A DNA stretch of 49,694 nt, taken from positions 1 through 49,694 of the forward strand of contig JADHWA010000002.1 of assembly GCA_016783715.1 (NCBI GenBank). Reading direction: 5' to 3'. This document shows positions 1 through 49,694 of the stretch, piece after piece; position 1 is the first letter of the stretch, and each line of letters begins with the position of its first letter. The position numbers and the translations under genes are program-made. The notes below the pieces were generated by a model, which ran no database searches, had not been told where the DNA came from, and worked only from the letters and a program-made list of their open reading frames with translations. Source of the DNA: Candidatus Omnitrophota bacterium. GTDB lineage: Bacteria > Omnitrophota > Gorgyraeia > Gygaellales > Profunditerraquicolaceae.

Positions 1-218
1 CTTAGAAACTGACCATGATGTGAGAATCTGGCCATGAATGAATCGATGTCGCAATAATTGGTGAGGTTGCAGCGGCCTTTGCCGCTAAGTAGAAGTTTAC
101 GTCCGGGCGAGATATTCTTATCTATGAGCGTTACGTCCTGTTTTAACTGCGCAGCCCTGATTGCAGACATCATACCGGCAGGACCTGCTCCGACCACAAC
201 TATTTTTTTTACTTTCAC
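1..218 (-). CDS. NAD(P)/FAD-dependent oxidoreductase, HI0933/BaiN-like flavoprotein (N-terminal part; gene runs off window start)
   Basis: Own minus-strand translation from GTG at 218 gives VKVKKIVVVGAGPAGMMSAIRAAQLKQDVTLIDKNISPGRKLLLSGKGRCNLTNY. It has a GxGxxG dinucleotide fold and an SGKGRCN motif. There is no stop before position 1, so it is absent from the ORF track. Confidence 0.6.
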   Translation of the reverse strand, partial: MKVKKIVVVGAGPAGMMSAIRAAQLKQDVTLIDKNISPGRKLLLSGKGRCNLTNYCDIDSFMARFSHHGQFL

Positions 219-298
219 AGATTTTTTTGATGCCTCTGAAAAACCATTATTCTAAATCAGAGAGCTCTGTTTTGTTTAGATCTTTTGAGAGCTCTCTT

Positions 299-859
299 TT
301 AAAGATTAAAGTCTTTTATGGTGAATATCGACTCAAGCCTTATTCCTGCCCTGGCCAGATTCTCTACGGCACCCTCCTGCCGGTCTACGATCACCAATGC
401 ATACTCAACCCTAAGGCCTTCACTATCCAGGGCATCCTTTGCCTCGATTAACGCCTTACCGGTAGTAGCCACATCATCAACCAGAATCACCCTCTCTCCT
501 TTTTTCAGGGGCGGGCCTTCGATCTGACGCTTTGCTCCGTGATCTTTAACATTTTTGCGCACGATAAAAGTCTTAATCCCTGCCTTCTCTATGTGGCTTA
601 AGGCAGCTACTGCTCCGACTATCGGATCCGCCCCTAAAGTGGGGCCTCCCACGGCAGCCAGATCACGCCCCTTGATCATCTCCAGGATTATCATAGCCAC
701 CAGATATGCCCCTTCAGGAGTCAAGGTTATTATCCGGCCATCAAGGTAATAAGTGCTTTTCTTACCGGAGGATAGGGTAAAATCGCCCTTCTTTAAGGCA
801 TCCTTCTCCAGGAGGAGATAAAGCTTATTCTTTAAATCTACAAGTTTTTTATCATTCAT
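299..859 (-). CDS. pyrE: orotate phosphoribosyltransferase
   Basis: 186 aa. PRTase PRPP loop VILVDDVATTGKA. N-terminal FTLSSGKKSTYYLD is typical of PyrE. Confidence 0.9.
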   Translation of the reverse strand: MNDKKLVDLKNKLYLLLEKDALKKGDFTLSSGKKSTYYLDGRIITLTPEGAYLVAMIILEMIKGRDLAAVGGPTLGADPIVGAVAALSHIEKAGIKTFIVRKNVKDHGAKRQIEGPPLKKGERVILVDDVATTGKALIEAKDALDSEGLRVEYALVIVDRQEGAVENLARAGIRLESIFTIKDFNL

Positions 860-868
860 GGTTATTTT

Positions 869-897
869 ATTGTACTATCTTAAAACACCCTTGTCAA
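869..897 (-). promoter_or_regulatory. sigma70-type promoter of pyrE (near-leaderless)
   Basis: Minus strand reads TTGACA (897-892), 17 nt, TACAAT (874-869), 9 nt, ATG (859). No SD lies in between. Confidence 0.5.
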
Positions 898-916
898 TTG
901 CATAAAAGCCATTCTA

Positions 917-955
917 CGATCAGGTATCGGGATGGACTGTTCCGATACCGGATCG
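917..955. repeat. CCGGTATCGG-type palindromic hairpin between divergent promoters
   Basis: CGATC-A-GGTATCGG (917-930), 11-nt loop, CCGATACC-G-GATCG (942-955). The core is shared with the hairpin at 8796-8834. Confidence 0.6.
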
Positions 956-975
956 GAAATGGGCTGTAGTCTAAA

Positions 976-1004
976 TTGACAAAGGGTCTTTAAACTGGTA
1001 TGAT
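976..1004 (+). promoter_or_regulatory. sigma70-type promoter of comF (leaderless configuration)
   Basis: TTGACA (976-981), 17 nt, TATGAT (999-1004), 7 nt, ATG (1012). No SD. Confidence 0.55.
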
Positions 1005-1011
1005 ATTCCCC

Positions 1012-1737
1012 ATGTCGAGTAGATTTCTGCACACTCTTTTGGAGATTATTTATCCTAAAAAGTGCCATGGCTGTAAGAGCAGGATCCGGACACCTTCGAC
1101 GCAAGATCTGGTCTGCGGAGATTGCTGGAGTAAGATCAAAATCAATCCGCCCCCTTTCTGTTCTCACTGCGGCAGGCACCTGGATACCAAGCGCAACAAG
1201 AAGAATATCTGCCCGGAGTGCGTAAAATTCCAGCTGCACTTCGACCGGGCCTTCAGCCCTTGCCAGTACGATGGAGTGCTTAGAGACCTGATCCATGAGT
1301 TCAAATATAAAGGCAAGGATTACTTATCCGGACCTCTTAGCCGGCTAATGACTGACTTTATCGAAGCTTATGACTTCCCGATCGGTGATATTGACCAGAT
1401 TATTCCGATACCACTGTATAAAAGCAGGCTGCGGGAGAGAGAGTTTAATCAGGCCGAGGCCCTGGGAAGCCTGATTGCGAAAAAATTTGACAGGGAGCTA
1501 AACTCAGTTAGTCTGGTGCGCAGCTCCTGGAAGAGGACACAGACCGACCTAAAAAAAGATGAGCGCCGGAGTAATGTTTTAGGTAATTTCTCGATTAAAA
1601 ACAGCTCCGGATTAAGGAATAAGAATATCCTCTTAATCGACGATGTCTTGACAACTGGCGCCACCTGTTCGGAAGCTGCCTCGGTCTTAAAGAAGGCCGG
1701 AGCCGGCATAGTCTTTGTCTTAACCCTGGCTAATTAA
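1012..1737 (+). CDS. comF: ComF family protein (double zinc-ribbon plus phosphoribosyltransferase domain)
   Basis: CxxC pairs CHGC, CGDC, CSHC and CPEC in the N-terminus. C-terminal PRTase loop ILLIDDVLTTGAT. Start moved from 1000 to ATG 1012 because 1000 lies inside the -10 hexamer. Confidence 0.8.
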   Translation: MSSRFLHTLLEIIYPKKCHGCKSRIRTPSTQDLVCGDCWSKIKINPPPFCSHCGRHLDTKRNKKNICPECVKFQLHFDRAFSPCQYDGVLRDLIHEFKYKGKDYLSGPLSRLMTDFIEAYDFPIGDIDQIIPIPLYKSRLREREFNQAEALGSLIAKKFDRELNSVSLVRSSWKRTQTDLKKDERRSNVLGNFSIKNSSGLRNKNILLIDDVLTTGATCSEAASVLKKAGAGIVFVLTLAN

Positions 1738-1738
1738 A

Positions 1739-2839
1739 ATGAAAACTCTAAGAAATTATTTTCTAAAGGAATTTATCAGTCCGCTTTTTATTGCATTGGG
1801 GGTACTTACCTTTGTAATGCTGCTGGGTAACCTGATCAAATTGACCAACCTTGTAATCAACAAGGGGGTCGATATCACCACGGTTGCTCAACTCTTCCTC
1901 TATATGATGCCCTCTTTATTAAAATATACGCTTCCTATTGCAGTGCTCACCGCAACACTCCTGGCACTGGGCCGCCTCTCAGGAGACAATGAAATAATCG
2001 CCATCAGGGCCAGCGGGATAAATCTATTCAGACTGATCTCGCCGCTTTTGATCGTAGGCCTGATCTTAAGCCTGTTACTGGTGATCTTTAACGACCGGGT
2101 AATACCCTACGCACACTATTCTCTCAGGAAGACCTTGGTCGATGTAGGAATCAAAAACCCTACGGCTGCGCTTGAGCCGGGCGTCTTTATTAATTCATTT
2201 CAGAAATATATCCTTTTCGTCTATGATATTGACCAGAAAAAAAATAAACTCTACAATGTCAGGATATATGAGCCGCAAGAGGACAGGCCTACCCGTACGA
2301 TAGTGGCCAAACACGGGGAATTTATCGCGCTCCCCGAGAAAAATACGGTAAAGCTCAAGTTGATGGACGGAACCTCTGACGAGCCTGACCCCAACAACCC
2401 CACAAGTTTCTATAAATTGAACTTCAAAACTTACTTTATGACACTGAACTTAAACCAAATGCGGGACAGCTCCCAAATTCAAAAGAAACCCAAAGATATG
2501 ACCATAGATGAACTCACCCGTGAAATTAAAAAATTAAAAAGCGAAGGGGTTGACCCCATCCCCTTGATCACCGAGATAAACGAAAAGATCGCCCTGGCCT
2601 TTTCCTGCCTGGTCTTTGTCCTTCTGGGCTCCTCGCTTGCCATAATTACCCGGCGTAGAGAGAAATCCCTGAATTTCGGGCTGGCCTTTCTGGTGGCCGG
2701 GATATATTATATGCTCTTAATCTCAGCCGAAGCCGTAAGCCTTCAAGGGTATCTTAATCCTGCTATCGCCATGTGGCTGCCCAATATAATTATGGGTGGT
2801 ATCGGTGCATTTTTAACCTATCGACTATGCGCATCTTAG
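1739..2839 (+). CDS. lptF: LptF/LptG family LPS export permease
   Basis: 366 aa with six-TM YjgP/YjgQ architecture and a periplasmic beta-jellyroll insert. The GDNEIIAIRASGI motif is present. It is paired with a second paralog downstream. Confidence 0.75.
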   Translation: MKTLRNYFLKEFISPLFIALGVLTFVMLLGNLIKLTNLVINKGVDITTVAQLFLYMMPSLLKYTLPIAVLTATLLALGRLSGDNEIIAIRASGINLFRLISPLLIVGLILSLLLVIFNDRVIPYAHYSLRKTLVDVGIKNPTAALEPGVFINSFQKYILFVYDIDQKKNKLYNVRIYEPQEDRPTRTIVAKHGEFIALPEKNTVKLKLMDGTSDEPDPNNPTSFYKLNFKTYFMTLNLNQMRDSSQIQKKPKDMTIDELTREIKKLKSEGVDPIPLITEINEKIALAFSCLVFVLLGSSLAIITRRREKSLNFGLAFLVAGIYYMLLISAEAVSLQGYLNPAIAMWLPNIIMGGIGAFLTYRLCAS

Positions 2840-3927
2840 AGCGTTATATACTAAAATCAGTAGTCTCAGTATTTCTGTTGTGCCTTACGGTCTTTATCTG
2901 CCTCTATGTGATCATTGACCTCTTCAGTAACATCGGGGATATCCTTACGCAGAATTCAAGTTTTCAGATCATCCTCAGATACTACCTATCGTATTTGCCG
3001 ATCATCTTTACACAGGTCTCTCCGATCTGCTGCCTCCTGGCAACCCTCTATGCCTTCGGAGGGCTCAACCGCGATAATGAAATCATCGCTATGCGTTCTG
3101 CCGGCCTAAGCGTCATCCAGATAGCTAAAGCCGTGATTATCTTCGGTGCCATCGTCAGCACTCTTGTGTTCCTGGTCACCGACAGATTTGTTCCGCAGTC
3201 ACTGGCGCTAAACCTAAGGATTAAGGAACAAATAGAGAGCGGAAAACAATCCTCTATGGACAAGCGAAATGCCCCCATAAACAACCTCTGCATGTATGGG
3301 ATGAGAAACCGGCTATTTTTTATCAGTAAGTTTTCCCCCGCCACAGGGATCATGGAGGGAATAACCATTCTTGAACATGACAATCATCAGAATCTTACCA
3401 AAAAGATTGTGGCTAATAGGGGTGAGCATCTCGACGGACTCTGGTATTTTCAACAGGTAATAACTTATAACTTTGGCCTGGATGGCCAGACCAAGGGTGA
3501 GCCGCGCTATCTGGAAGAAGAGATTATGGCCATACCGGAGTCCCCCAAGCAATTCCTCGCCCACAGACAGAGGCCCGATCATATGACTATAGTCCAGCTG
3601 GATGAATACATCTGGAAGTTATCGAAAAGCGGTGCCACATCGGTAGTTAAAAACCTTAAAGTCGACCTCTGGCAGAGATTTACCGCGCCTCTTACAAGCT
3701 TTATTATTATCTTTCTGGGTATCCCCTTTGCCCTGAGGATGAGAAAACGGGCAACCGGACTTTCTTCGCTGGGGTTATCGATTATGGTGGGATTTCTGTA
3801 TTATGTGTTAAATTCGGTGAGCGTCGCTTTCGGTTACGCAGGTTACCTGCCGCCTTTATTGGCCACAAGCCTAAGCCATATCATAGCCTTCAGTGTCAGC
3901 CTCTACCTGATCTACTCACTCCCCTAA
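2827..3927 (+). CDS. lptG: LptF/LptG family LPS export permease
   Basis: MRILERYILKSV start at 2827 overlaps the lptF stop. RDNEIIAMRSAGLS motif. Same fold as the upstream paralog. Confidence 0.75.
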   Translation: MRILERYILKSVVSVFLLCLTVFICLYVIIDLFSNIGDILTQNSSFQIILRYYLSYLPIIFTQVSPICCLLATLYAFGGLNRDNEIIAMRSAGLSVIQIAKAVIIFGAIVSTLVFLVTDRFVPQSLALNLRIKEQIESGKQSSMDKRNAPINNLCMYGMRNRLFFISKFSPATGIMEGITILEHDNHQNLTKKIVANRGEHLDGLWYFQQVITYNFGLDGQTKGEPRYLEEEIMAIPESPKQFLAHRQRPDHMTIVQLDEYIWKLSKSGATSVVKNLKVDLWQRFTAPLTSFIIIFLGIPFALRMRKRATGLSSLGLSIMVGFLYYVLNSVSVAFGYAGYLPPLLATSLSHIIAFSVSLYLIYSLP

Positions 3928-5048
3928 GTATATATGCGCGGAACGCGGCTGCCTAAACCGCAGACGATCTCATAGGGAATTGTCTCTGCCAACTCTGCTA
4001 ACTCTTCGGCAGTAATCTTGCTTTTGCCCTGGCTGCCGATCAAAACTACTTCATCCCCTATCTTAACTTTTGCATCTCCAACGTCGACCATGATCTGATC
4101 CATGCAGACCCTTCCGCTGACTTTAAAACGCCTGCCACCTATCAGCACGCTGGCGATATTGGAGAGGTTGCGTGGATAGCCGTCTCCGTAACCTATGGGG
4201 AGAGTGGCTATCAATGTATCTCTCTTGGTAATATAGCTGTGGCCGTAGCTGATACCCTGGCCCTTTGGAACCCCCTTACAATATACAACTTTACTCTTTA
4301 AGCTCAATACCGGCTTTAATTTCAACTTTAACCCAGCCTTCGGATAAAGGCCATAAATCACCAGCCCCGGCCTGACCATATTAAAATGGCCGCGCTTGTA
4401 GTCGATTATCCCCATGCTGTTAGCACAATGAAGAAAGGGAGCTTTAATCCCTGAGGAGCTTAATTTTGAAATCAGGCGATTAAAAAGACTGATCTGATGC
4501 AGAGTAAATTTCCGGTCCATATCGGCAAAAGCAAAATGCGTAAAGATACCTTCAATAGAGATAAACTTCATCTTAGAGATCCTCTCTATCAGAGATTCGG
4601 CATCCAAAGGCATAACTCCGATCCTCCCCATCCCGGTATCGACTTTGACGTGAATATTGATCGGCCTCTTGTCTCTTGTGGCCTGTCTATTTAGAGAGCT
4701 GGCCAGCTCTTCGCTACAGACCGTCGGAACAAGACCATATTTAAAGAGCGGCTTGATATCTTCTTTAAGGATCATCCCTAAAACCAGAATCGGCAGATTA
4801 ATCCCGGCCTTCCTTAAAAGTATCCCTTCATCAATGGATGCAACGCCGAAATAGTCGGCACCGCAGAGGGCCAGTTTCGACGCCACCGGGATAAGGCCGT
4901 GTCCATATGCATCGGCCTTTACCGTCACCATTATCTTGGTCCGGGGAGCCAGCAATCTCTTAACCTGCTTGAAATTATAAAGTAGGTTCTCTAGATTCAC
5001 CTCTGCCCAAGTCGGCCTGTATCCTATGTATTTATGCTTTCCCATCAT
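3924..5048 (-). CDS. alr: alanine racemase
   Basis: 374 aa. PLP-lysine motif VKADAYGHG. C-terminal beta domain with the VCMDQIMVD motif. Confidence 0.9.
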   Translation of the reverse strand: MMGKHKYIGYRPTWAEVNLENLLYNFKQVKRLLAPRTKIMVTVKADAYGHGLIPVASKLALCGADYFGVASIDEGILLRKAGINLPILVLGMILKEDIKPLFKYGLVPTVCSEELASSLNRQATRDKRPINIHVKVDTGMGRIGVMPLDAESLIERISKMKFISIEGIFTHFAFADMDRKFTLHQISLFNRLISKLSSSGIKAPFLHCANSMGIIDYKRGHFNMVRPGLVIYGLYPKAGLKLKLKPVLSLKSKVVYCKGVPKGQGISYGHSYITKRDTLIATLPIGYGDGYPRNLSNIASVLIGGRRFKVSGRVCMDQIMVDVGDAKVKIGDEVVLIGSQGKSKITAEELAELAETIPYEIVCGLGSRVPRIYT

Positions 5049-5445
5049 GTCATTGCGAGGGCTTCAGCCCGAAGCAATCTCATCATATAAATCTCTAAAT
5101 TCCGGATTTATAATCTTTATCAATTTAATCTTCTTTTCCCTAGAACCACCTTTAATCTGCTTCTCGCGAGTAATTGCACTTTCAATATTGTCAGATACTT
5201 CGTAATATACTAATTTATTCACATTATATTTTTTACTAAATCCGTCTATCAATTTATGCTTGTGTTCGTATATCCTCTTTTGTAAATCACTGGTAACTCC
5301 CGTATAGATAACACTATTTCTCTTGTTCATCATTATGTACACATAACCTTGCTTATATTCTGTCATATTGTTTTTAGATTGCTTCCTGCTTCGGCTTTGC
5401 CTCGCAGTCGCAATGACGAAAGGGGTGGCGCTTCGCAATGACGAG
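5049..5445. mobile_element. GIY-YIG nuclease cassette bracketed by imperfect inverted repeats
   Basis: Left arm is GTCATTGCGAGGGCTTCAGCCCGAAGCAATC (5049-5079). Right arm is GATTGCTTCCTGCTTCGGCTTTGCCTCGCAGTCGCAATGAC (5377-5417). A second TCGCAATGACGA copy lies at 5432-5443. Confidence 0.5.
5064..5366 (-). CDS. GIY-YIG nuclease family protein
   Basis: MTEYKQGYVYIMMNKRNSVIYTGVTSDLQKRIYEHK is the GIY...YTG motif block. Start set at ATG 5366 because the longer ORF reads through the repeat arm. Confidence 0.8.
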   Translation of the reverse strand: MTEYKQGYVYIMMNKRNSVIYTGVTSDLQKRIYEHKHKLIDGFSKKYNVNKLVYYEVSDNIESAITREKQIKGGSREKKIKLIKIINPEFRDLYDEIASG

Positions 5446-5454
5446 TATCTTCCT

Positions 5455-6129
5455 TCACCTTATTTGACATTCTTTAGGATAAAGATATATCGGTTTAATC
5501 TTGGAGCTATCGCAAAACTTTCCCTCTTTAATCCTCTCCTGCGCCAGTCTCACCAATTGATTTGCCTTCGGATACCAATAATCCTTATCCAGGAGAGTCA
5601 TCCCCTTAGAATTCCGGTGTAATTCTTCTAAGCAGCACTCCAGACCGTCTCCCAATATAATACTCCCGGACCTGACTTCTTTGAAAAACTTCTTTTTTGT
5701 CGCCAGCCTGTAAGGAATCATCCTGCGCAGACGGCTGTTTACTTTTGCGTATATACTGTAATATAGGAGTCCTCTTCTGGCGTCAAGCACAGGGACTATT
5801 TCTTTACGGCTAAACTCTTTGGGTGCATTACGGGCTAAAATATCCAGAGTCGATATACCCACTACCGGCTGATTTTTGGCAAAGGCCATCCCCTTAATCG
5901 TAGAGACCCCGATACGCACTCCGGTGAATGAACCCGGTCCCAATCCGCAGGCAAAATAGTCTATCTCTTGAATTTTCCACCCCAACGCCCCAATCACTCT
6001 TTTAATCGTCGGAGCTAAAAGAGAGGAGTGCTTCCTGCCTAAATCAATATTATAGTCATAAAACTTCTCCTCCCCATACAGCCCCAAGGTAAGGAACTTG
6101 GTGGAGGTATCAAGTGCCAATATCTTCAT
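5455..6129 (-). CDS. tsaB: tRNA t6A37 threonylcarbamoyl transfer protein TsaB
   Basis: MKILALDTST start, GPGSFTGVRIG motif, and position after tsaE. Confidence 0.85.
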   Translation of the reverse strand: MKILALDTSTKFLTLGLYGEEKFYDYNIDLGRKHSSLLAPTIKRVIGALGWKIQEIDYFACGLGPGSFTGVRIGVSTIKGMAFAKNQPVVGISTLDILARNAPKEFSRKEIVPVLDARRGLLYYSIYAKVNSRLRRMIPYRLATKKKFFKEVRSGSIILGDGLECCLEELHRNSKGMTLLDKDYWYPKANQLVRLAQERIKEGKFCDSSKIKPIYLYPKECQIR

Positions 6130-6580
6130 CTATCATCTCTTGCAATTTCCGGTGGCGACGGCCGTTTGCGCTTACCCTGAGCTCTCTCTTTATTACTCCC
6201 TTAACACGCAAATCTATCCTGAGGTAGCCCTCCGGGAGTAGCTTACCCAGCCGATCTGCCCACTCAACCACCGATACGCCGTCACCGTAAAAATACTCTT
6301 CATACCCTAAGAGAATTACCTCTCTGGTTTTATTCAGCCGGTAAAGGTCAAAGTGATAGAGCGGCAGTTCTCCCCCCTTGTACTCTCGGATCAGGACATA
6401 AGAAGGACTAATCACATCCTTCTTATGCAACCCCAACCCAAGCGCGATCCCCTTGGTTAAAACGGTCTTACCGCTGCCCAGATTACCGAACAGACAGATA
6501 ATATCCCCTGCCTGCAAGTTTCCGGCGATACTCCTGCCGATACTAAGAGTCTGATTGACCGAACCTGAAATTATCCTCAT
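6110..6580 (-). CDS. tsaE: tRNA t6A37 ATPase TsaE
   Basis: P-loop GNLGSGKT and the HFDLYRL motif. Confidence 0.85.
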   Translation of the reverse strand: MRIISGSVNQTLSIGRSIAGNLQAGDIICLFGNLGSGKTVLTKGIALGLGLHKKDVISPSYVLIREYKGGELPLYHFDLYRLNKTREVILLGYEEYFYGDGVSVVEWADRLGKLLPEGYLRIDLRVKGVIKRELRVSANGRRHRKLQEMIDEDIGT

Positions 6581-6589
6581 ACTCTAATC

Positions 6590-7492
6590 CTATCGAAAAT
6601 GATCGAAGCCCCCCAGAGGAGAAATTCTTTTTTCAGATAACTTTTTACCTATCAACCGCAGGCCATGCTTCCGGCCTACTATCTCCCCTATAGCCCGGAT
6701 CTTCCCGGGGAATCTTTTTAAAATCCGCCCTGCCTGGCTCCTTGAAGCTGTGAAGAGAAGTTCAAAATCCTCTCCGCTAAAGAGGGCATCACTAATCCCG
6801 CCGGCCTCTCTACTTAAAGGGATCCTCTCCTCATAGATCTTTGCACCGACCTTACTCCTCTTTAGGATTTGGCTTAGATCAGCCATCAGCCCGTCAGAGA
6901 TATCGATCATCGCATTAATCTTGAAGCTCTCAACCAGGCTCCTTGCCTCCTTTACCCGCGGAGTAAACTTCAGGTGTTTCCCCTTAATACTACCCCCCAG
7001 TGAGCCGGTAACCAATATTATATCACCGATACCAGCGCCATTGCGTAAAACCAGATTTTTTTTCTCGACAACGCCCAGCATCGCCACATCAATCACTAGC
7101 TTGTTTGCCCGGCTAAAGTCACCGCCGACTAAATTTATCTTGAATCTTTTGGTAATCTCAAGCATTCCCTCCAAAAGCCTATCTAACACCCGCACCGCAG
7201 TCCGGGGAGGAGCCCCGACGGCAACTACGCAATGCTTAGGGATCCCGCCGCAAGAAGCGATATCACTGGCCTGCACCGCGATTGCCTTCCTGCCCACCAG
7301 GTATGGATTATCGCCTCTTGTGAAATCAACCCCCTCAACCAGCATATCGCAGGTAAATAACTGATAGTTCTTGCGGTCAAATCTTAATACCGCGCAATCA
7401 TCGCCTGAGCCTACCAGCACGCTGGAATCTGTCCTGATCCTCCGGCGCAGCCTCTCTATTAATCCTCTCTCCCCCAGTTGACTTATCAGCAT
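6590..7492 (-). CDS. thiL: thiamine-monophosphate kinase
   Basis: AIR-synthase-like fold. GERGLIERL, GDDCAVL and DMLVEGVDF motifs. Confidence 0.85.
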   Translation of the reverse strand: MLISQLGERGLIERLRRRIRTDSSVLVGSGDDCAVLRFDRKNYQLFTCDMLVEGVDFTRGDNPYLVGRKAIAVQASDIASCGGIPKHCVVAVGAPPRTAVRVLDRLLEGMLEITKRFKINLVGGDFSRANKLVIDVAMLGVVEKKNLVLRNGAGIGDIILVTGSLGGSIKGKHLKFTPRVKEARSLVESFKINAMIDISDGLMADLSQILKRSKVGAKIYEERIPLSREAGGISDALFSGEDFELLFTASRSQAGRILKRFPGKIRAIGEIVGRKHGLRLIGKKLSEKRISPLGGFDHFR

Positions 7493-7541
7493 AACTTATT
7501 ATTTAAGATTCTGTTACCGAACTATTTTTAACGCGAATTTT

Positions 7542-7597
7542 CGCTAATTTTATATGAATTTCCGCTAATTTGTGCTTAATATTAGCGGCAATTAGCG
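7542..7597. promoter_or_regulatory. four CGCTAAT(T) boxes, two direct plus two inverted, upstream of thiL
   Basis: CGCTAATT at 7542-7549 and 7563-7570. ATTAGCG at 7581-7587 and 7591-7597. Confidence 0.3.
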
Positions 7598-7711
7598 TCA
7601 TTAGAATTGTTTTATCAACTGATTAGCATATCAACCTTCGATTATCCTCTTTATGAGGGCCGCTTGAAAAAACTCCCGAAAATTTATCAGCGACCTCCAA
7701 GAGATTGCTTG

Positions 7712-8764
7712 CTATTTTTTAGGCTTTTTAAGCAATCTCTTTATATTGCTTGCAAAAGGCGGCCTGATCACTCCTCTATCGGTTATAATAGCGCTGATCA
7801 ATTTATGCGGCGTTACATCAAATGCAGGGTTAAAAACCTTTACTCCTTTTGCGGCTATCGGTTTTTTAAAGAAAAGGGTAGTCACCTCATACCCTCTGCG
7901 CTGTTCGATCGGGATACCCTGGCCGTCTCTTATATCTAAATCAAATGTGGAGACTGGAGCTGCGATATAAAAAGGTATCCTGTGATACCGGGCAAGTACA
8001 GCCAAGCTATATGTCCCGATCTTATTGGCGGTATCACCGTTTGCGGCGATCCTGTCAGCCCCGGCGATGATCTTATCCACTCTGCGCTCTTTCATAAGTG
8101 TTGCGGCCATATTATCGCAGAGTAGCGTCACCGGCACCCTGTTCTTCTTTAACTCCCAGGTGGTAAGCCTGGCACCCTGAAGCAGGGGCCGGGTCTCACA
8201 GGCAAAAACCTCTATATTTTTCTTTAGTTGGGCAGCCCGATAAATCACACCCAGGGCAGTGCCATAATCAATCGTGGCCAGGATCCCGGCATTACAGACA
8301 GTCAATATAGAATCATTCTTTTTAATCAATGCTGCACCGTAGCTGCCGATCCTTCGGCAAGTGGCCATATCTACTTTGACAATCCTCTCTGCTTCCTTAA
8401 AGATCAGATTCTTGATCTCTGAAACAGTCTTTGAGCTGTTGCTTAAGGCGATAGCGCAGGTTCGCTCTATCCCCCAGAAGAGATTTCTGGCCGTCGGCCG
8501 TGATGATCCGATATACCTGGCAGCCTTCTCTAATTCTCTGCTGAACTGCTTAAAACTTTTGGCCCGGGAATCCCGCACCGCCAGATACATCCCGAGTGCT
8601 GCCGCAGCACCTAAGGCCGGAGCCCCCCGCACCTTCAGGAGTTTTATCGCCTGCTGTAATTGCTTTATATTATTTATGTATAAATAAACTAAGCTGTTCG
8701 GGAGTTTGGTCTGATCGATGATCTTGATCTTATTTTTTTCCCAGGTGATCGTTTTTAGTCCCAT
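7712..8764 (-). CDS. mtnA: S-methyl-5-thioribose-1-phosphate isomerase
   Basis: eIF-2B alpha/beta/delta family. VRGAPALGAAAA, ETRPLLQGARLTTWEL and GADRIAANGDTANKIGTY motifs. Confidence 0.85.
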   Translation of the reverse strand: MGLKTITWEKNKIKIIDQTKLPNSLVYLYINNIKQLQQAIKLLKVRGAPALGAAAALGMYLAVRDSRAKSFKQFSRELEKAARYIGSSRPTARNLFWGIERTCAIALSNSSKTVSEIKNLIFKEAERIVKVDMATCRRIGSYGAALIKKNDSILTVCNAGILATIDYGTALGVIYRAAQLKKNIEVFACETRPLLQGARLTTWELKKNRVPVTLLCDNMAATLMKERRVDKIIAGADRIAANGDTANKIGTYSLAVLARYHRIPFYIAAPVSTFDLDIRDGQGIPIEQRRGYEVTTLFFKKPIAAKGVKVFNPAFDVTPHKLISAIITDRGVIRPPFASNIKRLLKKPKK

Positions 8765-8795
8765 TTCTTATGCTACTCCTCCTTCCCACCCTATC

Positions 8796-8834
8796 CGCTC
8801 CGGTATCGGATAACCACTATCCGATACCGGAGCG
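8796..8834. repeat. perfect 17-bp-stem palindromic hairpin (CCGGTATCGG family)
   Basis: CGCTCCGGTATCGGATA (8796-8812), loop ACCAC, TATCCGATACCGGAGCG (8818-8834). Confidence 0.7.
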
Positions 8835-8842
8835 TAAAAGGC

Positions 8843-9433
8843 TTAATTAATTTGCTTTTCGATCTGCTCAATCTTAAGTCTTATCTGCTTCTTGATCTGC
8901 ATGCAGCATGCCGGCTTTAATAATTTCAGCACCTTGCGGTAACAATCCAGGGCGCGGGGTAAATCGCCTAAATTAAAACAGGCATCGGCTAGATTATCGT
9001 AGGTAACCGCCCTGCCGGGCTCAAGGCCCAATGCTTTATTAAAACAGATTATCGCCTCGCTATGCCTGCCCAGATTATTCAGCAGCCATCCCTTGTTATG
9101 GTAGATAGTCGCATAATCAGGCTCCACCTCAATACCTTTATCAAAATACTCCAGGGCCTGATCAAGAATACCCAGCTCTACCATGGAAAGGGCGCGGTCA
9201 TTATATGAACCGCCGTCATGGGCATCAATTCTAATCGCCGCATCAAAATGCTCTATGGCCGAGACAAAATTCCTCTTAAGTAGCTGAATCTGCCCCTTAA
9301 AATACTCAACCTCTCCGGAAAGATTCTTTATTTTTGCTTCCTTTAAACCCTTCCCTGCCAGACCCAAGGCGTCCTTCTTAGTCCCGTATGTAATCGCTTG
9401 ATCCAACTTTGCTCGCATCTGCGCAAGGATCAT
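8843..9433 (-). CDS. tetratricopeptide repeat protein
   Basis: 196 aa with repeated 34-residue A/Y/G pattern (AIxxFDKAIxxDP-like units). Confidence 0.8.
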   Translation of the reverse strand: MILAQMRAKLDQAITYGTKKDALGLAGKGLKEAKIKNLSGEVEYFKGQIQLLKRNFVSAIEHFDAAIRIDAHDGGSYNDRALSMVELGILDQALEYFDKGIEVEPDYATIYHNKGWLLNNLGRHSEAIICFNKALGLEPGRAVTYDNLADACFNLGDLPRALDCYRKVLKLLKPACCMQIKKQIRLKIEQIEKQIN

Positions 9434-9453
9434 TAATTTAAGATTACTCCCGT

Positions 9454-10572
9454 CTAGAGGCCGACTATCTTAGTAAAAATACTTTTCTTTAGCGTGATTG
9501 CTGCAGCCGGACAGACCTCCTGACAGCAGAAACAGGCTATGCATCCTGAGTAGTCAAAGACGATACCCTTTTTTTGCATACTGATGACTTTGCTGGGACA
9601 GGCCTTGATACAGGCAGAGCATTTTATGCAGCGGATTCGATCAACACTCGGATAATATTTGATAAACCTCTTTAACAAATTTATGATCGGCTGAGGTATT
9701 CTTTTTCTAATCGAGGTCTGGGGTAGCAAGAAGTCTCCGCTAAAGACATCTTTTAGCTCTTCCCCTAAAATTTTAATCTCTGCGATATCGGTTACCCCCA
9801 ATCCGCGATCTCGGGCAATTCTATTAGTGGGGACATCCATAGGGCCGATCCCCATAAGCACAGCCAAGAGACTGTCTAAGGCAACACAATCACTGCCGGC
9901 CATTATAAAGTTTGTGCGGCGGGTCTTGCCGCTGGTCCCCGGCCCCTCCCCTTCCATAGACAGGATCCCGTCAATAATCGTCAGTCCTGGACGTGCGTCC
10001 TGATAGATATCGACCAAGACCTTGGCAAAATCATCTGTCTTATCGAACTTCTTATGAATTTCGGTTTTATAGGTACCCGAAACCAGCCCAAAGAGGTTTT
10101 TGACTGCTCCGGTTAGCAAGGTCAAGCCATGGGTTTTAAATTTCGGTACATTAACCAGGTGTTCGCAGTGGTCCAGCCAGCGTGTAAGCGGATAATTTTC
10201 CCTCCAGCGCCTCTTATCAAAATCTACCAGCTCTGCCCCCTCCTCTTCGGCTACAGCCAAAATTCCTGTCTGTTTATAAACATCCTGGACATTTTCTATA
10301 TGTCCACCCCAGACACTGGGGCCGTCTCCGACGAAAACCTGGCAGCCCTGCTCTTTTAGCAGCCTGATTACCGAGCGGACCACCTCCGGATGGGTAACTA
10401 CTCCGCTTGCAGGATCAACTGCCATAAGAAGATTCGGCTTGACTAATACACGGCTCTGGGGCCGGATAATTTTTTGCACTCCTCCCAGCGAATCTACGGC
10501 TTTCTTGACCGCAGAAAAAACCTTGTTACGGTCATAGCTATCACATTTTATAAGCGCGGCTTCTGTTTTCAT
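9454..10572 (-). CDS. DUF362 domain protein with C-terminal 2x[4Fe-4S] ferredoxin domain
   Basis: DUF362-type N-terminus (KCDSYD...). CIKCSACIKACP and CIACFCCQEVCP cluster motifs. Confidence 0.8.
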   Translation of the reverse strand: MKTEAALIKCDSYDRNKVFSAVKKAVDSLGGVQKIIRPQSRVLVKPNLLMAVDPASGVVTHPEVVRSVIRLLKEQGCQVFVGDGPSVWGGHIENVQDVYKQTGILAVAEEEGAELVDFDKRRWRENYPLTRWLDHCEHLVNVPKFKTHGLTLLTGAVKNLFGLVSGTYKTEIHKKFDKTDDFAKVLVDIYQDARPGLTIIDGILSMEGEGPGTSGKTRRTNFIMAGSDCVALDSLLAVLMGIGPMDVPTNRIARDRGLGVTDIAEIKILGEELKDVFSGDFLLPQTSIRKRIPQPIINLLKRFIKYYPSVDRIRCIKCSACIKACPSKVISMQKKGIVFDYSGCIACFCCQEVCPAAAITLKKSIFTKIVGL

Positions 10573-10642
10573 TTCAAAAAACTCCTAAAGACATTTTTTA
10601 TGATTACGCAGATTATAAAGCATAGATTACGAGGACTCTGGC

Positions 10643-11449
10643 TTAGTATTCTGGCAGTTTCCCAGAGTCCTCCAGAGAAAAAAACTCCTTTGCGCTATTG
10701 GTTGTAACTTGCTCTACTTCCTTTATGCTCTTGCCGGTGATTGCTGCGATCTGCTCAGCGACAAATCTTACATTCAGCGGCTCATTACGCTTACCCCTGG
10801 AACCCTCCGGGGACAGATAGGGAGCATCAGTCTCTAAAAAAATCCTCTCTAAGGGAGCCTCTTTTATAAGCTCTCTTAAATTTTGCGCTTTTTTGTAGGT
10901 GATGTTGCAGGTAAAAGAGATAAAAAAGCCTAAATCCAGGCACTGCTTCAGGAAATCCATATCCCCGGAGAAGCAATGCAGTACGACCTTGGCGGGCAAT
11001 TTCTCCTTAAGAATATCCAGGGTTTCTTCCTTGGCCTGGCGGCTATGCACAACAATCGGCAGATCAAAATCCAAGGCCACTCTAAGCAGCCTCTTGAAGA
11101 GATCCTGCTGATTGCAATGTTGGGAGTAGTTTTTATAGTAATCAAGGCCGATCTCCCCGATTGCTACAACCCTCTCTTCTTTAGCAAGTTCTCTAATCTT
11201 GGCTTCATCCTCGGAGGTAAATTTGTCGGCATCATGAGGATGGATACCAGCTGCCGCGTAAATAAAATCATAACTTTTGGCTAGTTCCAGTGATTTTCTA
11301 GAGCTCTCCAGGGATGAACCGACATTTATAATATACGATACGCCGTTTTCGTTTGCGCGCCTGATTACTGCTTCTCGGTCAGGATCAAATTGCGGAAAAT
11401 CTAAATGACAGTGAGTATCGATCAAGCCTGGATGTGATGCCGAATACAT
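10643..11449 (-). CDS. tatD: TatD family metal-dependent hydrolase/DNase
   Basis: IDTHCHLDF and GEIGLDY motifs, and ETDAPYL near the C-terminus. Confidence 0.9.
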   Translation of the reverse strand: MYSASHPGLIDTHCHLDFPQFDPDREAVIRRANENGVSYIINVGSSLESSRKSLELAKSYDFIYAAAGIHPHDADKFTSEDEAKIRELAKEERVVAIGEIGLDYYKNYSQHCNQQDLFKRLLRVALDFDLPIVVHSRQAKEETLDILKEKLPAKVVLHCFSGDMDFLKQCLDLGFFISFTCNITYKKAQNLRELIKEAPLERIFLETDAPYLSPEGSRGKRNEPLNVRFVAEQIAAITGKSIKEVEQVTTNSAKEFFSLEDSGKLPEY

Positions 11450-11459
11450 AATCTAGATT

Positions 11460-13019
11460 TTAGGGCTTCTGAGCTTTCTCTATTCTGGGAAACAGAGGTT
11501 TGGTTTTTTTAATTTTCTCTTTGCCTAATTGCTGCTTTATTAACTCGGCGGTCTGCGGCATAAAAGGGGAAATCTCTCCTGCTACTGCTTTAAGAACCTC
11601 CACCAGCAAGCGGATGAAGCCGGCCAGCTCCTTATCTTTCTTTTCTTTAGCCAGATTCCACGGTTTTGTCTCTTCTACATACCTGTTAGCAAGATTAATC
11701 AGCTTCCAAATATCCTCTAGCGCTGCAGAAAAATTAAAACTGTAGCTAGCGGCAGGATCAGGCCCTCCCAGAGCCTTTCTTCTCGGGCCTAACTTACTCT
11801 TAATCTCCTCGCCCGATTGATCAAATTTTGTCTTATTGATATCAAGCTGCGGGACATCCCCCTGGTAATACTTCTCAACCATTGTCAGTGTACGGTAAAC
11901 CAGGTTGCCCAGGTCATTAGCCAGATCACTATTAAATCGCTTGATCAGTGATTCCTCTGAGAAATTCCCGTCCTGACCAAAAGGCATATCGCGTAATAAG
12001 AAGTATCTATAGGTATCCACTCCAAACCTCTCAGTTACATCCTGTGGATCCACTACATTGCCGCGGGATTTCGACATCTTTGCTTTATTAGTCATCCACC
12101 AGCCGTGGGCAAATACCACGTCCGGTATCTTTATCCCTTTTACCCCTGCGGTCTCCAGAGCCATTAGCATGATCGGCCAATACACCGCATGCTGCCTCAG
12201 GATATCCTTGCCGATCAGATGCACTACCTGCGTCTGGGGCTGCCACCATGGTGATTTGTACTGCTTATCTTTGCTAAATGTCCCGACCGCGCTTAGATAG
12301 TTCACCAGAGCATCAAACCAGACATAGACCACATGCTCCCCGCTAAAGGGAATCGGTATCCCCCAGCTCATCCGCTCCTTGGGCCGTGAAATACAGAGAT
12401 CTTCCAGCTTATTCAAGGTCAGGAAACTGACTATCTCATTGCGCCTGAAATCCGGAAGGATAAATTCAGGGTGTTTCTCAATGTAGGAGATCAGCTGGTC
12501 CTGATACTTGGAGAGCTTAAAGAAGTAGTTCTTCTCACTAATCTTTACTATGGGGCGCTTACAATCCGGGCAGACTTTCTGATCTTCTAGCTGACTCTCC
12601 GGCCAGAAAGCCTCGCAGGGGATACAATACCACCCCTGGTATTTACCCTCATAGATATCCCCGGATTCATAAAGTATCTCTAAGATCTCCCCGACAACCT
12701 TTATATGCCTGGCTTCGGTGGTACGAATAAAATCATTATTAGAGAGATTGAGAGTTTTAGAGAGCGCCACAAAATCTGAAGCTGCCTCATCTACGAACTC
12801 CTGAGGACTTAAGCCTTTCTTCTCTGCGGCCTTCTGGACCTTTTGTCCGTGCTCATCAGTCCCGGTTAAAAAATATACAGATTTCTCCCCCAGCACACCC
12901 CGATAATAACGTGCCAGGGTATCAGCTGCGATACTGGTATAAGAATGACCGATATGCGGGGCAGCATTCACGTAATAAATAGGGGTGGTAACGTAAAACT
13001 TATTTACCTGGTTTTTCAT
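11460..13019 (-). CDS. metG: methionine--tRNA ligase
   Basis: HIGH motif (PHIGHSYT), KMSKS motif, and a Zn knuckle CIPCEAF...CPDC. ATG 13019 is preferred over TTG 13046 because it lies 2 nt after the ricT stop. Confidence 0.9.
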   Translation of the reverse strand: MKNQVNKFYVTTPIYYVNAAPHIGHSYTSIAADTLARYYRGVLGEKSVYFLTGTDEHGQKVQKAAEKKGLSPQEFVDEAASDFVALSKTLNLSNNDFIRTTEARHIKVVGEILEILYESGDIYEGKYQGWYCIPCEAFWPESQLEDQKVCPDCKRPIVKISEKNYFFKLSKYQDQLISYIEKHPEFILPDFRRNEIVSFLTLNKLEDLCISRPKERMSWGIPIPFSGEHVVYVWFDALVNYLSAVGTFSKDKQYKSPWWQPQTQVVHLIGKDILRQHAVYWPIMLMALETAGVKGIKIPDVVFAHGWWMTNKAKMSKSRGNVVDPQDVTERFGVDTYRYFLLRDMPFGQDGNFSEESLIKRFNSDLANDLGNLVYRTLTMVEKYYQGDVPQLDINKTKFDQSGEEIKSKLGPRRKALGGPDPAASYSFNFSAALEDIWKLINLANRYVEETKPWNLAKEKKDKELAGFIRLLVEVLKAVAGEISPFMPQTAELIKQQLGKEKIKKTKPLFPRIEKAQKP

Positions 13020-13021
13020 GT

Positions 13022-13834
13022 TTAGGGCAATCCTTTTTGAGGACAATCCTTCTCTTTATAGCTAACTTCTATCTGGCCGCCTTCTTCCATACCAACCGTC
13101 GCAGTACGTTTAAATACATTGACTTCGATAACTTTACCCTTGCCCCCGGGGAGATTCAGCTTATCCCCGACTCTCGGCAGCCCCTTAGATAAGGATTTGT
13201 ATGTCTGATATTCAAAATTCAGGCAACACATCAGCCTACCGCACAAGCCCGATATCTTCGGTGGATTTAGAGGTAACCCCTCTTCCTTTGCCATCTTTAT
13301 CGTAACCGGCTCGAAGTCCTTTAAAAACTTGGCACAACAAAGCTCCCTTCCGCATGGGCCGAATCCTCCGAAAAGCCTGGCTTCATCCCTGACGCCGATC
13401 TGCCGCAGCTCAATCCTGGCCCGGAAGATTTTTGCCAGCGCCTTAACCAAATCCCTGAAATCCACTCTTCCACTAGCGGTAAAATAAAAGATAATTTTTG
13501 TGCGATCGAAGGAATACTCGGTCTGAACCAGCTTCATATCCAATTTGTGCTCTTCGATCTTCTTAAAGCAGGTACCGAAGGCATCCTTGGCCCTGCTGCG
13601 GTTATCATCGATCTGTTTTATGTCTCCGGGCGTTACCAGTCGGACAATCTTCTTAATCGTGTCCTTGGAGGAACGGTTCATCGCCGCCTCGTCCGGTGAG
13701 ACGATCTGGCCATAATCCAGACCGCGATCATGCTCTACGATCACGCAATCACCATCCTTCATCTGGTCATCTACGGCATTATAAATGTATGTGGAACCAA
13801 AATCCCTTAATCTGACCATGATCTTCTTAGCCAT
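13022..13834 (-). CDS. ricT: PSP1 domain protein / RicT (YaaT) homolog
   Basis: PSP1 C-terminal domain with Cys-rich CGRELCC...CGRLMCC. It sits in the tmk-holB-yaaT arrangement. Confidence 0.85.
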   Translation of the reverse strand: MAKKIMVRLRDFGSTYIYNAVDDQMKDGDCVIVEHDRGLDYGQIVSPDEAAMNRSSKDTIKKIVRLVTPGDIKQIDDNRSRAKDAFGTCFKKIEEHKLDMKLVQTEYSFDRTKIIFYFTASGRVDFRDLVKALAKIFRARIELRQIGVRDEARLFGGFGPCGRELCCAKFLKDFEPVTIKMAKEEGLPLNPPKISGLCGRLMCCLNFEYQTYKSLSKGLPRVGDKLNLPGGKGKVIEVNVFKRTATVGMEEGGQIEVSYKEKDCPQKGLP

Positions 13835-13840
13835 CTATAA

Positions 13841-14815
13841 TTACCCCCTGATAAAACCTCTAAGGCAAGACAAAAGTAACTTAGAGTTAACGTTCTGTTC
13901 TAAATATAGTGAAGAATTCGAAACCTGTCTCAAAGCTTCATCTAAATCGCTGAATCTATAGCGCCTGATCGCCTCCGAGAGTCGCTCTTTTTGATCCAGA
14001 TTGATTAACCCCTGATTACCGGCAGCTCCTGATTTAAGAAGATAGAGGTCACGCAGCCAGCCGGCCAGAAGGCTAAAACTCAACCGGATAGTGTCCTTAT
14101 CCTCCAGATAGTCAGGCAGCGGCTTATCGCCTGATCTAAAACTGTCTATAATCGTATTCTTCTGGCGAAAGAGCCCGTCATCTCTATGCTTCAAGGCGCT
14201 CCCTAGCCTGCCCTCACAGAAAAAAGCGAGAAAATGCGCTTCTTGAGTATTCAGGCCGTAGTCTTTCTTTAGAATAATTTCCAATTCTGCCGGAGGCAAT
14301 GCAGAGAACCTCAAAATCTGACAGCGTGAGATAATCGTCTTAAATAGTAATGCCGGTTTTGAGCTTATGATCATGAAAACTGTATCTGGCGGCGGCTCCT
14401 CCAGGACCTTTAGCAGCGCGTTTGAGCTCTCCGCGGTGAGATTATGCGCATTCTCTATGATTACAGCTTTAAATTTTGCCTCGTAGGCTTTTAAACTGAT
14501 TCGGTTCTGCAGTTGACGAATCTGCTCAATCTTAATTGCCGGAGTATCGCCATTATTTTTGTCGTCGGAGGCCCCAAGGATAAAAAAATCCGGATGTTGG
14601 TTTCTTTCTATCTTCAGGCAGGAGGGGCATCGTCCGCAGGGTCGGGAAGTTTCCTCGGTGCAGTTAAGCGCTCCAGCCAACGCCCTGGCAACCAACCCCT
14701 TTCCTATGCCTTCAGGCCCCAGGAAAAGAAAGGCCGAAGGTATTCGCTGTGATTGCATGTATTTTTTCAGTATAGCAATCAGCCGATCATGTCCTCTAAT
14801 ATCCTTAAATGACAT
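13841..14815 (-). CDS. holB: DNA polymerase III subunit delta prime
   Basis: AAA+ clamp-loader fold. Degenerate P-loop GPEGIGK, Zn module CGRCPSC, and SRCQ motif. Confidence 0.85.
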   Translation of the reverse strand: MSFKDIRGHDRLIAILKKYMQSQRIPSAFLFLGPEGIGKGLVARALAGALNCTEETSRPCGRCPSCLKIERNQHPDFFILGASDDKNNGDTPAIKIEQIRQLQNRISLKAYEAKFKAVIIENAHNLTAESSNALLKVLEEPPPDTVFMIISSKPALLFKTIISRCQILRFSALPPAELEIILKKDYGLNTQEAHFLAFFCEGRLGSALKHRDDGLFRQKNTIIDSFRSGDKPLPDYLEDKDTIRLSFSLLAGWLRDLYLLKSGAAGNQGLINLDQKERLSEAIRRYRFSDLDEALRQVSNSSLYLEQNVNSKLLLSCLRGFIRG

Positions 14816-15419
14816 ATTTGTCTATTACCTCGCGAATCTTCTCCTGCGTAAGGCTCTTATCCTTTTGAACCCGGACAACCTTAATCCTCTTTGGCTCTTT
14901 TTTTGCCAATTTTAGATAACCATTCCTTACCCGCTGATGAAAAGAAATCGAGCGGTTCTCAATTCGATCCTTGCCTGACTCACGATGCCGCAGGCCTTTT
15001 TTTACCGCAAGGTCAAGAAATATAGTCAGATTCGGTTTTATCCCACAGGTAACAGACTCCCCGACTGTCTTAATCAGATTAATATCCATCCCCAGGCCAT
15101 ACCCCTGATAGGCAATCGTTGAATCAAGAAAACGGTCTGAGATTACAATCTTCCCCGCAAGGAGTGCCGGCTCAATCATTTCTTTTACAATCTGGGCGCG
15201 GCTGGCCATATAAAGAAGCATCTCAGTCACCGGAGACATATGAGCGTTTTTCGGATCAAGTAATATTTTTCTAATCTGCTCGCAAATCTTCGTGCCTCCG
15301 GGCTCGCGGACAAAAAGCACTCTTGACCCTTTTCTCTTTAAATACTGCGCAAGCATCTTTGACTGCGTACTCTTACCGCAGCCTTCGGAACCTTCGAATG
15401 TTATAAATTTTCCTTTCAC
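14805..15419 (-). CDS. tmk: dTMP kinase
   Basis: ITFEGSEGCGKSTQ P-loop and DRF lid motif. GTG start with a GGGGAG SD 6 nt upstream. Confidence 0.9.
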   Translation of the reverse strand: MKGKFITFEGSEGCGKSTQSKMLAQYLKRKGSRVLFVREPGGTKICEQIRKILLDPKNAHMSPVTEMLLYMASRAQIVKEMIEPALLAGKIVISDRFLDSTIAYQGYGLGMDINLIKTVGESVTCGIKPNLTIFLDLAVKKGLRHRESGKDRIENRSISFHQRVRNGYLKLAKKEPKRIKVVRVQKDKSLTQEKIREVIDKYVI

Positions 15420-15649
15420 GCTAATCTCCCCTAGAATTTAACGGGTCCTGTCTCGGGTATTTCCTTGCAGCACCGCTCGCAATTCCCCAGCGAGGAATTG
15501 CTTCGCTTCAGCAAAAATGCTCACTCTGCCAGACTTATCTTATAACTGGGCAACCATGCCCGTTCACATTTTTGAGATGCTGCTCGAAAACACCCAAGCC
15601 ACCCGCTAAATTCACAATTATAGTTTTCTTCTCCAGGTTTTCTTTACGC

Positions 15650-17056
15650 TCAATCCTCTACCTTTGTAAAACTTATTCCTGAAGATGTGTTACTAGCGTT
15701 GACCCGAAGTTTTTCTTTAATCATCATTCTGATCCTGTCCGACTTCTGATAGTCTTTTTCCCTTCTAGCGGTCTCCATATCCAAAGCCATCTCTTTCATC
15801 TTTTTATCGACTCTGACCGGGCCTTTGACTGATAAGCCAAAGAGGCCGAATAATTCTTTCGCCTTCGCTCTGGCATAATCATATGCCTGCTTATTCTCAC
15901 AAATATCCAAGCCAGCAGCATAATCGATGAGTTCAAAGATAGCCGCCAATGCCACAGGCATATTAAAATCATCATCCATTGCATTTTCAAATTTTATAAC
16001 TGCTGCATCAATGATTTTTTTGTCCTTCTCTGATAGAGGTTCTTCTTTAAAGCCCTCCTTAGTCGCCAACCCTACTTTATCAAAAAAGTGATTAAATGTT
16101 TCTTTCTGCTTCTTGCATTCTGTAATTTTTTCTTCATTAAAATCAATCGGATGGGCATAATGCGCAGAGAGAAAAAACAGCTTTAAGAAATCTGCATCTT
16201 TATATTTCTCCATAAAGTCCTTTATGGTCACAAAATTTCCCAGCGACTTGGACATCTTCTGTCCGTTAATCGTTAAGAGGCCATGATGTATCCAGTATTT
16301 GGCAAAGGGCTTACCGGTAAAACTTTCCGCTTGAGCGATCTCATTCTCATGATGAGGAAAGATCAGATCCCTTCCACCGGCGTGTATATCAATGGTCTCA
16401 GCCTCCAGGAACTTCTGGCTCATTACAGAACACTCTATATGCCAGCCCGGGCGACCCTGACCCCATGGACTCTTCCATGAGGGTTCATTCTCTTTGGATC
16501 TCTTCCAGAGAGCGAAATCCAGCGGATCCTTTTTGCTTTCGCTCGGCTCAATCCTGGCCCCCGATTCCATCTGTTCTATATTCTGTCCGGACAACTTGCC
16601 ATACCGGCTAAACAACTTTACATCAAAATAAACATCTCCGCCGGCCTCATAGGCATACCCCTTATCAATCAACCCTGAGATATACTTTATCATCTCCTTG
16701 ATATTCTCTGTAGCCCGGGGCTCAGAATCGCCTCTGGCGATACCCAATGCCTTTAAATCCTGATGATAAGAATCTATGTATTTGGCTACCAATTCCTTCC
16801 AGTCGGTTTTCAGCTCATTGGCGCGTTTTATGATTTTATCATCGATATCGGTGATATTGCGCACGAATTTCACATCGTACTTCCTATATTTCAGGTAGCG
16901 CCTGATTACATCAAAGATATAAAGGCTCCTGGCATGACCTATATGGCTCCTGTCGTATACCGTTACTCCACAGGTATAGATCTTAACCTTTGGCGGCTGC
17001 TCTGGCTCTAAAACTTCTTTCTTGCGGGTTAAGGAATTATATAACTGGATAGGCAT
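15650..17056 (-). CDS. cysS: cysteine--tRNA ligase
   Basis: HIGHARS and KMSKSLGN motifs, and WHIEC zinc site. Confidence 0.95.
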   Translation of the reverse strand: MPIQLYNSLTRKKEVLEPEQPPKVKIYTCGVTVYDRSHIGHARSLYIFDVIRRYLKYRKYDVKFVRNITDIDDKIIKRANELKTDWKELVAKYIDSYHQDLKALGIARGDSEPRATENIKEMIKYISGLIDKGYAYEAGGDVYFDVKLFSRYGKLSGQNIEQMESGARIEPSESKKDPLDFALWKRSKENEPSWKSPWGQGRPGWHIECSVMSQKFLEAETIDIHAGGRDLIFPHHENEIAQAESFTGKPFAKYWIHHGLLTINGQKMSKSLGNFVTIKDFMEKYKDADFLKLFFLSAHYAHPIDFNEEKITECKKQKETFNHFFDKVGLATKEGFKEEPLSEKDKKIIDAAVIKFENAMDDDFNMPVALAAIFELIDYAAGLDICENKQAYDYARAKAKELFGLFGLSVKGPVRVDKKMKEMALDMETARREKDYQKSDRIRMMIKEKLRVNASNTSSGISFTKVED

Positions 17057-17087
17057 TAGGAGAATCTATGTGTGGTGATCTATAGTT

Positions 17088-17774
17088 TTATTTCTCTAAC
17101 TTATCAATCCTCTGCCGCAACTCCTGGAGATGCTCCATAATCGGATCCAGTATATGGATATGGTCCAGATTTACGTCCATCTTCTTGCCATCCTGTTTGG
17201 TGATCCTCCCCGGGACACCTACCACTGTGGAATTCGCAGGGACATCCTTGATTACCACCGCATTTGCTCCGATATAGGAGTTGTCTCCGATGGTGATATT
17301 GCCTAAAATTTTGGCACCGGCTCCGATTACGACATTGTTGCCGATCGTCGGGTGGCGCTTCCCCTTCTCTATCCCGGTACCTCCCAGGGTCACCCCCTGA
17401 TACAAAAGCACGTTATCGCCGATGATCGAGGTCTCTCCTATAACCACCCCCATCCCGTGATCGATAAAGAACCCTTTTCCGATTTTGGCCCCGGGATGGA
17501 TCTCGATACCGGTGAAGAATCGCCCCAGCTGGCTTAAGAGGCGGGCAGAAAATAACAGCCGCATCTTAAGCAGAATATGGGCGATCCGGTAAAATATCAA
17601 TGCGTGCAGCCCCTGATAGAGAAAGAGCACCTCGAAGAAACTCTTGGCCGCAGGGTCCCTCTTTTGCGCTGTCCTTATCTCGCCAAAGAAAATTACAGAA
17701 AGTAGAATTGTCTTCAATACAAACAAGCCCAGAATTATAAGCAGAATCCACGTAATCATCATGCATAAAATCAT
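17088..17774 (-). CDS. cysE: serine O-acetyltransferase with hydrophobic N-terminal segment
   Basis: Left-handed beta-helix hexapeptide repeats, [12 protein letters not shown], and a KRDPAAKS N-cap. ATG 17774 is chosen because GGGAGA lies 8 nt upstream. The track ORF starts at 17813. Confidence 0.8.
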
Positions 17775-17978
17775 CTTTACTTCTCCCTGATGTAACCCCT
17801 GGATGAAAATCATGGGTTACATCTGATTACTGAGATTATCTCAGATTACAAAGATTATATGCGTCGAGCCTCTTATCAAGTTTTATCTTTAGAAAATTAA
17901 TCGCTGTAATCTTTTTTTCCCGCGAAGCGGGATCCCGCTATATGTTTTCTTTGATTTGGTGCGGGAAAATCAGTGTAA

Positions 17979-18485
17979 TCAGACATCCTTACTTTTTTCT
18001 TTATTGGATGTCTTGACTAATGTAGCTATGGCAAAACTGGCGATCGCCTGCTGTTGGCCGATCTCGCCTAATTTTTCTGAGGTCTTTCCCTTAATGCTGA
18101 CCCTCTCAACCCCTATCTCTAAAACCCCCGCTATCCTCCCCTGCATCTGCTTTTTGAATGGAAGAATCTTCGGCTCCTCGGCTATAACTATTGCATCAAT
18201 ATTATTAATCAGGAACTTTTTTCCTTTTACAATCTCATAGGTCCTCTCCAGCAGCTCGACCCCGGTGATATTTGCATATTTAGGGTCAGTGTCAGGAAAG
18301 TGCTCTCCGATATCACCCTCGGATATTGCCCCCAGGAGCGCATCGGCTATGGCGTGTATCAGCACATCGGCATCAGAGTGGCCAAATAGGCCCTTAATAA
18401 AAGGAATCTCCACGCCCCCTAGAAAGAGCTTGCGGTCCTCAACCAGCCGATGCATATCGTATCCTATGCCGCTGCGATATTCCAT
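17979..18485 (-). CDS. ispF: 2-C-methyl-D-erythritol 2,4-cyclodiphosphate synthase
   Basis: GIGYDMHRL and GHSDADVLIHA motifs. Confidence 0.95.
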   Translation of the reverse strand: MEYRSGIGYDMHRLVEDRKLFLGGVEIPFIKGLFGHSDADVLIHAIADALLGAISEGDIGEHFPDTDPKYANITGVELLERTYEIVKGKKFLINNIDAIVIAEEPKILPFKKQMQGRIAGVLEIGVERVSIKGKTSEKLGEIGQQQAIASFAIATLVKTSNKEKSKDV

Positions 18486-18493
18486 AAATAGAG

Positions 18494-19177
18494 TTATCTG
18501 CGTTTCTTTGCGATTACCCTGGCCACCTCTAAATCCTCGGCGGTGGTCACTTTGATATTTCTGTAATCACCTGCAACTATGCTCACCTTTACGCCGAGCT
18601 TCTCCACTAAAGAAGAATCATCGGTCACATCTGATTTAGCGAATCTCCGGTATGCCGCCAACAACTTATCAATCTTAAAGACCTGGGGGGTTTGTATCTC
18701 CCAAAGCTTCTCCCGCTCCAGCGTCTTCTCTACTACCTGAGCCCGGGATGCGCTTTTAATCGTCGACTTCACCGGGACCCCTACTATAGCAGCACCACTC
18801 TCTTGGGCCCGCTTAACTACCGACGAGATTAATCTGCTGTCAATAAAGGGCCTGGCGCTATCATGAATCAACACAAGCCCGGTATCATCGCCGCAAGCCC
18901 CAAGGCCGTTATACACTGAATCCTGCCGGCGCCTGCCGCCCAAGATGATTTTACCTACCTTAGTAAGACCGCTTTCCCGCACCCGACGGGCAATCTTGGC
19001 TCGGTTGGCGGAGTTTACCACAATAATTATCTCATTAATCAAAGGGTGTCTATTTAACTCTTCCAGAGAGTATAAAAAAAGTGGCTTATTCTTGATTTTG
19101 CTAAATAGCTTACAGCCCCACCCACCAAACCTTATACCTCTTCCGGCAGCCAGTACGATCGCTGATACGCGCATCAT
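18494..19177 (-). CDS. ispD: 2-C-methyl-D-erythritol 4-phosphate cytidylyltransferase
   Basis: [11 protein letters not shown] motif. Adjacent to ispF. Confidence 0.9.
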
Positions 19178-20151
19178 TTCTCTAGCTTTGTAAAAATCAT
19201 CCTTCCAGCCTGGGTCTGTAGGACCGAGGTAACAACAACCTTTACCTCTTGTCCGATATGGCGGCGGGCATCCTCCACTACCACCATTGTTCCGTCATCC
19301 AGATAACCCACTCCCTGATTATGCTCCTTCCCCTCTTTTATCAGCTTAATCTGCATCTGCTCACCCGGAAAGACGACCGGTTTCAGGGCATTGGCCAGTT
19401 CATTTATATTAAGGATCTTCAAACCCTGCAGGCTTGCTACCCGGTTCAGGTTAAAATCTACCGTCAGGAGTTTGGCATCCAGGAGCTTACCCATCTTGAC
19501 CAGTTTTGCATCAACCTCTCTGGTCTCAGGGAACTCCTCTTCATGGAACATAATCGCTTGCGCCGACTCCTTTTGTATTGCATGCAGTATCTCTAAACCT
19601 CTTCTGCCGCGCTGCCGCTTGATCGGATCAGTGGAGTCTGCGATCTGTTGCAGTTCTTTCAGGACGAATTTAGGGATCACATATTTGCCGTCTAAGAATT
19701 TTGTTTTAATAATATCCAGAATCCTTCCGTCGATAATTACGCTTGTGTCAAAGACTGTCACATCCTCAGATTGATCCTGTCGACGCAGGCGCACATAAGG
19801 AATTATCAGGTTAAACTCATCCTTGCCGCGCAGGCCGATAGACATACCCAGGTAACAGAAGATCAGCGTCAGGATCACGCGGATCAATGAGCGGGCACTC
19901 TCTGATATCGGCGCCAGACTAAATGCATCGGCTACTAACTTCGCCATCAACAACCCCAGAAGAAGCCCGAATACAGCACTAGAGAGTCCGCGTACCGAAA
20001 CCCGGCCCATCCCTATCTCCATCAGGATGATCCCTGCCCCGGCAACCAAGCCGATTACACCACCTATGAGAAATGATCCTCCCGGAGCCATCTGATATCC
20101 TACAATAGCGCTACCTACTACAAAAAGAATCCGTAATAATAATAAATTCAT
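19174..20151 (-). CDS. yacL: PIN/TRAM domain membrane protein (YacL-like)
   Basis: N-terminal TM helices, a PIN core ([11 protein letters not shown]), and a C-terminal TRAM beta barrel. It lies between radA and ispD, as in Bacillus. Confidence 0.8.
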
Positions 20152-20162
20152 ATGATTCCTCC

Positions 20163-20263
20163 TTCAATGAGCGCATAACTTACGCGACTGCCAAGGAGCG
20201 TAAGTTATAAGCGCGAATTGATCCCGAGCCTTCCTAATTTTTTTAAAGTAGAGGCTGGGGATC
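20163..20263. repeat. modular hairpin element, copy 1 (modules A+B)
   Basis: Module A is TTCAAT-GA-GCGC-ATAACTTACGC, loop, GCGTAAGTTAT-AA-GCGC-GA-ATTGA (20163-20221). Module B is GATCCCGAGCCT/AGGCTGGGGATC (20220-20263). Confidence 0.8.
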
Positions 20264-21634
20264 TTATCTCTTCATTCCTACATCCATCGCTTCTTTTAAG
20301 GTGGAGACAGGGATAATCTCCATCCCCATCTTGGTATCTAAATTCTTATAATTATTCCTTGATAAGACACACTGCTTAAATCCCAGCTTCTGGGCCTCTT
20401 TTATCCTTAGGCCCGCCTGATTAATACTCCTGACCTCCCCGGCCAGGCCCAGCTCACCTAAAAAAATTGTATCGGCGGCGATCAAGGCGTCCTGATGTGC
20501 GGAGCTGATCGCCATCGCTACCGCAAGATCTGCAGCCGGATCCTCTATTTTGATACCGCCTGCCACATTGACAAATATATCCTCTAACTCCAGATGCAAC
20601 CCTATCCTCTTCTCCAACACCGCAATCAACAGGCTCAGGCGGTTGTAATCGAACCCTTGCGCCCTGCGGAGGGCATTCCCGAAACCGGCCTTACTAACTA
20701 ATGCCTGGATCTCCACCAGAAGCGGGCGGCTGCCCTCTAAAATGGACGCAACCACCGAACCTGAAACATCCTTTGGGCGCTCCGATAGAAAGATCTCAGA
20801 AGGATTTTTAACCTCTTTTAAGCCGGCTCCGCCCATCTCAAAGACCCCAATCTCATTGGTTGAACCGAACCTGTTCTTTACCGCCCGCAGGATCCGGTAG
20901 AGCGCAAACCTGTCCCCTTCAAAATAAAGCACGGTATCCACGATATGCTCCAGGACTCTGGGACCGGCTAACATCCCTTCTTTAGTAACATGGCCGATAA
21001 TAAACACAGATGTCCCCGTGGTTTTAGCTAACTGGGTTAATATTCCGGCGCACTCCCTTACCTGACTGACGCTCCCCGCGGATGAACTAAGATTCGGAGA
21101 AAAGACTACCTGGATGGAGTCAATAATCACCACATCCGGCTTTAACTTATTAATATGTTCGATGATCATCGCCAGATCCGTCTGATTGACAATATACAAT
21201 AAATCATTACCAATTGATTTTCCCAGCCGTTTTGCCCGCAGCTTAGTCTGAGAGGCCGACTCCTCCCCGCTGACATACAACACAGTATGACCTCCGTCGG
21301 TCAGTTGATTTGAGACCTGCAGAGAAATTGTTGACTTACCCACACCAGGATCCCCTCCGATCAGGATTACCGATCCCGGAACTATCCCGCCGCCTAAAAC
21401 CCTGTCTAACTCCAATATTCCGGTTTTAAGGCGCGACTCTTCCCTGGCTTCAACATCCTTTAGCAACACCGGACCATCTTTGTAGAGGGCGCTGTGTAAT
21501 TTTGTTTTGGCCTGCACCGGCGTATAGTCCTCTTCAAGAAAAGAATTCCAACTGGAGCAGTCAGGGCACCTCCCCTGCCACTTAGGAGATTGATAACCGC
21601 AACTCTGACAACTAAATACTGTTTTTGTCTTCAC
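20264..21634 (-). CDS. radA: DNA repair protein RadA/Sms
   Basis: N-terminal Zn ribbon CQSCGY...CPDC, Walker A GDPGVGKST, KNRFG motif, and a Lon-like C-terminal domain. Confidence 0.95.
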   Translation of the reverse strand: MKTKTVFSCQSCGYQSPKWQGRCPDCSSWNSFLEEDYTPVQAKTKLHSALYKDGPVLLKDVEAREESRLKTGILELDRVLGGGIVPGSVILIGGDPGVGKSTISLQVSNQLTDGGHTVLYVSGEESASQTKLRAKRLGKSIGNDLLYIVNQTDLAMIIEHINKLKPDVVIIDSIQVVFSPNLSSSAGSVSQVRECAGILTQLAKTTGTSVFIIGHVTKEGMLAGPRVLEHIVDTVLYFEGDRFALYRILRAVKNRFGSTNEIGVFEMGGAGLKEVKNPSEIFLSERPKDVSGSVVASILEGSRPLLVEIQALVSKAGFGNALRRAQGFDYNRLSLLIAVLEKRIGLHLELEDIFVNVAGGIKIEDPAADLAVAMAISSAHQDALIAADTIFLGELGLAGEVRSINQAGLRIKEAQKLGFKQCVLSRNNYKNLDTKMGMEIIPVSTLKEAMDVGMKR

Positions 21635-22249
21635 CTATTTATCTTCCTTTGTCTTCCAGAGTAATTTCCAGGGGTGCCTCTTTAAGTCCTCCGAGAGCTC
21701 CTCTAAATTATTGTAGAGCGTATCATCACCCAGGAGCTTACCGGCAGTCCCCTCACCGCTATTTATCTTGGTCACTGTCTGGTTAAGATTATCAACAATC
21801 CCCTTAGCCGTACGCATAACCTCATGCATCGGGACAGGGTCCACTCCTGTCATCACCTGGCCTGCCTCCAGACACTGGCTATAATCACCTCCGGGTATAA
21901 TCTCGACGTACTTCTCACCTAAAAGCCCTAATGTATTTATCCAGATCTCCGAGTCCATAGGTATCTTGACACCGCTTTTGACCCAGCTGTACAATTGCAC
22001 CTGCGTTTTTTGCTCCTGAGGAAGGAAATTAATACCTACTGCTTTAACCTCCCCCACATCCATTCCGGCAAAGCGTACCGGCGCGCCTACTTTAACGCCA
22101 TTAATGAAATCAAAAAGGAAGCTGACTTGATACCCGGAAGTCCAGGTCCGGAACTTGCCTATAGATAAAACAAAAAACGCCAGGATCACCAATCCGGCAA
22201 AGACAAAGATCCCCACTTTGAGCTCTAGTTTTGTTTTCCCGAAGATCAT
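21635..22249 (-). CDS. mlaD: MlaD/MCE family protein
   Basis: Single N-terminal TM followed by an MCE domain (GVKVGAPVRFAGMDVGEV). Confidence 0.8.
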   Translation of the reverse strand: MIFGKTKLELKVGIFVFAGLVILAFFVLSIGKFRTWTSGYQVSFLFDFINGVKVGAPVRFAGMDVGEVKAVGINFLPQEQKTQVQLYSWVKSGVKIPMDSEIWINTLGLLGEKYVEIIPGGDYSQCLEAGQVMTGVDPVPMHEVMRTAKGIVDNLNQTVTKINSGEGTAGKLLGDDTLYNNLEELSEDLKRHPWKLLWKTKEDK

Positions 22250-22261
22250 ATGATTCCTCCC

Positions 22262-22486
22262 TTCAATAAGCAGATAACTTACGGAGTGAAATGACGTAAG
22301 TTATAGTCCCGCCCTTTTGTTAAAATTTAGTTTATCAATCCGTCCCAGCCCAAAAGGGCGGGACGTCTGCGCATTGAACCCCCCACCACTTTTTAATAAA
22401 AGTCTAAAAATAAAATTAGCGATCTCTAATCTCTCTGTGTTTAATTCCCCTCGCCTACTCTTTCTCTAAAAAGTGGTGGGGGGTCA
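22262..22486. repeat. modular hairpin element, copy 2 (module A with inserted hairpin, plus long module B)
   Basis: TTCAAT at 22262 and ATTGAA ending at 22378. Inserted 14-bp hairpin at 22306-22364. 17-bp inverted repeat CCCCCCACCACTTTTTA at 22379-22395 and 22467-22483. Confidence 0.85.
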
Positions 22487-22487
22487 T

Positions 22488-23258
22488 TTAACTAACCTTC
22501 ATACCGCTCTCTATGGTCTCGGTTATCGGCCCTTGAGCCAATCCGTTTATAAACTGATGAACTACCGGATGAGGTGAATTCTGTATCTGGTCAACTGTGC
22601 CCTCACAGATAATCTTGCCGTGATACATCATGGCAATCCGGTCTGCGACCTTGTAGGCGCTCTTCATATCATGGGTGACCACGATTGAGGTAACTTTCAA
22701 CTTATCATGCAGGCTACGGATGAGTTCATTGATACTGGCTGCGGTTATCGGATCCACTCCGGTGGTTGGCTCATCATAGAGTATAAGATTTGGCTTAATG
22801 CATAGGGCCCTGGCCAGCGATACCCTCTTTTTCATCCCCCCGCTTAACTGCGAAGGCATCAGATTGGTAATTCCGTGTAAGTCCACCAGAGACAATGATT
22901 CTTCGATCCTCTCAAGCAGCTCATCTCTGCCGATATTAGTATGTTCGATCAGGCCAAAACCCACATTCTCACCCACGGTAAGCGAATCAAAAAGAGCGCC
23001 CCCCTGAAAGACATACCCCATCTTCAGTCGAAGGGCATTTAACTCCCGCTCCCCTAAGCCTGATAAGTCCTTGCCGTCAACCCTGACACTTCCTTTATCC
23101 GGCCTTAAGATACCCATGATGTGCTTAAGCATCACCGACTTCCCGCAGCCGGAACGTCCGATAATCACGCATGTAGATCCACTATCAATCTTCAGGCTTA
23201 ATTCATTCAAAACCCTGTGACTACCGAAATTCTTAACTAATCCCTGGATCTCTATCAT
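22488..23258 (-). CDS. mlaF: ABC transporter ATP-binding protein (MlaF type)
   Basis: Walker A GRSGCGKS, signature LSGGMKKR, Walker B ILYDEP. Confidence 0.85.
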   Translation of the reverse strand: MIEIQGLVKNFGSHRVLNELSLKIDSGSTCVIIGRSGCGKSVMLKHIMGILRPDKGSVRVDGKDLSGLGERELNALRLKMGYVFQGGALFDSLTVGENVGFGLIEHTNIGRDELLERIEESLSLVDLHGITNLMPSQLSGGMKKRVSLARALCIKPNLILYDEPTTGVDPITAASINELIRSLHDKLKVTSIVVTHDMKSAYKVADRIAMMYHGKIICEGTVDQIQNSPHPVVHQFINGLAQGPITETIESGMKVS

Positions 23259-23285
23259 ATCTTACTCCCCTCACACCCTCCTGCC

Positions 23286-24080
23286 TTAGGGAAAGACGAA
23301 ATAAAATATCGCGGTAAAGAAGCAATCGGCAATGATAATCGCGATAAATGTAAGCACTACCGACCGGGTAGTAGACTGCCCTACGCCTTCGGCGCCTCCC
23401 TCGACATTAAACCCCTCATAACAGCTTATCATGGCAATAATTATCCCGAAGAATATCGTCTTAAATAGTCCGGTATTAAGGTCTTTGGGTAAAAGTGAAT
23501 CGAAGGTTACTTGTAAATACATACTCGAGGAGATTCCGAGCTTATAGACACAGATCAAATAGCCTCCCAGAATTCCCACTATATCGGCAAATAACGTAAG
23601 TATCGGCAGGACAATAATCAGCGCCAGGAGCCGCGGCACCACAAGATATTTTATAGGGTTGGAGGCAAACGCTTCCAGTGCATCTATCTGCTCGGTTACC
23701 TGCATAGAACCAAGTTCCGCTGTAATCGAAGCCCCGACTCTGCCTGCTACTACTAAAGCGGTAATCACCGGACCCAGCTCCCGCACAAGCGCCAGCGCCA
23801 CCAGGCTGGCTATATACATCTCAGAGCCAATCCGCTGCATAAAATAAGCGCTCTGCAGGGCAAAGATAAAACCGATGAATAGCGACACCAAAATTACTAT
23901 CGGAAGACTGTCGAATCCGGCCTTCTTTATCTGCACCATAACCCGGTAACCTTTAAACGGCGGCACAAATATCTGATGCACTGTCTGCATAGTCAGGCTT
24001 GCCAGCCCGCCCAGATAGTACAAGAGCGTCCGTACACTACGCCCGACACTGATAAAAAAACTATATGATATTATCTTCAT
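23286..24080 (-). CDS. mlaE: ABC transporter permease (MlaE type)
   Basis: 264 aa polytopic protein with the MlaE-family motif RELGPVITALVVAGRVGASITAELGSM. Confidence 0.85.
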   Translation of the reverse strand: MKIISYSFFISVGRSVRTLLYYLGGLASLTMQTVHQIFVPPFKGYRVMVQIKKAGFDSLPIVILVSLFIGFIFALQSAYFMQRIGSEMYIASLVALALVRELGPVITALVVAGRVGASITAELGSMQVTEQIDALEAFASNPIKYLVVPRLLALIIVLPILTLFADIVGILGGYLICVYKLGISSSMYLQVTFDSLLPKDLNTGLFKTIFFGIIIAMISCYEGFNVEGGAEGVGQSTTRSVVLTFIAIIIADCFFTAIFYFVFP

Positions 24081-26494
24081 AATTCAAATATTAACTCTTC
24101 GTTCTTGCGCGAGACCTTGACCTTTGACCCCTCCTTGAATCTCTTAGAGATAATCTCACTTGCCATCGGATCCTCCAGGTAACGCTGAATCGTCCTTTTT
24201 AAGGGGCGGGCGCCGAAGACCGGATCAAACCCCTTCTCAATCAGGAAATCCTTGGCATCCCCGGAGACATCCAGGGTAATCTCCTGCTCTTTGAGTCTCT
24301 GGGCAACGAAACCTATTTCGATATCCACGATGCGCTGCAGGTCATCCTTTAGCAGGGACCGAAAGACTATAATATCATCTATCCGGTTTAAAAACTCCGG
24401 CTTGAAGGTGCGTTTTACCTCATCGAGCAGCTTCTCCTTCATCTCATCGTAAGTCGCCTGATTGCTCTGTGCCTTAAAACCGAGTGAGCCGGTCTTACGG
24501 AGCAACTCTGCCCCAACGTTAGAAGTCATAATCATTACCGTATTTCTAAAGTCTACTTTTCTGCCGAAACTGTCGGTTAGGCGGCCGTCTTCAAAAACCT
24601 GCAATAATAGATTAAATACATCCGGGTGTGCTTTCTCGATTTCATCCAGCAATATCACTGCATATGGCCGGCGCCTTACCTTTTCAGTCAGCTGCCCACC
24701 CTCCTCATAACCCACATATCCCGGCGGGGCACCGATCAACCGTGAGACATTAAATTTCTCCATATATTCGGACATATCCAGCTGAACCAGGGAATTTTCA
24801 TTCCCAAACATAAACTCCGCCAGGGCGCGAGCCAGGAGGCTCTTACCTACTCCGGTAGGCCCCAGGAAGATAAATGAGCCTATTGGCCGGCGTGGATCCT
24901 TAATCCCCGCCCGTGATCTGCGGATCGCATGTGCGATAGTCGTAATCGCTTCCTCCTGACCTACGACTCTCTTGTGCAGCTCATCCTCAATCTTTAAGAG
25001 CTTCTCGCTCTCCTTCTGCTCTAATCTGAAGGCGGGAATCCCGGTCCACTGGGCAACGATTTTTGCAATATCCTCTTCATTGACCTCCGGACGCATCTTG
25101 TCTTTGGAATTTGACCATTCACGATTCAACTTCTCCAGTTCCTGACGCGCCACCCTCTCCTGATCCCGCAGTTGCGCTGCCTTCTCAAAATCCTGGGATT
25201 TAATGAATGCCTCTTTCTCCTTCCTTAAAGAATCTACCTTCTCCTCTATCTTCTTAATATCCGGCGGGACAATCAACACATTCAGCCGGGCTCGGGAGCC
25301 GGCTTCATCAATCAGATCAATCGCCTTATCCGGCTGCGCTCTCCCTGAGATATAGCGGTCAGAGAGCTTGGTCGCAGCCTCAAGTGCATCGTCCTTAAAG
25401 GTCACCCGGTGATGGGCCTCATATCTGTCTCTTAGCCCTTTTAATATTTCTATCGTCTGCTCAATCGAAGGAGGCTCTACCATTATGGTCTGAAATCTTC
25501 TCTCAAGCGCGGCATCTTTTTCTATATGCTTACGGTATTCATCCATGGTGGTTGCGCCGATACACTGGATCTCCCCGCGTGAGAGTGCGGGTTTTAGAAT
25601 ATTGGAGGCATCGATTGCGCCTTCTGCAGCTCCGGCGCCCACCAGCGTATGCAGCTCATCGATAAAAATAATCACATCTTGAGAGCGCTTAATCTCCTCC
25701 ATTACCGCCTTGATCCTCTCCTCGAACTGCCCGCGGTACTTTGTTCCGGCCACCATCAACGCCAGGTCTAAAACTACTATGCGTTTCCCTCTTAAAATCT
25801 CGGGCACATTGCCGGAAACGATCATCTGTGCCAGGCCTTCTACGATTGCGGTCTTTCCTACTCCGGCCTCACCCAATAAAACAGGGTTGTTTTTGGTGCG
25901 CCTGCTTAATATCTGAACTACCCGCTCTATTTCACCCTTACGGTTGATTACCGGATCAAGTTTATTCTCCTTAGCCAGAGTGATCAAGTCGCGACCAAAG
26001 GCATCCAGCGCCGGGGTCTTTGTCTTTGCTGTTTGCGAACCTGTAAACCCGGGAAGCGCAGAACCTAAGAGCTCCATTACCTCGTTTCTTACCCGTTCAA
26101 GATCAAGCCCTAAGTTTAATAACACCTGAGAGGCAACCCCTTCTCCCTCGCGGATCAATCCCAGCAGTAGATGTTCGGTCCCTATATAATTATGCCCCAG
26201 CGAACGCGCCTCTTCGGCAGCCAATTCTAATGCCTTTTTTGCGCGCGGGGTAAAAGGAATATCTCCGATAATCTGCGTGGTCGGGCCCGGCTGTACTAAT
26301 TTTTCTATCTCTAAACGGATATTCTCCAGAGATACCTCCATCTTCTGTAAGACGGTTGCAGCCACCCCTTCTCCCTCGCGAATCAATCCTAAAAGAATAT
26401 GTTCGGTGCCGATATAATCGTGATTAAAGCGTCTTGCCTCTTCTTTAGCTAAAATGATTACTTTTCTTGCCCTTTCGGTAAAACGGTTAAACAT
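24077..26494 (-). CDS. clpC: ATP-dependent Clp protease ATP-binding subunit ClpC
   Basis: Double Clp_N repeat, two AAA+ modules ([16 protein letters not shown]), and a UVR-like linker ([10 protein letters not shown]). Confidence 0.95.
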
Positions 26495-26510
26495 TAGAAG
26501 CCTCCATGAT

Positions 26511-27560
26511 TTATATTTTAAGACTATTGCGTATTATCTCTGCTCTCTTGATATCCCGCTCATCGCTAGAAAGCTTTTTATTCTCAATCTTTTGAATATG
26601 TGCCGGCTGAGTGGTAATAAACAGTTCGTTGAGCCCTGAACGGTTAATCTCTTTAATCATACCTAAATCGCACCCCAGCCGGAGCATCGAAAGAAGATCT
26701 ATTGTCTCCTGGCTTGAGATAATCCGGGCATTCTTCAATATCCCAAAACTCCTGTTTACCCGGTCCTCTAAAATAGTGCGGTTATGAGTAAGCAGTACCT
26801 CACGGGCCTGGCCCTCCTGGTCTACGATCTGCCTGATCAGACCGTTAATATTGCCGATAATCTCATCCTCACTCTGCCCCAATGAGACCTGATTGGAGAC
26901 CTGAAAGAAGTTACCCATCGCCTGAGTACCCTCTCCGTAAAGGCCGCGGGTGGTAAAACTTAACTTTGCGATTGCCGCCATGACGCGATTGATCTGGCGC
27001 GTCATTACCAGTGCCGGAAGATGCAGCATTACCGAACCGCGCATCCCGGTTCCGGCATTAGTGGGGCAGGCGGTCAGATACCCCCACTCCGAAAGAAAGG
27101 CGAAATTCAGCGCCTTCCCCAGTTCATCGTCGAGTTTATTGACGATGCCCCAGGCCTCAAAAAGGTTAAATCCCGACTGCATCAGCTGTATCCGTAGATG
27201 ATCCTCCTCGTTGATCATAATCGAGATCACCTCTTCGTCATCGATGATTACAGCATGGGAATTCTTCTTCTGCGCATGCTCGTGCGACATCAAGTGGCGC
27301 TCTACCAGAAAATGCTTATCCGTAGAATCAAGGTCTGCTAATCTAAAGACCGTACTTCTCTTTAGGAGACTAATTGACTCCTTGGCCTTTGCAATTTTTC
27401 CAAAGATCTCCTCCCCCTGCTTCTTACTCGCCCAGTGAGGAAAACTGTAACCTGATAAGTTCCTGGCCAGCCGGATGCGACTTGAGATCACGATATCCGC
27501 ATTCGGACCGGTTCCCTTTAGCCATTCGCTTGTATGTTTTAGTAGGTCGTTTAGTTCCAT
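26511..27560 (-). CDS. mcsB: protein arginine kinase McsB
   Basis: Phosphagen-kinase catalytic domain (CPTNAGTGMR). Sits between mcsA and clpC. Confidence 0.9.
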   Translation of the reverse strand: MELNDLLKHTSEWLKGTGPNADIVISSRIRLARNLSGYSFPHWASKKQGEEIFGKIAKAKESISLLKRSTVFRLADLDSTDKHFLVERHLMSHEHAQKKNSHAVIIDDEEVISIMINEEDHLRIQLMQSGFNLFEAWGIVNKLDDELGKALNFAFLSEWGYLTACPTNAGTGMRGSVMLHLPALVMTRQINRVMAAIAKLSFTTRGLYGEGTQAMGNFFQVSNQVSLGQSEDEIIGNINGLIRQIVDQEGQAREVLLTHNRTILEDRVNRSFGILKNARIISSQETIDLLSMLRLGCDLGMIKEINRSGLNELFITTQPAHIQKIENKKLSSDERDIKRAEIIRNSLKI

Positions 27561-27561
27561 A

Positions 27562-28068
27562 TTATTTTTCCTTGGATGACTGTTTCTGCTCGGCTGCTTT
27601 TATCTGATCGCGAAGCTTGGCTGCTTCTTCAAAAGCCTCTTCTCCAACCGCCTTTGCAAGTTTTTGGCGCAATTCCGCCATCCCGGTACTTTTCTTTGTC
27701 GGCTTTGACGCTTTAAACGGCGACTTCCCCAAATGCTTGCCGGAACCATGAATCTTCCTCAAAAGCGGCGCCAAATAGGCACTGAATGCAGTGTAACAAC
27801 TCCCGCATCCAAGCCGGCCGATCTTCTTGAAATCACCATAGGTCAGTTTGCATTTTGGGCATTTTAAGACCTGGGTTTCGCTTTGGGGAGTCTTCTTTTC
27901 AAAATCGACCATCCCTGCCAGGAGGTCGCTTAATCCGAACTTCTGCTCCATCTGAACACTCTTCTGCCTGGCACAGCCCTCACAGAGATGAAGCTCGTTC
28001 ATCTGGTCGTCTACGATCTCAGTAAGATGGACAGTCGCCGGATTCTTACCGCAGATATTGCATAACAT
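27562..28068 (-). CDS. mcsA: UvrB/UvrC-motif protein McsA (arginine kinase activator)
   Basis: N-terminal CxxC zinc fingers (CNIC, CEGC, CPKC, CGSC) and a C-terminal UVR motif (FEEAAKLRDQI). Confidence 0.85.
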   Translation of the reverse strand: MLCNICGKNPATVHLTEIVDDQMNELHLCEGCARQKSVQMEQKFGLSDLLAGMVDFEKKTPQSETQVLKCPKCKLTYGDFKKIGRLGCGSCYTAFSAYLAPLLRKIHGSGKHLGKSPFKASKPTKKSTGMAELRQKLAKAVGEEAFEEAAKLRDQIKAAEQKQSSKEK

Positions 28069-28172
28069 ATTTTACTCTCCAATTTGAGCACGAAAATTTT
28101 TATTTAGCGAAATCCCGCGTAAGCGGGAACCCCGAACTCCGCACTTAGCGGAGCGAGGGATCTATTCTATCC

Positions 28173-29042
28173 TTAATATTTGACGCCCTGCGTCTTAGTT
28201 AAAGCATGAAATTTCTTCATTAGCTTCAGGGTTACTGCTCCGGGCTTACCCTCTCCGATCACTCTACCGTCTACCTTGACCACCGGGATAACCTCTGCTG
28301 CGGTACCGGTCAGGAAGCACTCATCAGAGATAAATACTTCATGCCTGGTAATCACATGTTCATGGACCGGAGTTTTATCTTTTTTGGCAAGCTGCAGTAT
28401 CGTATCACGGGTGATACCCCTTAAGGTCCCCATGCACTGAGGAGGCGTATAAATATGCTTATTCTTAACTACAAAGATATTATCCCCGGTACACTCGGCG
28501 ACGAACCCTAAATGATCCAACATGATCGCCTCGTTATGTCCGGAATTTACCGCCTCGATCTTTGCCAGGATATTATTCAGGTAATTCAGTGATTTAATCT
28601 GAGGGTTAAGTGCCTCAGGTATATTCCTGATCGTCGGAACGGTAATAATCGCAAGGCCGTTACGATAAAATTCTTTAGGATAAAGAGTAATCTTATCGGC
28701 GATTATAATTACTGTCGCATGGCCTACACATTTACGCGGGTCAAGCCCCAGGTCACCCTCGCCCCTGGTAACAACCAGGCGGATATAGGCATCATCAAGA
28801 CGGTTGGTCTTAAGGGTTGAGAGCACCGCCTTAATCAACTGACTTCTGGTCATCGGAATCTTTAGCATGATACTGTGCGCCGACTCAAAGAGCCGCTCGA
28901 CATGCTCCTTTAATTTAAAGACCCTGCGGTTATAGGAGCGTATACCTTCAAAGACACCGTCGCCATAAAGAAGCCCGTGGTCGAATACGGATATTTTTGC
29001 TTGCTGCTTCTGGTAAAATTTACCGTTTATATAGACTTTCAT
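28173..29042 (-). CDS. ilvE: branched-chain amino acid aminotransferase (class IV)
   Basis: HGLLYGDGVFEGIR and TGTAAEV motifs. 289 aa. Confidence 0.85.
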   Translation of the reverse strand: MKVYINGKFYQKQQAKISVFDHGLLYGDGVFEGIRSYNRRVFKLKEHVERLFESAHSIMLKIPMTRSQLIKAVLSTLKTNRLDDAYIRLVVTRGEGDLGLDPRKCVGHATVIIIADKITLYPKEFYRNGLAIITVPTIRNIPEALNPQIKSLNYLNNILAKIEAVNSGHNEAIMLDHLGFVAECTGDNIFVVKNKHIYTPPQCMGTLRGITRDTILQLAKKDKTPVHEHVITRHEVFISDECFLTGTAAEVIPVVKVDGRVIGEGKPGAVTLKLMKKFHALTKTQGVKY

Positions 29043-29062
29043 CTCTCCTCCGTTTTTCTCTT

Positions 29063-29758
29063 TTAATTTACCAGCAGCCCATCCCTTAAATTATATATAC
29101 AATCAGCTGCTTTTGCCAGCTCAATATTATGCGTAACCAGGACTACCGCCATTTTATCCTGAAGGCTGATTCGCTTAATTAATCCTATTAACTCCGAGCC
29201 GTTGGCAGAGTCAAGGTTGCCTGTCGGTTCATCGCAGAAAAGAACCCTTGGCTGATTTATTAGAGCGCGCACGATCGCTGTGCGCTGCTGTTCTCCTCCG
29301 GAGAGCTGACTAGGAAAATGCCTCATCCTATCACCCAATCCTAACTGCACTAATAACTCAGAAGCCCTCTGCCGAGTGGCTGAATTAAGTGCGGCGGCTC
29401 CCGGCGAATTAATTAGGGCCGGCATTAAAACATTCTCCATAACATTAAACTCCGACAAGAGATGATAAAACTGAAAGACAAAACCAACCCTTTGGTTTCG
29501 AACCCGCGATAGATGATTATCATCTAACTTATACAGGTCATCTCCCTGGAGCTTAACCACGCCGCGCGAAGGAGAATCCAATCCGCCTAAAATATGCAGC
29601 AGGGTTGATTTACCGGCGCCTGAAGGCCCGACAATGCTTACAAACCTGCCTGTCTCAACTTTCAAGTCTACGCCCTTTAAAACCGCCACCCAGCTCCTGC
29701 GTGCAGGGGCTGGGTAGATCTTATGGATATCCTGGGCCTCTAAGATAGCCTTATTCAT
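29063..29758 (-). CDS. lolD: lipoprotein-releasing ABC transporter ATP-binding protein
   Basis: Walker A GPSGAGKST, LSGGEQQR signature. Overlaps the upstream FtsX-type permease gene. Confidence 0.8.
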   Translation of the reverse strand: MNKAILEAQDIHKIYPAPARRSWVAVLKGVDLKVETGRFVSIVGPSGAGKSTLLHILGGLDSPSRGVVKLQGDDLYKLDDNHLSRVRNQRVGFVFQFYHLLSEFNVMENVLMPALINSPGAAALNSATRQRASELLVQLGLGDRMRHFPSQLSGGEQQRTAIVRALINQPRVLFCDEPTGNLDSANGSELIGLIKRISLQDKMAVVLVTHNIELAKAADCIYNLRDGLLVN

Positions 29759-30944
29759 ACCTTAACGCCTCCACCGGCTCCATCCGCGCTGCCCGTGCTG
29801 CCGGATAGATAGTCGAAATTACCGTAATTAACCCTGCTGCCAGGACAACTAGCAAGATATCGCCTGGGTTTACCACTACAGGCAGACTATCGATATAATA
29901 TATATCCTGGGGCAGTTTTATAAATTTATATTTTTCAAGGAGCGCACAAAGCAGCAGGCCGCCTGCTGTGCCAAGCAGAATTCCGAAGAACCCGATAATC
30001 AAACCTGCGGCGGTAAAGATCTTTCTTATATCACCGGCGGTCATCCCCAAGGCTCTTAAGATCCCGATATCCTTGGTCTTATGCACCACCACTACGATCA
30101 GTGTACTGATTATATTAAAAGATGCCACCAGGATTATCAGAGTCAGAATTATGAACATCGCCAGCTTCTCCAGCTTTAAGGCAGCGAAGAAGCTGCTGTT
30201 AGCCTCGGTCCAGCTCTTTAATAGGTAACGGAATCCTAGTTTCTGCGACAGCTCCGGGATAATACTATCTGCCAAATAGAGATCTTTCAACTTCACTGCT
30301 ACAGCACTAAAGGTTCCTTTTGCCCCTAAGATCTCCTGGGAAGTCGCAATATCCGTAAAGATCAGATTCAGGTCATAGTCATACATCCCGGAATTAAATA
30401 TTCCGGCTACCTGTAATTTGAATTCTTTACCCAGCGGCGAATACAGATTTAAGAAAGAACCCTGGTTTAAACCCAGATATACCGCTAACTCCCTGCCGAT
30501 GATTACATCTGCGGGCCCTAAGTTATCCAGGTTCCCGACTACCAAATAATTATCCAGCCGGCTGACTTCAATTTCAGTGGCAGGCTCTATCCCTCTAAGG
30601 CCCACAGCGAAAAACCGCTCGCCCTCTTTCGCCAGCACCTGCCCCTGTAGATATGGGCTGATCCCGGTAATCTCAGGGGTAGAACTCAGGCGCTCTCGTA
30701 TATCCTGGTAATCCTCCCCGGTGATCCCTTCGTAGCCGCTGATAGTGATATGCGAATAATTCCCTACGATCTTATCCCGCAGGTCCCGGTCGAATCCGGT
30801 CATCACCGCGACCACTACAATCAAGGCGGCTACACCTATGGCTACCCCAAAAATAGAGATTACGCTAATCAGGGATATAAACTTCTCTTTTCTCTTTGTA
30901 ACCAGGTAGCGCCAGCTGATAAAAAGTATATTCTTCATATTCAC
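29751..30944 (-). CDS. lolC: lipoprotein-releasing system permease (LolC/LolE, FtsX family)
   Basis: MacB-like periplasmic domain plus a C-terminal FtsX 4-TM bundle. Paired with lolD. Confidence 0.8.
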   Translation of the reverse strand: MNMKNILFISWRYLVTKRKEKFISLISVISIFGVAIGVAALIVVVAVMTGFDRDLRDKIVGNYSHITISGYEGITGEDYQDIRERLSSTPEITGISPYLQGQVLAKEGERFFAVGLRGIEPATEIEVSRLDNYLVVGNLDNLGPADVIIGRELAVYLGLNQGSFLNLYSPLGKEFKLQVAGIFNSGMYDYDLNLIFTDIATSQEILGAKGTFSAVAVKLKDLYLADSIIPELSQKLGFRYLLKSWTEANSSFFAALKLEKLAMFIILTLIILVASFNIISTLIVVVVHKTKDIGILRALGMTAGDIRKIFTAAGLIIGFFGILLGTAGGLLLCALLEKYKFIKLPQDIYYIDSLPVVVNPGDILLVVLAAGLITVISTIYPAARAARMEPVEALRYE

Positions 30945-32386
30945 TCTTGCGCCGGGCGCAAAAGAGGAAAAAAGATTACTTCACGGATCGAAGATTGATT
31001 CGTAAGCAACATCACTAATCTATCTATACCGATCCCCAACCCACCTGCCGGCGGCATCCCATGCTCCAGAGCCAGGAGATAATCCTCGTCAAGCGTCTTC
31101 TTCTCTTCCTTAGTCAGCTCTTTAATCTCTTCCTCAAACCGCCTGCGCTGCTCCTCCGGATTATTCTGCTCAGAGTATGCATTGCCTACTTCAAGCCCCG
31201 CGATGTATAACTCAAACCTCTCGCTGATCAGAGGATTATCCCTCCTGGTCTTGGCCAGCGGAGAAAGATTTGCAAAATAATCCGTGACAAATACCGGATT
31301 CATGCTCATCTCTTCCTCAAGGATATCCTCCATTATCTTGGCGATCTGCGAGCGGCTAAGCCGGGCGGCCTCTTTGGCCACCCCTTTCTTACGTAATTTT
31401 TTGAGCATCTCTTCAGCGCTATCCTCCGGAGTGACTCCGAATTTCTTCTTTACCACCTCGGCGAAAGAGATACGCTGCCAGGGTAATGAGAGATCAACGC
31501 TCTTACCCTGGTATTCAAAAACAGTATTGCCGATGGCCTCTTTGGCCGCGCTTATAATCAGCTCCTGCGACAGCTGCATCATATCCTCATAATTTGCGTA
31601 TGCCGCATAGACCTCCAGCATGGTAAATTCCGGATTATGCTTAACCGAAACCCCCTCATTCCTGAAAGAGCGGTTTATCTCGTAGACTCGCTCTAACCCC
31701 CCGACCAATAACCTCTTTAAATAAAGCTCAGGGGCAATCCTTAAGTTCAACTCCATGCTGTATTCATTATGAAAGGTCTTAAAAGGCCTGCCGGCTGCGC
31801 CCCCTGCGATCGTATGCATCATCGGCGTCTCTACCTCTAAATAGTCACGGCTGTCCAGGAACTTTCTTATCGCGCTAATCACCTGCGAGCGCCTGATAAA
31901 AACCTCTTTTATCTGCTGGTTACTTACCAGGTCCAGATAACGCTGTCGATAGCGCAGCTCCACGTCTTTTAAGCCATGCCACTTCTCCGGCAGGGGCCTC
32001 AAGGCCTTGGATAGAACCGTTACCTCATCGACCTTAACCGTATCTTCTCCGGTACGAGTCTTAAAAAGCTCGCCCTTTACATTGATAAAGTCAGCTACCT
32101 CTAGATTTTCGAAGATTTCGAATTGCTCTGTACCGATAACATCAGCCTTAACGTAAAGCTGGATCTTTCCGCTGGCATCTCGAAGGTCGGAGAATATTGC
32201 TTTGCCATGGGCGCGTCTGGCGGTAATCCTGCCACAAAGGCTCACCTTTAGGCCTTCCTTAAAATATCCTAAAGCCTCTGATATAGAGGAATGCCCTGGG
32301 GTGACACTGGGATATAAATCCACACCCCTTGCCTTAAGCGCTTGGGCCTTCTGTTTCTTCTGTTGGATTAATTCTTCTATGTCCAT
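30941..32386 (-). CDS. lysS: lysine--tRNA ligase (class II)
   Basis: OB anticodon-binding domain plus class II motifs (FRNEG, GGLGIGIDRL). Start set at ATG 32386. The longer track ORF reads through a palindromic repeat. Confidence 0.9.
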   Translation of the reverse strand: MDIEELIQQKKQKAQALKARGVDLYPSVTPGHSSISEALGYFKEGLKVSLCGRITARRAHGKAIFSDLRDASGKIQLYVKADVIGTEQFEIFENLEVADFINVKGELFKTRTGEDTVKVDEVTVLSKALRPLPEKWHGLKDVELRYRQRYLDLVSNQQIKEVFIRRSQVISAIRKFLDSRDYLEVETPMMHTIAGGAAGRPFKTFHNEYSMELNLRIAPELYLKRLLVGGLERVYEINRSFRNEGVSVKHNPEFTMLEVYAAYANYEDMMQLSQELIISAAKEAIGNTVFEYQGKSVDLSLPWQRISFAEVVKKKFGVTPEDSAEEMLKKLRKKGVAKEAARLSRSQIAKIMEDILEEEMSMNPVFVTDYFANLSPLAKTRRDNPLISERFELYIAGLEVGNAYSEQNNPEEQRRRFEEEIKELTKEEKKTLDEDYLLALEHGMPPAGGLGIGIDRLVMLLTNQSSIREVIFFPLLRPAQE

Positions 32387-32388
32387 AA

Positions 32389-32536
32389 TCAAGTAATTGA
32401 GGAATTGAGGTGTTTTTCCACACCCCCTCATCCTGAGGAGCGAAGCGACGAAGGATCTCATGAGATCCTTTAGCCCTTCGGGCTTCAGGATGACCAGTCG
32501 GGGATAATAAAAAACTCCCCGACTGGTCAAGTAATT
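32389..32536. mobile_element. MITE-like triple-hairpin insertion flanked by a 10-bp direct repeat TCAAGTAATT
   Basis: Direct repeats at 32389-32398 and 32527-32536. Internal hairpins at 32409-32424, 32429-32492 (64-nt palindrome) and 32494-32526 (11-bp stem). Confidence 0.5.
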
Positions 32537-32562
32537 ATATAGTAGAATTATACTTATGTCAA
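32534..32562 (-). promoter_or_regulatory. perfect consensus sigma70 promoter upstream of lysS
   Basis: Minus strand reads TTGACA (32562-32557), 17 nt, TATAAT (32539-32534). Confidence 0.6.
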
Positions 32563-32642
32563 TCCAGAATGCTGCTGAATCTACGCACTCCTTAGGAGTA
32601 CCATATTACAGTATAACTTATTGCGGGTTAATTAGTTATAAA

Positions 32643-33608
32643 CTATTTATATTCGGAGAGTCTCTTGATGCGTTTGAGCATGTTCGGGTGGGTACTTAAG
32701 AGCTCCAGCATCCTGTCACCAAATCCTAAATGGATATTCTTTTGACTAAGCTCCTGGAGTTCGTGGCGATCGATCGTTCCGCTCTTATCTAAATCAAGTT
32801 GGCTCAATTCTCGGATCTCACCCAGCGCCTTTGAAGGATCATTAAGGAAGAATGCCTTAAGCCCCTCAACCTCCTTCAACGATTCCTTAGGCATGCGCGC
32901 TGCCCCGTAGACCAGCTTGTAGAGGCTTGAGGCCAGCGCTGTCGGATTATTACCTAAGGCCACCGCGCCTCTATCGGCAAAATACTCCCTGATGCGCGAG
33001 GCATAAAGCACCAGGAGGTTGGTGAGAAAATAAAATAAAAACGCCGCCATTCCGATCAGGATCGTATTGCCGCCTGAGCGGTCGCGCCTGCGCCCGAAAA
33101 ATAAAAAATGCCAGGCCAGCCGGTACATAATCATCGGGATAACCGATAGCAGAGTGATGGTCAAAACATCGCGGTTCTTCAAATGACTAATCTCATGCCC
33201 CAGGACAGCCCGCAGCTCTACATCACTCAATAAGCTGATGATCCCTGCGGTAACACAGACTCTTCCATCTTTTATACCCCTTCCGAAGGCAAATGCGTTA
33301 GGAAGGTTAATCTGGGCAATACCGATTCGCGGTGTAGGTATCCTGGCTCCAAGCGCCAACTCTTCCACCAATTGATATAGCCGCGGATAGTCTTCTCTCT
33401 TGACATATTTCACCCGCATCGTCCATTCGACGATCTTGGGCCCCACCATATACTGGATAAACATGATCACAACCGACAAGACCAGGTAGAAATAGAGGCT
33501 GGTTATATGGAGAAACTGCACGCCGATAACCGTAAAGATCGCATAGATTAATCCAAACAGTACTGCCATCAATAACCATAATCTTACATGCAACAACCAG
33601 ATACCCAA
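32643..33608 (-). CDS. htpX: M48 family zinc metalloprotease HtpX with an EF-hand-like loop
   Basis: HEISHL zinc motif, four TM segments, C-terminal STHPNMLKRI. TTG start 5 nt after a GAAGGGGG SD. Confidence 0.85.
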   Translation of the reverse strand: MGIWLLHVRLWLLMAVLFGLIYAIFTVIGVQFLHITSLYFYLVLSVVIMFIQYMVGPKIVEWTMRVKYVKREDYPRLYQLVEELALGARIPTPRIGIAQINLPNAFAFGRGIKDGRVCVTAGIISLLSDVELRAVLGHEISHLKNRDVLTITLLSVIPMIMYRLAWHFLFFGRRRDRSGGNTILIGMAAFLFYFLTNLLVLYASRIREYFADRGAVALGNNPTALASSLYKLVYGAARMPKESLKEVEGLKAFFLNDPSKALGEIRELSQLDLDKSGTIDRHELQELSQKNIHLGFGDRMLELLSTHPNMLKRIKRLSEYK

Positions 33609-33618
33609 TTAAACCCCC

Positions 33619-33834
33619 TTCAATGAACACATAATTTACGATCCGCCGCAGGCGGAGAGTAAATTATATGTGTGAATTGAACCCCCCACCACTTTTTAAT
33701 AAAAGTCTAAAAAATAAAATTAACGATACAACTAACTACTTTATATTAAATAAATCCCGCCACCCACTCCTTCTCTAAAAAGTGGTGGGGGGTCAAATTC
33801 GGCCATCGAACTTACGTTACCGTAAGTTCGGGCC
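33619..33834. repeat. modular hairpin element, copy 3 (modules A+B+C)
   Basis: Module A at 33619-33681. Module B is the 17-bp inverted repeat at 33682-33698 and 33776-33792. AAATTCGG at 33795-33802. Module C hairpin at 33801-33834. Confidence 0.85.
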
Positions 33835-34245
33835 TCATTTGACTGTTCCCTTGACCACAAACTTTGATATGGGCTCTTCTGGATCGTCGGTAATCACATA
33901 GATGTGCTGCTTGACCACCCCGGAATACCCCTTACTGTTAAACTTCACATCTAAAGAGGTGCTCTCGCCGACAGAAAGCAAGCGCTTCTTGACATCAGAA
34001 ACCGTACAGCCGCAGCTTGTATTTACATCCTTGACCTGGAGATCTCTCTCTGTTGTGTTCTTAAATATAAACTCATGCTTTAATACATCCCCCTCCCTTA
34101 CCTGGCCAAAATCCCAGAAGTCAGCGATATCTGAGAGAGGCGAGGGACTGGTAGGCAGGGACTTCTGTCCCCCGGCACAACCGAAAAACAGACAACTTAT
34201 CATCGCTATTAATATAACTGAGACCTGCGGTCTGCCTAACATCAA
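33835..34245 (-). CDS. DUF1573 domain protein (probable lipoprotein)
   Basis: Lipobox-like LFFGCAG. DFGQV...G....H.F.F.N......V..SCGCT is the DUF1573 signature. Confidence 0.8.
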   Translation of the reverse strand: MMLGRPQVSVILIAMISCLFFGCAGGQKSLPTSPSPLSDIADFWDFGQVREGDVLKHEFIFKNTTERDLQVKDVNTSCGCTVSDVKKRLLSVGESTSLDVKFNSKGYSGVVKQHIYVITDDPEEPISKFVVKGTVK

Positions 34246-35414
34246 GCCCTCCAGATGATTAAAACACCCAGGCAGAAGAAAAGAGCTGCCATCAACAATT
34301 TAACCAGCAGGAAATGCTTCTTTAAAAAAGATGAGAATTCTCCGGAGGTAGCCCCGAATAGCGCGCATAAGAATATTATCACCAACGGTGCTATAAACAT
34401 AAAATTATAAAGCAACAAATATCCTACTGCCTCCATCTGCATTGCACCGCTTTTTAAGATAAAGGCGATCGTGGGCAGATAAGTTTGGCCAGTGCAGACC
34501 GCCTCCAGAAGAGAAACCAAAAACCCTGTAACCAAAGCACTGACAGCCAGGAGCAGAACCTTGCCGCCTGAGCCGCCACCACCTTTATTGCCCTTACGAT
34601 AGTGTTCTCCGATTACTTTATGAATCCTGTTCTTAATCGAGGTAGGTAGCTGTAAGATCTGCCCATCGGTGCCTCCTGTGCGCTTGAACTTCAGGGCATC
34701 ATAAATCGCCAACCCGCCAAAAAGAATACTGAATGAGCCGACCGCCAGATTAAATACCTTGATCACCAGGAAAAACCTTCTGATCTGATAAAGAAAACCA
34801 AATATCCCCAGGCCGATCAGGATATAACTGGCCATCACCGCCAGAATAAAAGAGCAGCCGATAACCACCATCTCTCTCTTTCTATAACCCTGCAGGGCCA
34901 GAAACGACATAAAAAATACAATTACCGTAAATGCACAAGGGTTAATTCCGTCGATCAGGCCGGCACTGGCAATCAATAGCGGGCTGAAACTGTCGAAATA
35001 CTGATGCAAGTCTACCTGCGGGAGAAGTTCGGTGTCCACCTGGCCTTTCCTGGATCCAAGAATCAGACTGCCTAAATTTCTCTCGATCTCATCGACTCCA
35101 TACAGAAATATACCGTCTGAATATACCATCGGCACCAAGGTTCCTTCAGGGCGGTCATATTTCTTTGCCAAAGCCAGCATATATTTAAAATTTTCTACAT
35201 CGGCGATGTCACGGTAATCTATCCTGAGTGTGCCGGCGAATTCCTTTTCTAAAATTGGCAGTACCTCTTCTTTAACTTTAAGACAATCACCGCAGCCGCT
35301 GGCATAAAAAAAGGCAAACTCCGCCTTAGGTTCCTGGGCTAGTGAATTACCGGCAGGAATTATCCAGATAAGAAAAACTAACACTAAGATTATTAAAAAA
35401 TTCCTATTGATCAT
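34242..35414 (-). CDS. thioredoxin-like domain fused to a DsbD/CcdA-type transmembrane thiol-disulfide transporter
   Basis: Signal peptide MINRNFLIILVLVFL..., CGDC redox motif, and GINPCAF (the DsbD-family NPC motif). ATG 35414 is preferred to GTG 35453. Confidence 0.7.
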   Translation of the reverse strand: MINRNFLIILVLVFLIWIIPAGNSLAQEPKAEFAFFYASGCGDCLKVKEEVLPILEKEFAGTLRIDYRDIADVENFKYMLALAKKYDRPEGTLVPMVYSDGIFLYGVDEIERNLGSLILGSRKGQVDTELLPQVDLHQYFDSFSPLLIASAGLIDGINPCAFTVIVFFMSFLALQGYRKREMVVIGCSFILAVMASYILIGLGIFGFLYQIRRFFLVIKVFNLAVGSFSILFGGLAIYDALKFKRTGGTDGQILQLPTSIKNRIHKVIGEHYRKGNKGGGGSGGKVLLLAVSALVTGFLVSLLEAVCTGQTYLPTIAFILKSGAMQMEAVGYLLLYNFMFIAPLVIIFLCALFGATSGEFSSFLKKHFLLVKLLMAALFFCLGVLIIWRA

Positions 35415-35474
35415 CGATTTTTTTGTATTGTCTGCTTCCGGCAAGAAGGTCACTAATCTATTAATTTGAAGAAA

Positions 35475-35948
35475 TTAATTCCACGCGGATGATATAATCT
35501 TAAGAGCACTGGATCTATCCTCTATCCTTTTTAATTGATCAACGGTAAATTTATCTCTGGTAATCCGCGAGATCTCAGCCAAGATCTTCAGGTGATCTCC
35601 GACATCTTCGGCAGGCGAGGCAAGGGCAAAAAATAAATAAGTCTTCTCTCCGTCCAACGCACCAAATTCAATTCCCTCTGTCTTGCGGGCAAACACCAGG
35701 ATAAAATCCTTTACATCCTGGGATTTACCATGCGGAATAGCCACCCCTCCTCCGATACCCGTCGAGCCAAGTTTCTCCCGGCCCATCATAACTTTAAAAA
35801 AAGCCTTCTTGTTCTTTAGTTTTCCGGATTTTGCGATTAGATCTACGAGTTCTGTGATAACCTGCTTTTTATTCTTACCTTTCAGGCTTAAATCAATTGA
35901 ATTTGTCTTTAATAGCTTAGCTAATTTGATCTTTTTGGAAGCTGCCAT
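35475..35948 (-). CDS. ptsN: PTS EIIA type-2 protein (nitrogen-regulatory PtsN-like)
   Basis: GIGGGVAIPHGK phosphohistidine site. 157 aa stand-alone EIIA. Confidence 0.8.
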   Translation of the reverse strand: MAASKKIKLAKLLKTNSIDLSLKGKNKKQVITELVDLIAKSGKLKNKKAFFKVMMGREKLGSTGIGGGVAIPHGKSQDVKDFILVFARKTEGIEFGALDGEKTYLFFALASPAEDVGDHLKILAEISRITRDKFTVDQLKRIEDRSSALKIISSAWN

Positions 35949-35974
35949 ATTCTATCGGAATATACAAAATACTC

Positions 35975-36574
35975 TTAAAATAGGTAGGAAAGTCCGCAAA
36001 TTCCGTAATGGGTATCAATACCCGAATTCGGAGATTTTATGCCTGCATTAGAAATATGACGATAGCGGTATTCTGTCGTAAAGGCTAACTTTTTATCGTC
36101 GGTAAAATAATAGTGGAAGCCCAGGCCTGCATGCTCGTTGAAATTAAACTGGGTTGACTGCTCCCGCGTACGCTGACTAAGATAAAGCATCCCTAATCCG
36201 CCCTTAAAATAAGGCTGCAATCTCCAGGTCTGGGGAGCAAACCCTATCTTAATCAGGAAATTATTTCCAATTTCGCCATTACTCTCAGGCTGATATGAAT
36301 AAGATGCAAATGGCTCAAAGGTAAATTGCAACAATCCCGGCGGGGTAAAGTTAAATTTCTCTGTCAGGGGGACTAGATTAAAATCGAAATCGACGAATAC
36401 GGTAATCGGATGATAAGTCTCTTTTTCGTCTAATTGCGCCGTACCAAAACCGGCGAGCACCTCAACTCCACAGAGGCCACCTTCGGTCTCTGTACTACTC
36501 TCAGCAGCCCAGCAATAAGAATTGATTAATACTATTGCCGCAATACACACACTGGTTCTGAAAATTTTTCTCAT
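35975..36574 (-). CDS. acyloxyacyl hydrolase / PagL-like outer-membrane lipid A deacylase
   Basis: Signal peptide, beta-barrel alternating pattern, C-terminal RHISNAG catalytic His-Ser motif, and terminal LSYLF. Confidence 0.7.
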   Translation of the reverse strand: MRKIFRTSVCIAAIVLINSYCWAAESSTETEGGLCGVEVLAGFGTAQLDEKETYHPITVFVDFDFNLVPLTEKFNFTPPGLLQFTFEPFASYSYQPESNGEIGNNFLIKIGFAPQTWRLQPYFKGGLGMLYLSQRTREQSTQFNFNEHAGLGFHYYFTDDKKLAFTTEYRYRHISNAGIKSPNSGIDTHYGICGLSYLF

Positions 36575-36581
36575 TGGTTGT

Positions 36582-36609
36582 ATTATATTGGAAAATCTAT
36601 TGTTGTCAA
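36582..36609 (-). promoter_or_regulatory. sigma70-type promoter of the PagL-like gene (leaderless configuration)
   Basis: Minus strand reads TTGACA (36609-36604), 16 nt, TATAAT (36587-36582), 7 nt, ATG (36574). Confidence 0.55.
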
Positions 36610-36650
36610 TTAAATTATTATTATCTTATCATCCTGCCGCACAAAGGGTT

Positions 36651-38063
36651 CTATAGCCCTAGGGCTTCTTCACCAGCTTCTAACACCTCAATCAAGAGGT
36701 TAACGATATGCGGGTTGAACTGCGTGCCTTTATTTTTCTCCAATTCCTTGACAGCATCGCTTTTACTGAAGGCAGCTCGATATGCTCTACTGGAAGTAAG
36801 CGCATCGTATGCATCGGCCACCGCTAAAATTTGCGCAAAGACATTAATGTTATCCCCGGCGAGTTTATCAGGATAGCCGGTACCGTCATATCGTTCATGA
36901 TGTCCCCGCACGACTGTCAACATCTCGGCATTTAACAATATCGGTCTTAGGATATCTTCGGCGATAACCGGATGTCTGCGAATCAAAGACCACTCATTGT
37001 CGGTCAGCTTTCCTTTTTTATTCAGGACGCTCTCCTTGATCCCTAACTTCCCGATATCATGGAGCAGAGCCGTCTCCCTGAGTAACTCAATCTGTTCATC
37101 TGTAAAGTTCATTTTAGCGGCGATCTTGACGGCGTAATCCGCTACCCTTTCTGAATGCCCTCCTGTATACGGATCCCTGGCCTCGATGATCTGAATCAAT
37201 GATTGGATCACGCGATAGAAATAACTATGCACCCGTCTTCTTGAACGGTAGAGGATATTGGCCATCTTATTGAAATGCCTGGCCAATTCACTTATCTCAT
37301 CGCCCCCCTCAATCCTTACCTGATACTGAAGGTCACCCATAGCGATATGACGGGTTCCTTCCACTAGCTTCCTGATCGGACCGGTTAATCTCCTTGAAAA
37401 TAATATCCCTAAAATTCCAGAAAAAACCACCCCTAAAAGCAGTATAATCAGCGCGCGCTTCTGCAGCGCCCTCCGGGTTAGATAAAGATCTTTGGCTCCG
37501 ACATCTATCCCGAGTATGGCTATGACCTTCCCGCTTGGATCATATATCGGTGAATACCCGGATAACGTAACTCCCCATTCATCAATCTTGAGCCTCTCGT
37601 CTGCGCTCGGCTCGCTAAATGCCTTCAACGCCTCCGGAAAGCCAGAGGCATCGAATTTATTCCCGGGGTAAGAGGTCATCCCCCTGTTCCTCTGTGCCCC
37701 CATGTATGGATCAGCATCGACGATAAACTGCAAGACCCCCGGCTGATCAGTCTTGGCTAAGGTGTAAATAAAACGCACCGAACGGTTCGCCTTCTTGATC
37801 CGACGTAATTCATCCATTACTTCCTTATATGCATGGGTCGCCGCACCCTGATACTCCATCGGCACCCGCATCAGCATATCCGGATTGATCATAAGAGCAG
37901 ATGTCCCGGCAAGCATCATCAGTTTTGACCGGAGCTGATTGAACTGTTTATCCATAGCAAATCTATAGATCAGAAAATTGCTTAGCGTCCCCATAAAAAT
38001 CATCGAAGCCACCAGTATCAGCGTAAGCTTAGTCTGAAAACTATTTATGCGAAATTTTATCAT
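36651..38063 (-). CDS. HD-GYP domain c-di-GMP phosphodiesterase with periplasmic sensor and HAMP
   Basis: Two TM segments around a sensor domain, a HAMP domain, HDIGK, and HHERYDGTGYP. Confidence 0.9.
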   Translation of the reverse strand: MIKFRINSFQTKLTLILVASMIFMGTLSNFLIYRFAMDKQFNQLRSKLMMLAGTSALMINPDMLMRVPMEYQGAATHAYKEVMDELRRIKKANRSVRFIYTLAKTDQPGVLQFIVDADPYMGAQRNRGMTSYPGNKFDASGFPEALKAFSEPSADERLKIDEWGVTLSGYSPIYDPSGKVIAILGIDVGAKDLYLTRRALQKRALIILLLGVVFSGILGILFSRRLTGPIRKLVEGTRHIAMGDLQYQVRIEGGDEISELARHFNKMANILYRSRRRVHSYFYRVIQSLIQIIEARDPYTGGHSERVADYAVKIAAKMNFTDEQIELLRETALLHDIGKLGIKESVLNKKGKLTDNEWSLIRRHPVIAEDILRPILLNAEMLTVVRGHHERYDGTGYPDKLAGDNINVFAQILAVADAYDALTSSRAYRAAFSKSDAVKELEKNKGTQFNPHIVNLLIEVLEAGEEALGL

Positions 38064-38093
38064 TTTTTCCTTTTAAGCTTAACCTAACCCTAC

Positions 38094-38309
38094 TTCAATA
38101 AGCACATCACTTAGCGAGTGCTAACGAAGCTAAGTGATAAGTGCGCATTGAACCCTGCACCCAAACAAGTAACAGTAGATACAAAACTGGGTGCGGGGTA
38201 AATTCGGGCACGGCCCATGGCTTACGTCATTTTCCCGCCAATCATTTACTTGTATCGCGGGATCCCGCCTCGATTCTATTTAGAATGGCGGGACATTCCG
38301 TAAGTCATG
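38094..38309. repeat. modular hairpin element, copy 4 (modules A+B+extended C)
   Basis: Module A at 38094-38152. Module B at 38152-38163 and 38188-38199. AAATTCGG at 38200-38207. Module C outer stem at 38216-38226 and 38299-38309, enclosing TCCCGCC/GGCGGGA and the palindrome GCGGGATCCCGC. Confidence 0.8.
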
Positions 38310-38318
38310 CCCTCACTT

Positions 38319-38346
38319 ATGATAATATAAATGCGCGATAATTCAA
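38319..38346 (-). promoter_or_regulatory. candidate promoter upstream of element copy 4 and the HD-GYP gene
   Basis: Minus strand reads TTGAAT (38346-38341), 16 nt, TATCAT (38324-38319). Confidence 0.35.
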
Positions 38347-38387
38347 ATATTTTTGCGACCGAACACTCCCCCAGTTAATACACTCTC

Positions 38388-39197
38388 TCAACCTGCCATT
38401 AAATTTAAGAGAAGCTGTAAGAATCTTATGACTTCAAAAGTATTTTTTAGATAATACTGCGCGGATGACTTTTTTGGCTCTCCGACAAAAATCGTAATTC
38501 CTCTTCTCTTTAGCACCCTGAAAGCATCCTCGTCGGTCTTATCATCGCCTATATAAATCGGAGTTGCCCCTTTTAGCTTATTTTTCTTAAGTAACCAGGA
38601 GACGATCTTGCCTTTATCCCATTCTATCGGGGGTCTTACCTCAAAGACTTTCTTTCCTCCTCTTACCTTAATCAAATTCCCTGCCAGCGCTCCCCTGACT
38701 GTCCGTCGGAAAGCAGCCTTCAATCCAGATAGCTTACTGTCGGGTGTCATCCGGTAGTGGATACTCAGGGTAAGCCCCTTATCTTCAACAATCGCGCCCT
38801 TAAATTGCCTTAGCCGCTTATTCAAATCGCGTTTAATCTGTTTAAGCGTCCTTTTATATTCAGCTGAAAGATTATTGGCCGGCTTCAATTTAACTCCAGA
38901 TACTTCCAGACCGTGGTTTCCCGAATAGATGATACTCTTCACCCCCACCCTGATCCTGAGATCCTTCAGGGATCTTCCACTGATCACTGCCAGACAGACC
39001 TTCTGCCTAAGGGAGAGTCTTTTCAGCAATTTTTTACATTTCTTTGATATTTTGGCTTTTTTGGGGTGGCTGACGATCGGGGACAGAGTTCCGTCGTAAT
39101 CCAGGAAGAGAAAGATCTTTCTTTTGGCTAGGCGGCTTTGGAGTTGCTTACGATGATCAAACAGATATCTCATGCGGGTATTATTCTTTAAACTCAA
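38388..39197 (-). CDS. otsB: trehalose-phosphatase
   Basis: HAD motif I FLDYDGTL and motif IV GDDKTDEDAF. Overlaps otsA. Confidence 0.85.
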   Translation of the reverse strand: MSLKNNTRMRYLFDHRKQLQSRLAKRKIFLFLDYDGTLSPIVSHPKKAKISKKCKKLLKRLSLRQKVCLAVISGRSLKDLRIRVGVKSIIYSGNHGLEVSGVKLKPANNLSAEYKRTLKQIKRDLNKRLRQFKGAIVEDKGLTLSIHYRMTPDSKLSGLKAAFRRTVRGALAGNLIKVRGGKKVFEVRPPIEWDKGKIVSWLLKKNKLKGATPIYIGDDKTDEDAFRVLKRRGITIFVGEPKKSSAQYYLKNTFEVIRFLQLLLNLMAG

Positions 39198-40659
39198 ACT
39201 TCAGCAATTCCGACAGAATCTTTCCTGCCCAGCGGAAAATATTATTCTGCTGAACTACATGGCGAATCTTAACCATCCGTTTCTTGATCTCTTTATCGGA
39301 GAGTTTCAGCGCCGAATATATCCCTTCACTAAACTGCTCGGGATCATATGGATTGATAAAAACCGCCTCCGACAGCTCACGCGCGGCTCCGGTGAATTTA
39401 CTTAAAATCAATACTCCTTTTTCATCAGAACGGCTGGATAAGAATTCCTTGGCTACAAGATTCATGCCGTCATGCAATGAACTGACAATACAGAGGTCAC
39501 AGATTTGATATAAGGCTATTAATTCAAAGAAGGTCAAGTGCCTTCTTACCATGATCACCGGCTGCCAGTTATCGGTCGAATGCTTCCAGTTTATCTCTTC
39601 TACCATGGCATTGATCTCATCGTTGAGCGCCTTGTATCGCGGAATATGTATACGGCTTAAAACACCCATCTGCAAGAATATTGCTTTCTCTTTTAATTCC
39701 GGATGCTCATCAAAGAGCCGGTCAATCGCACGCAGCCTCTCCGGGATCCCCTTAGTATAGTCAATCCGGTCAATACCTAGCATCACTTTGTAACCGGCTA
39801 AACCGAACTCCTCGACCAGGATATGTTTTGCCTTGGAGATTTCGGAAGTTTTGGAGATCTCGTTTATGCCATCGAAGTCAACACTGATCGGATAAGGCCG
39901 GATCAATGTTTCATGGCCCTTGCGGGTAACCGAAAAGCGCTCTCTGTTAATCTTACTTTCGATCTCGCGGTCTACCGCGTCCAAAAAGTTTTCACAATGA
40001 GAACGGATATGAAAACCCAGCAGATCATTGGCCAAGAGGCCTTCCAGTATCTGTTTTTTCTGCGGACAGATCCTGAACGCCTCGTAATTCGGCCAGGGGA
40101 TATGCCAAAAGTGCGCCACAACCAATTGATTCGGTGCCATCTCCTTTAGAAATTTAGGTAAGAGGCATAGGTGATAATCCTGAACCCAGACAAATGCCTT
40201 TCTGTCTCCAACCTCCTCGATTACTGCCTTGGCAAATTTTTCATTAACCTTCACATAATATGGCCAATCCTCTTCACGGAAGATCGGGCGCTGGAAGGCC
40301 ATATGACACAGAGGCCAGAGGGCTTCATTCGAATAGCCGTAGTAATAACCCTTCTCCTCCTCTTTAGTAAACCAGACCCGCTTTAATGTATAAGATTGGT
40401 TATCCGGGGGGACCTTTAGTTTACCTTTATTATCAGCTACCTTGCGGTCTGCTTCCCCGCTTCCAAATGCCACCCAAAGCCCGTTACAGGCCTGCATCAC
40501 AGGATCCAATGCTGTAATTACGCCTCCGGCTCCCCTCTGCCATTCAACCTTGCCCTTCTTTAAAACATGGACATAAGGCTCCCTGTTAGATACGACGATA
40601 AACAGATAATCGCCCATCTTGTCTTTAATCAGGTGCTGCAGATCTTTTCTAGTCCACAT
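39181..40659 (-). CDS. otsA: alpha,alpha-trehalose-phosphate synthase (GT20)
   Basis: VSNREP start block, the run YYYGYSNEALWPLCH, QDYHL, and DGMNLVAKEF. Confidence 0.9.
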   Translation of the reverse strand: MWTRKDLQHLIKDKMGDYLFIVVSNREPYVHVLKKGKVEWQRGAGGVITALDPVMQACNGLWVAFGSGEADRKVADNKGKLKVPPDNQSYTLKRVWFTKEEEKGYYYGYSNEALWPLCHMAFQRPIFREEDWPYYVKVNEKFAKAVIEEVGDRKAFVWVQDYHLCLLPKFLKEMAPNQLVVAHFWHIPWPNYEAFRICPQKKQILEGLLANDLLGFHIRSHCENFLDAVDREIESKINRERFSVTRKGHETLIRPYPISVDFDGINEISKTSEISKAKHILVEEFGLAGYKVMLGIDRIDYTKGIPERLRAIDRLFDEHPELKEKAIFLQMGVLSRIHIPRYKALNDEINAMVEEINWKHSTDNWQPVIMVRRHLTFFELIALYQICDLCIVSSLHDGMNLVAKEFLSSRSDEKGVLILSKFTGAARELSEAVFINPYDPEQFSEGIYSALKLSDKEIKKRMVKIRHVVQQNNIFRWAGKILSELLKFEFKE

Positions 40660-40746
40660 ATCTATATCCTGGTATAATCATCAGGCATAATCATAGATTA
40701 TACCTGATCAAGACATCCTCTTGTTTTCCATTATATAATGTCCTCT

Positions 40747-41049
40747 TTATTGCAGGCGCACGCTTAAATCAAGCAACGTTTGAATCAGGAATGACCTTAA
40801 AAACATTATGATTAAGAATGCAACCAGAGGCGACAGGTCTATCCCCAGTTTTAATTGCCGCGGCAGGATCTTCCTGATCGGATAGAGTATCGGCTCTGTA
40901 GTCTTATATAAAAACTGCACGACCGGATTATATGGATTGGGGCTTACCCAGCTGATCAAGGCCCTGATTAAGATCAACCACCAGAGCACATTGAAGACAA
41001 CATCCAGAATCCTTGCCAATGCCACTAAAAGGTTTGAAACTGCAAACAC
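40747..41049 (-). CDS. yggT: YggT family membrane protein
   Basis: 100 aa with two TM pairs. LIRALISWV....NP and the EPILYPIRKILP motif. GTG start. Confidence 0.8.
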   Translation of the reverse strand: MFAVSNLLVALARILDVVFNVLWWLILIRALISWVSPNPYNPVVQFLYKTTEPILYPIRKILPRQLKLGIDLSPLVAFLIIMFLRSFLIQTLLDLSVRLQ

Positions 41050-41184
41050 TACGCCTTCTCCTGAACAATCATAGTCATTCTCTGGCTCATTATTTACTCT
41101 CCTCCTGAAATATTAATCGACGAGCTATTATTATACACCTACCGGCCGATTAATTCAAGGACAAAAAGGCGACGCTCAATACTA

Positions 41185-41213
41185 TTGACTTTAATGCGTT
41201 ATTGTTATAGACT
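41185..41213 (+). promoter_or_regulatory. sigma70-type promoter of the GGDEF gene (leaderless configuration)
   Basis: TTGACT (41185-41190), 17 nt, TAGACT (41208-41213), 7 nt, ATG (41221). Confidence 0.45.
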
Positions 41214-41220
41214 TATTTTC

Positions 41221-42792
41221 ATGGCAGAATTGCGCTTTACCCTCCAAAATCGTGTTACAACTCTAATTATAATCTCTTCCATGCTCTTTATTAGTGTCTT
41301 TACCTTTATACAGGTAAATAGCCGCATTGAAAGCATCAACAGCCAGAACGCCTATCAGGCGAACCTCTCCAGCGCGGTAGTCAAAAATAATCTGGAAGCC
41401 ACGCTGAAGGAGTCAGAAGCCCAAAAACAGAAACAAGAACAAATCCTTGCGAAAAAACAAGAAATCACCAATACACTAGAGCAGCTCAGAAGCCAAGAAG
41501 AAGAACTGAACACTGCGATAGAACGGATCTCATCCGAGGAATTAGACCCGGAGCAAAAACAGAGATTAGATAACGCCCTAAAGCAGATTCAGGAGCAAAG
41601 GAAAGAATTAGAGGCTGTGCTAAAATCAATTTCTGCACAGGAAACGATGCATGAGCAGACACTAGATGAATTCTTTGACTTGGGCCTAGAGAACCTCAAG
41701 CAGGGCAAAGTTATAGATCAAGTGGTAATCTTTAACCGGGATGGCGAAATTGTATCTTCGACGATATCCGGGGAGATCGGAAAACAGATGATATACCGGG
41801 ACTTGAATATATTCGAAACCCTGAATGACCCTTCAGAGGACAAGTGGTTGATCTCAAAAATCGATAGGGCAAAGAATCAGCTCAATATATATATCGGCCT
41901 AAAAAAAGAAAGAACAGAAAATATCTCTTATATCGCCAAGCTCTCCTTCCCTTTTGCCAGTATCCAGGATGCGCTGACGCAAGTATATAAACCGGTAATT
42001 GTCACCAGCTTAATCATAATCCTGGCAAACATACTGTTTGGTTTCCTGCTCTCTAAGACCGTTATCGGCCCGATAAAAGTCCTGAATCAGACGACTAAAA
42101 TCATCGGCTCTGGAGATCTATCGGTGAGGACGGATATACGTACCGGGGATGAACTACAGGAATTAGGCGATACCTTCAACTTTATGACCGAGGAGTTAGT
42201 CAAGATGAAGGCGCGCGCAGAAAACGCAAACCCTCTCACCAAGCTCCCAGGAAACATATCGATCCATGATCGGATCGACGCCGAGATCAAAGGAAATAAA
42301 AAGTTTATGGTGATCTATTGCGACCTCGATAATTTTAAGGCCTTTAATGATAAGTATGGAATCGCCCAGGGCGATGTGGCGATAAAACTAACCTCTGAAG
42401 TATTTAAGGAAGCGGCCCAAAAAAAGGGAAACCCGGATGATTTCCTAGGGCACGAAGGCGGTGACGATTTTATCCTGGTTACTACTCCGGATAAAGCTAA
42501 AGGTATCGCCGATCATATCACCTCTGAATTCGATAAGCGCGTGCGAAAGCTGTATTCCCAAGAAGACCTCACTCAGGGACACATAGTCGCGCATGGCCGG
42601 GACGGTAGCGTAAAAGAGTTTCCGATAATGTCCATCTCTTTAGCCGGTATAACTAATCAGGTGCGTAAGATCTCTAGCTATGGACAAGTAACTAACATTG
42701 CCGCGGAAGTCAAGAAGAAAGCGAAAGCGGTTGCCGGCAGCACATTTGTAATTGATGAAAGAACCGGAGACAAAGGCCCCCCTCCTAAATAA
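41221..42792 (+). CDS. membrane-bound HAMP-GGDEF domain protein (variant GGDDF motif)
   Basis: TM, Q/E-rich coiled coil, sensor region, TM, HAMP, then a GGDEF fold (YCDLDNFKAFND, GGDDFILV). Confidence 0.85.
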   Translation: MAELRFTLQNRVTTLIIISSMLFISVFTFIQVNSRIESINSQNAYQANLSSAVVKNNLEATLKESEAQKQKQEQILAKKQEITNTLEQLRSQEEELNTAIERISSEELDPEQKQRLDNALKQIQEQRKELEAVLKSISAQETMHEQTLDEFFDLGLENLKQGKVIDQVVIFNRDGEIVSSTISGEIGKQMIYRDLNIFETLNDPSEDKWLISKIDRAKNQLNIYIGLKKERTENISYIAKLSFPFASIQDALTQVYKPVIVTSLIIILANILFGFLLSKTVIGPIKVLNQTTKIIGSGDLSVRTDIRTGDELQELGDTFNFMTEELVKMKARAENANPLTKLPGNISIHDRIDAEIKGNKKFMVIYCDLDNFKAFNDKYGIAQGDVAIKLTSEVFKEAAQKKGNPDDFLGHEGGDDFILVTTPDKAKGIADHITSEFDKRVRKLYSQEDLTQGHIVAHGRDGSVKEFPIMSISLAGITNQVRKISSYGQVTNIAAEVKKKAKAVAGSTFVIDERTGDKGPPPK

Positions 42793-43885
42793 CATTTTTC
42801 AGGAGTACCTTTAATATCCCAGCGATCTGTGGTAGGTTGGCGGGACGTCTAATTATCTGAAGCAGCAGTTGTCCGTGATTTTCAAAATCCCCCGTAACTT
42901 CGATGATCTTCTTTTGGCCTTTTAAAAAATTAAATATATCTCTAACTTCTTCCTTTTTAAGCTTACTGTATACATCCTTGGCCTTAAGGCCTATCTTTAT
43001 CTCTGAAGCAAAGTTACGTTTCCATAAACGGTCATAATCATCAAGGCGGCCATCCTTAATGCAGGATGCCAATATCGCAGCGCACTTTAATCCGAAATAT
43101 ACCCCTCCGTAACTTAATGGTTTTATCTGACAGGCGGCATCACCGACAAGTGCGATATCATCCTTTACGGTATGCTCGCAGATGCCAATTGAAGCGAGTC
43201 CTCCGAACTTTCCTATCAGCTCCCCCTCTATCTTCCTTTCTTTCAAAAAAACAGAGAGGTCACGATGTGGATTCTCTGAAATCGTGCCTATGCGCACAAA
43301 ATCATCTTTCTCCGGAACGATCCAGAGAAAAGAATTCTCCTTTAAGAACACCTCGACGAAATCTCTACGCCTTGGCTTAGTTTTCATCTTCAACTGCAAT
43401 CCGCGGTAAGAACGAACACTCTTATCGGGATTGATTATTTTTCTTAAAGAAGAATTGGCCCCCTCGGCCCCGATAACTATATCAGCGTTTATCTCCTCCT
43501 TATCTGTCTGAACGATATATCCGCGCTCATTCCTCTCCAGTCCTAAAAACTTATTATCAAATAGTATATCAAGATCTCTGCTTAAGTTTTTGTCGAAATT
43601 CTCCCGATCTACTATGTAAGCCACCTTTTTCCTGGAGATGGAAAAATTCTCTTTTCCGTAATGTATGAATGCGCCGTTTATGACGTTGATTATGGATGTC
43701 TTAGGAATTGGGAATGGAGCATTCTCGGAGAAGATCCTGCTTCCGATAATGCCGGTGCAATGAACGGGCCGGCCGACTTCAGGGTGCTCCTCGATAAGAA
43801 CCGGTTTAAACCCGTATATCTTTAATAGCTGTGCTGTATAACATCCTGCGGGCCCGGCTCCCACTATTACGATCCTCTTGGACAT
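42785..43885 (-). CDS. geranylgeranyl reductase family FAD-dependent oxidoreductase
   Basis: IVIVGAGPAGC Rossmann start, the HCTG motif, and VGDAA near residue 240. Confidence 0.8.
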   Translation of the reverse strand: MSKRIVIVGAGPAGCYTAQLLKIYGFKPVLIEEHPEVGRPVHCTGIIGSRIFSENAPFPIPKTSIINVINGAFIHYGKENFSISRKKVAYIVDRENFDKNLSRDLDILFDNKFLGLERNERGYIVQTDKEEINADIVIGAEGANSSLRKIINPDKSVRSYRGLQLKMKTKPRRRDFVEVFLKENSFLWIVPEKDDFVRIGTISENPHRDLSVFLKERKIEGELIGKFGGLASIGICEHTVKDDIALVGDAACQIKPLSYGGVYFGLKCAAILASCIKDGRLDDYDRLWKRNFASEIKIGLKAKDVYSKLKKEEVRDIFNFLKGQKKIIEVTGDFENHGQLLLQIIRRPANLPQIAGILKVLLKNVI

Positions 43886-43889
43886 ATGC

Positions 43890-45656
43890 TTACCCAGTAA
43901 CCTCCGGGCCCATCCTTAGCTCTTCTTCAATGCGCCTCATATAATGTTCTGCGCGCTGATAACTCGGATCGACAAGCAGGGCATTTTTAAAATGCTCATA
44001 GGCGTCATCAAGCCTATTTAAATAATAGTGTGCAATTCCTAAATTAAAGTGAGCGTCCGCGAGCTTATCATTCCGTACGGTAGCAATCTTAAAACTCGCC
44101 AGCGCTTTCGAGTAATCCTTCTTCACCCAATAAGCACAACCTAAATTATTATGGGCCAGAGTAAATTCCCTCTTCATGCTGATACTCTTCTCAAGATACT
44201 CGGCTGCCTTCTTCATATCACCTTCTAATATATAAGCATAAGCCAGATTATAATAAAATTCTGGAGCCTCAATTTCCTCGCCCTCAATCCTCTTCTTAAC
44301 CAGAAATTTCTCCCCCAAGTAAATCGCACCGGCGGAATCTTTAGAATTGATAAAAATAAAGATAGCATTAGTCAATACGGATTCATCTTCATCTTCGGAG
44401 GCACCGGAGCCCTTTACTAAGTCTATGGCTTTAATCGCTTCCCTTTGCGCCATCTCGCCTTGACCTTCCCAATAATATCCTAACCCCTTACCTATTATGG
44501 ACATCCCGTCGCTGGGGTCGATATATAATGCCTTTTGAAATGTATCAATTGCCATTGGATACTCTTTAGATCTGAGCAGTGAATACCCTTGATTCCTAAG
44601 ACGATCAACCCTTGTATTTTCTACACTATCCCTAAATTTCTCCATGTAATTTGCCTCTTCACCAGCCAATTCATCAAAATAAAGCATTGCTTCATTAAAT
44701 TCGTCGAGATTAAAATAAGATATATACCCGGATTGCATAATTGCATATTGATGGAAGTATTCGAGCGCGGCCCTGTAGTCCTGGAGTTCATTAAAGGAGA
44801 TCTGAGCCGCATTATAGTAGGCCATAGCCTTACCTTCGTATTCGGGATATTTATCGGCTAAAAGAGCATATCTATCCCGCGATGCTTCATAGTCGCCTTT
44901 CTTATATAAAACATCCGCAATTTGATATTCGCTGGTAATAGAGAGCTTAAGGTCAAGAGCCTCTTTGGCGACTTGATTAAAATAATCTATAGCCTTCTCA
45001 AATTCGCCTGAATTATTAAACGCCCACGCCAAATTGAATTTTGCTTTTTGCGCTATCTCACTCTTTGGATTTATTACTAACAACTCCTCCATAACTCTCT
45101 GGGCCATCTCTAGGTCAAGGAGCGCAATATAAGTATTCTCCAACCTGTAAAGCCCCTCTTGCTTGGCATCCGGATCTCTGATTGCTCTGACTTTCTCGGA
45201 TAGGCTCTTCGCCTGGGCCTGTAACTTTTGAGTATCTGATTCGATCTGCGGTTTAAAGATGAGTTCGTTTATCCGATCCAAAGCACTTAAAAACCCACCC
45301 CTCTCCTTCTCCTTCAGGGCAAGGACATCCTTCAAGAAAAAGCTAACATCACTAATCTGCTCTCTGTCTTTTCCGGTATCGATTATATTCTGTGCGGCAA
45401 CAAGCGCAAGGAATTCCCTCGTCGGGAGGTCTGCTGGAGACATTGCCCCCATAAACTGTACTTTTAAGAGGGGTTTGATTCTCTGAAAATCTTCGGTACT
45501 ATCGGCATAGGCAAGCTGGTCAACCGCAATTCGCAGGTTTATTACCGAGCGGTCGACAACGTAACTATTATAGACCACAAAAAAAACGACTACAAAGCTA
45601 ATAACTGCAATAACTTTGTAGGTTTTTTTAAAAAATAATAATAGGCCAGATGGCAC
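43890..45656 (-). CDS. membrane-anchored tetratricopeptide repeat protein
   Basis: N-terminal TM followed by many TPR units (AxxYxxxAxxxxPxx pattern). GTG start. Confidence 0.8.
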   Translation of the reverse strand: MPSGLLLFFKKTYKVIAVISFVVVFFVVYNSYVVDRSVINLRIAVDQLAYADSTEDFQRIKPLLKVQFMGAMSPADLPTREFLALVAAQNIIDTGKDREQISDVSFFLKDVLALKEKERGGFLSALDRINELIFKPQIESDTQKLQAQAKSLSEKVRAIRDPDAKQEGLYRLENTYIALLDLEMAQRVMEELLVINPKSEIAQKAKFNLAWAFNNSGEFEKAIDYFNQVAKEALDLKLSITSEYQIADVLYKKGDYEASRDRYALLADKYPEYEGKAMAYYNAAQISFNELQDYRAALEYFHQYAIMQSGYISYFNLDEFNEAMLYFDELAGEEANYMEKFRDSVENTRVDRLRNQGYSLLRSKEYPMAIDTFQKALYIDPSDGMSIIGKGLGYYWEGQGEMAQREAIKAIDLVKGSGASEDEDESVLTNAIFIFINSKDSAGAIYLGEKFLVKKRIEGEEIEAPEFYYNLAYAYILEGDMKKAAEYLEKSISMKREFTLAHNNLGCAYWVKKDYSKALASFKIATVRNDKLADAHFNLGIAHYYLNRLDDAYEHFKNALLVDPSYQRAEHYMRRIEEELRMGPEVTG

Positions 45657-45711
45657 CGTATATAACTATCTTAGGGAAAACACTTCTAATAAATAGGATA
45701 TTCTTCGAGGC

Positions 45712-45924
45712 TTATTCTTCTACCCACACAGGAGCGGTCAGCTTAAGATCTCCTGTATCCTCGCGCCTCTCCTGCTTAACCGGCAACTCTTTAAATGAAG
45801 AGGCAGACTTGCCGGCCATATCTTCTGGCACGGCCGCTGATCTGCTCTTTTGAGCCTGAGAGTAAAGATAGACCGCGAATACGCCAACCAATATAATCAA
45901 TAATAGCAAAATTATCTTCTTCAT
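45712..45924 (-). CDS. small membrane-anchored hypothetical protein (70 aa)
   Basis: MKKIILLLLIILVGVFAVYLY anchor. AGGAGG SD about 10 nt upstream and its own promoter. Confidence 0.55.
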   Translation of the reverse strand: MKKIILLLLIILVGVFAVYLYSQAQKSRSAAVPEDMAGKSASSFKELPVKQERREDTGDLKLTAPVWVEE

Positions 45925-45947
45925 AGCTCTTAACCCCTCCTATTAAA

Positions 45948-45976
45948 ATTATGACATATAATGCGAGGCTTGTCAA
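45948..45976 (-). promoter_or_regulatory. sigma70-type promoter of the small membrane protein / TPR operon
   Basis: Minus strand reads TTGACA (45976-45971), 17 nt, CATAAT (45953-45948), followed by an SD-containing leader. Confidence 0.5.
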
Positions 45977-46180
45977 TATACTAATACACCTTTTAATTCG
46001 ATCCGGATCCGGCTACATTTGACTATCAGCCCGCTTTTTAAGCAGCTCCGTCAGAAAACCCAACTTATTCCCCTTGGGGCCCAATTTAGCCCCAAATGTG
46101 ACTAAAAAAGAAAACGCTTTCAAATACAGATCTAGGAAAAAATTCTGTCTATGTCTCCCTATCGTAATCGGAAACGGCTA

Positions 46181-48043
46181 CTATGGCAGATCAATAAACT
46201 CAGCAATGTATTTACGGATTTTTAAATTTTCCGGATCAAGCATCAATGCTTTCTTAAACTCTTCTTTAGCAGATTCTGGCTGACCAAAGAATGTATGATA
46301 GATCCATCCCAATCTAAGATGCCAATCGGCATGCGTCGGATTAAGAGCTACGGATTTTAAGTAATCCCCTTTCGCTAAAAGCGTCTTATCCAGGTCATAA
46401 GATCTAAATTGTCCTACCGTTCCATCCTGCATCTGCTCGTTATTGGCTGCTTGCTCCGCTAAGAGATCTCCTCTTTCGACATAATATTTACTATTTAAAG
46501 GACTCAGCGCTATAGCCTTATTTATCGCCTCCATACGATCATCATAATTAATCTGTTCATCGAACCCCCTACTAACCAACTCCCTCTTTTCGATCCGCTC
46601 AAAAAGAGCCTCCGCCTGATAACGCCGAAATACTAATATTTCCAAAGGTAACACCATCAAAAAAATAATAAAGAGAAGAGCTGCTTTTCCTGATAATGAG
46701 AGAGAGAATTCAAACTTAGGTACATCCAACATCTCCTGCTCCTCTTTATAATAAACGACACGGAAAGCTAGGGCCAGGACAATAAAAAATAGGAGTGTAT
46801 CTGCAGGGACATGAAATACAAAATCAAAAAAACTATGTAGGATAAAGGCAAAAAGAGAAATTATACATCCTAATGTCACGTATGACGGAAAGTGGCTTCG
46901 CCTTTTAAGCCAAATGATAAACACTGAATAGACAATCAAAACTATGAATAAAGATATGCTCACAAACCCAATTAGTCCTGTCTCACTTAAAAGTTGAATC
47001 GGCTCATTATGAGCAAAGTCATATGAAGTCTGCCAGCCTGTTGTCTTATATATCTGGGCGATTTCTCCGTAGGTCCCTAAACCGGTTCCGAAAACCGGAA
47101 AATCTCCTGCGATTTGAATTGAATCCTTTAGTATAAGCAGTCTATTCGAGTAAGCTTTAAGAGGAGTTAGCACCGACTCCAGACGTTGCAAAAAAAACGG
47201 TGCTCCGATGAGCATGACGAAAGTGATCAGAAAAACAAATAAAATGAAAAAAACCGGAATCGCCTTCTTTGCCTTTCTTCTAATATGCAGCAAAATAACA
47301 AACAGAATCAAACCTAATACGAAACATATCCGTCCAGCCCGGGAAAGGGATAAAAAAAGTCCAACCACCATCACCGAACTCATAAAGGAAAATATTGTGC
47401 GCACTGCCAAAGAAACAGTAACCGAAGACATAGCCACCCCCAGAGGAATAACTAACAACATATATGCGGCGAAATGATTCCGGTTGGAGAAAGAAGAAAA
47501 TGCCGACTCCGGGGCATAAAGCCTGGAAATAATCCCATAAAAAGCATAGATAAAACCACTGATGATTATGCAAATAAGTAGGCGCCGCTGTTTCTTTTCA
47601 GTATCAAAATAATTTAATGTTACAAAGAACACCGACAGATAACATAATACCTCCAAAAGCAACTTAATCGTAGCCTCACGGTAAATACTTATAGAAAAAA
47701 TACTTCCACCTGCTGAGGAAAAATTTCTATATAAATCAGCTGTTGCCGGAGAAATAACCGATAACAAGGTCTTCCCTAAAGGAAACAATTGAAAAATTAC
47801 TAACGCCAGAAATATAAATAGTGGCAGGTAGTTGATTTTTACCAGTGAAAAATTATCTTTTAAAAGCTGACTGAAAATAAATAAAAAAAACAACAAAAAA
47901 CTTAATGCCTGCAGGACAGAAAGCGGGAAGATCAGAACTCCACCCAATATTAGCGGGGAGAAAAGTATAAGAAAAAAGATTATCGTTTCTTGAGAAACTC
48001 GCAGAATTTTTTCGAATGAAGGCGCATTATTTACTGGCATCAC
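46181..48043 (-). CDS. O-antigen ligase (Wzy_C) family membrane protein with C-terminal TPR domain
   Basis: About 12 TM segments, a Wzy_C-type loop region, and a C-terminal soluble TPR-like tail. Confidence 0.8.
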   Translation of the reverse strand: MMPVNNAPSFEKILRVSQETIIFFLILFSPLILGGVLIFPLSVLQALSFLLFFLFIFSQLLKDNFSLVKINYLPLFIFLALVIFQLFPLGKTLLSVISPATADLYRNFSSAGGSIFSISIYREATIKLLLEVLCYLSVFFVTLNYFDTEKKQRRLLICIIISGFIYAFYGIISRLYAPESAFSSFSNRNHFAAYMLLVIPLGVAMSSVTVSLAVRTIFSFMSSVMVVGLFLSLSRAGRICFVLGLILFVILLHIRRKAKKAIPVFFILFVFLITFVMLIGAPFFLQRLESVLTPLKAYSNRLLILKDSIQIAGDFPVFGTGLGTYGEIAQIYKTTGWQTSYDFAHNEPIQLLSETGLIGFVSISLFIVLIVYSVFIIWLKRRSHFPSYVTLGCIISLFAFILHSFFDFVFHVPADTLLFFIVLALAFRVVYYKEEQEMLDVPKFEFSLSLSGKAALLFIIFLMVLPLEILVFRRYQAEALFERIEKRELVSRGFDEQINYDDRMEAINKAIALSPLNSKYYVERGDLLAEQAANNEQMQDGTVGQFRSYDLDKTLLAKGDYLKSVALNPTHADWHLRLGWIYHTFFGQPESAKEEFKKALMLDPENLKIRKYIAEFIDLP

Positions 48044-48075
48044 TCTTTCGCTATAATTTATTTTTTAACATCCCC

Positions 48076-49694
48076 CTATTTCTTTTCGCTGCTATAATGA
48101 TAATAGTAGTACTTGTCATCCTTTTCTGGGTGGATATTATTTATTACCGTACCAATAATCCTTGTTTTTGTTTCAATGATCTTCTTCTTTACAGTTAGAA
48201 CTAACTCCAAACGGGTACTCCCCCCCTTAATAACCAGCACTACTCCGTCTACGATATTGGCTAAAAGAAGTGTATCCGCCACCGAAAATCCCGGAGGGGC
48301 ATCGATGATTATCCGTTCATATTTAGAACTTAGCTCTCGAACTAAAGCTCCAATTTTAGTCGATGATAATAATTCACTTGGATTAGGAGGTATCGGCCCG
48401 GATGTAATCACTGAAAGTCCCGGCACAGGAGAGCTTTTTATAATCGCATCTAATCCTACGCTTCCGATAAGATAGGTGCTTAAACCCTCTTTGTTATCAA
48501 GATTCATATTCTTATGCAACTTTGGCCGCCGCATATCCCCGTCGATAAAAATGACTTTTTCATTCATCTGAGAGAAAATAATCGCTAAGTTCAAAGATAT
48601 AAAGCTTTTACCTTCTACTGGTATGCTAGATGTAACCAAAATACTCTTTAAGGGCTTATCTTCAGGAGAAGAGAATATTATTGATGTGCGTAGCGCTCGA
48701 AAGGATTCGGCTATTGCAGAGGTTGGTTTTTGAAAACATATGCTCGCCTTTTCTCCGTCGGTTCTAACATCCTTCCCACAAGTAGGTATATAACCCAGAA
48801 AGGGAAGGTTTATATAGTTGCTTATATCTTCGGCTGTGCGTATGCTTGAATCAAAATATTCAAGGAAAATAGCAGTTCCTATTCCGCCAAATAGAGCAAT
48901 AAGAATAGCCATAATGATAGATTGTTTCTTCTTCGGCTTGAAAGGGACATCATCCGGCTGCGCTATATCAAGAAGCTGGATAGCCGATATCTGATTCTTC
49001 TCTGCTATGCCGGTTTCTTTTGACGCCTCAAGTAAGGCCTCGTATAGATTCTGGTTTGAATCAACTTCATTCTTAAGTATATTATAATTAACCATCTTAG
49101 TGTTCAATTCGAGCATATCCACAATTTCCTGCTCGAGTTTTGCGTTTACTTCTTCGATCCGTGTCTTCAGAGAAACTGTCACCGGATGCTTGTCTTTGTA
49201 GCGCTTGAAAGCCTCTGATAACTGAATATCAAGCTCTGATTTTTTCTGTTGAAGACTCTCCGATTTTTCCTGTAACACATTCTTGTAATCTGTAGTAAGG
49301 ACAATTTTATTCTTCTGTATGTAATTATTGAGTTCTATTTCTGCTTCTTTTAATTTCTCCTTAACCTCATCCAACTGCTCACGCATCCAGCCCGAAGAGT
49401 CTCTTGCGGCCCTGTTACGCATATCAATATCATATTGTATATAACCGTTTGCATAAGCGTTGGCGATCGCAGCTGCCCTTAAAGGGTCGCCGTCGTCTGC
49501 ATGGATCAAAACTACATTAGTCCCTCTGGCATTAATAAAAGATAGCTTACTCATTAAGACGCCGACCGGATCGGTTTCTTTTCTGAAATCAGGATCCCCG
49601 GCCAGCTTTGATTCATTATATATTCTCTCCCCTAATACCCGGGAATTTAGAACCTTTAATTGTGTATCTACATCCAAAGGCGCACTGTAAGCAG
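48076..49694 (-). CDS. polysaccharide co-polymerase (Wzz) / tyrosine autokinase fusion, N-terminus outside the window
   Basis: Wzz periplasmic coiled coil, a TM, a CpsD/Etk-like P-loop (VEGKSFISLNLA, DAPPG), and a C-terminal Tyr-rich tail DDKYYYYHY. The reading frame stays open to the window end. Confidence 0.85.
   Translation of the reverse strand, partial: AYSAPLDVDTQLKVLNSRVLGERIYNESKLAGDPDFRKETDPVGVLMSKLSFINARGTNVVLIHADDGDPLRAAAIANAYANGYIQYDIDMRNRAARDSSGWMREQLDEVKEKLKEAEIELNNYIQKNKIVLTTDYKNVLQEKSESLQQKKSELDIQLSEAFKRYKDKHPVTVSLKTRIEEVNAKLEQEIVDMLELNTKMVNYNILKNEVDSNQNLYEALLEASKETGIAEKNQISAIQLLDIAQPDDVPFKPKKKQSIIMAILIALFGGIGTAIFLEYFDSSIRTAEDISNYINLPFLGYIPTCGKDVRTDGEKASICFQKPTSAIAESFRALRTSIIFSSPEDKPLKSILVTSSIPVEGKSFISLNLAIIFSQMNEKVIFIDGDMRRPKLHKNMNLDNKEGLSTYLIGSVGLDAIIKSSPVPGLSVITSGPIPPNPSELLSSTKIGALVRELSSKYERIIIDAPPGFSVADTLLLANIVDGVVLVIKGGSTRLELVLTVKKKIIETKTRIIGTVINNIHPEKDDKYYYYHYSSEKK

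Follow-up and report, generated by a model that had tools for sequence, protein, structure and literature searches.

The described repeats closest to the element reported here are REP dimers, REPINs and BIMEs, which are likewise short imperfect palindromes present in many copies. According to PMC3733652 and PMC3049150, these repeats lie outside genes yet are transcribed, often within operons, and form inverted unit pairs enclosing other motifs, with a mosaic build and the possibility of larger folds. Our element shares the location, the pairing and the build, and is presumably transcribed as well. PMC3733652 describes, for REP/REPIN palindromes, a tag of four unpaired nucleotides (GTAG or CGTC) that marks one end, and REPs have been reported in Planctomycetes, a phylum that is also named in the titles of some of the related metagenome-assembled genome (MAG) records used here. 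The Correia (Neisseria), BOX (pneumococcus) and ERIC (enterobacteria) elements are co-transcribed hairpins able to affect mRNA cleavage or stability (PMC3049150). Like these, the present element is below 300 bp, non-coding and bounded by inverted repeats; like BOX (boxA-boxB(n)-boxC) it is modular; and like bacterial MITEs in general it varies in presence and in unit number among relatives. Mycobacterial interspersed repetitive units (MIRUs) are intercistronic, lie in one orientation, touch both the stop codon and the next start, and vary in unit number among strains. Our element resembles MIRUs in junction position, orientation and unit-number variation, whereas MIRUs are direct tandem repeats with small coupling ORFs rather than hairpins. 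In phage T7 early mRNA, RNase III sites such as R1.1 are hairpins of ~20 bp with internal loops, located between cistrons and just upstream of the next ribosome-binding site. They are a possible analogue for how our element may work, although they are not repeated mobile sequences and have no sequence relationship to it.

In this study, we found at the radA-yacL junction of an Omnitrophota contig a pair of hairpins (20164-20263) that is probably a truncated B + A copy of a composite palindromic interspersed repeat, hereafter copy 1. It lies in a window of 49.7 kb, by which we mean the whole stretch of DNA that was analysed, and has the following features.

20264-21634, - strand: radA ORF, stop codon TAA at 20266-20264
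20264..20275, - strand: radA 3' end, ATGAAGAGA plus the stop codon TAA
20220..20263, - strand: module B hairpin, 12-bp stem with one mismatch and a 20-nt A/U-rich loop
20263-20252 (GATCCCCAGCCT) and 20231-20220 (AGGCTCGGGATC), - strand: arms of hairpin B
20164..20221, - strand: module A (right-hand unit), TCAAT/TC/GCGC/TT bulge/11-bp stem ATAACTTACGC/12-nt loop/GCGTAAGTTAT/GCGC/TC/ATTGA
20208-20198 (ATAACTTACGC) and 20185-20175 (GCGTAAGTTAT), - strand: inner stem of hairpin A, 11 bp with a 12-nt loop
20149..20163, - strand: yacL start region, AGGAGG at 20163-20158, spacer AATCAT, ATG at 20151-20149

Hairpin B follows directly on the radA stop codon. Its single mismatch, C.C on the - strand, is G-G on the + strand, and its shape is that of the family, the 5' arm being rich in C and the 3' arm, which runs into TCAAT, rich in G. 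The sequence-only reading had proposed that hairpin A and a 12-bp B stem with one mismatch fill the whole gap between the radA stop codon and the yacL Shine-Dalgarno (SD) sequence, and both the coordinates of the gap (20164-20263, with GGAGG of the SD at 20162-20158 on the - strand) and the B stem were verified on the sequence. Hairpin A is present as proposed but is longer, since it extends outward through a GCGC (20214-20211) that pairs with GCGC (20174-20171), a TC/TC 2x2 internal loop, and an outermost helix of TCAAT (20221-20217) with ATTGA (20168-20164). All pairs of hairpin A are standard in the covariance-model alignment, and copy 1 scores 74 bits (E 8.8e-16) against covariance model R1 of module A, which was built from 107 copies with copy 1 itself among the seeds. 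Copy 1 exceeds what chance would give, its RNA fold z-score being -3.9, and the RadA, PIN+TRAM (YacL-like) and MlaD assignments have Pfam support.

The window contains four A units and two inverted A' units, and fold z-scores across its copies range from -3.9 to -8.2. Copies 2 to 4 are laid out as follows.

22250..22487, - strand: copy 2, mlaF-mlaD junction (z = -7.0; A model 19.3 bits at 22255-22315)
22460-22484 and 22378-22402, - strand: arms of the long B hairpin of copy 2
22357-22364 and 22306-22313, - strand: motifs GTCCCGCC/GGCGGGAC of a nested second B-type hairpin in copy 2
33609..33849, - strand: copy 3, DUF1573 / M48 peptidase gene junction, full-length A'-B-A (z = -8.2)
33788-33849, model match on the + strand (38.7 bits): inverted unit A' of copy 3
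~33681-33705 and ~33776-33801, - strand: B arms of copy 3
33612-33686, - strand: unit A of copy 3 (66.9 bits)
38087..38320, - strand: copy 4, upstream of a HAMP/HD-GYP gene (68.8 bits)
38087-38157 (A), 38152-38199 (B) and ~38211-38314 (A'), - strand: modules of copy 4

That the hairpins form a modular repeated element, as had been suspected, is borne out. Copy 2 reads in the order long B, TCAAT-GC-GCAG, nested B-type hairpin, A inner stem, CTGC-TT-ATTGA-AGGGAGG. The near-identity of copies 1 and 2 that had been noticed also stands: TCATATGATTCCTCC is identical, and after a 1-nt indel comes TTCAAT.AGC..ATAACTTACG. In copy 3, A' includes the stop codon of DUF1573 (TGA, 33837-33835). The A' loop of copy 4 carries a nested GTCCCGCC/GGCGGGA module, an arrangement found again in a related locus (L094), and at this copy the SD is not adjacent, the ATG lying 30 nt past ATTGAAG. 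For the B modules of copies 2 and 3, which stand beside unrelated genes, identities are 92% and 87%, indicating recent copying.

The full-length form is A'(inverted)-B-A, with A' adjoining the upstream stop codon and A adjoining the downstream SD or start codon. A, the start-side hairpin, is a unit of ~60 nt with three stacked helices and a UC/UC internal loop; B, the hairpin in the centre, is variable and has one C-rich and one G-rich arm; and A', the stop-side hairpin, carries an invariant U-GA...GA-A tandem G.A motif. The ends of the element, T(C/A)AAATGA(A/G)GCC ... GYGCTCATTGA, are terminal inverted repeats; AAUGA at the left end can pair with UCAUU at the right end, and GGGT forms the four bases preceding TCAAT in 65 of the 107 metagenome copies. 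Covariation is strong in both end units: in A, 97% of cells are paired and both sides have changed in 10 of 19 pairs, values that none of 500 shuffles reaches, and the figures for A' are 97% paired cells, with covariation at 11 of 18 pairs. Among 1922 cells only a few are not Watson-Crick (G-U 8, A-C 10, other 12), and this lack of a G-U excess means that pairing is equally strict on both strands. Coding interpretations of A' were tried and rejected. Several copies of its mini-ORF (MKPxLTERSE...) carry early stop codons, and its seemingly synonymous substitutions, GAG/GAA together with AGC/AGT, are explained by compensatory pairing within a mini-hairpin, GCGAAGC/ACGAAGT. Nor does the left end supply the upstream stop, since only 11 of the 85 longest upstream ORFs end exactly at the invariant TGA, the others ending just before it or inside A'; the TGA is accounted for as part of the tandem G.A motif.

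The polarity of the element tracks the direction of the local gene almost absolutely, even for two oppositely facing units on one contig. This counts in favour of a dedicated RNA processing or stability module, whose ~20-bp hairpins would be substrates of an endonuclease (double-strand-specific or other) that cuts the operon mRNA, leaving the upstream cistron with a hairpin to protect its 3' end and the downstream one with a start beside its SD. We regard such a module as possible, albeit unlikely. In its favour are helices about two turns long, whose internal loops (UC/UC in A, tandem G.A in A') are conserved, the B stems of copies 2 and 3, which measure 19-25 bp, and the greater conservation of the unit compared with the flanking genes (97.8% versus 88-92% identity between the related loci L121 and L134). 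Moreover, known repeats behave in this way, Correia with RNase III and ERIC with RNase E (PMC3049150). However, the low G-U count given above is not in its favour, and the orthologous junctions of most relatives work without the element.

The strictly Watson-Crick, strand-symmetric pairing with very few G-U pairs could instead reflect a single-stranded DNA recombination substrate, either for an HUH/Y1 transposase (IS200/IS605 or RAYT type) or for a tyrosine recombinase (attC-like), in which case the RNA structure would be a by-product. The conserved asymmetric mismatches TC/TC and GA/GA could, by analogy, mark strand identity, as mismatches do in attC sites and IS608 ends. The inverted unit pairs recall REP dimers, as these are described in PMC3733652. 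Nevertheless, we hold this explanation to be improbable. GTAG, present in 5 of 107 A units and in 2 of 24 A' units, is not an end tag, while CGTC, found in 27 of 107 A units, lies mostly at ungapped positions 25-30 near the boundary of stem and apical loop and is not an end tag either. Orientation follows the local gene and not the replichore. Integron attC core sites, R''/R' (RYYYAAC ... GTTRRRY), surround an imperfect palindrome downstream of mobile cassettes. An attC site was rejected here, as the element ends in TCAAT...ATTGA and not in GTTRRRY, and the flanking genes are core genes with conserved synteny in 80 species rather than cassettes.

The order mlaE-mlaF-mlaD-radA-yacL-ispD is conserved among the 80 related Omnitrophota species, with gaps from 5 to 258 nt, and 30 model matches occur in 16 of these species at differing junctions of this one operon. 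The conserved synteny, the varying gaps and the filling of different junctions in different species argue for insertion and variable presence. In the closest relative (L012) the radA-yacL gap is ~7 nt, and the element is absent both there and at mlaF-mlaD, which identifies copy 1 as an insertion. The orthologous junctions of most relatives likewise lack it, and one additional B+A unit sets L121 apart from L134. In relatives radA ends in ..TTA AGG AGG TAA, and the native junction TTAAGGAGGTAA serves at once as the C-terminal codons of radA and as the SD of yacL; judged from the sequence, the radA end ATGAAGAGA in the window looks like a decayed copy of this junction, as a duplication would leave. 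In metagenomes, 198 model matches were found in the 100 loci examined, at most 8 of them within 13 kb (L129), and some contigs reach a density of one match (A or A') per 1.5-3 kb. L109, L167 and L171 are likewise rich in the element. A pattern scan found at least 120 metagenome loci, on contigs that carry no taxonomy, and the same pattern gave one chance-like match, in a coding region, among 2.9 million viral contigs. The 60-nt unit is conserved across species at 70-84% YacL identity, and the G+C of matches ranges from ~0.3 to 0.67.

The genes downstream of A units are unrelated housekeeping genes (HrcA, PFK, NDK, EF-Tu, DnaK, a TyrS/TrpS-type synthetase, flavodoxin and others), so the element does not mark a regulon. 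A covarying structured element directly 5' of an SD could suggest a gene-specific cis-regulatory leader of yacL, such as a riboswitch, a protein-binding operator or a thermosensor, but we consider this very improbable. A riboswitch or regulon is rejected on the grounds of the unrelated downstream genes and the mostly element-free orthologous junctions; furthermore, the SD is unsequestered in the predicted folds, and Rfam gave no match on the window at the gathering score. With an E-value threshold at five canonical loci, Rfam returned only far-sub-threshold matches (three microRNA-precursor models, and one tmRNA model elsewhere in L095), and a scan for tRNA and tmRNA found none. Literature searches with the terminal sequences and for Omnitrophota repeats found no description, and this abundant modular palindromic repeat family at stop-to-RBS/start junctions of Omnitrophota is apparently undescribed.

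Almost all copies examined at the 80 related loci have a right-hand unit that runs right up to the translation start signals of the following gene. The sequence-only reading had taken the element to bring its own ribosome-binding site, that is, to be a portable translation-initiation cassette delivering SD and spacer to the downstream gene. Its starting point is correct, as the 14-mer GGAGGAATCATATG, with SD and spacer, occurs before yacL and mlaD and nowhere else in the window. The mlaD spacer AATCAT equals that of yacL and is unlike the mlaD spacers of relatives, and some of the strongest SDs in the window belong to element-associated genes. In metagenome copies ATTGAAG is followed by GAGG in 51 of 107 and by GAGA in 17 of 107, with an ORF start 7-15 nt further on in roughly 80 of 107, although the search pattern demanded ...ATTGAAG and is biased to purine-rich flanks. 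However, across the 80 species, with junctions of 55 nt or more counted as filled, the presence of an SD depends on the downstream gene and not on filling. Compact junctions already have an SD before yacL (48/49) and mlaD (45/46), whereas filled junctions still lack one before mlaF (10/11), radA (14/16) and ispD (4/5). Because the SD tracks the gene in this way, the idea of an own ribosome-binding site is not supported and is largely refuted. At SD-less junctions the element end (CTCATTGAG, CTCATTTAAG, CTCATTTA) directly adjoins the ATG, and within tandem arrays no GAGG follows the A units. Furthermore, the yacL start region of L012 (TTAAGGAGGTAATCATATG, compared with TTGAAGGAGGAATCATATG in the window) carries AAGGAGGTAATCATATG without the element, which makes SD and spacer ancestral to yacL. 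A cassette is therefore doubtful at best. For the mlaD start alone, local gene conversion between copies 1 and 2, which lie 2.1 kb from each other, could have brought SD and spacer with it.

Considering these results, we favour a REP/BIME/MITE-like interspersed repeat that is co-transcribed and tolerated at stop-to-start junctions as the probable explanation. The family would behave as a non-autonomous element, mobile or recombining, of the REP-dimer, BIME or MITE kind, which is gained and lost at stop-to-start junctions in the densely packed operons of Omnitrophota. The radA-yacL copy would have entered a ~7-nt junction in which the TTA AGG AGG TAA of radA doubled as the yacL SD, and one copy of the junction sequence, now decayed, would end radA while the other still provides the yacL SD and spacer. 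The element would then be transcribed within the operon mRNA as two independent stable hairpins, the first starting at the radA stop codon and the second stopping a single base short of the SD. This SD would be unpaired, and yacL would be translated from its own ancestral signals, uncoupled from radA termination. Inverted pairs of the REP type are seen in A' and A flanking B, and a high copy number in the eight matches of L129 and in the A and A' units of the window. Unlike the REP palindrome of 20-40 nt, however, the unit here is ~60 nt with three stacked helices, and while REPs lie mostly downstream of genes and between convergent genes, this element has left and right versions (A' and A) with fixed gene polarity and adjoins the next SD or start codon.

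Terminal inverted repeats as in MITEs are evident from A' matching the A model on the opposite strand, in the window and at many metagenome loci, and presence/absence polymorphism occurs at orthologous sites. A target-site duplication of fixed length, a trait of MITEs, was not clearly seen here: the longest string shared by the flanks averages 4.9 nt, modestly above the 4.2 nt of shuffled pairs, lengths vary from 2 to 17 nt, and long direct repeats flank only a few copies (17 nt in L090, 13 nt in L151, both with SD-spacer-ATG segments duplicated). Copies of the TAAAT type have TA...TA ends. An unsystematic look through the match tables (80 related plus metagenome loci) noticed no A'...ORF...A arrangement with a transposase-like gene, nor did a transposase partner, a related IS element or a candidate recombination enzyme come to notice. 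Unlike MITEs, the element shows no promoter- or terminator-like signal above background. As an intrinsic terminator it was rejected, with no terminator-like U-tract site within the element, and likewise as a sigma-70 promoter, with 6 promoter-like matches against 3.8 +/- 2.2 in shuffles; the sole match touching the element would start transcription inside yacL. Finally, its species range is wide, in contrast to the one species group of MITEs, and its gene polarity is nearly absolute.

A plain DNA transposon would not be expected to show strict polarity, which counts against the repeat explanation. The polarity suggests that selection at the level of mRNA or translation filters the surviving insertions, and a positive role is possible, for example in stabilising part of the transcript or in marking where it is processed. 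Selfish repeats are seldom as highly conserved as this unit, judged from sequence comparison, and its conservation suggests constraint or a conserved trans-acting partner. A further explanation, which we think clearly unlikely, is that A'-B-A is a functional polar intercistronic RNA device across Omnitrophota. In one form, the base of the element would bring the upstream stop codon, inside the U-GA/GA-A motif of A', near the downstream SD or start codon directly past the last A helix, so that a terminating ribosome would cross ~100-250 nt of folded RNA with translational coupling kept. Such a hand-over would also cover SD-less junctions, e.g. mlaE-mlaF (as in L032) and yacL-ispD. In the other form, the unit would be the target of a protein or nuclease, dedicated and conserved.

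Omnitrophota is a widespread phylum known almost wholly from MAGs, to which all related records used here belong, and sequence features are consequently nearly all that is known of its gene expression. Among bacterial interspersed repeats, most of which lie downstream of genes, the abundance, the wide range of G+C and species, the exact position at translational punctuation and the fixed polarity of this element are an unusual mix. It offers a marker for annotating Omnitrophota genomes and, as unit number varies, for strain typing, and it warns that long 'structured intergenic regions' in Omnitrophota operons are insertions and not conserved regulators. It also provides a natural experiment on the fate of translational coupling once 100-250 nt of stable hairpins separate stop from start. 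If the hairpins are processed or mediate ribosome hand-over, they would represent a new kind of operon punctuation.

The radA-yacL junction, where all the surrounding genes lie on the minus strand, is filled by a repeated, structured and polymorphic insertion whose polarity follows the gene, next to a Shine-Dalgarno sequence (SD) that is native to the gene. This insertion, copy 1, consists of a central hairpin B and a start-side hairpin unit A, lacking the inverted stop-side unit A'. The relevant features are:

20264-21634, minus strand: radA ORF, with zinc ribbon, AAA_25 and ChlI/Lon_C domains (Pfam)
20266-20264, minus strand: radA stop codon TAA
20164-20263, minus strand: copy 1; RNA fold of the region z = -3.9
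19174-20151, minus strand: YacL-like ORF, with PIN and TRAM domains (Pfam); ATG at 20151-20149
22250-22487, before mlaD: copy 2, within the conserved mlaE-mlaF-mlaD cluster; fold z = -7.0
33609-33849, minus strand: copy 3, between a DUF1573 gene and an M48 peptidase gene; fold z = -8.2
38087-38320, minus strand: copy 4, before a HAMP/HD-GYP gene; fold z = -4.1

In the window the radA-yacL gap is 112 nt long and reads, on the minus strand, TAA, GATCCCCAGCCT-(20 nt)-AGGCTCGGGATC AATTC GCGC TT ATAACTTACGC-(12 nt)-GCGTAAGTTAT in its stop-side part, followed by GCGC TC ATTGA A GGAGG AATCAT ATG in its start-side part. The sequence-only reading had filled this gap with modules B and A, and both are found there when the sequence is re-read, B with a 12-bp stem (one mismatch) and A with an 11-bp stem. 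In the covariance-model alignment hairpin A is longer, adding GCGC/GCGC, a TC/TC 2x2 internal loop and TCAAT/ATTGA on its outer side, and its outer end lies one base 5' of the SD. The claimed resemblance to the copy before mlaD is also borne out, with a 1-nt indel; within the window the 14-mer GGAGGAATCATATG occurs, identically, only at 20149-20162 (yacL) and 22247-22260 (mlaD).

Repeat finding placed the four window copies at approximately 20162, 22261, 33618 and 38093 (plus-strand coordinates), with a common frame of hairpin B (C-rich 5' arm, G-rich 3' arm), (T)TCAAT, hairpin A and (T/C)(C/T)ATTGAAG. A strand-specific search pattern based on the outer helices (TCAATKYRCRC N20-50 GYGYTYATTGAAG) matched at least 120 loci in a metagenome collection, about 110 of the listed matches being true elements, and one site in 2.9 million viral contigs, within a coding region and without the hairpin. 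Among the metagenome matches listed, several features not imposed by the pattern are kept, namely the inner stem ..ACTTAYG/CRTAAGT.., GGGT before TCAAT (65/107 copies) and GAGG or GAGA after ATTGAAG (68/107). When 107 A units were aligned, 97.2% of cells were paired and two-sided changes were found in 10 of 19 pairs (237 cells); 8 of the 10 inner-stem pairs covary, and the TC/TC loop is nearly invariant (105/107 and 102/107). None of 500 shuffles and no slid register came near the observed pairing and covariation. The covariance model built from this alignment, with copy 1 itself among the seeds, scores copy 1 at 74 bits. It finds 30 matches in 16 of 80 related Candidatus Omnitrophota MAG species (70-84% identity to the window's YacL) and 198 matches in 100 metagenome loci, up to 8 per 13 kb, and the G+C of these matches ranges from about 0.3 to 0.67. 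No corresponding family is present in Rfam, the 49.7-kb window contains no Rfam family at gathering score and no tRNA or tmRNA gene, and a literature search on the terminal sequences or on repeats of Omnitrophota yielded no description. The window itself derives from a metagenome (ENA ERZ24794676 and Logan runs).

The model also matches the opposite strand just 5' of many B hairpins, for example at window 33788-33849 (plus strand, 38.7 bits), and the full-length element is therefore A'-B-A, in which A' is a diverged, inverted version of A. The left half of the A' consensus is (A/T)AA(A/G)-TGA-(A/G)GCC followed by the inner stem ..ACTTAYG; the right half follows the loop, which often contains a GCGAAGC-type mini-hairpin, and consists of CRTAAGT.. 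and GG(C)(T/C)-GA-A(T/C)TT. In 24 aligned A' units 97% of cells are paired, and covariation is seen in 11 of 18 pairs, among them outer-helix pairs (A-U to G-C) on both sides of an invariant U-GA...GA-A tandem G.A motif. The recurrent left-end TGA belongs to this motif. B falls into several sequence families (CCCTTGACA.., CCCCACACCCAG.., CCCAGCACTAATTTT.., CCCGCCC.. and others). The common family CCCTTGACA...TGTCAAGGG (comparison loci L092, L104, L114, L122, L131, L132, L163, L180, L182 and L202) includes the sigma-70 -35 hexamer TTGACA, with an A/T-rich loop after it. Copy 2 carries a second B-type hairpin (GTCCCGCCCTTTTGG...CAAAAGGGCGGGAC) in its A unit (22306-22364), and the A' loop of copy 4 (38233-38294) holds a related GTCCCGCC/GGCGGGA module, which has the same position in metagenome locus L094; one module can therefore lie inside another. 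Tandem units occur at L121, L031 and L067.

Essentially all 80 species share the gene order mlaF-mlaD-radA-yacL, together with mlaE and ispD; among them the radA-yacL junction measures 5 to 258 nt (median near 27) and the mlaF-mlaD junction -7 to 482 nt. In the closest relative, L012 (84% YacL identity), these junctions are ~7 and 28 nt long, with no element at either. Family members lie at radA-yacL in the window, L031, L028, L035, L059 and L057; at mlaF-mlaD in the window, L007 and L067; at yacL-ispD in L057, L008, L013, L032 and L022; and at mlaE-mlaF in L018, L054, L017, L024 and L032. Of two orthologous loci, L121 (1628-1787) has one B+A unit more than L134, and their common element part is 97.8% identical as compared to 88-92% for the flanking genes; the repeat either evolves more slowly than its neighbours or is homogenised. 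Although copies 2 and 3 adjoin unrelated genes, their B modules match at 92% and 87% identity. By these comparisons copy 1 is an insertion, not a conserved radA-yacL feature, and the family behaves as an interspersed repeat that is mobile or recombines. At L090 and L151, full-length elements are flanked by direct repeats, 17 nt long (AAGGAAGTCAAAATGAA) and 13 nt long (GGAGAGTAAAATG) respectively, that comprise SD, spacer and ATG, as though insertion had duplicated the entire overlapping stop/start junction; at most other copies the flanking repeats are short or SD-like only.

The sequence-only reading had further suggested, as one of two options, that the element brings its own ribosome-binding site. 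We compared SD use at five operon junctions in the 80 species (L004-L083), where the filled class includes any long junction, with or without this repeat family.

SD use at compact (<55 nt) and filled (>=55 nt) junctions
before yacL: compact, SD 48/49; filled, SD 24/26
before mlaD: compact, SD 45/46; filled, SD 16/16
before mlaF: compact, no SD 47/48; filled, no SD 10/11
before radA: compact, no SD 41/46; filled, no SD 14/16
before ispD: compact, no SD 55/56; filled, no SD 4/5

At SD-less junctions the right end of the element (...GCGCTCATTGAG, ...CTCATTTAAG or ...CTCATTTA) directly abuts ATG, and before yacL the element-free L012 reads TTAAGGAGGTAATCATATG and the window TTGAAGGAGGAATCATATG. 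The SD, which tracks the gene across the 80 species, and the yacL spacer are therefore ancestral, and the idea of an imported ribosome-binding site is not supported; the element sits immediately 5' of the gene's pre-existing start signals. The radA gene of L012 and of several other relatives finishes with ...TTA AGG AGG TAA, so the SD of yacL is made of radA's last codons; the window's radA end, ...ATG AAG AGA TAA, looks like a decayed second copy of this sequence. The mlaD spacer AATCAT equals that of yacL and is unlike any relative's mlaD spacer (L012 yacL has TAATCAT), which suggests gene conversion between copies 1 and 2, 2.1 kb apart, as a possible cause. SD use is fixed per gene, with a strong SD at mlaD and yacL in nearly all 80 species, often encoded in the last codons of the preceding gene, and almost never at mlaF, radA and ispD, whose starts, at the junctions inspected, lie at or beside the upstream stop (ATGA/TAATG-type overlaps). 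Many window genes have no recognisable SD, and the element-associated yacL, mlaD and M48 peptidase SDs are among the strongest.

In the related genomes nearly all gene-strand A units end at the next gene's SD or ATG, and most A' units placeable against mapped genes begin at or just past the preceding stop codon. Among the metagenome matches listed, an ORF of at least 60 codons begins 7-15 nt past ATTGAAG in roughly 80 of 107 copies, the others being mostly at contig ends or within arrays. Oppositely oriented units on one contig, as in L144, each lie 5' of their own gene, and therefore polarity follows the local gene, not the chromosome arm. The downstream genes are unrelated and housekeeping (HrcA, flavodoxin, PFK, NDK, EF-Tu, DnaK, aminoacyl-tRNA synthetase, FabG-type reductase and others), which rules out a regulon.

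Constraint acting on RNA only normally gives an excess of G-U over A-C. Pairing in A units is nearly all Watson-Crick, with 8 G-U, 10 A-C and 12 other mismatches per 1922 cells (apical pair left out), and this symmetry suggests that the stems are copied or corrected at the DNA level, that both strands matter, or that the copies are young. A purely DNA-level role is disfavoured because polarity is fixed with transcription and because the left and right units differ, with sense-strand tandem G.A in A' and UC/UC in A. The element lacks a terminator-like U-tract, and promoter signals do not rise above background. It has no attC core sites, and the flanking genes are not cassettes.

In construction and behaviour, the element resembles REP dimers/BIMEs and modular MITEs such as BOX. 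Unlike REPs, its unit alignments lack GTAG and CGTC as tags, and it has no demonstrated target duplication or known transposase partner. What further sets it apart from all these repeats is that its 60-nt units are composite and come in left and right versions, that its polarity is near-absolute, and that it is conserved across many species, with model hits of broad G+C. Furthermore, it is placed on translational punctuation, whereas REPs and pneumococcal repeats are mostly downstream of genes (PMC3733652, PMC3049150).

Other hairpins were also observed. A distinct palindrome, CGCTCCGGTATCGGATA..TATCCGATACCGGAGCG, occurs at window 8789-8841 and 912-962, one site directly 5' of the SD of ORF 7712-8764 (minus strand) and the other between ORFs 880-1296 (minus) and 1000-1737 (plus); an operator site is one possibility, a second family of hairpin repeats another. 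A palindrome at 32428-32521 (33-nt arms, no spacer, 79% complementary), adjoining a CCAGTCGGGGA/TCCCCGACTGG hairpin, lies ~120-215 nt downstream of the M48 peptidase stop (32643) and partly overlaps the TTG-start ORF 30941-32530, whose start is doubtful. L007, L060, L161 and L173 have other hairpin-repeat families at the same junctions (e.g. GCACCCGGCGC...GCGCCGGTGC units), the L034 radA-yacL gap has ATCAGAA-type repeats, and at many compact junctions of related genomes the 3' arm of a small hairpin continues into the SD (e.g. TTGCCCttgtGGGCAAGGAGG).

The element probably spreads as a non-autonomous palindromic repeat. In these compact operons, an insertion would survive only if it lies after one gene's stop codon and before the start signals of the next, and only if its orientation gives ends that suit translation. 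By eye, one representative A' sequence offers stop codons in all three frames within ~35 nt on the stop side; on the start side, the helix is predicted to finish just 5' of the unpaired, purine-rich SD. Once transcribed, the modules would fold locally as two or three hairpins, which at radA-yacL would begin at the stop codon and finish one base 5' of the SD, so that a ribosome terminating on radA would have to open part of B. We consider it improbable that the element functions as a module for stop-to-start bridging or for processing. Known effects of REP/BIME, ERIC and Correia elements are mRNA protection or the creation of nuclease sites (PMC3049150). By analogy, the insertion, besides the likely loss of the original overlap-type coupling, may possibly shield the radA segment from 3' exonucleases or create a nuclease site.

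Follow-up and report, generated by a model that had tools for sequence, protein, structure and literature searches.

Operon-Internal Hairpin Repeats in Omnitrophota as Probable ORF-less Copies of a Composite Element with a GIY-YIG Nuclease

Introduction

Ssn nucleases are GIY-YIG site-specific endonucleases that cut only single-stranded DNA, at positions adjoining directional hairpin repeats (Chenal et al. 2025, Nat Commun 16:2388, PMC11893778). The ssn genes are flanked by SRM/NTS repeats, an arrangement that the authors liken to that of insertion sequences, to the point of calling it "identical"; NTS/SsnA has a modulating role in the natural transformation of N. meningitidis, and the domestication of an IS-like element has been proposed (PMC11893778). 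Both the mobility of the repeat-gene-repeat unit and its role beyond Neisseria were left open in that paper (PMC11893778). The pairing of Ssn nucleases with SRM hairpin repeats is the closest known system to the repeats analyzed here, and REP/RAYT is an analogue. Correia/NEMIS, ERIC, and BOX (boxA-boxB-boxC) elements are short, non-autonomous, modular repeats with terminal inverted repeats, found in transcribed spacers and capable of forming RNA hairpins. Free-standing GIY-YIG homing endonuclease genes of the phage T4 Seg type are inserted between conserved genes.

Here, four intergenic hairpin features were analyzed in the window, i.e. the whole 49.7-kb stretch of Omnitrophota DNA under study, together with homologous loci collected from genomes and metagenomes. 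The four features are probably ORF-less (MITE-like) copies of a composite Omnitrophota DNA repeat that is associated with a GIY-YIG nuclease, for which the hairpins would serve as single-stranded DNA sites.

Architecture and Distribution of the Element

Module-A hairpins of the form TTCAAT..ATTGA are present on the + strand at 20163-20221, 22262-22377, 33619-33680, and 38094-38151. The pattern TTCAATRANCNNATNAYTTA matches exactly these four sites in the window, with 0.00 matches expected from 100 shuffles, so the four copies described in an earlier note on this DNA are borne out. Its naming of the flanking genes also agrees with Pfam, copies 1 to 4 being located at the RadA/PIN-TRAM (YacL-like), MlaF/MlaD, DUF1573/M48 peptidase (HtpX), and OtsB/HD-GYP junctions, respectively. 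The density in the window is 4 elements per 49.7 kb. The individual features are listed in Table 1.

Table 1. Parts of the four copies, with the evidence for each (positions in the window; R1, covariance model built from module A).
Feature	Position	Strand	Evidence
Copy 1, hairpin A (right-end)	20163..20221	+	R1 78.5 bits; DNA fold -17.7 kcal/mol, z -5.9
Copy 1, imperfect B hairpin TCCCGAGCCTTCC..GGAGGCTGGGGA	20222..20261	none	Sequence
Copy 2, hairpin A, broken at the bulge by a nested hairpin	22262..22377	+	R1 22.6 bits across the insert
Copy 2, nested B-type hairpin GTCCCGCCCTTTTG / CAAAAGGGCGGGAC	22306..22364	none	14-bp inverted repeat, 100% complementary
Copy 2, B hairpin, 17-bp stem CCCCCCACCACTTTTTA, AT-rich core	22378..22483	none	Repeat and inverted-repeat searches; fold
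Copy 2, A' remnant, outer left box TAAATGA only	22484..22490	-	Comparison with L021
Copy 3, hairpin A	33619..33681	+	R1 67.1 bits; DNA fold -18.4 kcal/mol, z -7.5
Copy 3, B hairpin, stem family of copy 2	33682..33792	none	82% identity to B module of copy 2
Copy 3, hairpin A' (module C of the earlier note)	33793..33842	-	R1 match 33789-33852(-), 39 bits, E 8e-6; fold
Copy 4, hairpin A, rare AA/GC internal-loop variant	38094..38152	+	R1 73.3 bits; fold
Copy 4, short B hairpin CCCTGCACCCAAAC..GGGTGCGGGG	38153..38198	none	Sequence; ortholog comparison
Copy 4, hairpin A' (module C of the earlier note)	38199..38320	-	R1 match 38194-38330(-), 26.5 bits

A "module C" had been regarded as a separate part of copies 3 and 4. 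It is in fact the module-A hairpin on the opposite strand, inverted and diverged, as its R1 scores in both copies demonstrate. Because module C is an inverted and diverged copy of A, the unit is A'–B hairpin–A, in which A' and A show two-fold symmetry about B. On the host sense strand, a complete element runs from the upstream stop codon through A' to the 5' arm of B, which starts with CCC, and then through a nuclease gene of 75-80 codons to the 3' arm of B, which ends with GGG, followed by A and the downstream Shine-Dalgarno sequence (SD) and start codon.

The four copies in the window differ in their state of preservation. In copy 1, which is without A', the + strand of hairpin A is the "GA strand" (the strand carrying the GA loops described below); the hairpin adjoins the yacL-like gene at its reverse-complemented SD and start codon, and the B hairpin ends at most 2 nt from the radA stop codon. 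In copy 2, the nested hairpin (arms 22306-22319 / 22351-22364) belongs to the stem family CCCGCCCTTTTGG, common to the B modules of loci L031 and L089. Folding of 22250-22490 gave module A as a three-way junction plus the 17-bp B stem, with z of -7.8 to -8.1 on either strand, in agreement with the earlier description of a perfect 14-bp extra hairpin forming such a junction. The 17-bp stem, and the claim that the B module is common to copies 2 and 3, are likewise supported, the two modules being 82% identical over 115 nt. No ORF is present in the B hairpin of copy 2. The TAA of its A' remnant is the mlaF stop codon, and in L021 the A' at this junction is complete. Hairpin A of copy 3 adjoins GGGGG and the TTG start codon of the M48 peptidase gene (htpX), while the GA strand of its A' is the - (sense) strand and DUF1573 (ORF end 33835) has as its stop codon the TGA of the TCAAATGA box. 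In copy 4, a CCCGCC..GGCGGG hairpin is nested in the apical loop of A' at approximately 38231-38296, and the orthologous copy in L154 is without this insert. B-type hairpins are therefore nested both within A (copy 2) and within A' (copy 4).

Across the family, the hairpin is approximately 58 nt long and reads TTCAAT-GA-stem-GA..GA-stem-GA-ATTGA, with CCC directly after it in 100-121 of 125 copies. Model R1 detected 203 non-overlapping hairpins in the collected loci. Convergent A/A' doublets numbered 61 and divergent doublets zero, with spacers of 25-268 nt. It can be observed that A' and A of one element differ in their stem sequences and that each hairpin folds alone. The nuclease gene is absent from most copies, including all four here, in which case B collapses to a plain hairpin. 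Derivation of the B cores of approximately 100 nt as leftovers of the nuclease ORF was considered and found to be unsupported, since nothing is conserved outside the stems.

GTDB species genomes, scanned with a sequence pattern, yielded 9 true copies, 7 of them in MAGs labelled Omnitrophota, 1 in an "uncultured bacterium" MAG, and 1 in a MAG labelled Planctomycetales; the same kind of scan of JGI metagenomes yielded at least 120 loci. RadA and HD-GYP homologues carry the name Candidatus Omnitrophota. Any copy number per genome is an extrapolation from roughly 1 element per 10-12 kb, a density seen in loci that were mostly picked for holding a copy. Rfam 15 gave 0 matches at gathering score for the whole window and 0 for the ORF-bearing loci, in accordance with the earlier statement that no described family was recognized; with the threshold relaxed to E 1, plant miRNA-precursor models alone appeared, far under their gathering scores. 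Literature searches on GIY-YIG proteins with MITEs, palindromes, or inverted repeats, on UPF0213/YhbQ, on Omnitrophota repeats, and on double-hairpin elements brought up no description of the hairpin family.

Stem Covariation and Strand-Specific Features

In a set of 12 copies, 8 covarying pairs were found, and 95.8% of cells were paired compared with at most 37.5% when the 3' partners were slid. Among the 20 pairs, 16 covary in a set of 122 distinct copies, in which 409 compensatory cells were observed against 103 expected from shuffles. The proposal of a structure-selected family with compensatory stem changes, made from the four copies, consequently holds far outside the window. Two of its details require adjustment. 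The bulge described as a constant 2 nt ranges from 1 to 2 nt in the family. The internal loop described as co-varying between GA/GA and AA/GC does carry AA/GC in copies 2 and 4, but this variant is rare, with GA/GA conserved in 94-100% of copies family-wide.

Among 2306 stem pair cells, 2233 were Watson-Crick, 22 were G:T, and 14 were A:C. Wobble pairs thus account for about 1% and display no strand bias (G:T 22 vs A:C 14). The inner loop begins with GA in 118 of 169 copies, and the apical loop is of the form G..A in 52 and T..C in 9. The GA/GA loops and G..A apical loops occur on one strand only, which is the sense strand for A' and the antisense strand for A. In a DNA energy model, this GA strand is more stable than its complement by 0.8-1.5 kcal/mol. 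The near absence of G-T wobble, the lack of strand bias in what wobble there is, and the confinement of GA loops to one strand fit folded single-stranded DNA and not mRNA structure. The hairpins accordingly appear to behave as single-stranded DNA, the top strand folding at A' and the bottom strand at A.

Orthologous Junctions and Placement within Operons

All four junctions of the window are empty in relatives of 81-87% protein identity, and the three testable junctions are filled at 94%. The mlaF/mlaD and radA/yacL junctions are empty, spanning 15-24 nt and 3-4 nt, in L022/L023 (RadA 87%) and L024 (81%), and filled in L021 (94%). The otsB/HD-GYP and DUF1573/htpX junctions are empty in L153 (HD-GYP 85%), and otsB/HD-GYP is filled in L154 (94%). 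Orthologous filled junctions hold different B modules. In the relatives with empty junctions, the stop codon and SD are adjacent; the empty mlaF/mlaD site already carries GGGAGG, and the SD at radA/yacL looks duplicated. Judging from this comparison of orthologous sequences, the element is apparently mobile. Target-site duplication was searched for in 58 doublets at k = 2-6, and flank identity was no more common than in shuffled pairings. GGAGG is present on both flanks in a few copies (L040, L052), which overall is at chance level. Contigs of the same strain (L001-L007, 99.4-100% identical to the window) were rejected as uninformative for presence or absence; their apparent 100-nt "insertions" coincide with overlaps of approximately 55 nt and are therefore read as scaffold gaps.

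The polarity of the element relative to the flanking genes is fixed. Of 117 A hairpins, 89 (76%) face a gene start, and none adjoins a gene end alone. In 61 of the 117, the distance from the hairpin end to an SD-like motif is 0-3 nt, and the start codon is mostly found 10-13 nt past ATTGAA. The upstream stop codon often lies within the A' box. An intrinsic terminator reading was dropped since no terminator-like site was found at copies 1 and 2, the region scanned.

The GIY-YIG Nuclease Gene in the B Loop

Ten copies hold a conserved single-domain GIY-YIG gene, encoding 75-80 aa, inside the B loop, among them L055, L076, L104, L116, L126, L128, and L071. In 9 of the 10, A' is present upstream and A downstream; in the tenth, L071, the contig ends upstream of the ORF. 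When sampling started from the protein, 3 of 3 nuclease genes were flanked by A' and A, at rpsD/rpoA, leuC/leuD, and pyrB/pyrC; these 3 are included in the 9. The partner suggested earlier, a RAYT, an IS200/IS605 TnpA, or a tyrosine recombinase, is thereby replaced by a small GIY-YIG nuclease as the gene within the element.

The match to Pfam GIY-YIG (PF01541) has an E-value of 1.6e-12 and covers residues 1-61 of 75. The nuclease family comprises at least 210 clusters, several of which bear Omnitrophota names. Of the catalytic residues, Y, Y, G, R, and E do not vary and H hardly does, and a dN/dS of 0.074 indicates purifying selection. The AlphaFold model (pLDDT 91) displays a beta-beta-alpha-beta-alpha arrangement, and its best PDB matches are all GIY-YIG proteins (1ZG2, Slx1, and I-TevI), with the UPF0213 protein 1ZG2 at the top for the 76-aa protein. 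The window holds no gene for this 76-aa nuclease, and a cognate enzyme in this genome is therefore assumed. A different gene of the window encodes a 100-aa GIY-YIG protein, an NTS-like Ssn homologue, and is flanked by CGTCATT..AATC hairpins. The 76-aa protein is related to it at 34% identity (E 6e-9).

Discussion

The likeness to the Ssn/SRM system lies in a single-domain GIY-YIG gene with hairpin repeats on both sides, in an IS-like layout. In both cases, the repeats are directional, intergenic, multicopy, and far more numerous than the gene, and the strand-specific features of the Omnitrophota hairpin are consistent with recognition of single-stranded DNA. The differences are nonetheless clear. 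SRM repeats are 20-50 nt long, and the Omnitrophota hairpin, of about 58 nt, is unrelated in sequence; the SRM motif HGTCWYN(0-2)YYVSBRHN(0-5)WNVSBRGN(0-2)RNCYNB has 0 matches on both strands of the window. A third hairpin, B, brackets the Omnitrophota gene, and the protein is shorter than the approximately 94 aa of Ssn. The Ssn clade is represented by CDD cd10448 and UPF0213 by cd10456, and the Omnitrophota protein is likened to Ssn by its domain and flanking repeats, its best PDB match being UPF0213. Furthermore, neither the host phylum nor placement between stop codon and SD inside essential operons appears in the Ssn paper (PMC11893778).

REP/BIME elements with RAYT and REPIN doublets (PMC2817692, PMC3116915) are likewise abundant intergenic imperfect palindromes in inverted pairs with compensatory stems, and they too have one associated gene flanked by repeats and no target-site duplication. 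By comparison, the flanked enzyme here is a GIY-YIG nuclease and not a Y1 HUH transposase; the paired hairpins A' and A do not pair with each other as in REPIN; the length of about 58 nt and the TTCAAT-GA head differ from the 20-40 nt and conserved 5' tetranucleotide head of REP, no GTAG head being present; and the hairpins sit between stop codon and SD in one fixed polarity. With operon MITEs such as Correia/NEMIS, ERIC, and BOX, the element shares its modular and non-autonomous character, inverted-repeat ends, transcribed spacers, and possible RNA hairpins. Unlike MITEs derived from DDE transposons, its inverted ends are 58-nt strand-specific hairpins without target-site duplication, and its gene-carrying form codes for a nuclease in place of a DDE transposase. 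A GIY-YIG gene that separates conserved genes, and that some close relatives have and others lack, recalls homing genes of the T4 Seg type, and break-driven copying is plausible; unlike those genes, the Omnitrophota nuclease has no DNA-binding domain, its element is multicopy within a genome and built on a hairpin scaffold, and most copies are geneless.

By analogy with Ssn and its SRM/NTS repeats, A' and A may represent directional recognition sites of the cognate mini-nuclease. Nicking of opposite strands, at each hairpin or next to it, would then set off copying or movement either of the whole element or of the B/nuclease core into ORF-less copies. The nuclease could also recognize the B stems instead of A and A', or neither. 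In tightly packed operons, insertions would survive only in the gap that separates a stop codon from the following SD, which would explain both the precise placement and the fixed orientation. Among the three roles previously put forward, that of a substrate for a hairpin-recognizing mobile-element enzyme comes closest, although the gene found is not of the RAYT/REP type. A stronger proposal, to be regarded as tentative and on balance doubtful, is that the family represents a new mechanistic class of prokaryotic transposable element whose only mobility enzyme is the 76-aa GIY-YIG protein, and which is characterized by hairpin ends read as single-stranded DNA on opposite strands, no target-site duplication, abundant MITE-like derivatives, and a stop/SD niche in essential operons. 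If so, Ssn-type nuclease/hairpin pairs in general would be active mobile elements and not just host tools.

Several other explanations should be weighed against a nuclease-associated repeat. The pair could have a domesticated host function similar to that of Neisseria NTS/SsnA, in which the hairpins mark chromosomal DNA and the nuclease cuts incoming or exposed hairpin-bearing single-stranded DNA; it would thereby modulate transformation or recombination near the flanked genes, and repeat spread would be a side effect. The precedent of NTS/SsnA in natural transformation, with its proposed domestication (PMC11893778), the strong purifying selection on the nuclease, the age and wide distribution of the family in the phylum, and the NTS-like Ssn gene with its own hairpins in the same window all point in this direction. 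This explanation is nevertheless considered unlikely, since the elements are located within essential operons and not near particular gene classes, and since the rapid copy turnover between relatives at 85-94% identity, together with the swapped B modules, looks selfish rather than maintained. Quite unlikely is an RNA-level intercistronic module, also suggested in the earlier note, in which the hairpins would act, within the operon mRNA, on the downstream cistron by controlling its processing, stability, or translation. The same junctions are empty in close relatives, wobble is rare and without sense-strand bias, A carries its GA and G..A apical loops antisense to the operon, and neither an Rfam match nor, at copies 1 and 2, a terminator-like site was found. 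Such findings outweigh, for a primary role, the invariably operon-internal and co-directional location, the very stable RNA folds, and the RNA-friendly tandem GA and GNRA-like loops that the sense strand of A' carries; a selected RNA role would likewise agree with the strong bias in orientation and with the SD contact. Effects on co-transcribed mRNA are likely but secondary.

Very unlikely, in turn, is a REP/BIME- or REPIN-type family moved by a RAYT or IS200/IS605-type HUH transposase encoded elsewhere, with the GIY-YIG gene as a passenger homing into the B loop. Inverted hairpin doublets with a spacer do resemble BIMEs and REPINs, target-site duplications are lacking as in HUH elements, the strand-specific hairpin features suggest recognition of single-stranded DNA, and B modules with or without an ORF act as separable units. 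However, no Y1 or HUH transposase is present among the genes of the window or those between A' and A, every protein-coding gene between A' and A is GIY-YIG, and the 58-nt hairpins have no GTAG-type head. Additionally, HUH elements have both hairpins on one strand, and here they are on opposite strands. As for the idea of an integron-type system with attC-like folded recombination sites, the outer boxes, unpaired spacers, extrahelical bases, and variable terminal structure that had prompted its mention are real resemblances, but the boxes are TTCAAT/ATTGAA and not RYYYAAC/GTTRRRY, the neighbors are housekeeping operon genes in conserved order, no integrase is present in the window, and the elements occur as inverted pairs. 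This reading is effectively refuted.

With a probable nuclease-associated repeat as the preferred reading, the family provides comparative evidence on mobility in the form of filled and empty orthologous sites, gene-bearing and geneless copies, and nested and swapped modules. The nuclease is about one fifth shorter than SsnA, and a covariance model is available for the new, well-defined 58-nt hairpin; the two form a candidate enzyme/site pair for single-stranded DNA tools. Masking of the family is advisable in the annotation of Omnitrophota genomes. Since some stop codons are located in the A' box, the C-terminal ends of the upstream proteins concerned lie within the element. The repeats are a probable cause of breaks at operon junctions in Omnitrophota assemblies; several loci stop exactly at a copy, and many nuclease genes are found on contigs of 0.5-1 kb.

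Architecture of the hairpin element

The hairpin observation made in the earlier note was confirmed, and its interpretation is supported in part. The four copies lie exactly at the positions claimed, between the genes for RadA and a PIN-TRAM protein (YacL-like; copy 1), MlaF and MlaD (copy 2), a DUF1573 protein and an M48 peptidase (HtpX; copy 3), and OtsB and HD-GYP (copy 4). A degenerate 20-nt pattern representing the 5' half of module A matched the window only at these copies (four matches; chance expectation 0.00). Folding of positions 22250-22490 on either strand reproduced the 17-bp B stem of copy 2 together with its three-way junction (z about -8). Zero window matches were obtained in Rfam at gathering scores, and what a relaxed Rfam search of the elements returned, far under threshold, was limited to plant miRNA models of a generic long-hairpin kind.

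Module C, previously regarded as a separate hairpin module, was not borne out. The covariance model of hairpin A (R1) matches it on the opposite strand, with 39 bits in copy 3 and 26.5 bits in copy 4, so that it represents an inverted A, here termed A'. Hairpins at metagenome loci form convergent pairs, with at least 61 doublets, all in "+ then -" order and spaced by 25-268 nt. In the sense direction of the host operon the order is upstream stop codon, A', B hairpin, A and SD. The outer boxes of A' are, for example, TCAAAT/ATTTGA or xTAAGT/ACTTAx, the B hairpin always starts with CCC and ends with GGG, and A has the boxes TTCAAT/ATTGAA. Within one element the stem sequences of A' and A differ and each folds independently, while the B stems comprise at least six families, including CCCCACACCCAG, CCCTTGACATTTT, CCCAGCACTAATTTT, CCCGCCCTTTTGG and CCCCCCACCACTTTTT. 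Copy 1 is without A', and in copy 2 A' is reduced to its outer box. The "extra" hairpin of copy 2, nested within A, is of B type with a stem from the CCCGCCCTTTTG family, and a similar hairpin is nested within A' of copy 4. Elsewhere in the window, an inverted repeat located between two phosphoribosyltransferase-domain genes may be a solitary B-type hairpin (see the table).

Spread and covariation of the stems

Homologues of its RadA and HD-GYP proteins assign the window to Candidatus Omnitrophota. GTDB was scanned with a loose module-A pattern, one genome per species, and 9 of the 13 matched loci were true hairpins, located in MAGs labelled Omnitrophota (seven), "uncultured bacterium" (one) and Planctomycetales (one). 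Stem 2 and several positions of stem 3, left unconstrained by the pattern, were still complementary in all nine. Among 12 copies, double changes occurred at 8 pairs, and 95.8% of cells were paired; sliding the 3' partners left no more than 37.5% paired. R1 was built from these 12 copies. JGI metagenomes, scanned with a second pattern, provided at least 120 loci, and R1 detected at least 203 non-overlapping hairpins among all loci gathered. In a larger set of 122 distinct copies, covariation extends to 16 of 20 pairs and compensatory cells number 409 versus 103 in shuffles, which bears out the compensatory stem change put forward previously.

Comparison of orthologous junctions

The suggested comparison of orthologous junctions for presence or absence was made in relatives obtained through RadA and HD-GYP homologues. 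No element is present at any of the four junctions in contigs with 81-87% protein identity to the window. In contigs L022/L023 and L024, the mlaF-mlaD gap is 15-24 nt (TAA-AA-GGGAGG-7 nt-ATG in L022/L023), and at radA-yacL the SD lies within the end of radA, with 3-4 nt from stop to start. In contig L153, the left flank of otsB-HD-GYP is window-like and is followed by an unrelated native spacer, and the DUF1573-htpX gap is about 39 nt. Contigs at 94% identity are filled at all three testable junctions. At mlaF-mlaD, L021 carries a full A'-B-A, with an A'-B after radA, and at otsB-HD-GYP, L154 carries A'-B-A. The elements shared with the 94% relatives have changed much faster than the genes: the B module differs in family or size at shared sites (16 nt in L154; a CCCCCACACCAATTGG stem in L021 vs CCCCCCACCACTTTTT in the window), copy 2 of the window has lost A', and nested hairpins have arisen or decayed. 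The element shows rapid gain and turnover. Judged from these empty and filled junctions and the fast change of shared copies, the copies behave as inserted, turning-over DNA and not as a conserved regulatory site. The doublets show no consistent target-site duplication.

A different long imperfect palindrome with TAAACCCTAAA/TTTAGGGTTTA-like units occupies the ABC ATPase-aminotransferase and McsB-ClpC gaps in close relatives, which in the window measure only 16-20 nt, and looks like a second inserted hairpin-repeat family of the same lineage. Non-aligning 100-nt stretches in three nearly identical loci (L001, L002 and L003) were considered as insertions and rejected. Since they coincide with ~55-nt overlaps in window coordinates, they were read as ENA metagenome scaffold gaps, which mimic insertions in gene tables.

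A GIY-YIG nuclease inside the element

In three doublets with a "spacer" of 261-268 nt, the B loop contains an ORF of 75-80 codons, the product of which matches Pfam GIY-YIG (E 1.6e-12). By tblastn, the same ORF was found between A' and A at L055, L076, L104, L116, L126 and L128; at L071 A alone is visible, the ORF being preceded by the contig end. Clustering at 90% identity divides this 76-aa family into at least 210 clusters, and its named clusters are "GIY-YIG nuclease family protein" of Omnitrophota, many on very short contigs. For a test starting from the protein, three members were picked on long contigs irrespective of hairpins. All three are located co-directionally inside core operons (rpsD-rpoA, leuC-leuD and pyrB-pyrC), with B stems at the ORF ends, A' upstream and A downstream. 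Of the catalytic residues, Tyr, Tyr, Gly, Arg and Glu never vary and His hardly does; dN/dS between two copies compared is 0.074. The AlphaFold model, a confident one (pLDDT 91), gave as best PDB matches 1ZG2 UPF0213, Slx1 and the I-TevI catalytic domain, all GIY-YIG. The three-hairpin element exists in gene-bearing and gene-less forms, the former enclosing a conserved nuclease. Among the genes of the window there is no integrase, nor the RAYT or IS200/IS605 transposase envisaged earlier as a partner; the gene within the element is GIY-YIG.

More distant GIY-YIG minigenes (30-40% identical) adjoin tRNA genes at two other loci, where they are flanked by hairpins other than A and A'. A 98-aa GIY-YIG gene between argD and argF, overlapping each by 4 nt and without flanking A hairpins, is an operon-embedded nuclease of a different subfamily.

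Signs of folding as DNA, and placement in operons

The 2306 stem cells include 2233 Watson-Crick pairs, 22 G:T and 14 A:C, the last corresponding to wobble on the opposite strand. Such rare wobble (~1%) with no strand bias is unlike a transcribed structure. A GA/GA 2x2 internal loop adjoins the outer box in 118-125 of 125 copies, a second loop, GA..GA or GA..AA, lies under the apex (118 and 123 of 169), and apical loops of the G..A kind (GAA, GATA, GTAA, GAAA, GCA) number 52 vs 9 of the complementary T..C kind. Folded single strands are stabilised by tandem sheared G-A pairs and GNA/GNRA loops, and in a DNA energy model the strand bearing GA/GA is favoured by 0.8-1.5 kcal/mol. The favoured strand is sense for A' and antisense for A. 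The element is therefore two-fold symmetric about B, and on no single transcript are both hairpins in their favoured form; both would be in a DNA element whose two ends are each read from a different strand. The rare, unbiased wobble, the near-invariant asymmetry and the opposite favoured strands point to hairpins working as DNA, each shaped to fold on a single strand of DNA. Terminator-like sites are also lacking at copies 1 and 2, the region scanned. The co-transcribed hairpins may have an RNA-level role as a secondary effect.

Sufficient flank was available for 117 TTCAAT-type hairpins. In 89 of them the hairpin is turned towards a gene start on the opposite strand, and none adjoins only a gene end. 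The start codon mostly lies 10-13 nt past ATTGAA, with an SD-like motif at most 3 nt away in 61 of the 117. At about ten loci, including the element right ends of L126, L129, L130, L107, L053, L139 and L109, the predicted ATG follows ..TCATTGAA by 0-1 nt without an SD, reflecting either wrong start prediction or initiation directly behind a stable hairpin. A'-type hairpins adjoin gene ends, and TAA or TGA of the box itself is often the stop codon, as for mlaF (copy 2) and DUF1573 (copy 3). Because the stop codon and SD are a few nucleotides apart in these genomes, any tolerated insertion must touch both; the placement may arise either from targeting or from survivorship.

Relation to known systems

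The closest described system is Ssn, comprising single-domain GIY-YIG proteins of about 94 aa that bind directional hairpin repeats (NTS/SRM) and cleave adjacent ssDNA only, the reverse strand, dsDNA and RNA not being cut (PMC11893778). The ssn genes are flanked by repeats, an arrangement described by the authors as identical to an insertion sequence, and these repeats, which are intergenic, number in the hundreds (PMC11893778). The Omnitrophota element shares this architecture and strand-specific logic, but its hairpins lack the published SRM motif (0 matches in the window), a third, bracketing hairpin (B) is present, and its protein is shorter. REP/RAYT and REPINs, which use another enzyme, are functional analogues. 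MITEs, BOX, ERIC and Correia elements are likewise operon-internal, modular and non-autonomous, but differ in ends and enzyme. An attC-like site is excluded, no integrase being found among the genes of the window. According to Rfam and the searchable literature, the element is a previously undescribed form of nuclease-plus-hairpin-repeat system and not a new category.

By analogy with Ssn, the nuclease would recognise A' and A as ssDNA hairpins and nick next to each, on opposite strands. The element, or the B/nuclease core, could then be copied into new or gene-less sites by repair or replication starting at the nicks, and selection would leave only insertions between stop codon and SD. A host-level role of the Neisseria kind, control of ssDNA recombination, is also possible.

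Coordinates of further nuclease genes, hairpins and non-aligning stretches
Sequence	Position (strand)	Feature	Context
Window	868-1005	Inverted repeat with CCCTTGTCAATT / AATTGACAAAGGG, resembling the CCCTTGACA B-stem family	Between genes 299-859 (-) and 1000-1737 (+)
Window	5064-5366 (-)	100-aa GIY-YIG gene, Pfam E 6e-17	Between alr and tsaB
Window	5047-5079, 5377-5418, 5431-5443 (partial)	Inverted CGTCATTGCGA..GCAATC hairpins	Flanking 5064-5366
Window	32428-32493	Two head-to-head hairpin repeats TCATCCTGA..AGGATCTCA	htpX-aminoacyl-tRNA synthetase gap
Window	32491-32529	Perfect 14-bp hairpin	Same gap
L100	767-1006	GIY-YIG minigene	
L013	5857-6054	GIY-YIG minigene	
L148	19169-19465	98-aa GIY-YIG gene	
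L021	2357-2524, 4967-5175	Long imperfect palindrome	
L022	2724-2884	Long imperfect palindrome	
L001	5891-5990, 13206-13305	Non-aligning stretches	
L002	4887-4986	Non-aligning stretch	
L003	5505-5604, 7326-7425	Non-aligning stretches	

The window also encodes a 100-aa GIY-YIG protein, a relative closer to the canonical kind, that is 34% identical to the 76-aa family. Its flanking hairpins keep the CGTC-ATT..AAT-C frame of Neisseria NTS, and the whole unit (5047-5443) is probably a canonical Ssn/SRM unit, though the strict SRM regex is unmatched. The hairpins in the htpX-aminoacyl-tRNA synthetase gap look like a second, geneless SRM-like repeat type.

Follow-up and report, generated by a model that had tools for sequence, protein, structure and literature searches.

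The gap between the DUF1573 gene and htpX in the stretch of 49,694 nucleotides analysed here (the window) is filled by a hairpin unit of ~225 bases, which is composed of the modules C, B and A and is referred to below as copy 3. Read along the mRNA strand, the DUF1573 gene closes with GTC AAA TGA and is followed by GGCC-CGAACTTACG-GTAA-CGTAAGTTCG-AT-GGCC, GAATT, TGA-CCCCCCACCACTTTTTA, a 77-nt core, TAAAAAGTGGTGGGGGG-T and module A. Folding of positions 33609-33840 on this strand yields -95.5 kcal/mol, compared with -55.1 +/- 4.4 kcal/mol for shuffles (z = -9.2; 0 of 200 shuffles equal), and the three-module build that a preliminary description had placed here holds up.

Module A occupies 33620-33680 on the minus strand and was delimited by its sequence, by the covariance model R1 and by covariation in 42 homologues. 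It is made up of P1 (TCAAT/ATTGA), a UC/UC loop, P2 (ACAC/GTGT), an AT bulge, P3 (ATAATTTAC/GTAAATTAT), a second UC/UC loop and the apex TCCGCC-TGC-GGCGGA, and reads TCAAT-TC-ACAC-AT-ATAATTTAC-TC-[TCCGCC TGC GGCGGA]-TC-GTAAATTAT-GTGT-TC-ATTGA on the mRNA strand. Model R1 matches it at 33613-33680 on the minus strand with 64.3 bits (E = 8e-13). All features described earlier are present, namely the GA/GA internal loop (which is UC/UC in the mRNA), the AT bulge and the folded apex TCCGCC-GCA-GGCGGA. Downstream of the module, the sequence continues with AGGGGG-TTTAA-TTG, in which TTG is the htpX start codon. The htpX Shine-Dalgarno sequence (SD), GGGGG at 33614-33618 on the minus strand, lies directly after P1 and its ATTGAA, as read from the sequence and from the empty site of a relative.

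Module B (33682-33792) consists of exact 17-nt inverted arms, CCCCCCACCACTTTTTA, around a 77-nt A+T-rich core, and was recognised from the sequence and from related metagenome copies. The arms, at 33682-33698 and 33776-33792, show no mismatch between them and recur in a second element of the window, copy 2, at 22379-22395 and 22467-22483. The identity of the arms in both copies, claimed beforehand, is exact at all four sites, and these four exact matches compare with 0.10 expected in the window at up to 3 mismatches. The core has the 77 nt reported for it, but its middle is not replaced relative to copy 2, since the two cores align end to end at ~81% with small indels.

Module C was assigned to 33794-33848 on the plus strand by its match to R1, the module A model (35.8 bits, E = 4e-6), and by left ends shared with other loci. 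Its inner part at 33801-33834 reads GGCC-AT-CGAACTTACG-TTAC-CGTAAGTTCG-GGCC on the plus strand, and the module reaches outward to CAAAT...ATTTG at 33794-33842 (CAAAT-TC-GGCC-AT-CGAACTTACG-TTAC-CGTAAGTTCG-GGCC-TC-ATTTG). The DUF1573 stop codon, TCA on the plus strand at 33835-33837, directly adjoins this inner part; the limits 33801-33834 given earlier are right. The linker after the right arm, previously given as AAATTCGG, is TCAAATTC followed by GGCC. The outer strand of module C, which reads TCAAATGA in the mRNA, provides TGA as the stop codon of DUF1573. Module C is a whole module A homologue, inverted and degenerate, and C-B-A is therefore one long imperfect palindrome. Modules are indeed exchanged within the family, as had been suggested, but module C is this complete inverted homologue and not a relocated stem 3.

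Copies in the window and the module A motif

Copy 3 is, as the preliminary description held, one member of a repeated modular hairpin family. A search with R1 and filters off detected four module A copies in the window, all on the minus strand (76, 68.9, 64.3 and 33 bits), and all four elements separate co-directional genes, which were identified by Pfam. Homologues of HtpX and of RadA bear Candidatus Omnitrophota names. Copy 1 (20157-20263, minus strand; 76 bits) combines a short B hairpin with module A between radA and a PIN/TRAM gene. Copy 2 (22256-22487, minus strand; found with R1) carries a module B with the arms of copy 3 and a module A with an extra hairpin, GTCCCGCCCTTTTG...CAAAAGGGCGGGAC, and lies between mlaD and the ABC ATPase gene upstream of it, here labelled mlaF. 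Copy 4 (38088-38387, minus strand; 68.9 bits) consists of a module C with an inserted hairpin, a diverged module B and a module A, located between a trehalose-phosphatase gene and a HAMP/HD-GYP gene.

Beyond the window, a 21-nt degenerate pattern derived from the 3' half of module A occurs at no fewer than 116 genome loci, and among the pattern loci listed, 67 reach at least 30 bits against the module A profile. The pattern matches also carry the complementary 5' half, which the pattern had left unconstrained. Among the matches listed, the named ones with a real module A belong to Omnitrophota/Omnitrophica or Planctomycet-labelled MAGs, including dozens of Candidatus Omnitrophota MAGs; the other matches listed (Flavobacteria, Vibrio and others) are chance matches within genes. 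Eight matches in viral contigs, where we asked whether phages copy the signal, are likewise all due to chance and have no 5' half. Several 8-kb loci carry two or three module A copies, and the 50-kb window carries four. In two further Omnitrophota stretches, each 21 kb long, module A is absent, and the family is not universal within the phylum.

The consensus of module A is TCAAT-TC-GCRC-(bulge)-ATAACTTAYG-TC-[variable hairpin]-TC-CRTAAGTTAT-GYGC-TC-ATTGA-AGGAGG, and in a subtype, exemplified by copy 2, a further hairpin is present where P2 meets P3. In the 42 aligned sequences, 96.6% of cells are paired, and 7 of the 19 pairs show changes on both sides (59 cells); this covariation score was reached by none of 500 shuffles, and no slid register comes close. 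Rfam gave no match to the window at gathering thresholds and, at permissive thresholds within 33500-33950, only sub-threshold miRNA-type hairpin matches, none of them relevant. A literature search on Omnitrophota hairpins, RNA motifs and GIY-YIG MITEs found no earlier description of this hairpin family. The idea that UNCG tetraloops are enriched and betray an RNA was dropped, as the extracted and folded apical parts gave no support for it. An integron attC or loxP-like site, considered on account of the ATAAC/GTTAT words, was rejected for its loop of 4 to ~100 nt, its housekeeping neighbours and its unfitting box order.

A downstream ORF could be called for 83 module A copies. In 69 of these, the spacer that separates P1 from the start codon contains an SD-like motif, usually AGGAG straight after P1, and the ATG is mostly found 9-16 nt past P1. 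About 10 of the 83 are without an SD and have their ATG 0-2 nt past P1 (e.g., at rplB, rplK and an atpC-like gene). The genes that follow module A are housekeeping genes with no relation to one another, and further module A copies precede rplB, atpC, porD and porA. The ends of the element resemble a gene junction, the left one being (T)AAATGA and the right one ATTGAAGGAGG. The left ends GTCAAATGA, TTAAATGA or TAA-ATGA act as stops of unrelated genes: GTCAAATGA also occurs in locus L069, where it ends ispF, and in L105; GGTTAAATGA terminates the DUF1573 gene in L227; and in L252 TAA-ATGA terminates radA as well as the ABC ATPase gene. Related (T)AAATGA ends recur in numerous metagenome copies. 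The left end of the element gives the interrupted upstream gene its stop codon, and the right end terminates in, or fuses with, the SD of the downstream gene. The adjacency of SD and ATTGAA noted earlier at htpX stands, but it is a property of the element's end and is not peculiar to htpX.

The two perfect (12/12) sigma-70 promoters of the window, TTGACA-16/17-TATAAT, are found only in gaps without module A, which places the elements inside operons and not at promoters. One of them, TTGACA-16-TATAAT at 36582-36609 on the minus strand, was located by promoter scan and heads the unit pagL-EIIA-(403 aa)-DUF1573-[copy 3]-htpX, so that copy 3 lies inside an operon. No T-run follows the stem of module B, which is therefore not a canonical terminator. 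Some B stems contain TTGACA and module A contains TATAAC, but a promoter within either module was rejected because of inconsistent spacing and the location of the perfect promoters elsewhere.

Empty sites and module turnover in relatives

Presence/absence polymorphism at orthologous sites was found for three of the elements, with empty sites for copies 1, 2 and 3. The closest relative, L126 (from a sister assembly; 87-94% nt identity), is without copy 3 and has a DUF1573-htpX gap of 15 nt. From the ends of the blastn blocks, the sequences set side by side and the gene spacing in L126, L127, L128 and L130, the inserted C-B-A unit that is present in the window but not in L126 was delimited to 33619-33841 on the minus strand. 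In L126, 18 nt lie between the flanking alignment blocks at this site; the junction reads ...GGAAAAGTGATAAAGAGATAGAATCGGGAGGTTTAATTG there and ...GGAACAGTCAAATGA[223 nt]GGGGGTTTAATTG in the window. L127, L128 and L130 likewise do not contain copy 3, and these comparisons point to copy 3 as a recent insertion. Approximately 17 nt of native sequence were lost at the site, namely the last three DUF1573 codons, the stop and the spacer, and the element provides a new stop. No clean target-site duplication is visible in comparison with L126. The htpX SD at this site is probably native, as the empty site of L126 reads GGGAGG-TTTAA-TTG.

Copies 1 and 2 are both missing in L253 and L254, with gaps of 4/3 nt and 15/24 nt, and copy 2 is missing in L128 as well. 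Copy 1 has the native ...TGAGGAGGTAA on either flank, but this may also be a leftover of the native site together with an SD that belongs to the element. The SD and spacer of copy 2 came with the element, since the spacer AATCAT is unlike native spacers. In L252, whose RadA is 94% identical at the amino acid level, the copy 2 site holds another C module, another B type and another insert in module A, and retains GCTTATTGAAGGAGGAATCATATG, the same rare 3' end; the copy 1 site of this relative holds a C module nearly identical to that of copy 4 in the window. In the more distant L069, an unrelated 170-nt palindromic repeat is found at the junctions of copies 1 and 2, and a C-B-A unit is located at ispF, where the window has none.

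The earlier proposal that modules recombine gains from the replaced C/B set at the copy 2 site of this 94% relative, from B stem types that recur in different MAGs, and from the hairpin inside module A of copy 2, which shares its arms with a nuclease-gene element in L068. In L071 and L078, the module A copies before porD and porA are kept with compensatory changes (GCGC/GCGC vs GCAC/GTGC), and C and B together form an indel with TCAA flanks between the two, which indicates that module A can persist while B and C turn over. Among the loci compared, no near-identical sibling of copy 3 was found; the best matches are ~70% identical over ~190 nt.

GIY-YIG nuclease genes between the B arms

Scanning metagenome contigs for the left B arm, TGACCCCCCACCACTTTT, returned at least 120 loci; further copies, the lack of which was to count against the preliminary description, are plentiful. 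Many of these loci carry a full C-B-A unit with a core of ~75 nt. In others (L192 with two copies, L166, L173, L174 and L227/L249), the B arms enclose a GIY-YIG ORF instead of the short core. In these nuclease-bearing copies, module C lies upstream, the B arms directly adjoin the ORF on both sides, and module A and the host gene follow downstream. Single-domain ORFs of 85-92 aa with the motif ...YVYVLQSKKDKSIYIGYTNDLKRR...EHN... lie between the B arms in L192, L166, L173, L227 and L140, and the ORF of L174 was detected by tblastn alone, aligned over 81 residues. Pfam assigned three of the B-arm ORFs to PF01541, the GIY-YIG catalytic domain, over their whole length (45-59 bits), and the nearest solved structures are those of UPF0213 proteins. 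Across 124 B-arm matches, a C module was found upstream in 46, a detectable module A downstream in 31 and an ORF in 12.

The gene-less copies share their terminal inverted repeats, that is, the B arms together with C and A, with the GIY-YIG-bearing full-length copies. According to the preliminary description, its reading would be refuted if the 17-mer arms belonged to a known IS or MITE with a defined transposase. This is partly what was found, as the arms are inverted repeats around a GIY-YIG nuclease gene, but they are not those of a catalogued IS family. L227 contains a full-length nuclease-bearing form at the very DUF1573|htpX junction that copy 3 occupies. It is only ~71% identical to the window and thus as distant from it as L128 and L130, whose sites are empty, which argues for independent occupation of this junction. 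A second type of arm, CCCCGCCCTTTTGG/CCAAAAGGGCGGGG, surrounds another GIY-YIG gene in L068 and is identical to the hairpin nested in module A of copy 2.

The window itself contains one GIY-YIG gene, at 5064-5366 on the minus strand, which was found by tblastn (PF01541, 62.7 bits). It stands alone between alr and a TsaD-family (PF00814) gene, encodes 100 aa of another subfamily and is flanked by inverted GTCATTGCGA repeats at 5049-5058 and at 5408-5417 and 5433-5442. Going by this prediction, the genome encodes small GIY-YIG nucleases like those tied to the hairpins. A nuclease gene of the B-arm subfamily is absent from the 50-kb window, and the sole GIY-YIG gene there belongs to the other subfamily with other repeats.

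The closest described counterpart is the Ssn system. Its proteins, of ~94 aa, consist of a single GIY-YIG nuclease domain and cleave ssDNA exclusively, on one strand and beside hairpin repeats (Chenal et al. 2025, PMC11893778). These repeats, the Ssn-related motifs (SRM; Neisseria NTS/dRS3), are found on both sides of the ssn gene and in hundreds of copies, and the authors note an IS-like layout and a parallel to REP/RAYT, with mobility hypothesised, not demonstrated (PMC11893778). We liken the present family to Ssn/SRM by protein type and layout: a small single-domain GIY-YIG protein, here of 85-92 aa, is encoded between hairpin-forming inverted repeats on both sides, and the repeats are scattered and oriented, with four copies in the 50-kb window, in an IS-like arrangement. 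In contrast to the SRM hairpin of 20-50 nt, the elements described here comprise three modules, C-B-A, of 110-320 nt, and they sit exactly at stop/SD junctions within operons. Furthermore, insertion polymorphism and ORF-less derivatives are directly seen here, whereas the mobility of Ssn/SRM is only hypothesised. The SRM motif HGTCWYN(0-2)YYVSBRHN(0-5)WNVSBRGN(0-2)RNCYNB has no match on either strand of the window. There is only a loose likeness, seen in the YGTC-hairpin-TCC of the module A apex and in TCCGCC-TGC-GGCGGA when set against the NTS core.

Origin of copy 3 and alternative readings

Taken together, copy 3 is probably a recently acquired, gene-less copy of a mobile element of composite, palindromic build, which occurs widely in Candidatus Omnitrophota. 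On the best reading of these analyses, it would be a MITE-like member without an ORF in a family of Ssn/SRM-like hairpin elements peculiar to Omnitrophota. On the mRNA strand, the element begins with (T)AAATGA, module C, GAATT, the left B arm TGACCCCCCACCACTTTT and the core, and continues with the right B arm AAAAGTGGTGGGGGGT, TCAATTC... module A ...TCATTGA, AGGAGG, a spacer and ATG. By analogy with Ssn/SRM, the hairpins may serve as ssDNA recognition sites of the GIY-YIG nuclease, and gene-less copies such as copy 3 could be mobilised by a nuclease acting in trans. New copies would arise via break-and-repair or template switching, in which the stop-like and SD-like ends may act as microhomology; this is suggested by right junctions that vary within the SD and by the missing clean duplication. 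Once in place, the self-folded insert would hold the upstream stop near the downstream start, and operon expression would be preserved.

Several observations could also be accommodated by a primarily cis-acting operon RNA, in which module A, with or without C and B, serves as an RNase III-type processing site, decay barrier or translational coupling device, and spread is secondary. An RNA-level role of module A is possible, and its constant placement relative to SD or ATG, its presence within essential operons (rplB, atpC, por), the orthologous copies maintained with compensatory changes and its conserved internal loops all agree with it. So does its size, as P1, P2 and P3 add up to ~21 stacked positions, or ~two helical turns, similar to RNase III substrates. 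The intercistronic RNase III sites of phage T7 are conserved internal-loop hairpins just upstream of the next ribosome-binding site; for this RNA-based reading they offer a functional analogy only, since the elements described here are gained and lost as DNA. On the sense strand, G.U outnumbers A.C in module A pairs by 17 to 8, and the intermediates at covarying pairs are G.U in 5 cases and A.C in 0. However, GC skew marks the sense strand here as the G-rich strand and thus as the lagging-strand template, so the excess of G.U fits ssDNA and RNA alike and the strand asymmetry is uninformative. The data can be explained without an RNA-level role, since in close relatives the same genes do without module A, with gaps of 3-39 nt. 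The absence of module A from the other 21-kb Omnitrophota stretches, its physical coupling to a nuclease gene and the finding that RNA is not a substrate of Ssn nucleases (PMC11893778) also speak against a primary RNA function, which we regard as conceivable but doubtful.

Alternatively, the hairpins could have existed first, and the nuclease could parasitise them instead of mobilising them. The hairpins would then spread by other means, the GIY-YIG gene would behave like a homing endonuclease that invades B loops, and ORF-less B modules would be its empty targets. ORF-less B copies are far more common than those with an ORF (12 of the 124 arm matches), their cores contain no obvious ORF remnant, module A exists without B in L078, and ORF-bearing copies of the same arms occur without A or C in other contexts. 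Against this, the retention of the arms across two subfamilies of the nuclease suggests that the enzyme recognises them; Ssn homologues cut beside their own flanking hairpins (PMC11893778); and C-B-A arrived as one unit at the htpX site. We consider such parasitism unlikely and continue to favour a mobile element with its own nuclease.

The family further resembles REP, BIME and REPIN sequences in being composed of high-copy extragenic palindromes in inverted pairs with variable linkers (here C-B-A), some of them long-lived at their sites and others gained or lost, whose ssDNA hairpins are presumably recognised by one dedicated, possibly domesticated enzyme. A genuine REP/BIME (REPIN) system mobilised by RAYT, a domesticated IS200/IS605-type Y1 transposase, is nevertheless highly improbable: no Y1 (HUH) transposase was noticed beside the copies, the gene between the repeats encodes a GIY-YIG nuclease, and the GTAG-type 5' motif is missing. 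Moreover, REP families are specific to a species or genus, whereas the sequence of the present hairpins is conserved through dozens of MAGs of one phylum, and the stop and SD mimicry of their ends is another point of difference.

Least credible of all is a terminator-plus-promoter cassette at a transcription-unit boundary, with B and C as terminators and module A as promoter or leader: module B does follow directly after the upstream stop as a G+C-clamped hairpin and module A contains TATAAC-like words, but a scan finds no terminator-like site in the four copies (TTCAATT and not a T run follows the B stems), promoter-like sites in the copies are only weak (9/12; copy 1 has them at its SD end, copy 4 in its 5' part and copy 3 in its core, on the opposite strand), the 12/12 promoters of this organism lie in other gaps, copies reside within ribosomal-protein, ATP-synthase and mla operons, and variable loop lengths break the -35/-10 spacing.

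Returning to the mobile-element reading, hairpin repeats linked to GIY-YIG nucleases were described only in 2025, when their mobility was a hypothesis. If the reading is correct, the filled and empty sites, the full-length and gene-less forms, the nested insertions and the module turnover reported here amount to direct comparative evidence of movement, and stop- and RBS-like ends allow an insert of 100-300 nt to live in essential operons of compact genomes. The nuclease-hairpin pairs could be a source of new ssDNA-specific enzymes. Module A, a high-copy motif that is not in Rfam, will mislead gene calling, as upstream ORFs enter it, as well as RNA-motif searches. A more far-reaching version, in which Ssn-like nucleases drive an ssDNA hairpin transposon at gene junctions by means of microhomology and module A has been co-opted as operon punctuation, either as a stop-start tether or for processing, is speculative and, as a whole, unlikely; if true, it would constitute a new transposition mechanism with built-in harmlessness or usefulness inside operons.

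Modular or operon-resident MITE-like repeats are known from other bacteria and include the pneumococcal BOX A-B-C, the Correia elements of Neisseria, ERIC in enterobacteria and Yersinia, and the mycobacterial MIRU. The present elements share with them the modular build, co-transcription, insertion beside a stop or RBS, and RNA hairpins able to affect processing or stability. They differ in having no sequence relationship to these repeats, in showing no TA or other clean target duplication, and in possessing a nuclease-bearing full-length form. Rickettsia palindromic elements are read through in frame, and to our knowledge no nuclease gene is associated with them. They are comparable as palindromic repeats tolerated in or at protein-coding genes, but the B arms of the present family carry TGA on one side and GTG on the other. 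In other metagenome contigs, the same B arms are also located inside a prepilin leader and inside a uvrA-like ORF.

Palindromic insertion upstream of lysS

A palindromic insertion of 128 nt, unrelated to the copy 3 hairpin element at the DUF1573/htpX junction, occupies positions 32399-32526 (minus-strand reading CCAGTCGGGG...GTCATCCTGAAGCCC...CCTCAGGATGAGGGGG...CCTCA). Its target duplication is clean and 9 bp long (ATTACTTGA), and L126, the closest relative, lacks the insertion. More specifically, the insertion lies between the -10 box of a perfect lysS promoter and the lysS ATG. In the insertion-free relative, lysS starts ~12 nt 3' of a 12/12 sigma-70 promoter (TATAATTACTTGATTATG; the corresponding window stretch is 32527-32562) and lacks a Shine-Dalgarno sequence, which makes its mRNA almost leaderless. 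The inserted element gives rise to a spurious start call for the lysS ORF in the window, a TTG at 32530.

Stand-alone GIY-YIG gene

The GTCAT...ATCTCA hairpins of the lysS-upstream insertion resemble the repeats surrounding the window's own GIY-YIG gene. The neighbours of this stand-alone gene (5064-5366, minus strand, 100 aa; bracketed region 5049-5442) are alr and a TsaD-family (PF00814) gene, each only ~15 nt away, and inverted GTCATTGCGA repeats are found on both of its sides. The arrangement of gene and inverted repeats is similar to the SRM-ssn-SRM layout, in which Ssn GIY-YIG nuclease genes lie between hairpin repeats (PMC11893778).

Repeats at operon junctions

Some junctions within operons seem to be hot spots shared by several families of repeats. 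In the more distant relative L069, another palindromic repeat of ~170 nt, made of GATTATCAGA/TCTGATAATC words, fills the radA/PIN and ABC-ATPase/mlaD junctions (3570-3760 and 5900-6100), the same sites that hold copies 1 and 2 in the window. In the window, the gap at 17813-17979 contains words related to this repeat, CTGATTAC and GTAATCAG. In the 94% relative L252, the copy 1 site (4872-5097) is different: modules C and B are followed by more hairpins and an ORF start, MKYKKQGHC..., which resembles the N-terminus (MTEYKQGYVYI) of the GIY-YIG protein encoded in the window; the contig breaks off at this point.

B arms in coding regions and further palindromes

The B arms of copy 3, the 17-nt inverted arms of its module B, were also found inside coding regions without modules A and C. 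These loci comprise prepilin-like genes (L137, L152, L186, L216, L221), a uvrA-like ORF (L154, L165, L189, L225), and L140, L143 and L160. On these other metagenome contigs, the arms enclose either a core of 32-35 nt or the GIY-YIG ORF. When translated, ATGACCCCCCACCACTTTT...AAAAGTGGTGGGGGG-TTTACCTTAATTGAA gives a prepilin leader (KSGGG|FTLIEL). The uvrA-like gene appears to be split by the B arms, which yield TGA at one side and GTG GTG GGG at the other.

The mini-palindrome CCTGCCTGCCGGCAGGCAGG is an additional nested hairpin module. Several MAGs carry it as an insertion, either within the apical loop of module A or at its 5' side (L078 777-852; also L039, L075, L093, L155, L244), and it is missing from the orthologous module A of L071. 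A further palindrome, CCGCTCCGGTATCGGATA / TATCCGATACCGGAGCG, lies at window positions 8789-8841, in the gap between genes ending at 8764 and 8843, with a related copy at 912-962.

Follow-up and report, generated by a model that had tools for sequence, protein, structure and literature searches.

A hairpin element of Candidatus Omnitrophota as a probable member of a palindromic mosaic repeat family

Two genes on the minus strand of a Candidatus Omnitrophota contig are separated by a 324-nt gap, and this gap holds a hairpin element at positions 38094-38346 of the window (the whole stretch of DNA that was analysed, 49,694 nt in length). The questions raised by the locus are what this element is, which strand of it folds, and whether it acts as DNA or as RNA. 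Its upstream neighbour is a trehalose-phosphatase gene (38388-39197, minus strand). Downstream lies an HD-GYP gene with HAMP and HD_5 domains (ORF 36651-38063, minus strand), for which the start codon is the ATG at 38063-38061 (span 38052-38063) and the probable ribosome-binding site is AAGGAA at about 38076-38071, upstream of that span.

A sequence-only reading had described the element as modular, hairpin-forming and one of four related loci (referred to here as copy 4), and this description was borne out by folding, by shuffles and by a covariance model. The stems, loops, palindromes and wobble pairs that it listed are all in place. The region 38090-38325 forms three hairpins on either strand, with fold energies of -94.3 kcal/mol on the plus strand (z -7.8) and -93.3 kcal/mol on the minus strand (z -6.3), and none of 200 shuffles folded as well.

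A composite element between two minus-strand genes

Copy 4 is one full composite, consisting of an A unit, a B hairpin and an inverted A unit (A'). Each A-type unit has a GA strand, defined as the strand on which, in the family at large, both internal loops are tandem G·A and the terminal loops are G..A. Along the plus strand of the window, which is its GA strand, the start-proximal A unit (38094-38152; inverted repeats I6 and I7) reads TTCAAT, AA, GCAC, ATCACTTAGC, a 13-nt tip, GCTAAGTGAT, AA, GTGC, GC and ATTGAA. These segments form the P1 helix TTCAAT/ATTGAA (38094-38099/38147-38152), an AA/GC internal loop where the family consensus is instead GA/GA (38100-38101/38145-38146), the P2 helix GCAC/GTGC (38102-38105/38141-38144) and the P3 helix ATCACTTAGC/GCTAAGTGAT (38106-38115/38129-38138). 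The tip occupies 38116-38128 and an AA bulge lies at 38139-38140. The unit scored 63.9 bits (E 2e-15) with covariance model R1, and it differs from copies 1-3 by compensatory changes, for example ATCACTTAGC/GCTAAGTGAT against ATAACTTACG/CGTAAGTTAT. The distance from the A unit to the ribosome-binding site of the HD-GYP gene is 30 nt; most family members adjoin the SD directly.

Module B (38152-38199) begins directly after the A unit and forms a hairpin around a 24-nt loop, with one C-rich and one G-rich arm (ACCCTGCACCCA ... TGGGTGCGGGGT). Its arms (38152-38163/38188-38199) are complementary at 11 of 12 positions (I4, 92%) and include the wobble T38156·G38195.

The remainder of the element had been taken for a separate module C of about 94 nt. 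Its stems and palindromes were confirmed, but its extent was not: cmsearch matched 38198-38320 on the minus strand (123 nt, 26.6 bits), with the GA strand on the minus strand. Read on that strand, A' runs ATAAGT, GA, GGGC, A, TGACTTACG, a 72-nt tip, CGTAAGCCA, tgggccgt, GCCC, GA and ATTTAC, and so repeats the plan of module A, with P1 (ATAAGT/ATTTAC), a GA/GA loop, P2 (GGGC/GCCC), a bulge and P3. What had been called module C is a second A-type hairpin, inverted and with a nested apical insert, rather than a module of a new kind. Likewise, AAATTCGG, located at 38200-38207, is the 3' end of the A' unit in reverse complement.

The outer stem assigned to module C (38216-38226/38299-38309) contains the pair G38220·T38305, and its second stem, TCCCGCC/GGCGGGA, belongs to the insert nested in the A' tip (38233-38295; I8 and I9). 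This hairpin holds both palindromes, GCGGGATCCCGC (38257-38268) and ATTCTA-TT-TAGAAT (38273-38286). The insert looks like a B-like module of the CCCGCC type, since CCCGCC is a recurrent family of B arms. The 12-mer GCGGGATCCCGC recurs at 17927-17938, in another intergenic palindrome cluster of the window.

The hairpin unit, its family and its place beside genes

The 5'-arm motif of the A unit matched four times in the window (20162, 22261, 33618 and 38093) against 0.00 matches expected. With the opposite-strand model matches at 33793-33842 (43.9 bits) and at the A' unit of copy 4, the 49.7-kb window contains six units, four A and two A'. Covariance-model E-values of the window copies range from 1e-9 to 1e-18. 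Copy 1 (20163-20263, plus strand; 74.7 bits) consists of an A unit (20163-20222) and a B hairpin (20220-20263), and is flush with the GGAGG-AATCAT-ATG of a PIN/TRAM gene. Copy 2 (22262-22486, plus strand) has a three-way A unit (22262-22378), in which a third hairpin is inserted at the bulge (22307-22366), followed by a long B hairpin (about 22378-22486). It lies within an operon and fills the entire gap between mlaF (stop codon 22488-22490) and mlaD (start 22249). Copy 3 (33619-33842) is a composite of A (33619-33681, plus strand; 68.4 bits), B (about 33680-33795) and A' (33793-33842, minus strand), and the upstream DUF1573 gene has as its stop codon the TGA in the AATGA of this A' unit. Copies 3 and 4 follow the A-B-A' plan, and copies 1 and 2 have A and B only.

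Beyond the window, a covariance model trained on 17 simple A hairpins was combined with two pattern scans. In species-representative genomes the first scan yielded 118 loci, including about 70 chance matches in other phyla; the loci that match the model are labelled Omnitrophota, apart from a few labelled uncultured Planctomycetia/Planctomycetales or 'bacterium'. A second scan, agnostic to P1 and P2 and run on metagenomes, added 120 loci, nearly all of them model-positive. Altogether 232 units were parsed from Omnitrophota MAGs and metagenomes. The loci that bear them range from 36% to 54% G+C and come from groundwater, lake, marine and deep-subsurface samples. In the other loci, not counting the seed match, a further unit occurs about every 12-17 kb, and comparison with coding features placed all units in intergenic DNA.

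Rfam 15 covariance models gave no match to the window at the gathering threshold, and at E values up to 10 they returned only noise on copy 4 and on locus L121. The element was absent from the viral contigs scanned. Literature searches found nothing on hairpin, intergenic or repetitive elements of Omnitrophota/Omnitrophica, and a search by sequence string matched only CMV-enhancer primers. The element apparently represents a previously undescribed repeat family that is well defined and unusually precise in position.

The building block of the family, about 58 nt long, is a hairpin of fixed polarity. Along the GA strand the order is P1, GA/GA, P2, bulge, P3, GA/GA and a variable tip, followed by a CCC-rich B hairpin. 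P1 has five pairs (for example TCAAT/ATTGA, TAAAT/ATTTA or TAAGT/ACTTA), P2 has four, and P3 has nine to ten with the core AACTTAYG/CRTAAGTT. The bulge consists of 2-3 nt on the 3' side or is replaced by a third hairpin. The unit ends read TTNAAT...ATTNAA-CCC, and the 5' foot of the palindrome is (N)TnAAT-GA, as in TTCAAT, TTAAAT or ATAAGT. Among 182 distinct cores, pairing extends to 96.7% of the P1-P3 positions; shuffling the 3' arms among sequences lowers this share to 76.9% (maximum 78.6%). Compensatory double changes occur in all 18 columns, in up to 84 sequences per column, and one-sided changes number 0-5 per column. The hairpin pairing is real.

Several known RNA motifs were considered for this fold and set aside. 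A kink-turn was rejected because both G·A motifs are symmetric 2x2 loops in a continuous helix, with no asymmetric 3-nt bulge next to tandem sheared G·A pairs. The resemblance to a hammerhead or to group II domain 5 (UGA...GAA around a helix; AGC with a 2-nt bulge) failed on core mismatches and helix lengths, by reasoning from the sequence.

CCC follows the unit in 165 of 228 cases, and a hairpin starts within 3 nt in 167 of 228. The commonest B arm is CCCTTGACA (about 36 of 228), other families include CCCCACACC, CCCCCCACC and CCCGCC, and B loops measure 4-72 nt. Composites are mostly A-B-A' with the 3' ends facing across B (51 cases); one has the 5' ends facing and two are tandem. The gap between paired units has a median of 50 nt (24-108 nt).

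The B hairpin might be read as a terminator/promoter cassette, acting either as a bidirectional terminator or through a -35 box (TTGACA) in B that, with a -10 box in the neighbouring P1, resets transcription. Short-loop forms of the commonest arm do give TTGACA-N16/17-TAAATT or TAAGTT on both strands, stop-side units are somewhat enriched between convergent genes, and Correia elements can create promoters (PMC2649163). However, a sigma-70 promoter of this kind works only for the short-loop CCCTTGACA forms: most B families have no -35 box, loops of 4-72 nt destroy the spacing, and the commonest start-side P1, TTCAAT, is not -10-like. In copy 4 itself, B (CCCTGCACCC) contains no TTGACA. Intrinsic termination was rejected as well, as B is followed by TTNAATTC rather than a U-tract and a terminator scan of 37900-38500 found no sites. 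Such a cassette is improbable. The promoter TTGAAT-16-TATCAT that had been suggested for copy 4 fared no better; it matches the consensus at 9 of 12 positions, and the region holds 3 such sites, a chance-level number, against 1.7±1.3 in shuffles.

The placement of the unit relative to genes is highly regular. Without exception, the GA strand points its 5' end towards a gene and its 3' end towards the B hairpin. The coding feature closest to the 5' end is either a start codon, at a median distance of 9 nt, or a stop codon, for which the median of -4 nt falls inside the unit; from the 3' end, the median distance to the closest feature is 70-100 nt. The 5' end is accordingly flush with an SD, or within 2 nt of an ATG that has no SD, or contains a stop codon. 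Start-side units fall into two classes: in the first, GGAGG directly adjoins the hairpin foot and the ATG follows at 9-13 nt, and in the second, of about 29 units, the ATG lies at -2 to +2 nt, there is no SD, and P1 is composed of A and T only. In stop-side units the stop codon is the TAA at +1 (NTAAAT, NTAAGT) or the TGA of AATGA at +5. The two sides also differ in sequence, with TCAAT and GCRC/GCAG in P1 and P2 of start-side units and TAAGT/CAAAT with GGCC/GGAC/AGCC in stop-side units. Of the 51 composites, 31 are flanked by co-directional genes, 6 by convergent ones and one to three by divergent ones.

Neighbouring genes include radA, mlaFED, htpX, otsAB, rpsE and infB. The 44 downstream proteins have amino-acid, nucleotide, envelope, translation and signalling functions, and the downstream genes include hom, gap, cysE, ilvD, ilvE, glyA, purH, folE, rplU, rpsE, infB, rny and pilT; units stand directly upstream of rpsE, rplU and infB. 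Since units occur inside operons, as between mlaF and mlaD, they must be co-transcribed. A gene-specific cis-regulatory leader (riboswitch, ribosomal-protein leader or attenuator) was rejected because the downstream genes belong to no single functional class. As a general rule, an anti-SD switch, in which CUCC in the tip would pair with GGAGG, was also discarded, as GGAG/CUCC is equally conserved in stop-side units and in units without an SD.

Strand asymmetry, gain and loss

The sequence-only reading had tentatively suggested, from a tandem G·A motif and two wobble pairs, that the whole element folds on the plus strand, as antisense RNA or as single-stranded DNA. The G·A asymmetry proved to be family-wide: the first internal loop is GA/GA in 161 of 174 metagenome units, and terminal loops on the GA strand are G..A in 63 cases against 3 of the mirror type T..C. 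These features are kept equally in start-side (92/99) and stop-side (61/67) units, while the GA strand is antisense in the former and sense in the latter. The strand asymmetry is thus shown to belong to the unit, independent of gene direction. A single folding strand for the whole element did not survive, as the GA strand of A' in copy 4 is the minus strand, on which G38220·T38305 becomes an A·C clash.

The wobble argument also failed when tallied over about 230 units. Counted on the GA strand, the genome set has 15 G·T and 21 A·C pairs, and the metagenome set 37 and 39 (52 and 60 in total). Split by context, start-side units have 24 A·C and 13 G·T, and stop-side units 11 G·T and 5 A·C (Fisher's exact p=0.036). 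Pooled in the sense mRNA, this gives 35 G·U against 18 A·C (binomial p=0.027), so that the wobbles mildly favour G·U in sense mRNA. Antisense plus-strand RNA, or one fixed plus-strand fold, does agree with the start-side tandem G·A and G..A loops, which lie on the antisense strand. Yet A' of the same element carries its GA strand on the opposite strand, the wobbles are balanced overall with a lean to sense, no promoter for such a transcript is evident, and the family adjoins hundreds of unrelated genes. Nothing points to an antisense RNA, and this explanation is very improbable.

The other half of that proposal, a fold in single-stranded DNA, is viable. The commonest terminal loops are GAA (18), GATA (11), GTAA (10) and GCA (9). 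The classic extra-stable DNA mini-hairpins of Hirao, Yoshizawa and colleagues reportedly have C-GNA-G triloops or GNNA loops with a closing sheared G·A pair, and GATA is not a GNRA loop of RNA. Because the loops are of these DNA types, GATA is not GNRA and G·U pairs are scarce overall, the data hint that the conserved asymmetry is read in DNA.

A more specific version of this idea would make the unit a functional ssDNA site, such as an attC-like recombination site, an end of the IS200/IS605 type, or a hairpin promoter or priming site on the template strand. The strand-specific hairpin with its mini-hairpin loops fits such a site, the excess of G·U over A·C is modest and far below that of structured RNAs, and the GA strand is the template strand in start-side units. 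Against it, the units contain no attC R/L boxes (RYYYAAC/GTTRRRY) and their neighbours are core housekeeping operons, not cassettes. The end hairpins of IS200/IS605 have the same orientation, whereas the units here are inverted, and no integrase or Y1 gene was seen nearby. Hairpin promoters are, to our knowledge, confined to phage N4-type polymerases. We consider a site of any of these kinds quite improbable.

Seven pairs of filled and empty orthologous sites were found (L068/window 29043-29062, L139/L210, L146/L222, L188/L185, L212/L170, L229/L189 and L183/L140), and comparison of these sites shows gain or loss of the element. The element occupies the whole gap in every filled site. At L068, a unit stands between the stop codon of an ABC-ATPase gene and the SD of an ilvE-like gene; the corresponding stretch of the window (29043-29062) is a 20-nt spacer. 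In L146/L222, L188/L185 and L229/L189, the 20-26-nt SD-bearing spacer of the empty ortholog is absent from the filled site, and 1 nt separates the hairpin from the same ATG. The native GGAG is kept in L212/L170, where the element adjoins it, with TAA on both sides. This pair possibly has a target-site duplication, of TA or TAA, though the flanks of the filled/empty pairs are just 70-80% identical, too diverged to read. At L191/L210, a site filled in both genomes, the element persists with compensatory differences in P1 and P2.

The window, metagenomic DNA of a bacterial chromosome, is syntenic with two Candidatus Omnitrophota genomes at 66-74% nucleotide identity, and ENA contigs near-identical to it exist. 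Apparent insertions in two of these contigs (L001 and L002) proved not to be polymorphism: they are scaffold gaps of 100 N with 55-mer overlaps.

By comparison of copies, the modules reassort. Copies 2 and 3 of the window have a common 115-nt B at 87-92% identity and different A subtypes, two copies at L121 have an identical 85-nt A and different B modules, and B-like hairpins are also nested in A tips and at the bulge site.

The position of the units next to translation signals could also indicate dedicated RNA punctuation. The sense-strand hairpin would then be an endoribonuclease site, for RNase III or an Omnitrophota-specific enzyme, cut at or near its foot. Cleavage would yield downstream cistrons with a 5'-terminal SD or a (near-)leaderless AUG, and upstream cistrons with a protective 3' hairpin. 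The bimodal distance from foot to ATG (9-13 nt where the SD is flush, -2 to +2 nt where there is none), the three sites at which a native SD-bearing spacer was exchanged for the element with the start codon unchanged, the G·U bias in sense mRNA, the units inside ribosomal-protein and other operons, and the phylum-wide core sequence are all in its favour. The start-side G·A and G..A loops, however, lie on the antisense strand, so that the mRNA has U·C/C·U mismatches and UNC loops, neither of them a known recognition motif. In addition, the elements are dispensable at orthologous sites and there is no candidate enzyme. On this evidence, dedicated RNA punctuation is rather unlikely.

The reading that we favour, at slightly better than even confidence, is that copy 4 is a member of a high-copy, co-transcribed palindromic mosaic repeat, similar to REP/REPIN/BIME or Correia elements, that occurs across Candidatus Omnitrophota. 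This reading follows from the high copy number, the strictly intergenic location, the inverted units around a spacer hairpin, the gain and loss, and the co-transcription. Antisense RNA, attC-like sites, IS200-type ends, terminators and promoters are much less likely. As a repeat of this kind, the element would be propagated or maintained as DNA through its strand-specific hairpin, which would probably be recognised by an enzyme in single-stranded DNA. A crude HUH/Y1 motif scan of 1774 ORF segments from element-bearing loci, a weak test for a transposase or nuclease partner, gave no candidates.

In mRNA, the hairpins may serve as structural punctuation; all of these RNA-level roles we infer from sequence. 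A GA-form hairpin just after the stop codon of the upstream cistron would protect the 3' end of that cistron. The stable hairpin at the foot of the downstream translation start might be a 5' protector, an insulator or, by analogy with Correia elements, a processing site of the RNase III type.

Some observations sit badly with a purely selfish repeat, namely the phylum-wide core, the start-side and stop-side subfamilies, the replacement of SD spacers and the sense-strand G·U bias. Conservation of the core across MAGs of 36-54% G+C argues for a stronger functional constraint than a selfish repeat needs. The replacement of native SD-containing spacers and the distinct start-side and stop-side subfamilies look like function, not parasitism. 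The four observations lend some weight to dedicated mRNA punctuation or processing, in which the hairpin foot would mark where the functional translation initiation region begins. A domesticated, phylum-wide 'cistron boundary' device of Omnitrophota may also be imagined. Such a module would provide the stop of one gene and the 5' end or start of the next, and would perhaps replace the SD, with about one quarter of start-side units driving an SD-less AUG at the hairpin foot. Its tandem-G·A hairpin would be read by a dedicated protein, in DNA for propagation or in RNA for processing. We regard this device as unlikely.

Known repeat systems and the meaning of the element

Among known repeats, REP, REPIN and BIME elements of Proteobacteria resemble the Omnitrophota unit in being short imperfect palindromes that are extragenic, present in high copy and arranged in mosaics with other motifs, with strand-specific hairpin features and co-transcription with flanking genes. 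REPINs consist of two inverted REPs and a spacer (PMC3337134, PMC3116915), and this inverted-doublet form is matched by the 51 A-B-A' composites against one of the opposite arrangement. Unlike REPs, the Omnitrophota unit shows no sequence similarity to them and no GTAG tetranucleotide at the 5' foot. It is also larger, with about 58 nt, three helices and tandem G·A loops at two places, and invariably comes with a CCC-rich B. Start and stop signals directly adjoin the unit, while REPs are found mainly at 3' ends. The core of the unit is kept across a phylum, not a genus; as a rule, REP and MITE families do not extend beyond one species or genus. No RAYT was identified for the unit in a crude scan of element-bearing loci.

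Correia elements (CREE/NEMIS) of Neisseria share with the Omnitrophota element a length of about 100-200 nt, inverted ends, a position next to genes, co-transcription and a long hairpin. They adjoin genes, are reportedly bound or cut by RNase III, alter the expression of neighbours, and are present or absent between strains (PMC2649163). The two sequences are unrelated, and the ends differ in build: that of Correia is a simple 26-bp inverted repeat, accompanied by a TA duplication and an IHF site, whereas the Omnitrophota end is a structured hairpin.

BOX elements of Streptococcus pneumoniae (boxA-boxB-boxC) and ERIC/IRU elements of enterobacteria are modular or long imperfect palindromic intergenic repeats. 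Both are transcribed and influence mRNA stability, and ERIC is unusually widely conserved for a repeat. We know of no reported rule of placement flush with an SD or start codon, or of a contained stop codon, for either. Their sequences are unrelated to that of the Omnitrophota unit, and the tandem G·A signature belongs to the latter only.

The attC sites are also imperfect hairpins between co-oriented genes that fold on one strand as ssDNA, with variable terminal structure and extra-helical bases. In contrast, the Omnitrophota unit has no R''/R' core (RYYYAAC ... GTTRRRY) and no integrase context, occurs in inverted pairs and has core-operon neighbours. The ends of IS200/IS605 differ in that paired Omnitrophota units are inverted, lie 24-108 nt apart and have no transposase between them.

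Omnitrophota are abundant, mostly uncultured and often ultra-small bacteria in which gene expression is unstudied. A repeat that fills intergenic gaps, contains stop codons and abuts or replaces ribosome-binding sites would affect gene calling and operon prediction in this phylum, and also assembly, since the repeat may interrupt contigs. Should the element be no more than REP-like, it would be an unusually ancient and well-behaved repeat, useful as a phylogenetic and strain marker. If the hairpin foot does define mRNA ends or SD-independent starts, the element would be a natural counterpart of the synthetic hairpin/Csy4 'insulators' that standardise translation, and would offer a handle on polycistronic expression in streamlined genomes.

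Possible module exchange and assembly breaks

The B modules (CCC-rich hairpins) of repeat copies 2 and 3 (22368-22486 and 33671-33795) are 87-92% identical across approximately 115 nt, including the unpaired loop, despite the fact that the A hairpin units of the two copies belong to different subtypes. This combination suggests that B was recently copied, or underwent gene conversion, independently of A. The Logan contig L003 terminates at position 22381 of the window, a few nucleotides beyond the A unit of copy 2 (22262-22378) and just within its B module; the position of this end may be a sign that the repeat breaks assemblies. Apparent insertions in the near-identical ENA contigs L001 (5891-5990 and 13207-13305) and L002 (4887-4986) were rejected. 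Each is a 100-N scaffold gap with duplicated 55-mers on either side, an assembler artefact that imitates an insertion.

Smaller repeats in the window

Separate from copies 1-4, an intergenic cluster of small palindromes lies at 17813-17979, containing CCCGC-GAA-GCGGG, GCGGGATCCCGC (17927-17938) and GATTAC/GTAATC repeats. The 12-mer GCGGGATCCCGC is also found in the tip insert of the inverted A-type unit (A') of copy 4, and its presence in both places suggests that small hairpin modules of the CCCGC type form a second family. The 21-mer AATCATGGGTTACATCTGATT (family D12) is present in three copies with 76-100% identity (17808-17828, 18616-18636 and 40689-40709), the first of which covers the start codon of gene 17088..17813.

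Reading frames, promoter-like arrangements and the S5 locus

A 66-aa ORF with a GTG start (38141-38341, + strand) is contained wholly within the A, B and A' modules of copy 4. This frame is almost certainly not a true gene, although gene callers could annotate it. In canonical start-side units, whose GA strand (carrying the tandem G·A loops) has its 5' end adjoining a start codon or SD, the GA-strand consensus ATG AGC RCA TAA forms a three-codon ORF (e.g. 20166-20177), which probably arises incidentally from conservation of the AATGA and ATAAC motifs.

At L149, L210, L212, L028 and L223, B hairpins of the short-loop CCCTTGACA type give TTGACA-N16/17-TAAATT or TAAGTT on both strands. These arrangements are candidate outward-facing sigma-70-like promoters, in which the -10 box would be supplied by the outermost A stem (P1) of the neighbouring unit, and they are confined to a minority of elements. 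A complete A'-B-A composite at L028 (5444-5616) is located directly upstream of the gene for ribosomal protein S5. This gene, rpsE, is usually found within a conserved ribosomal-protein gene cluster. If that is also true at L028, the composite would occupy an unusual site for a 170-nt structured insert.
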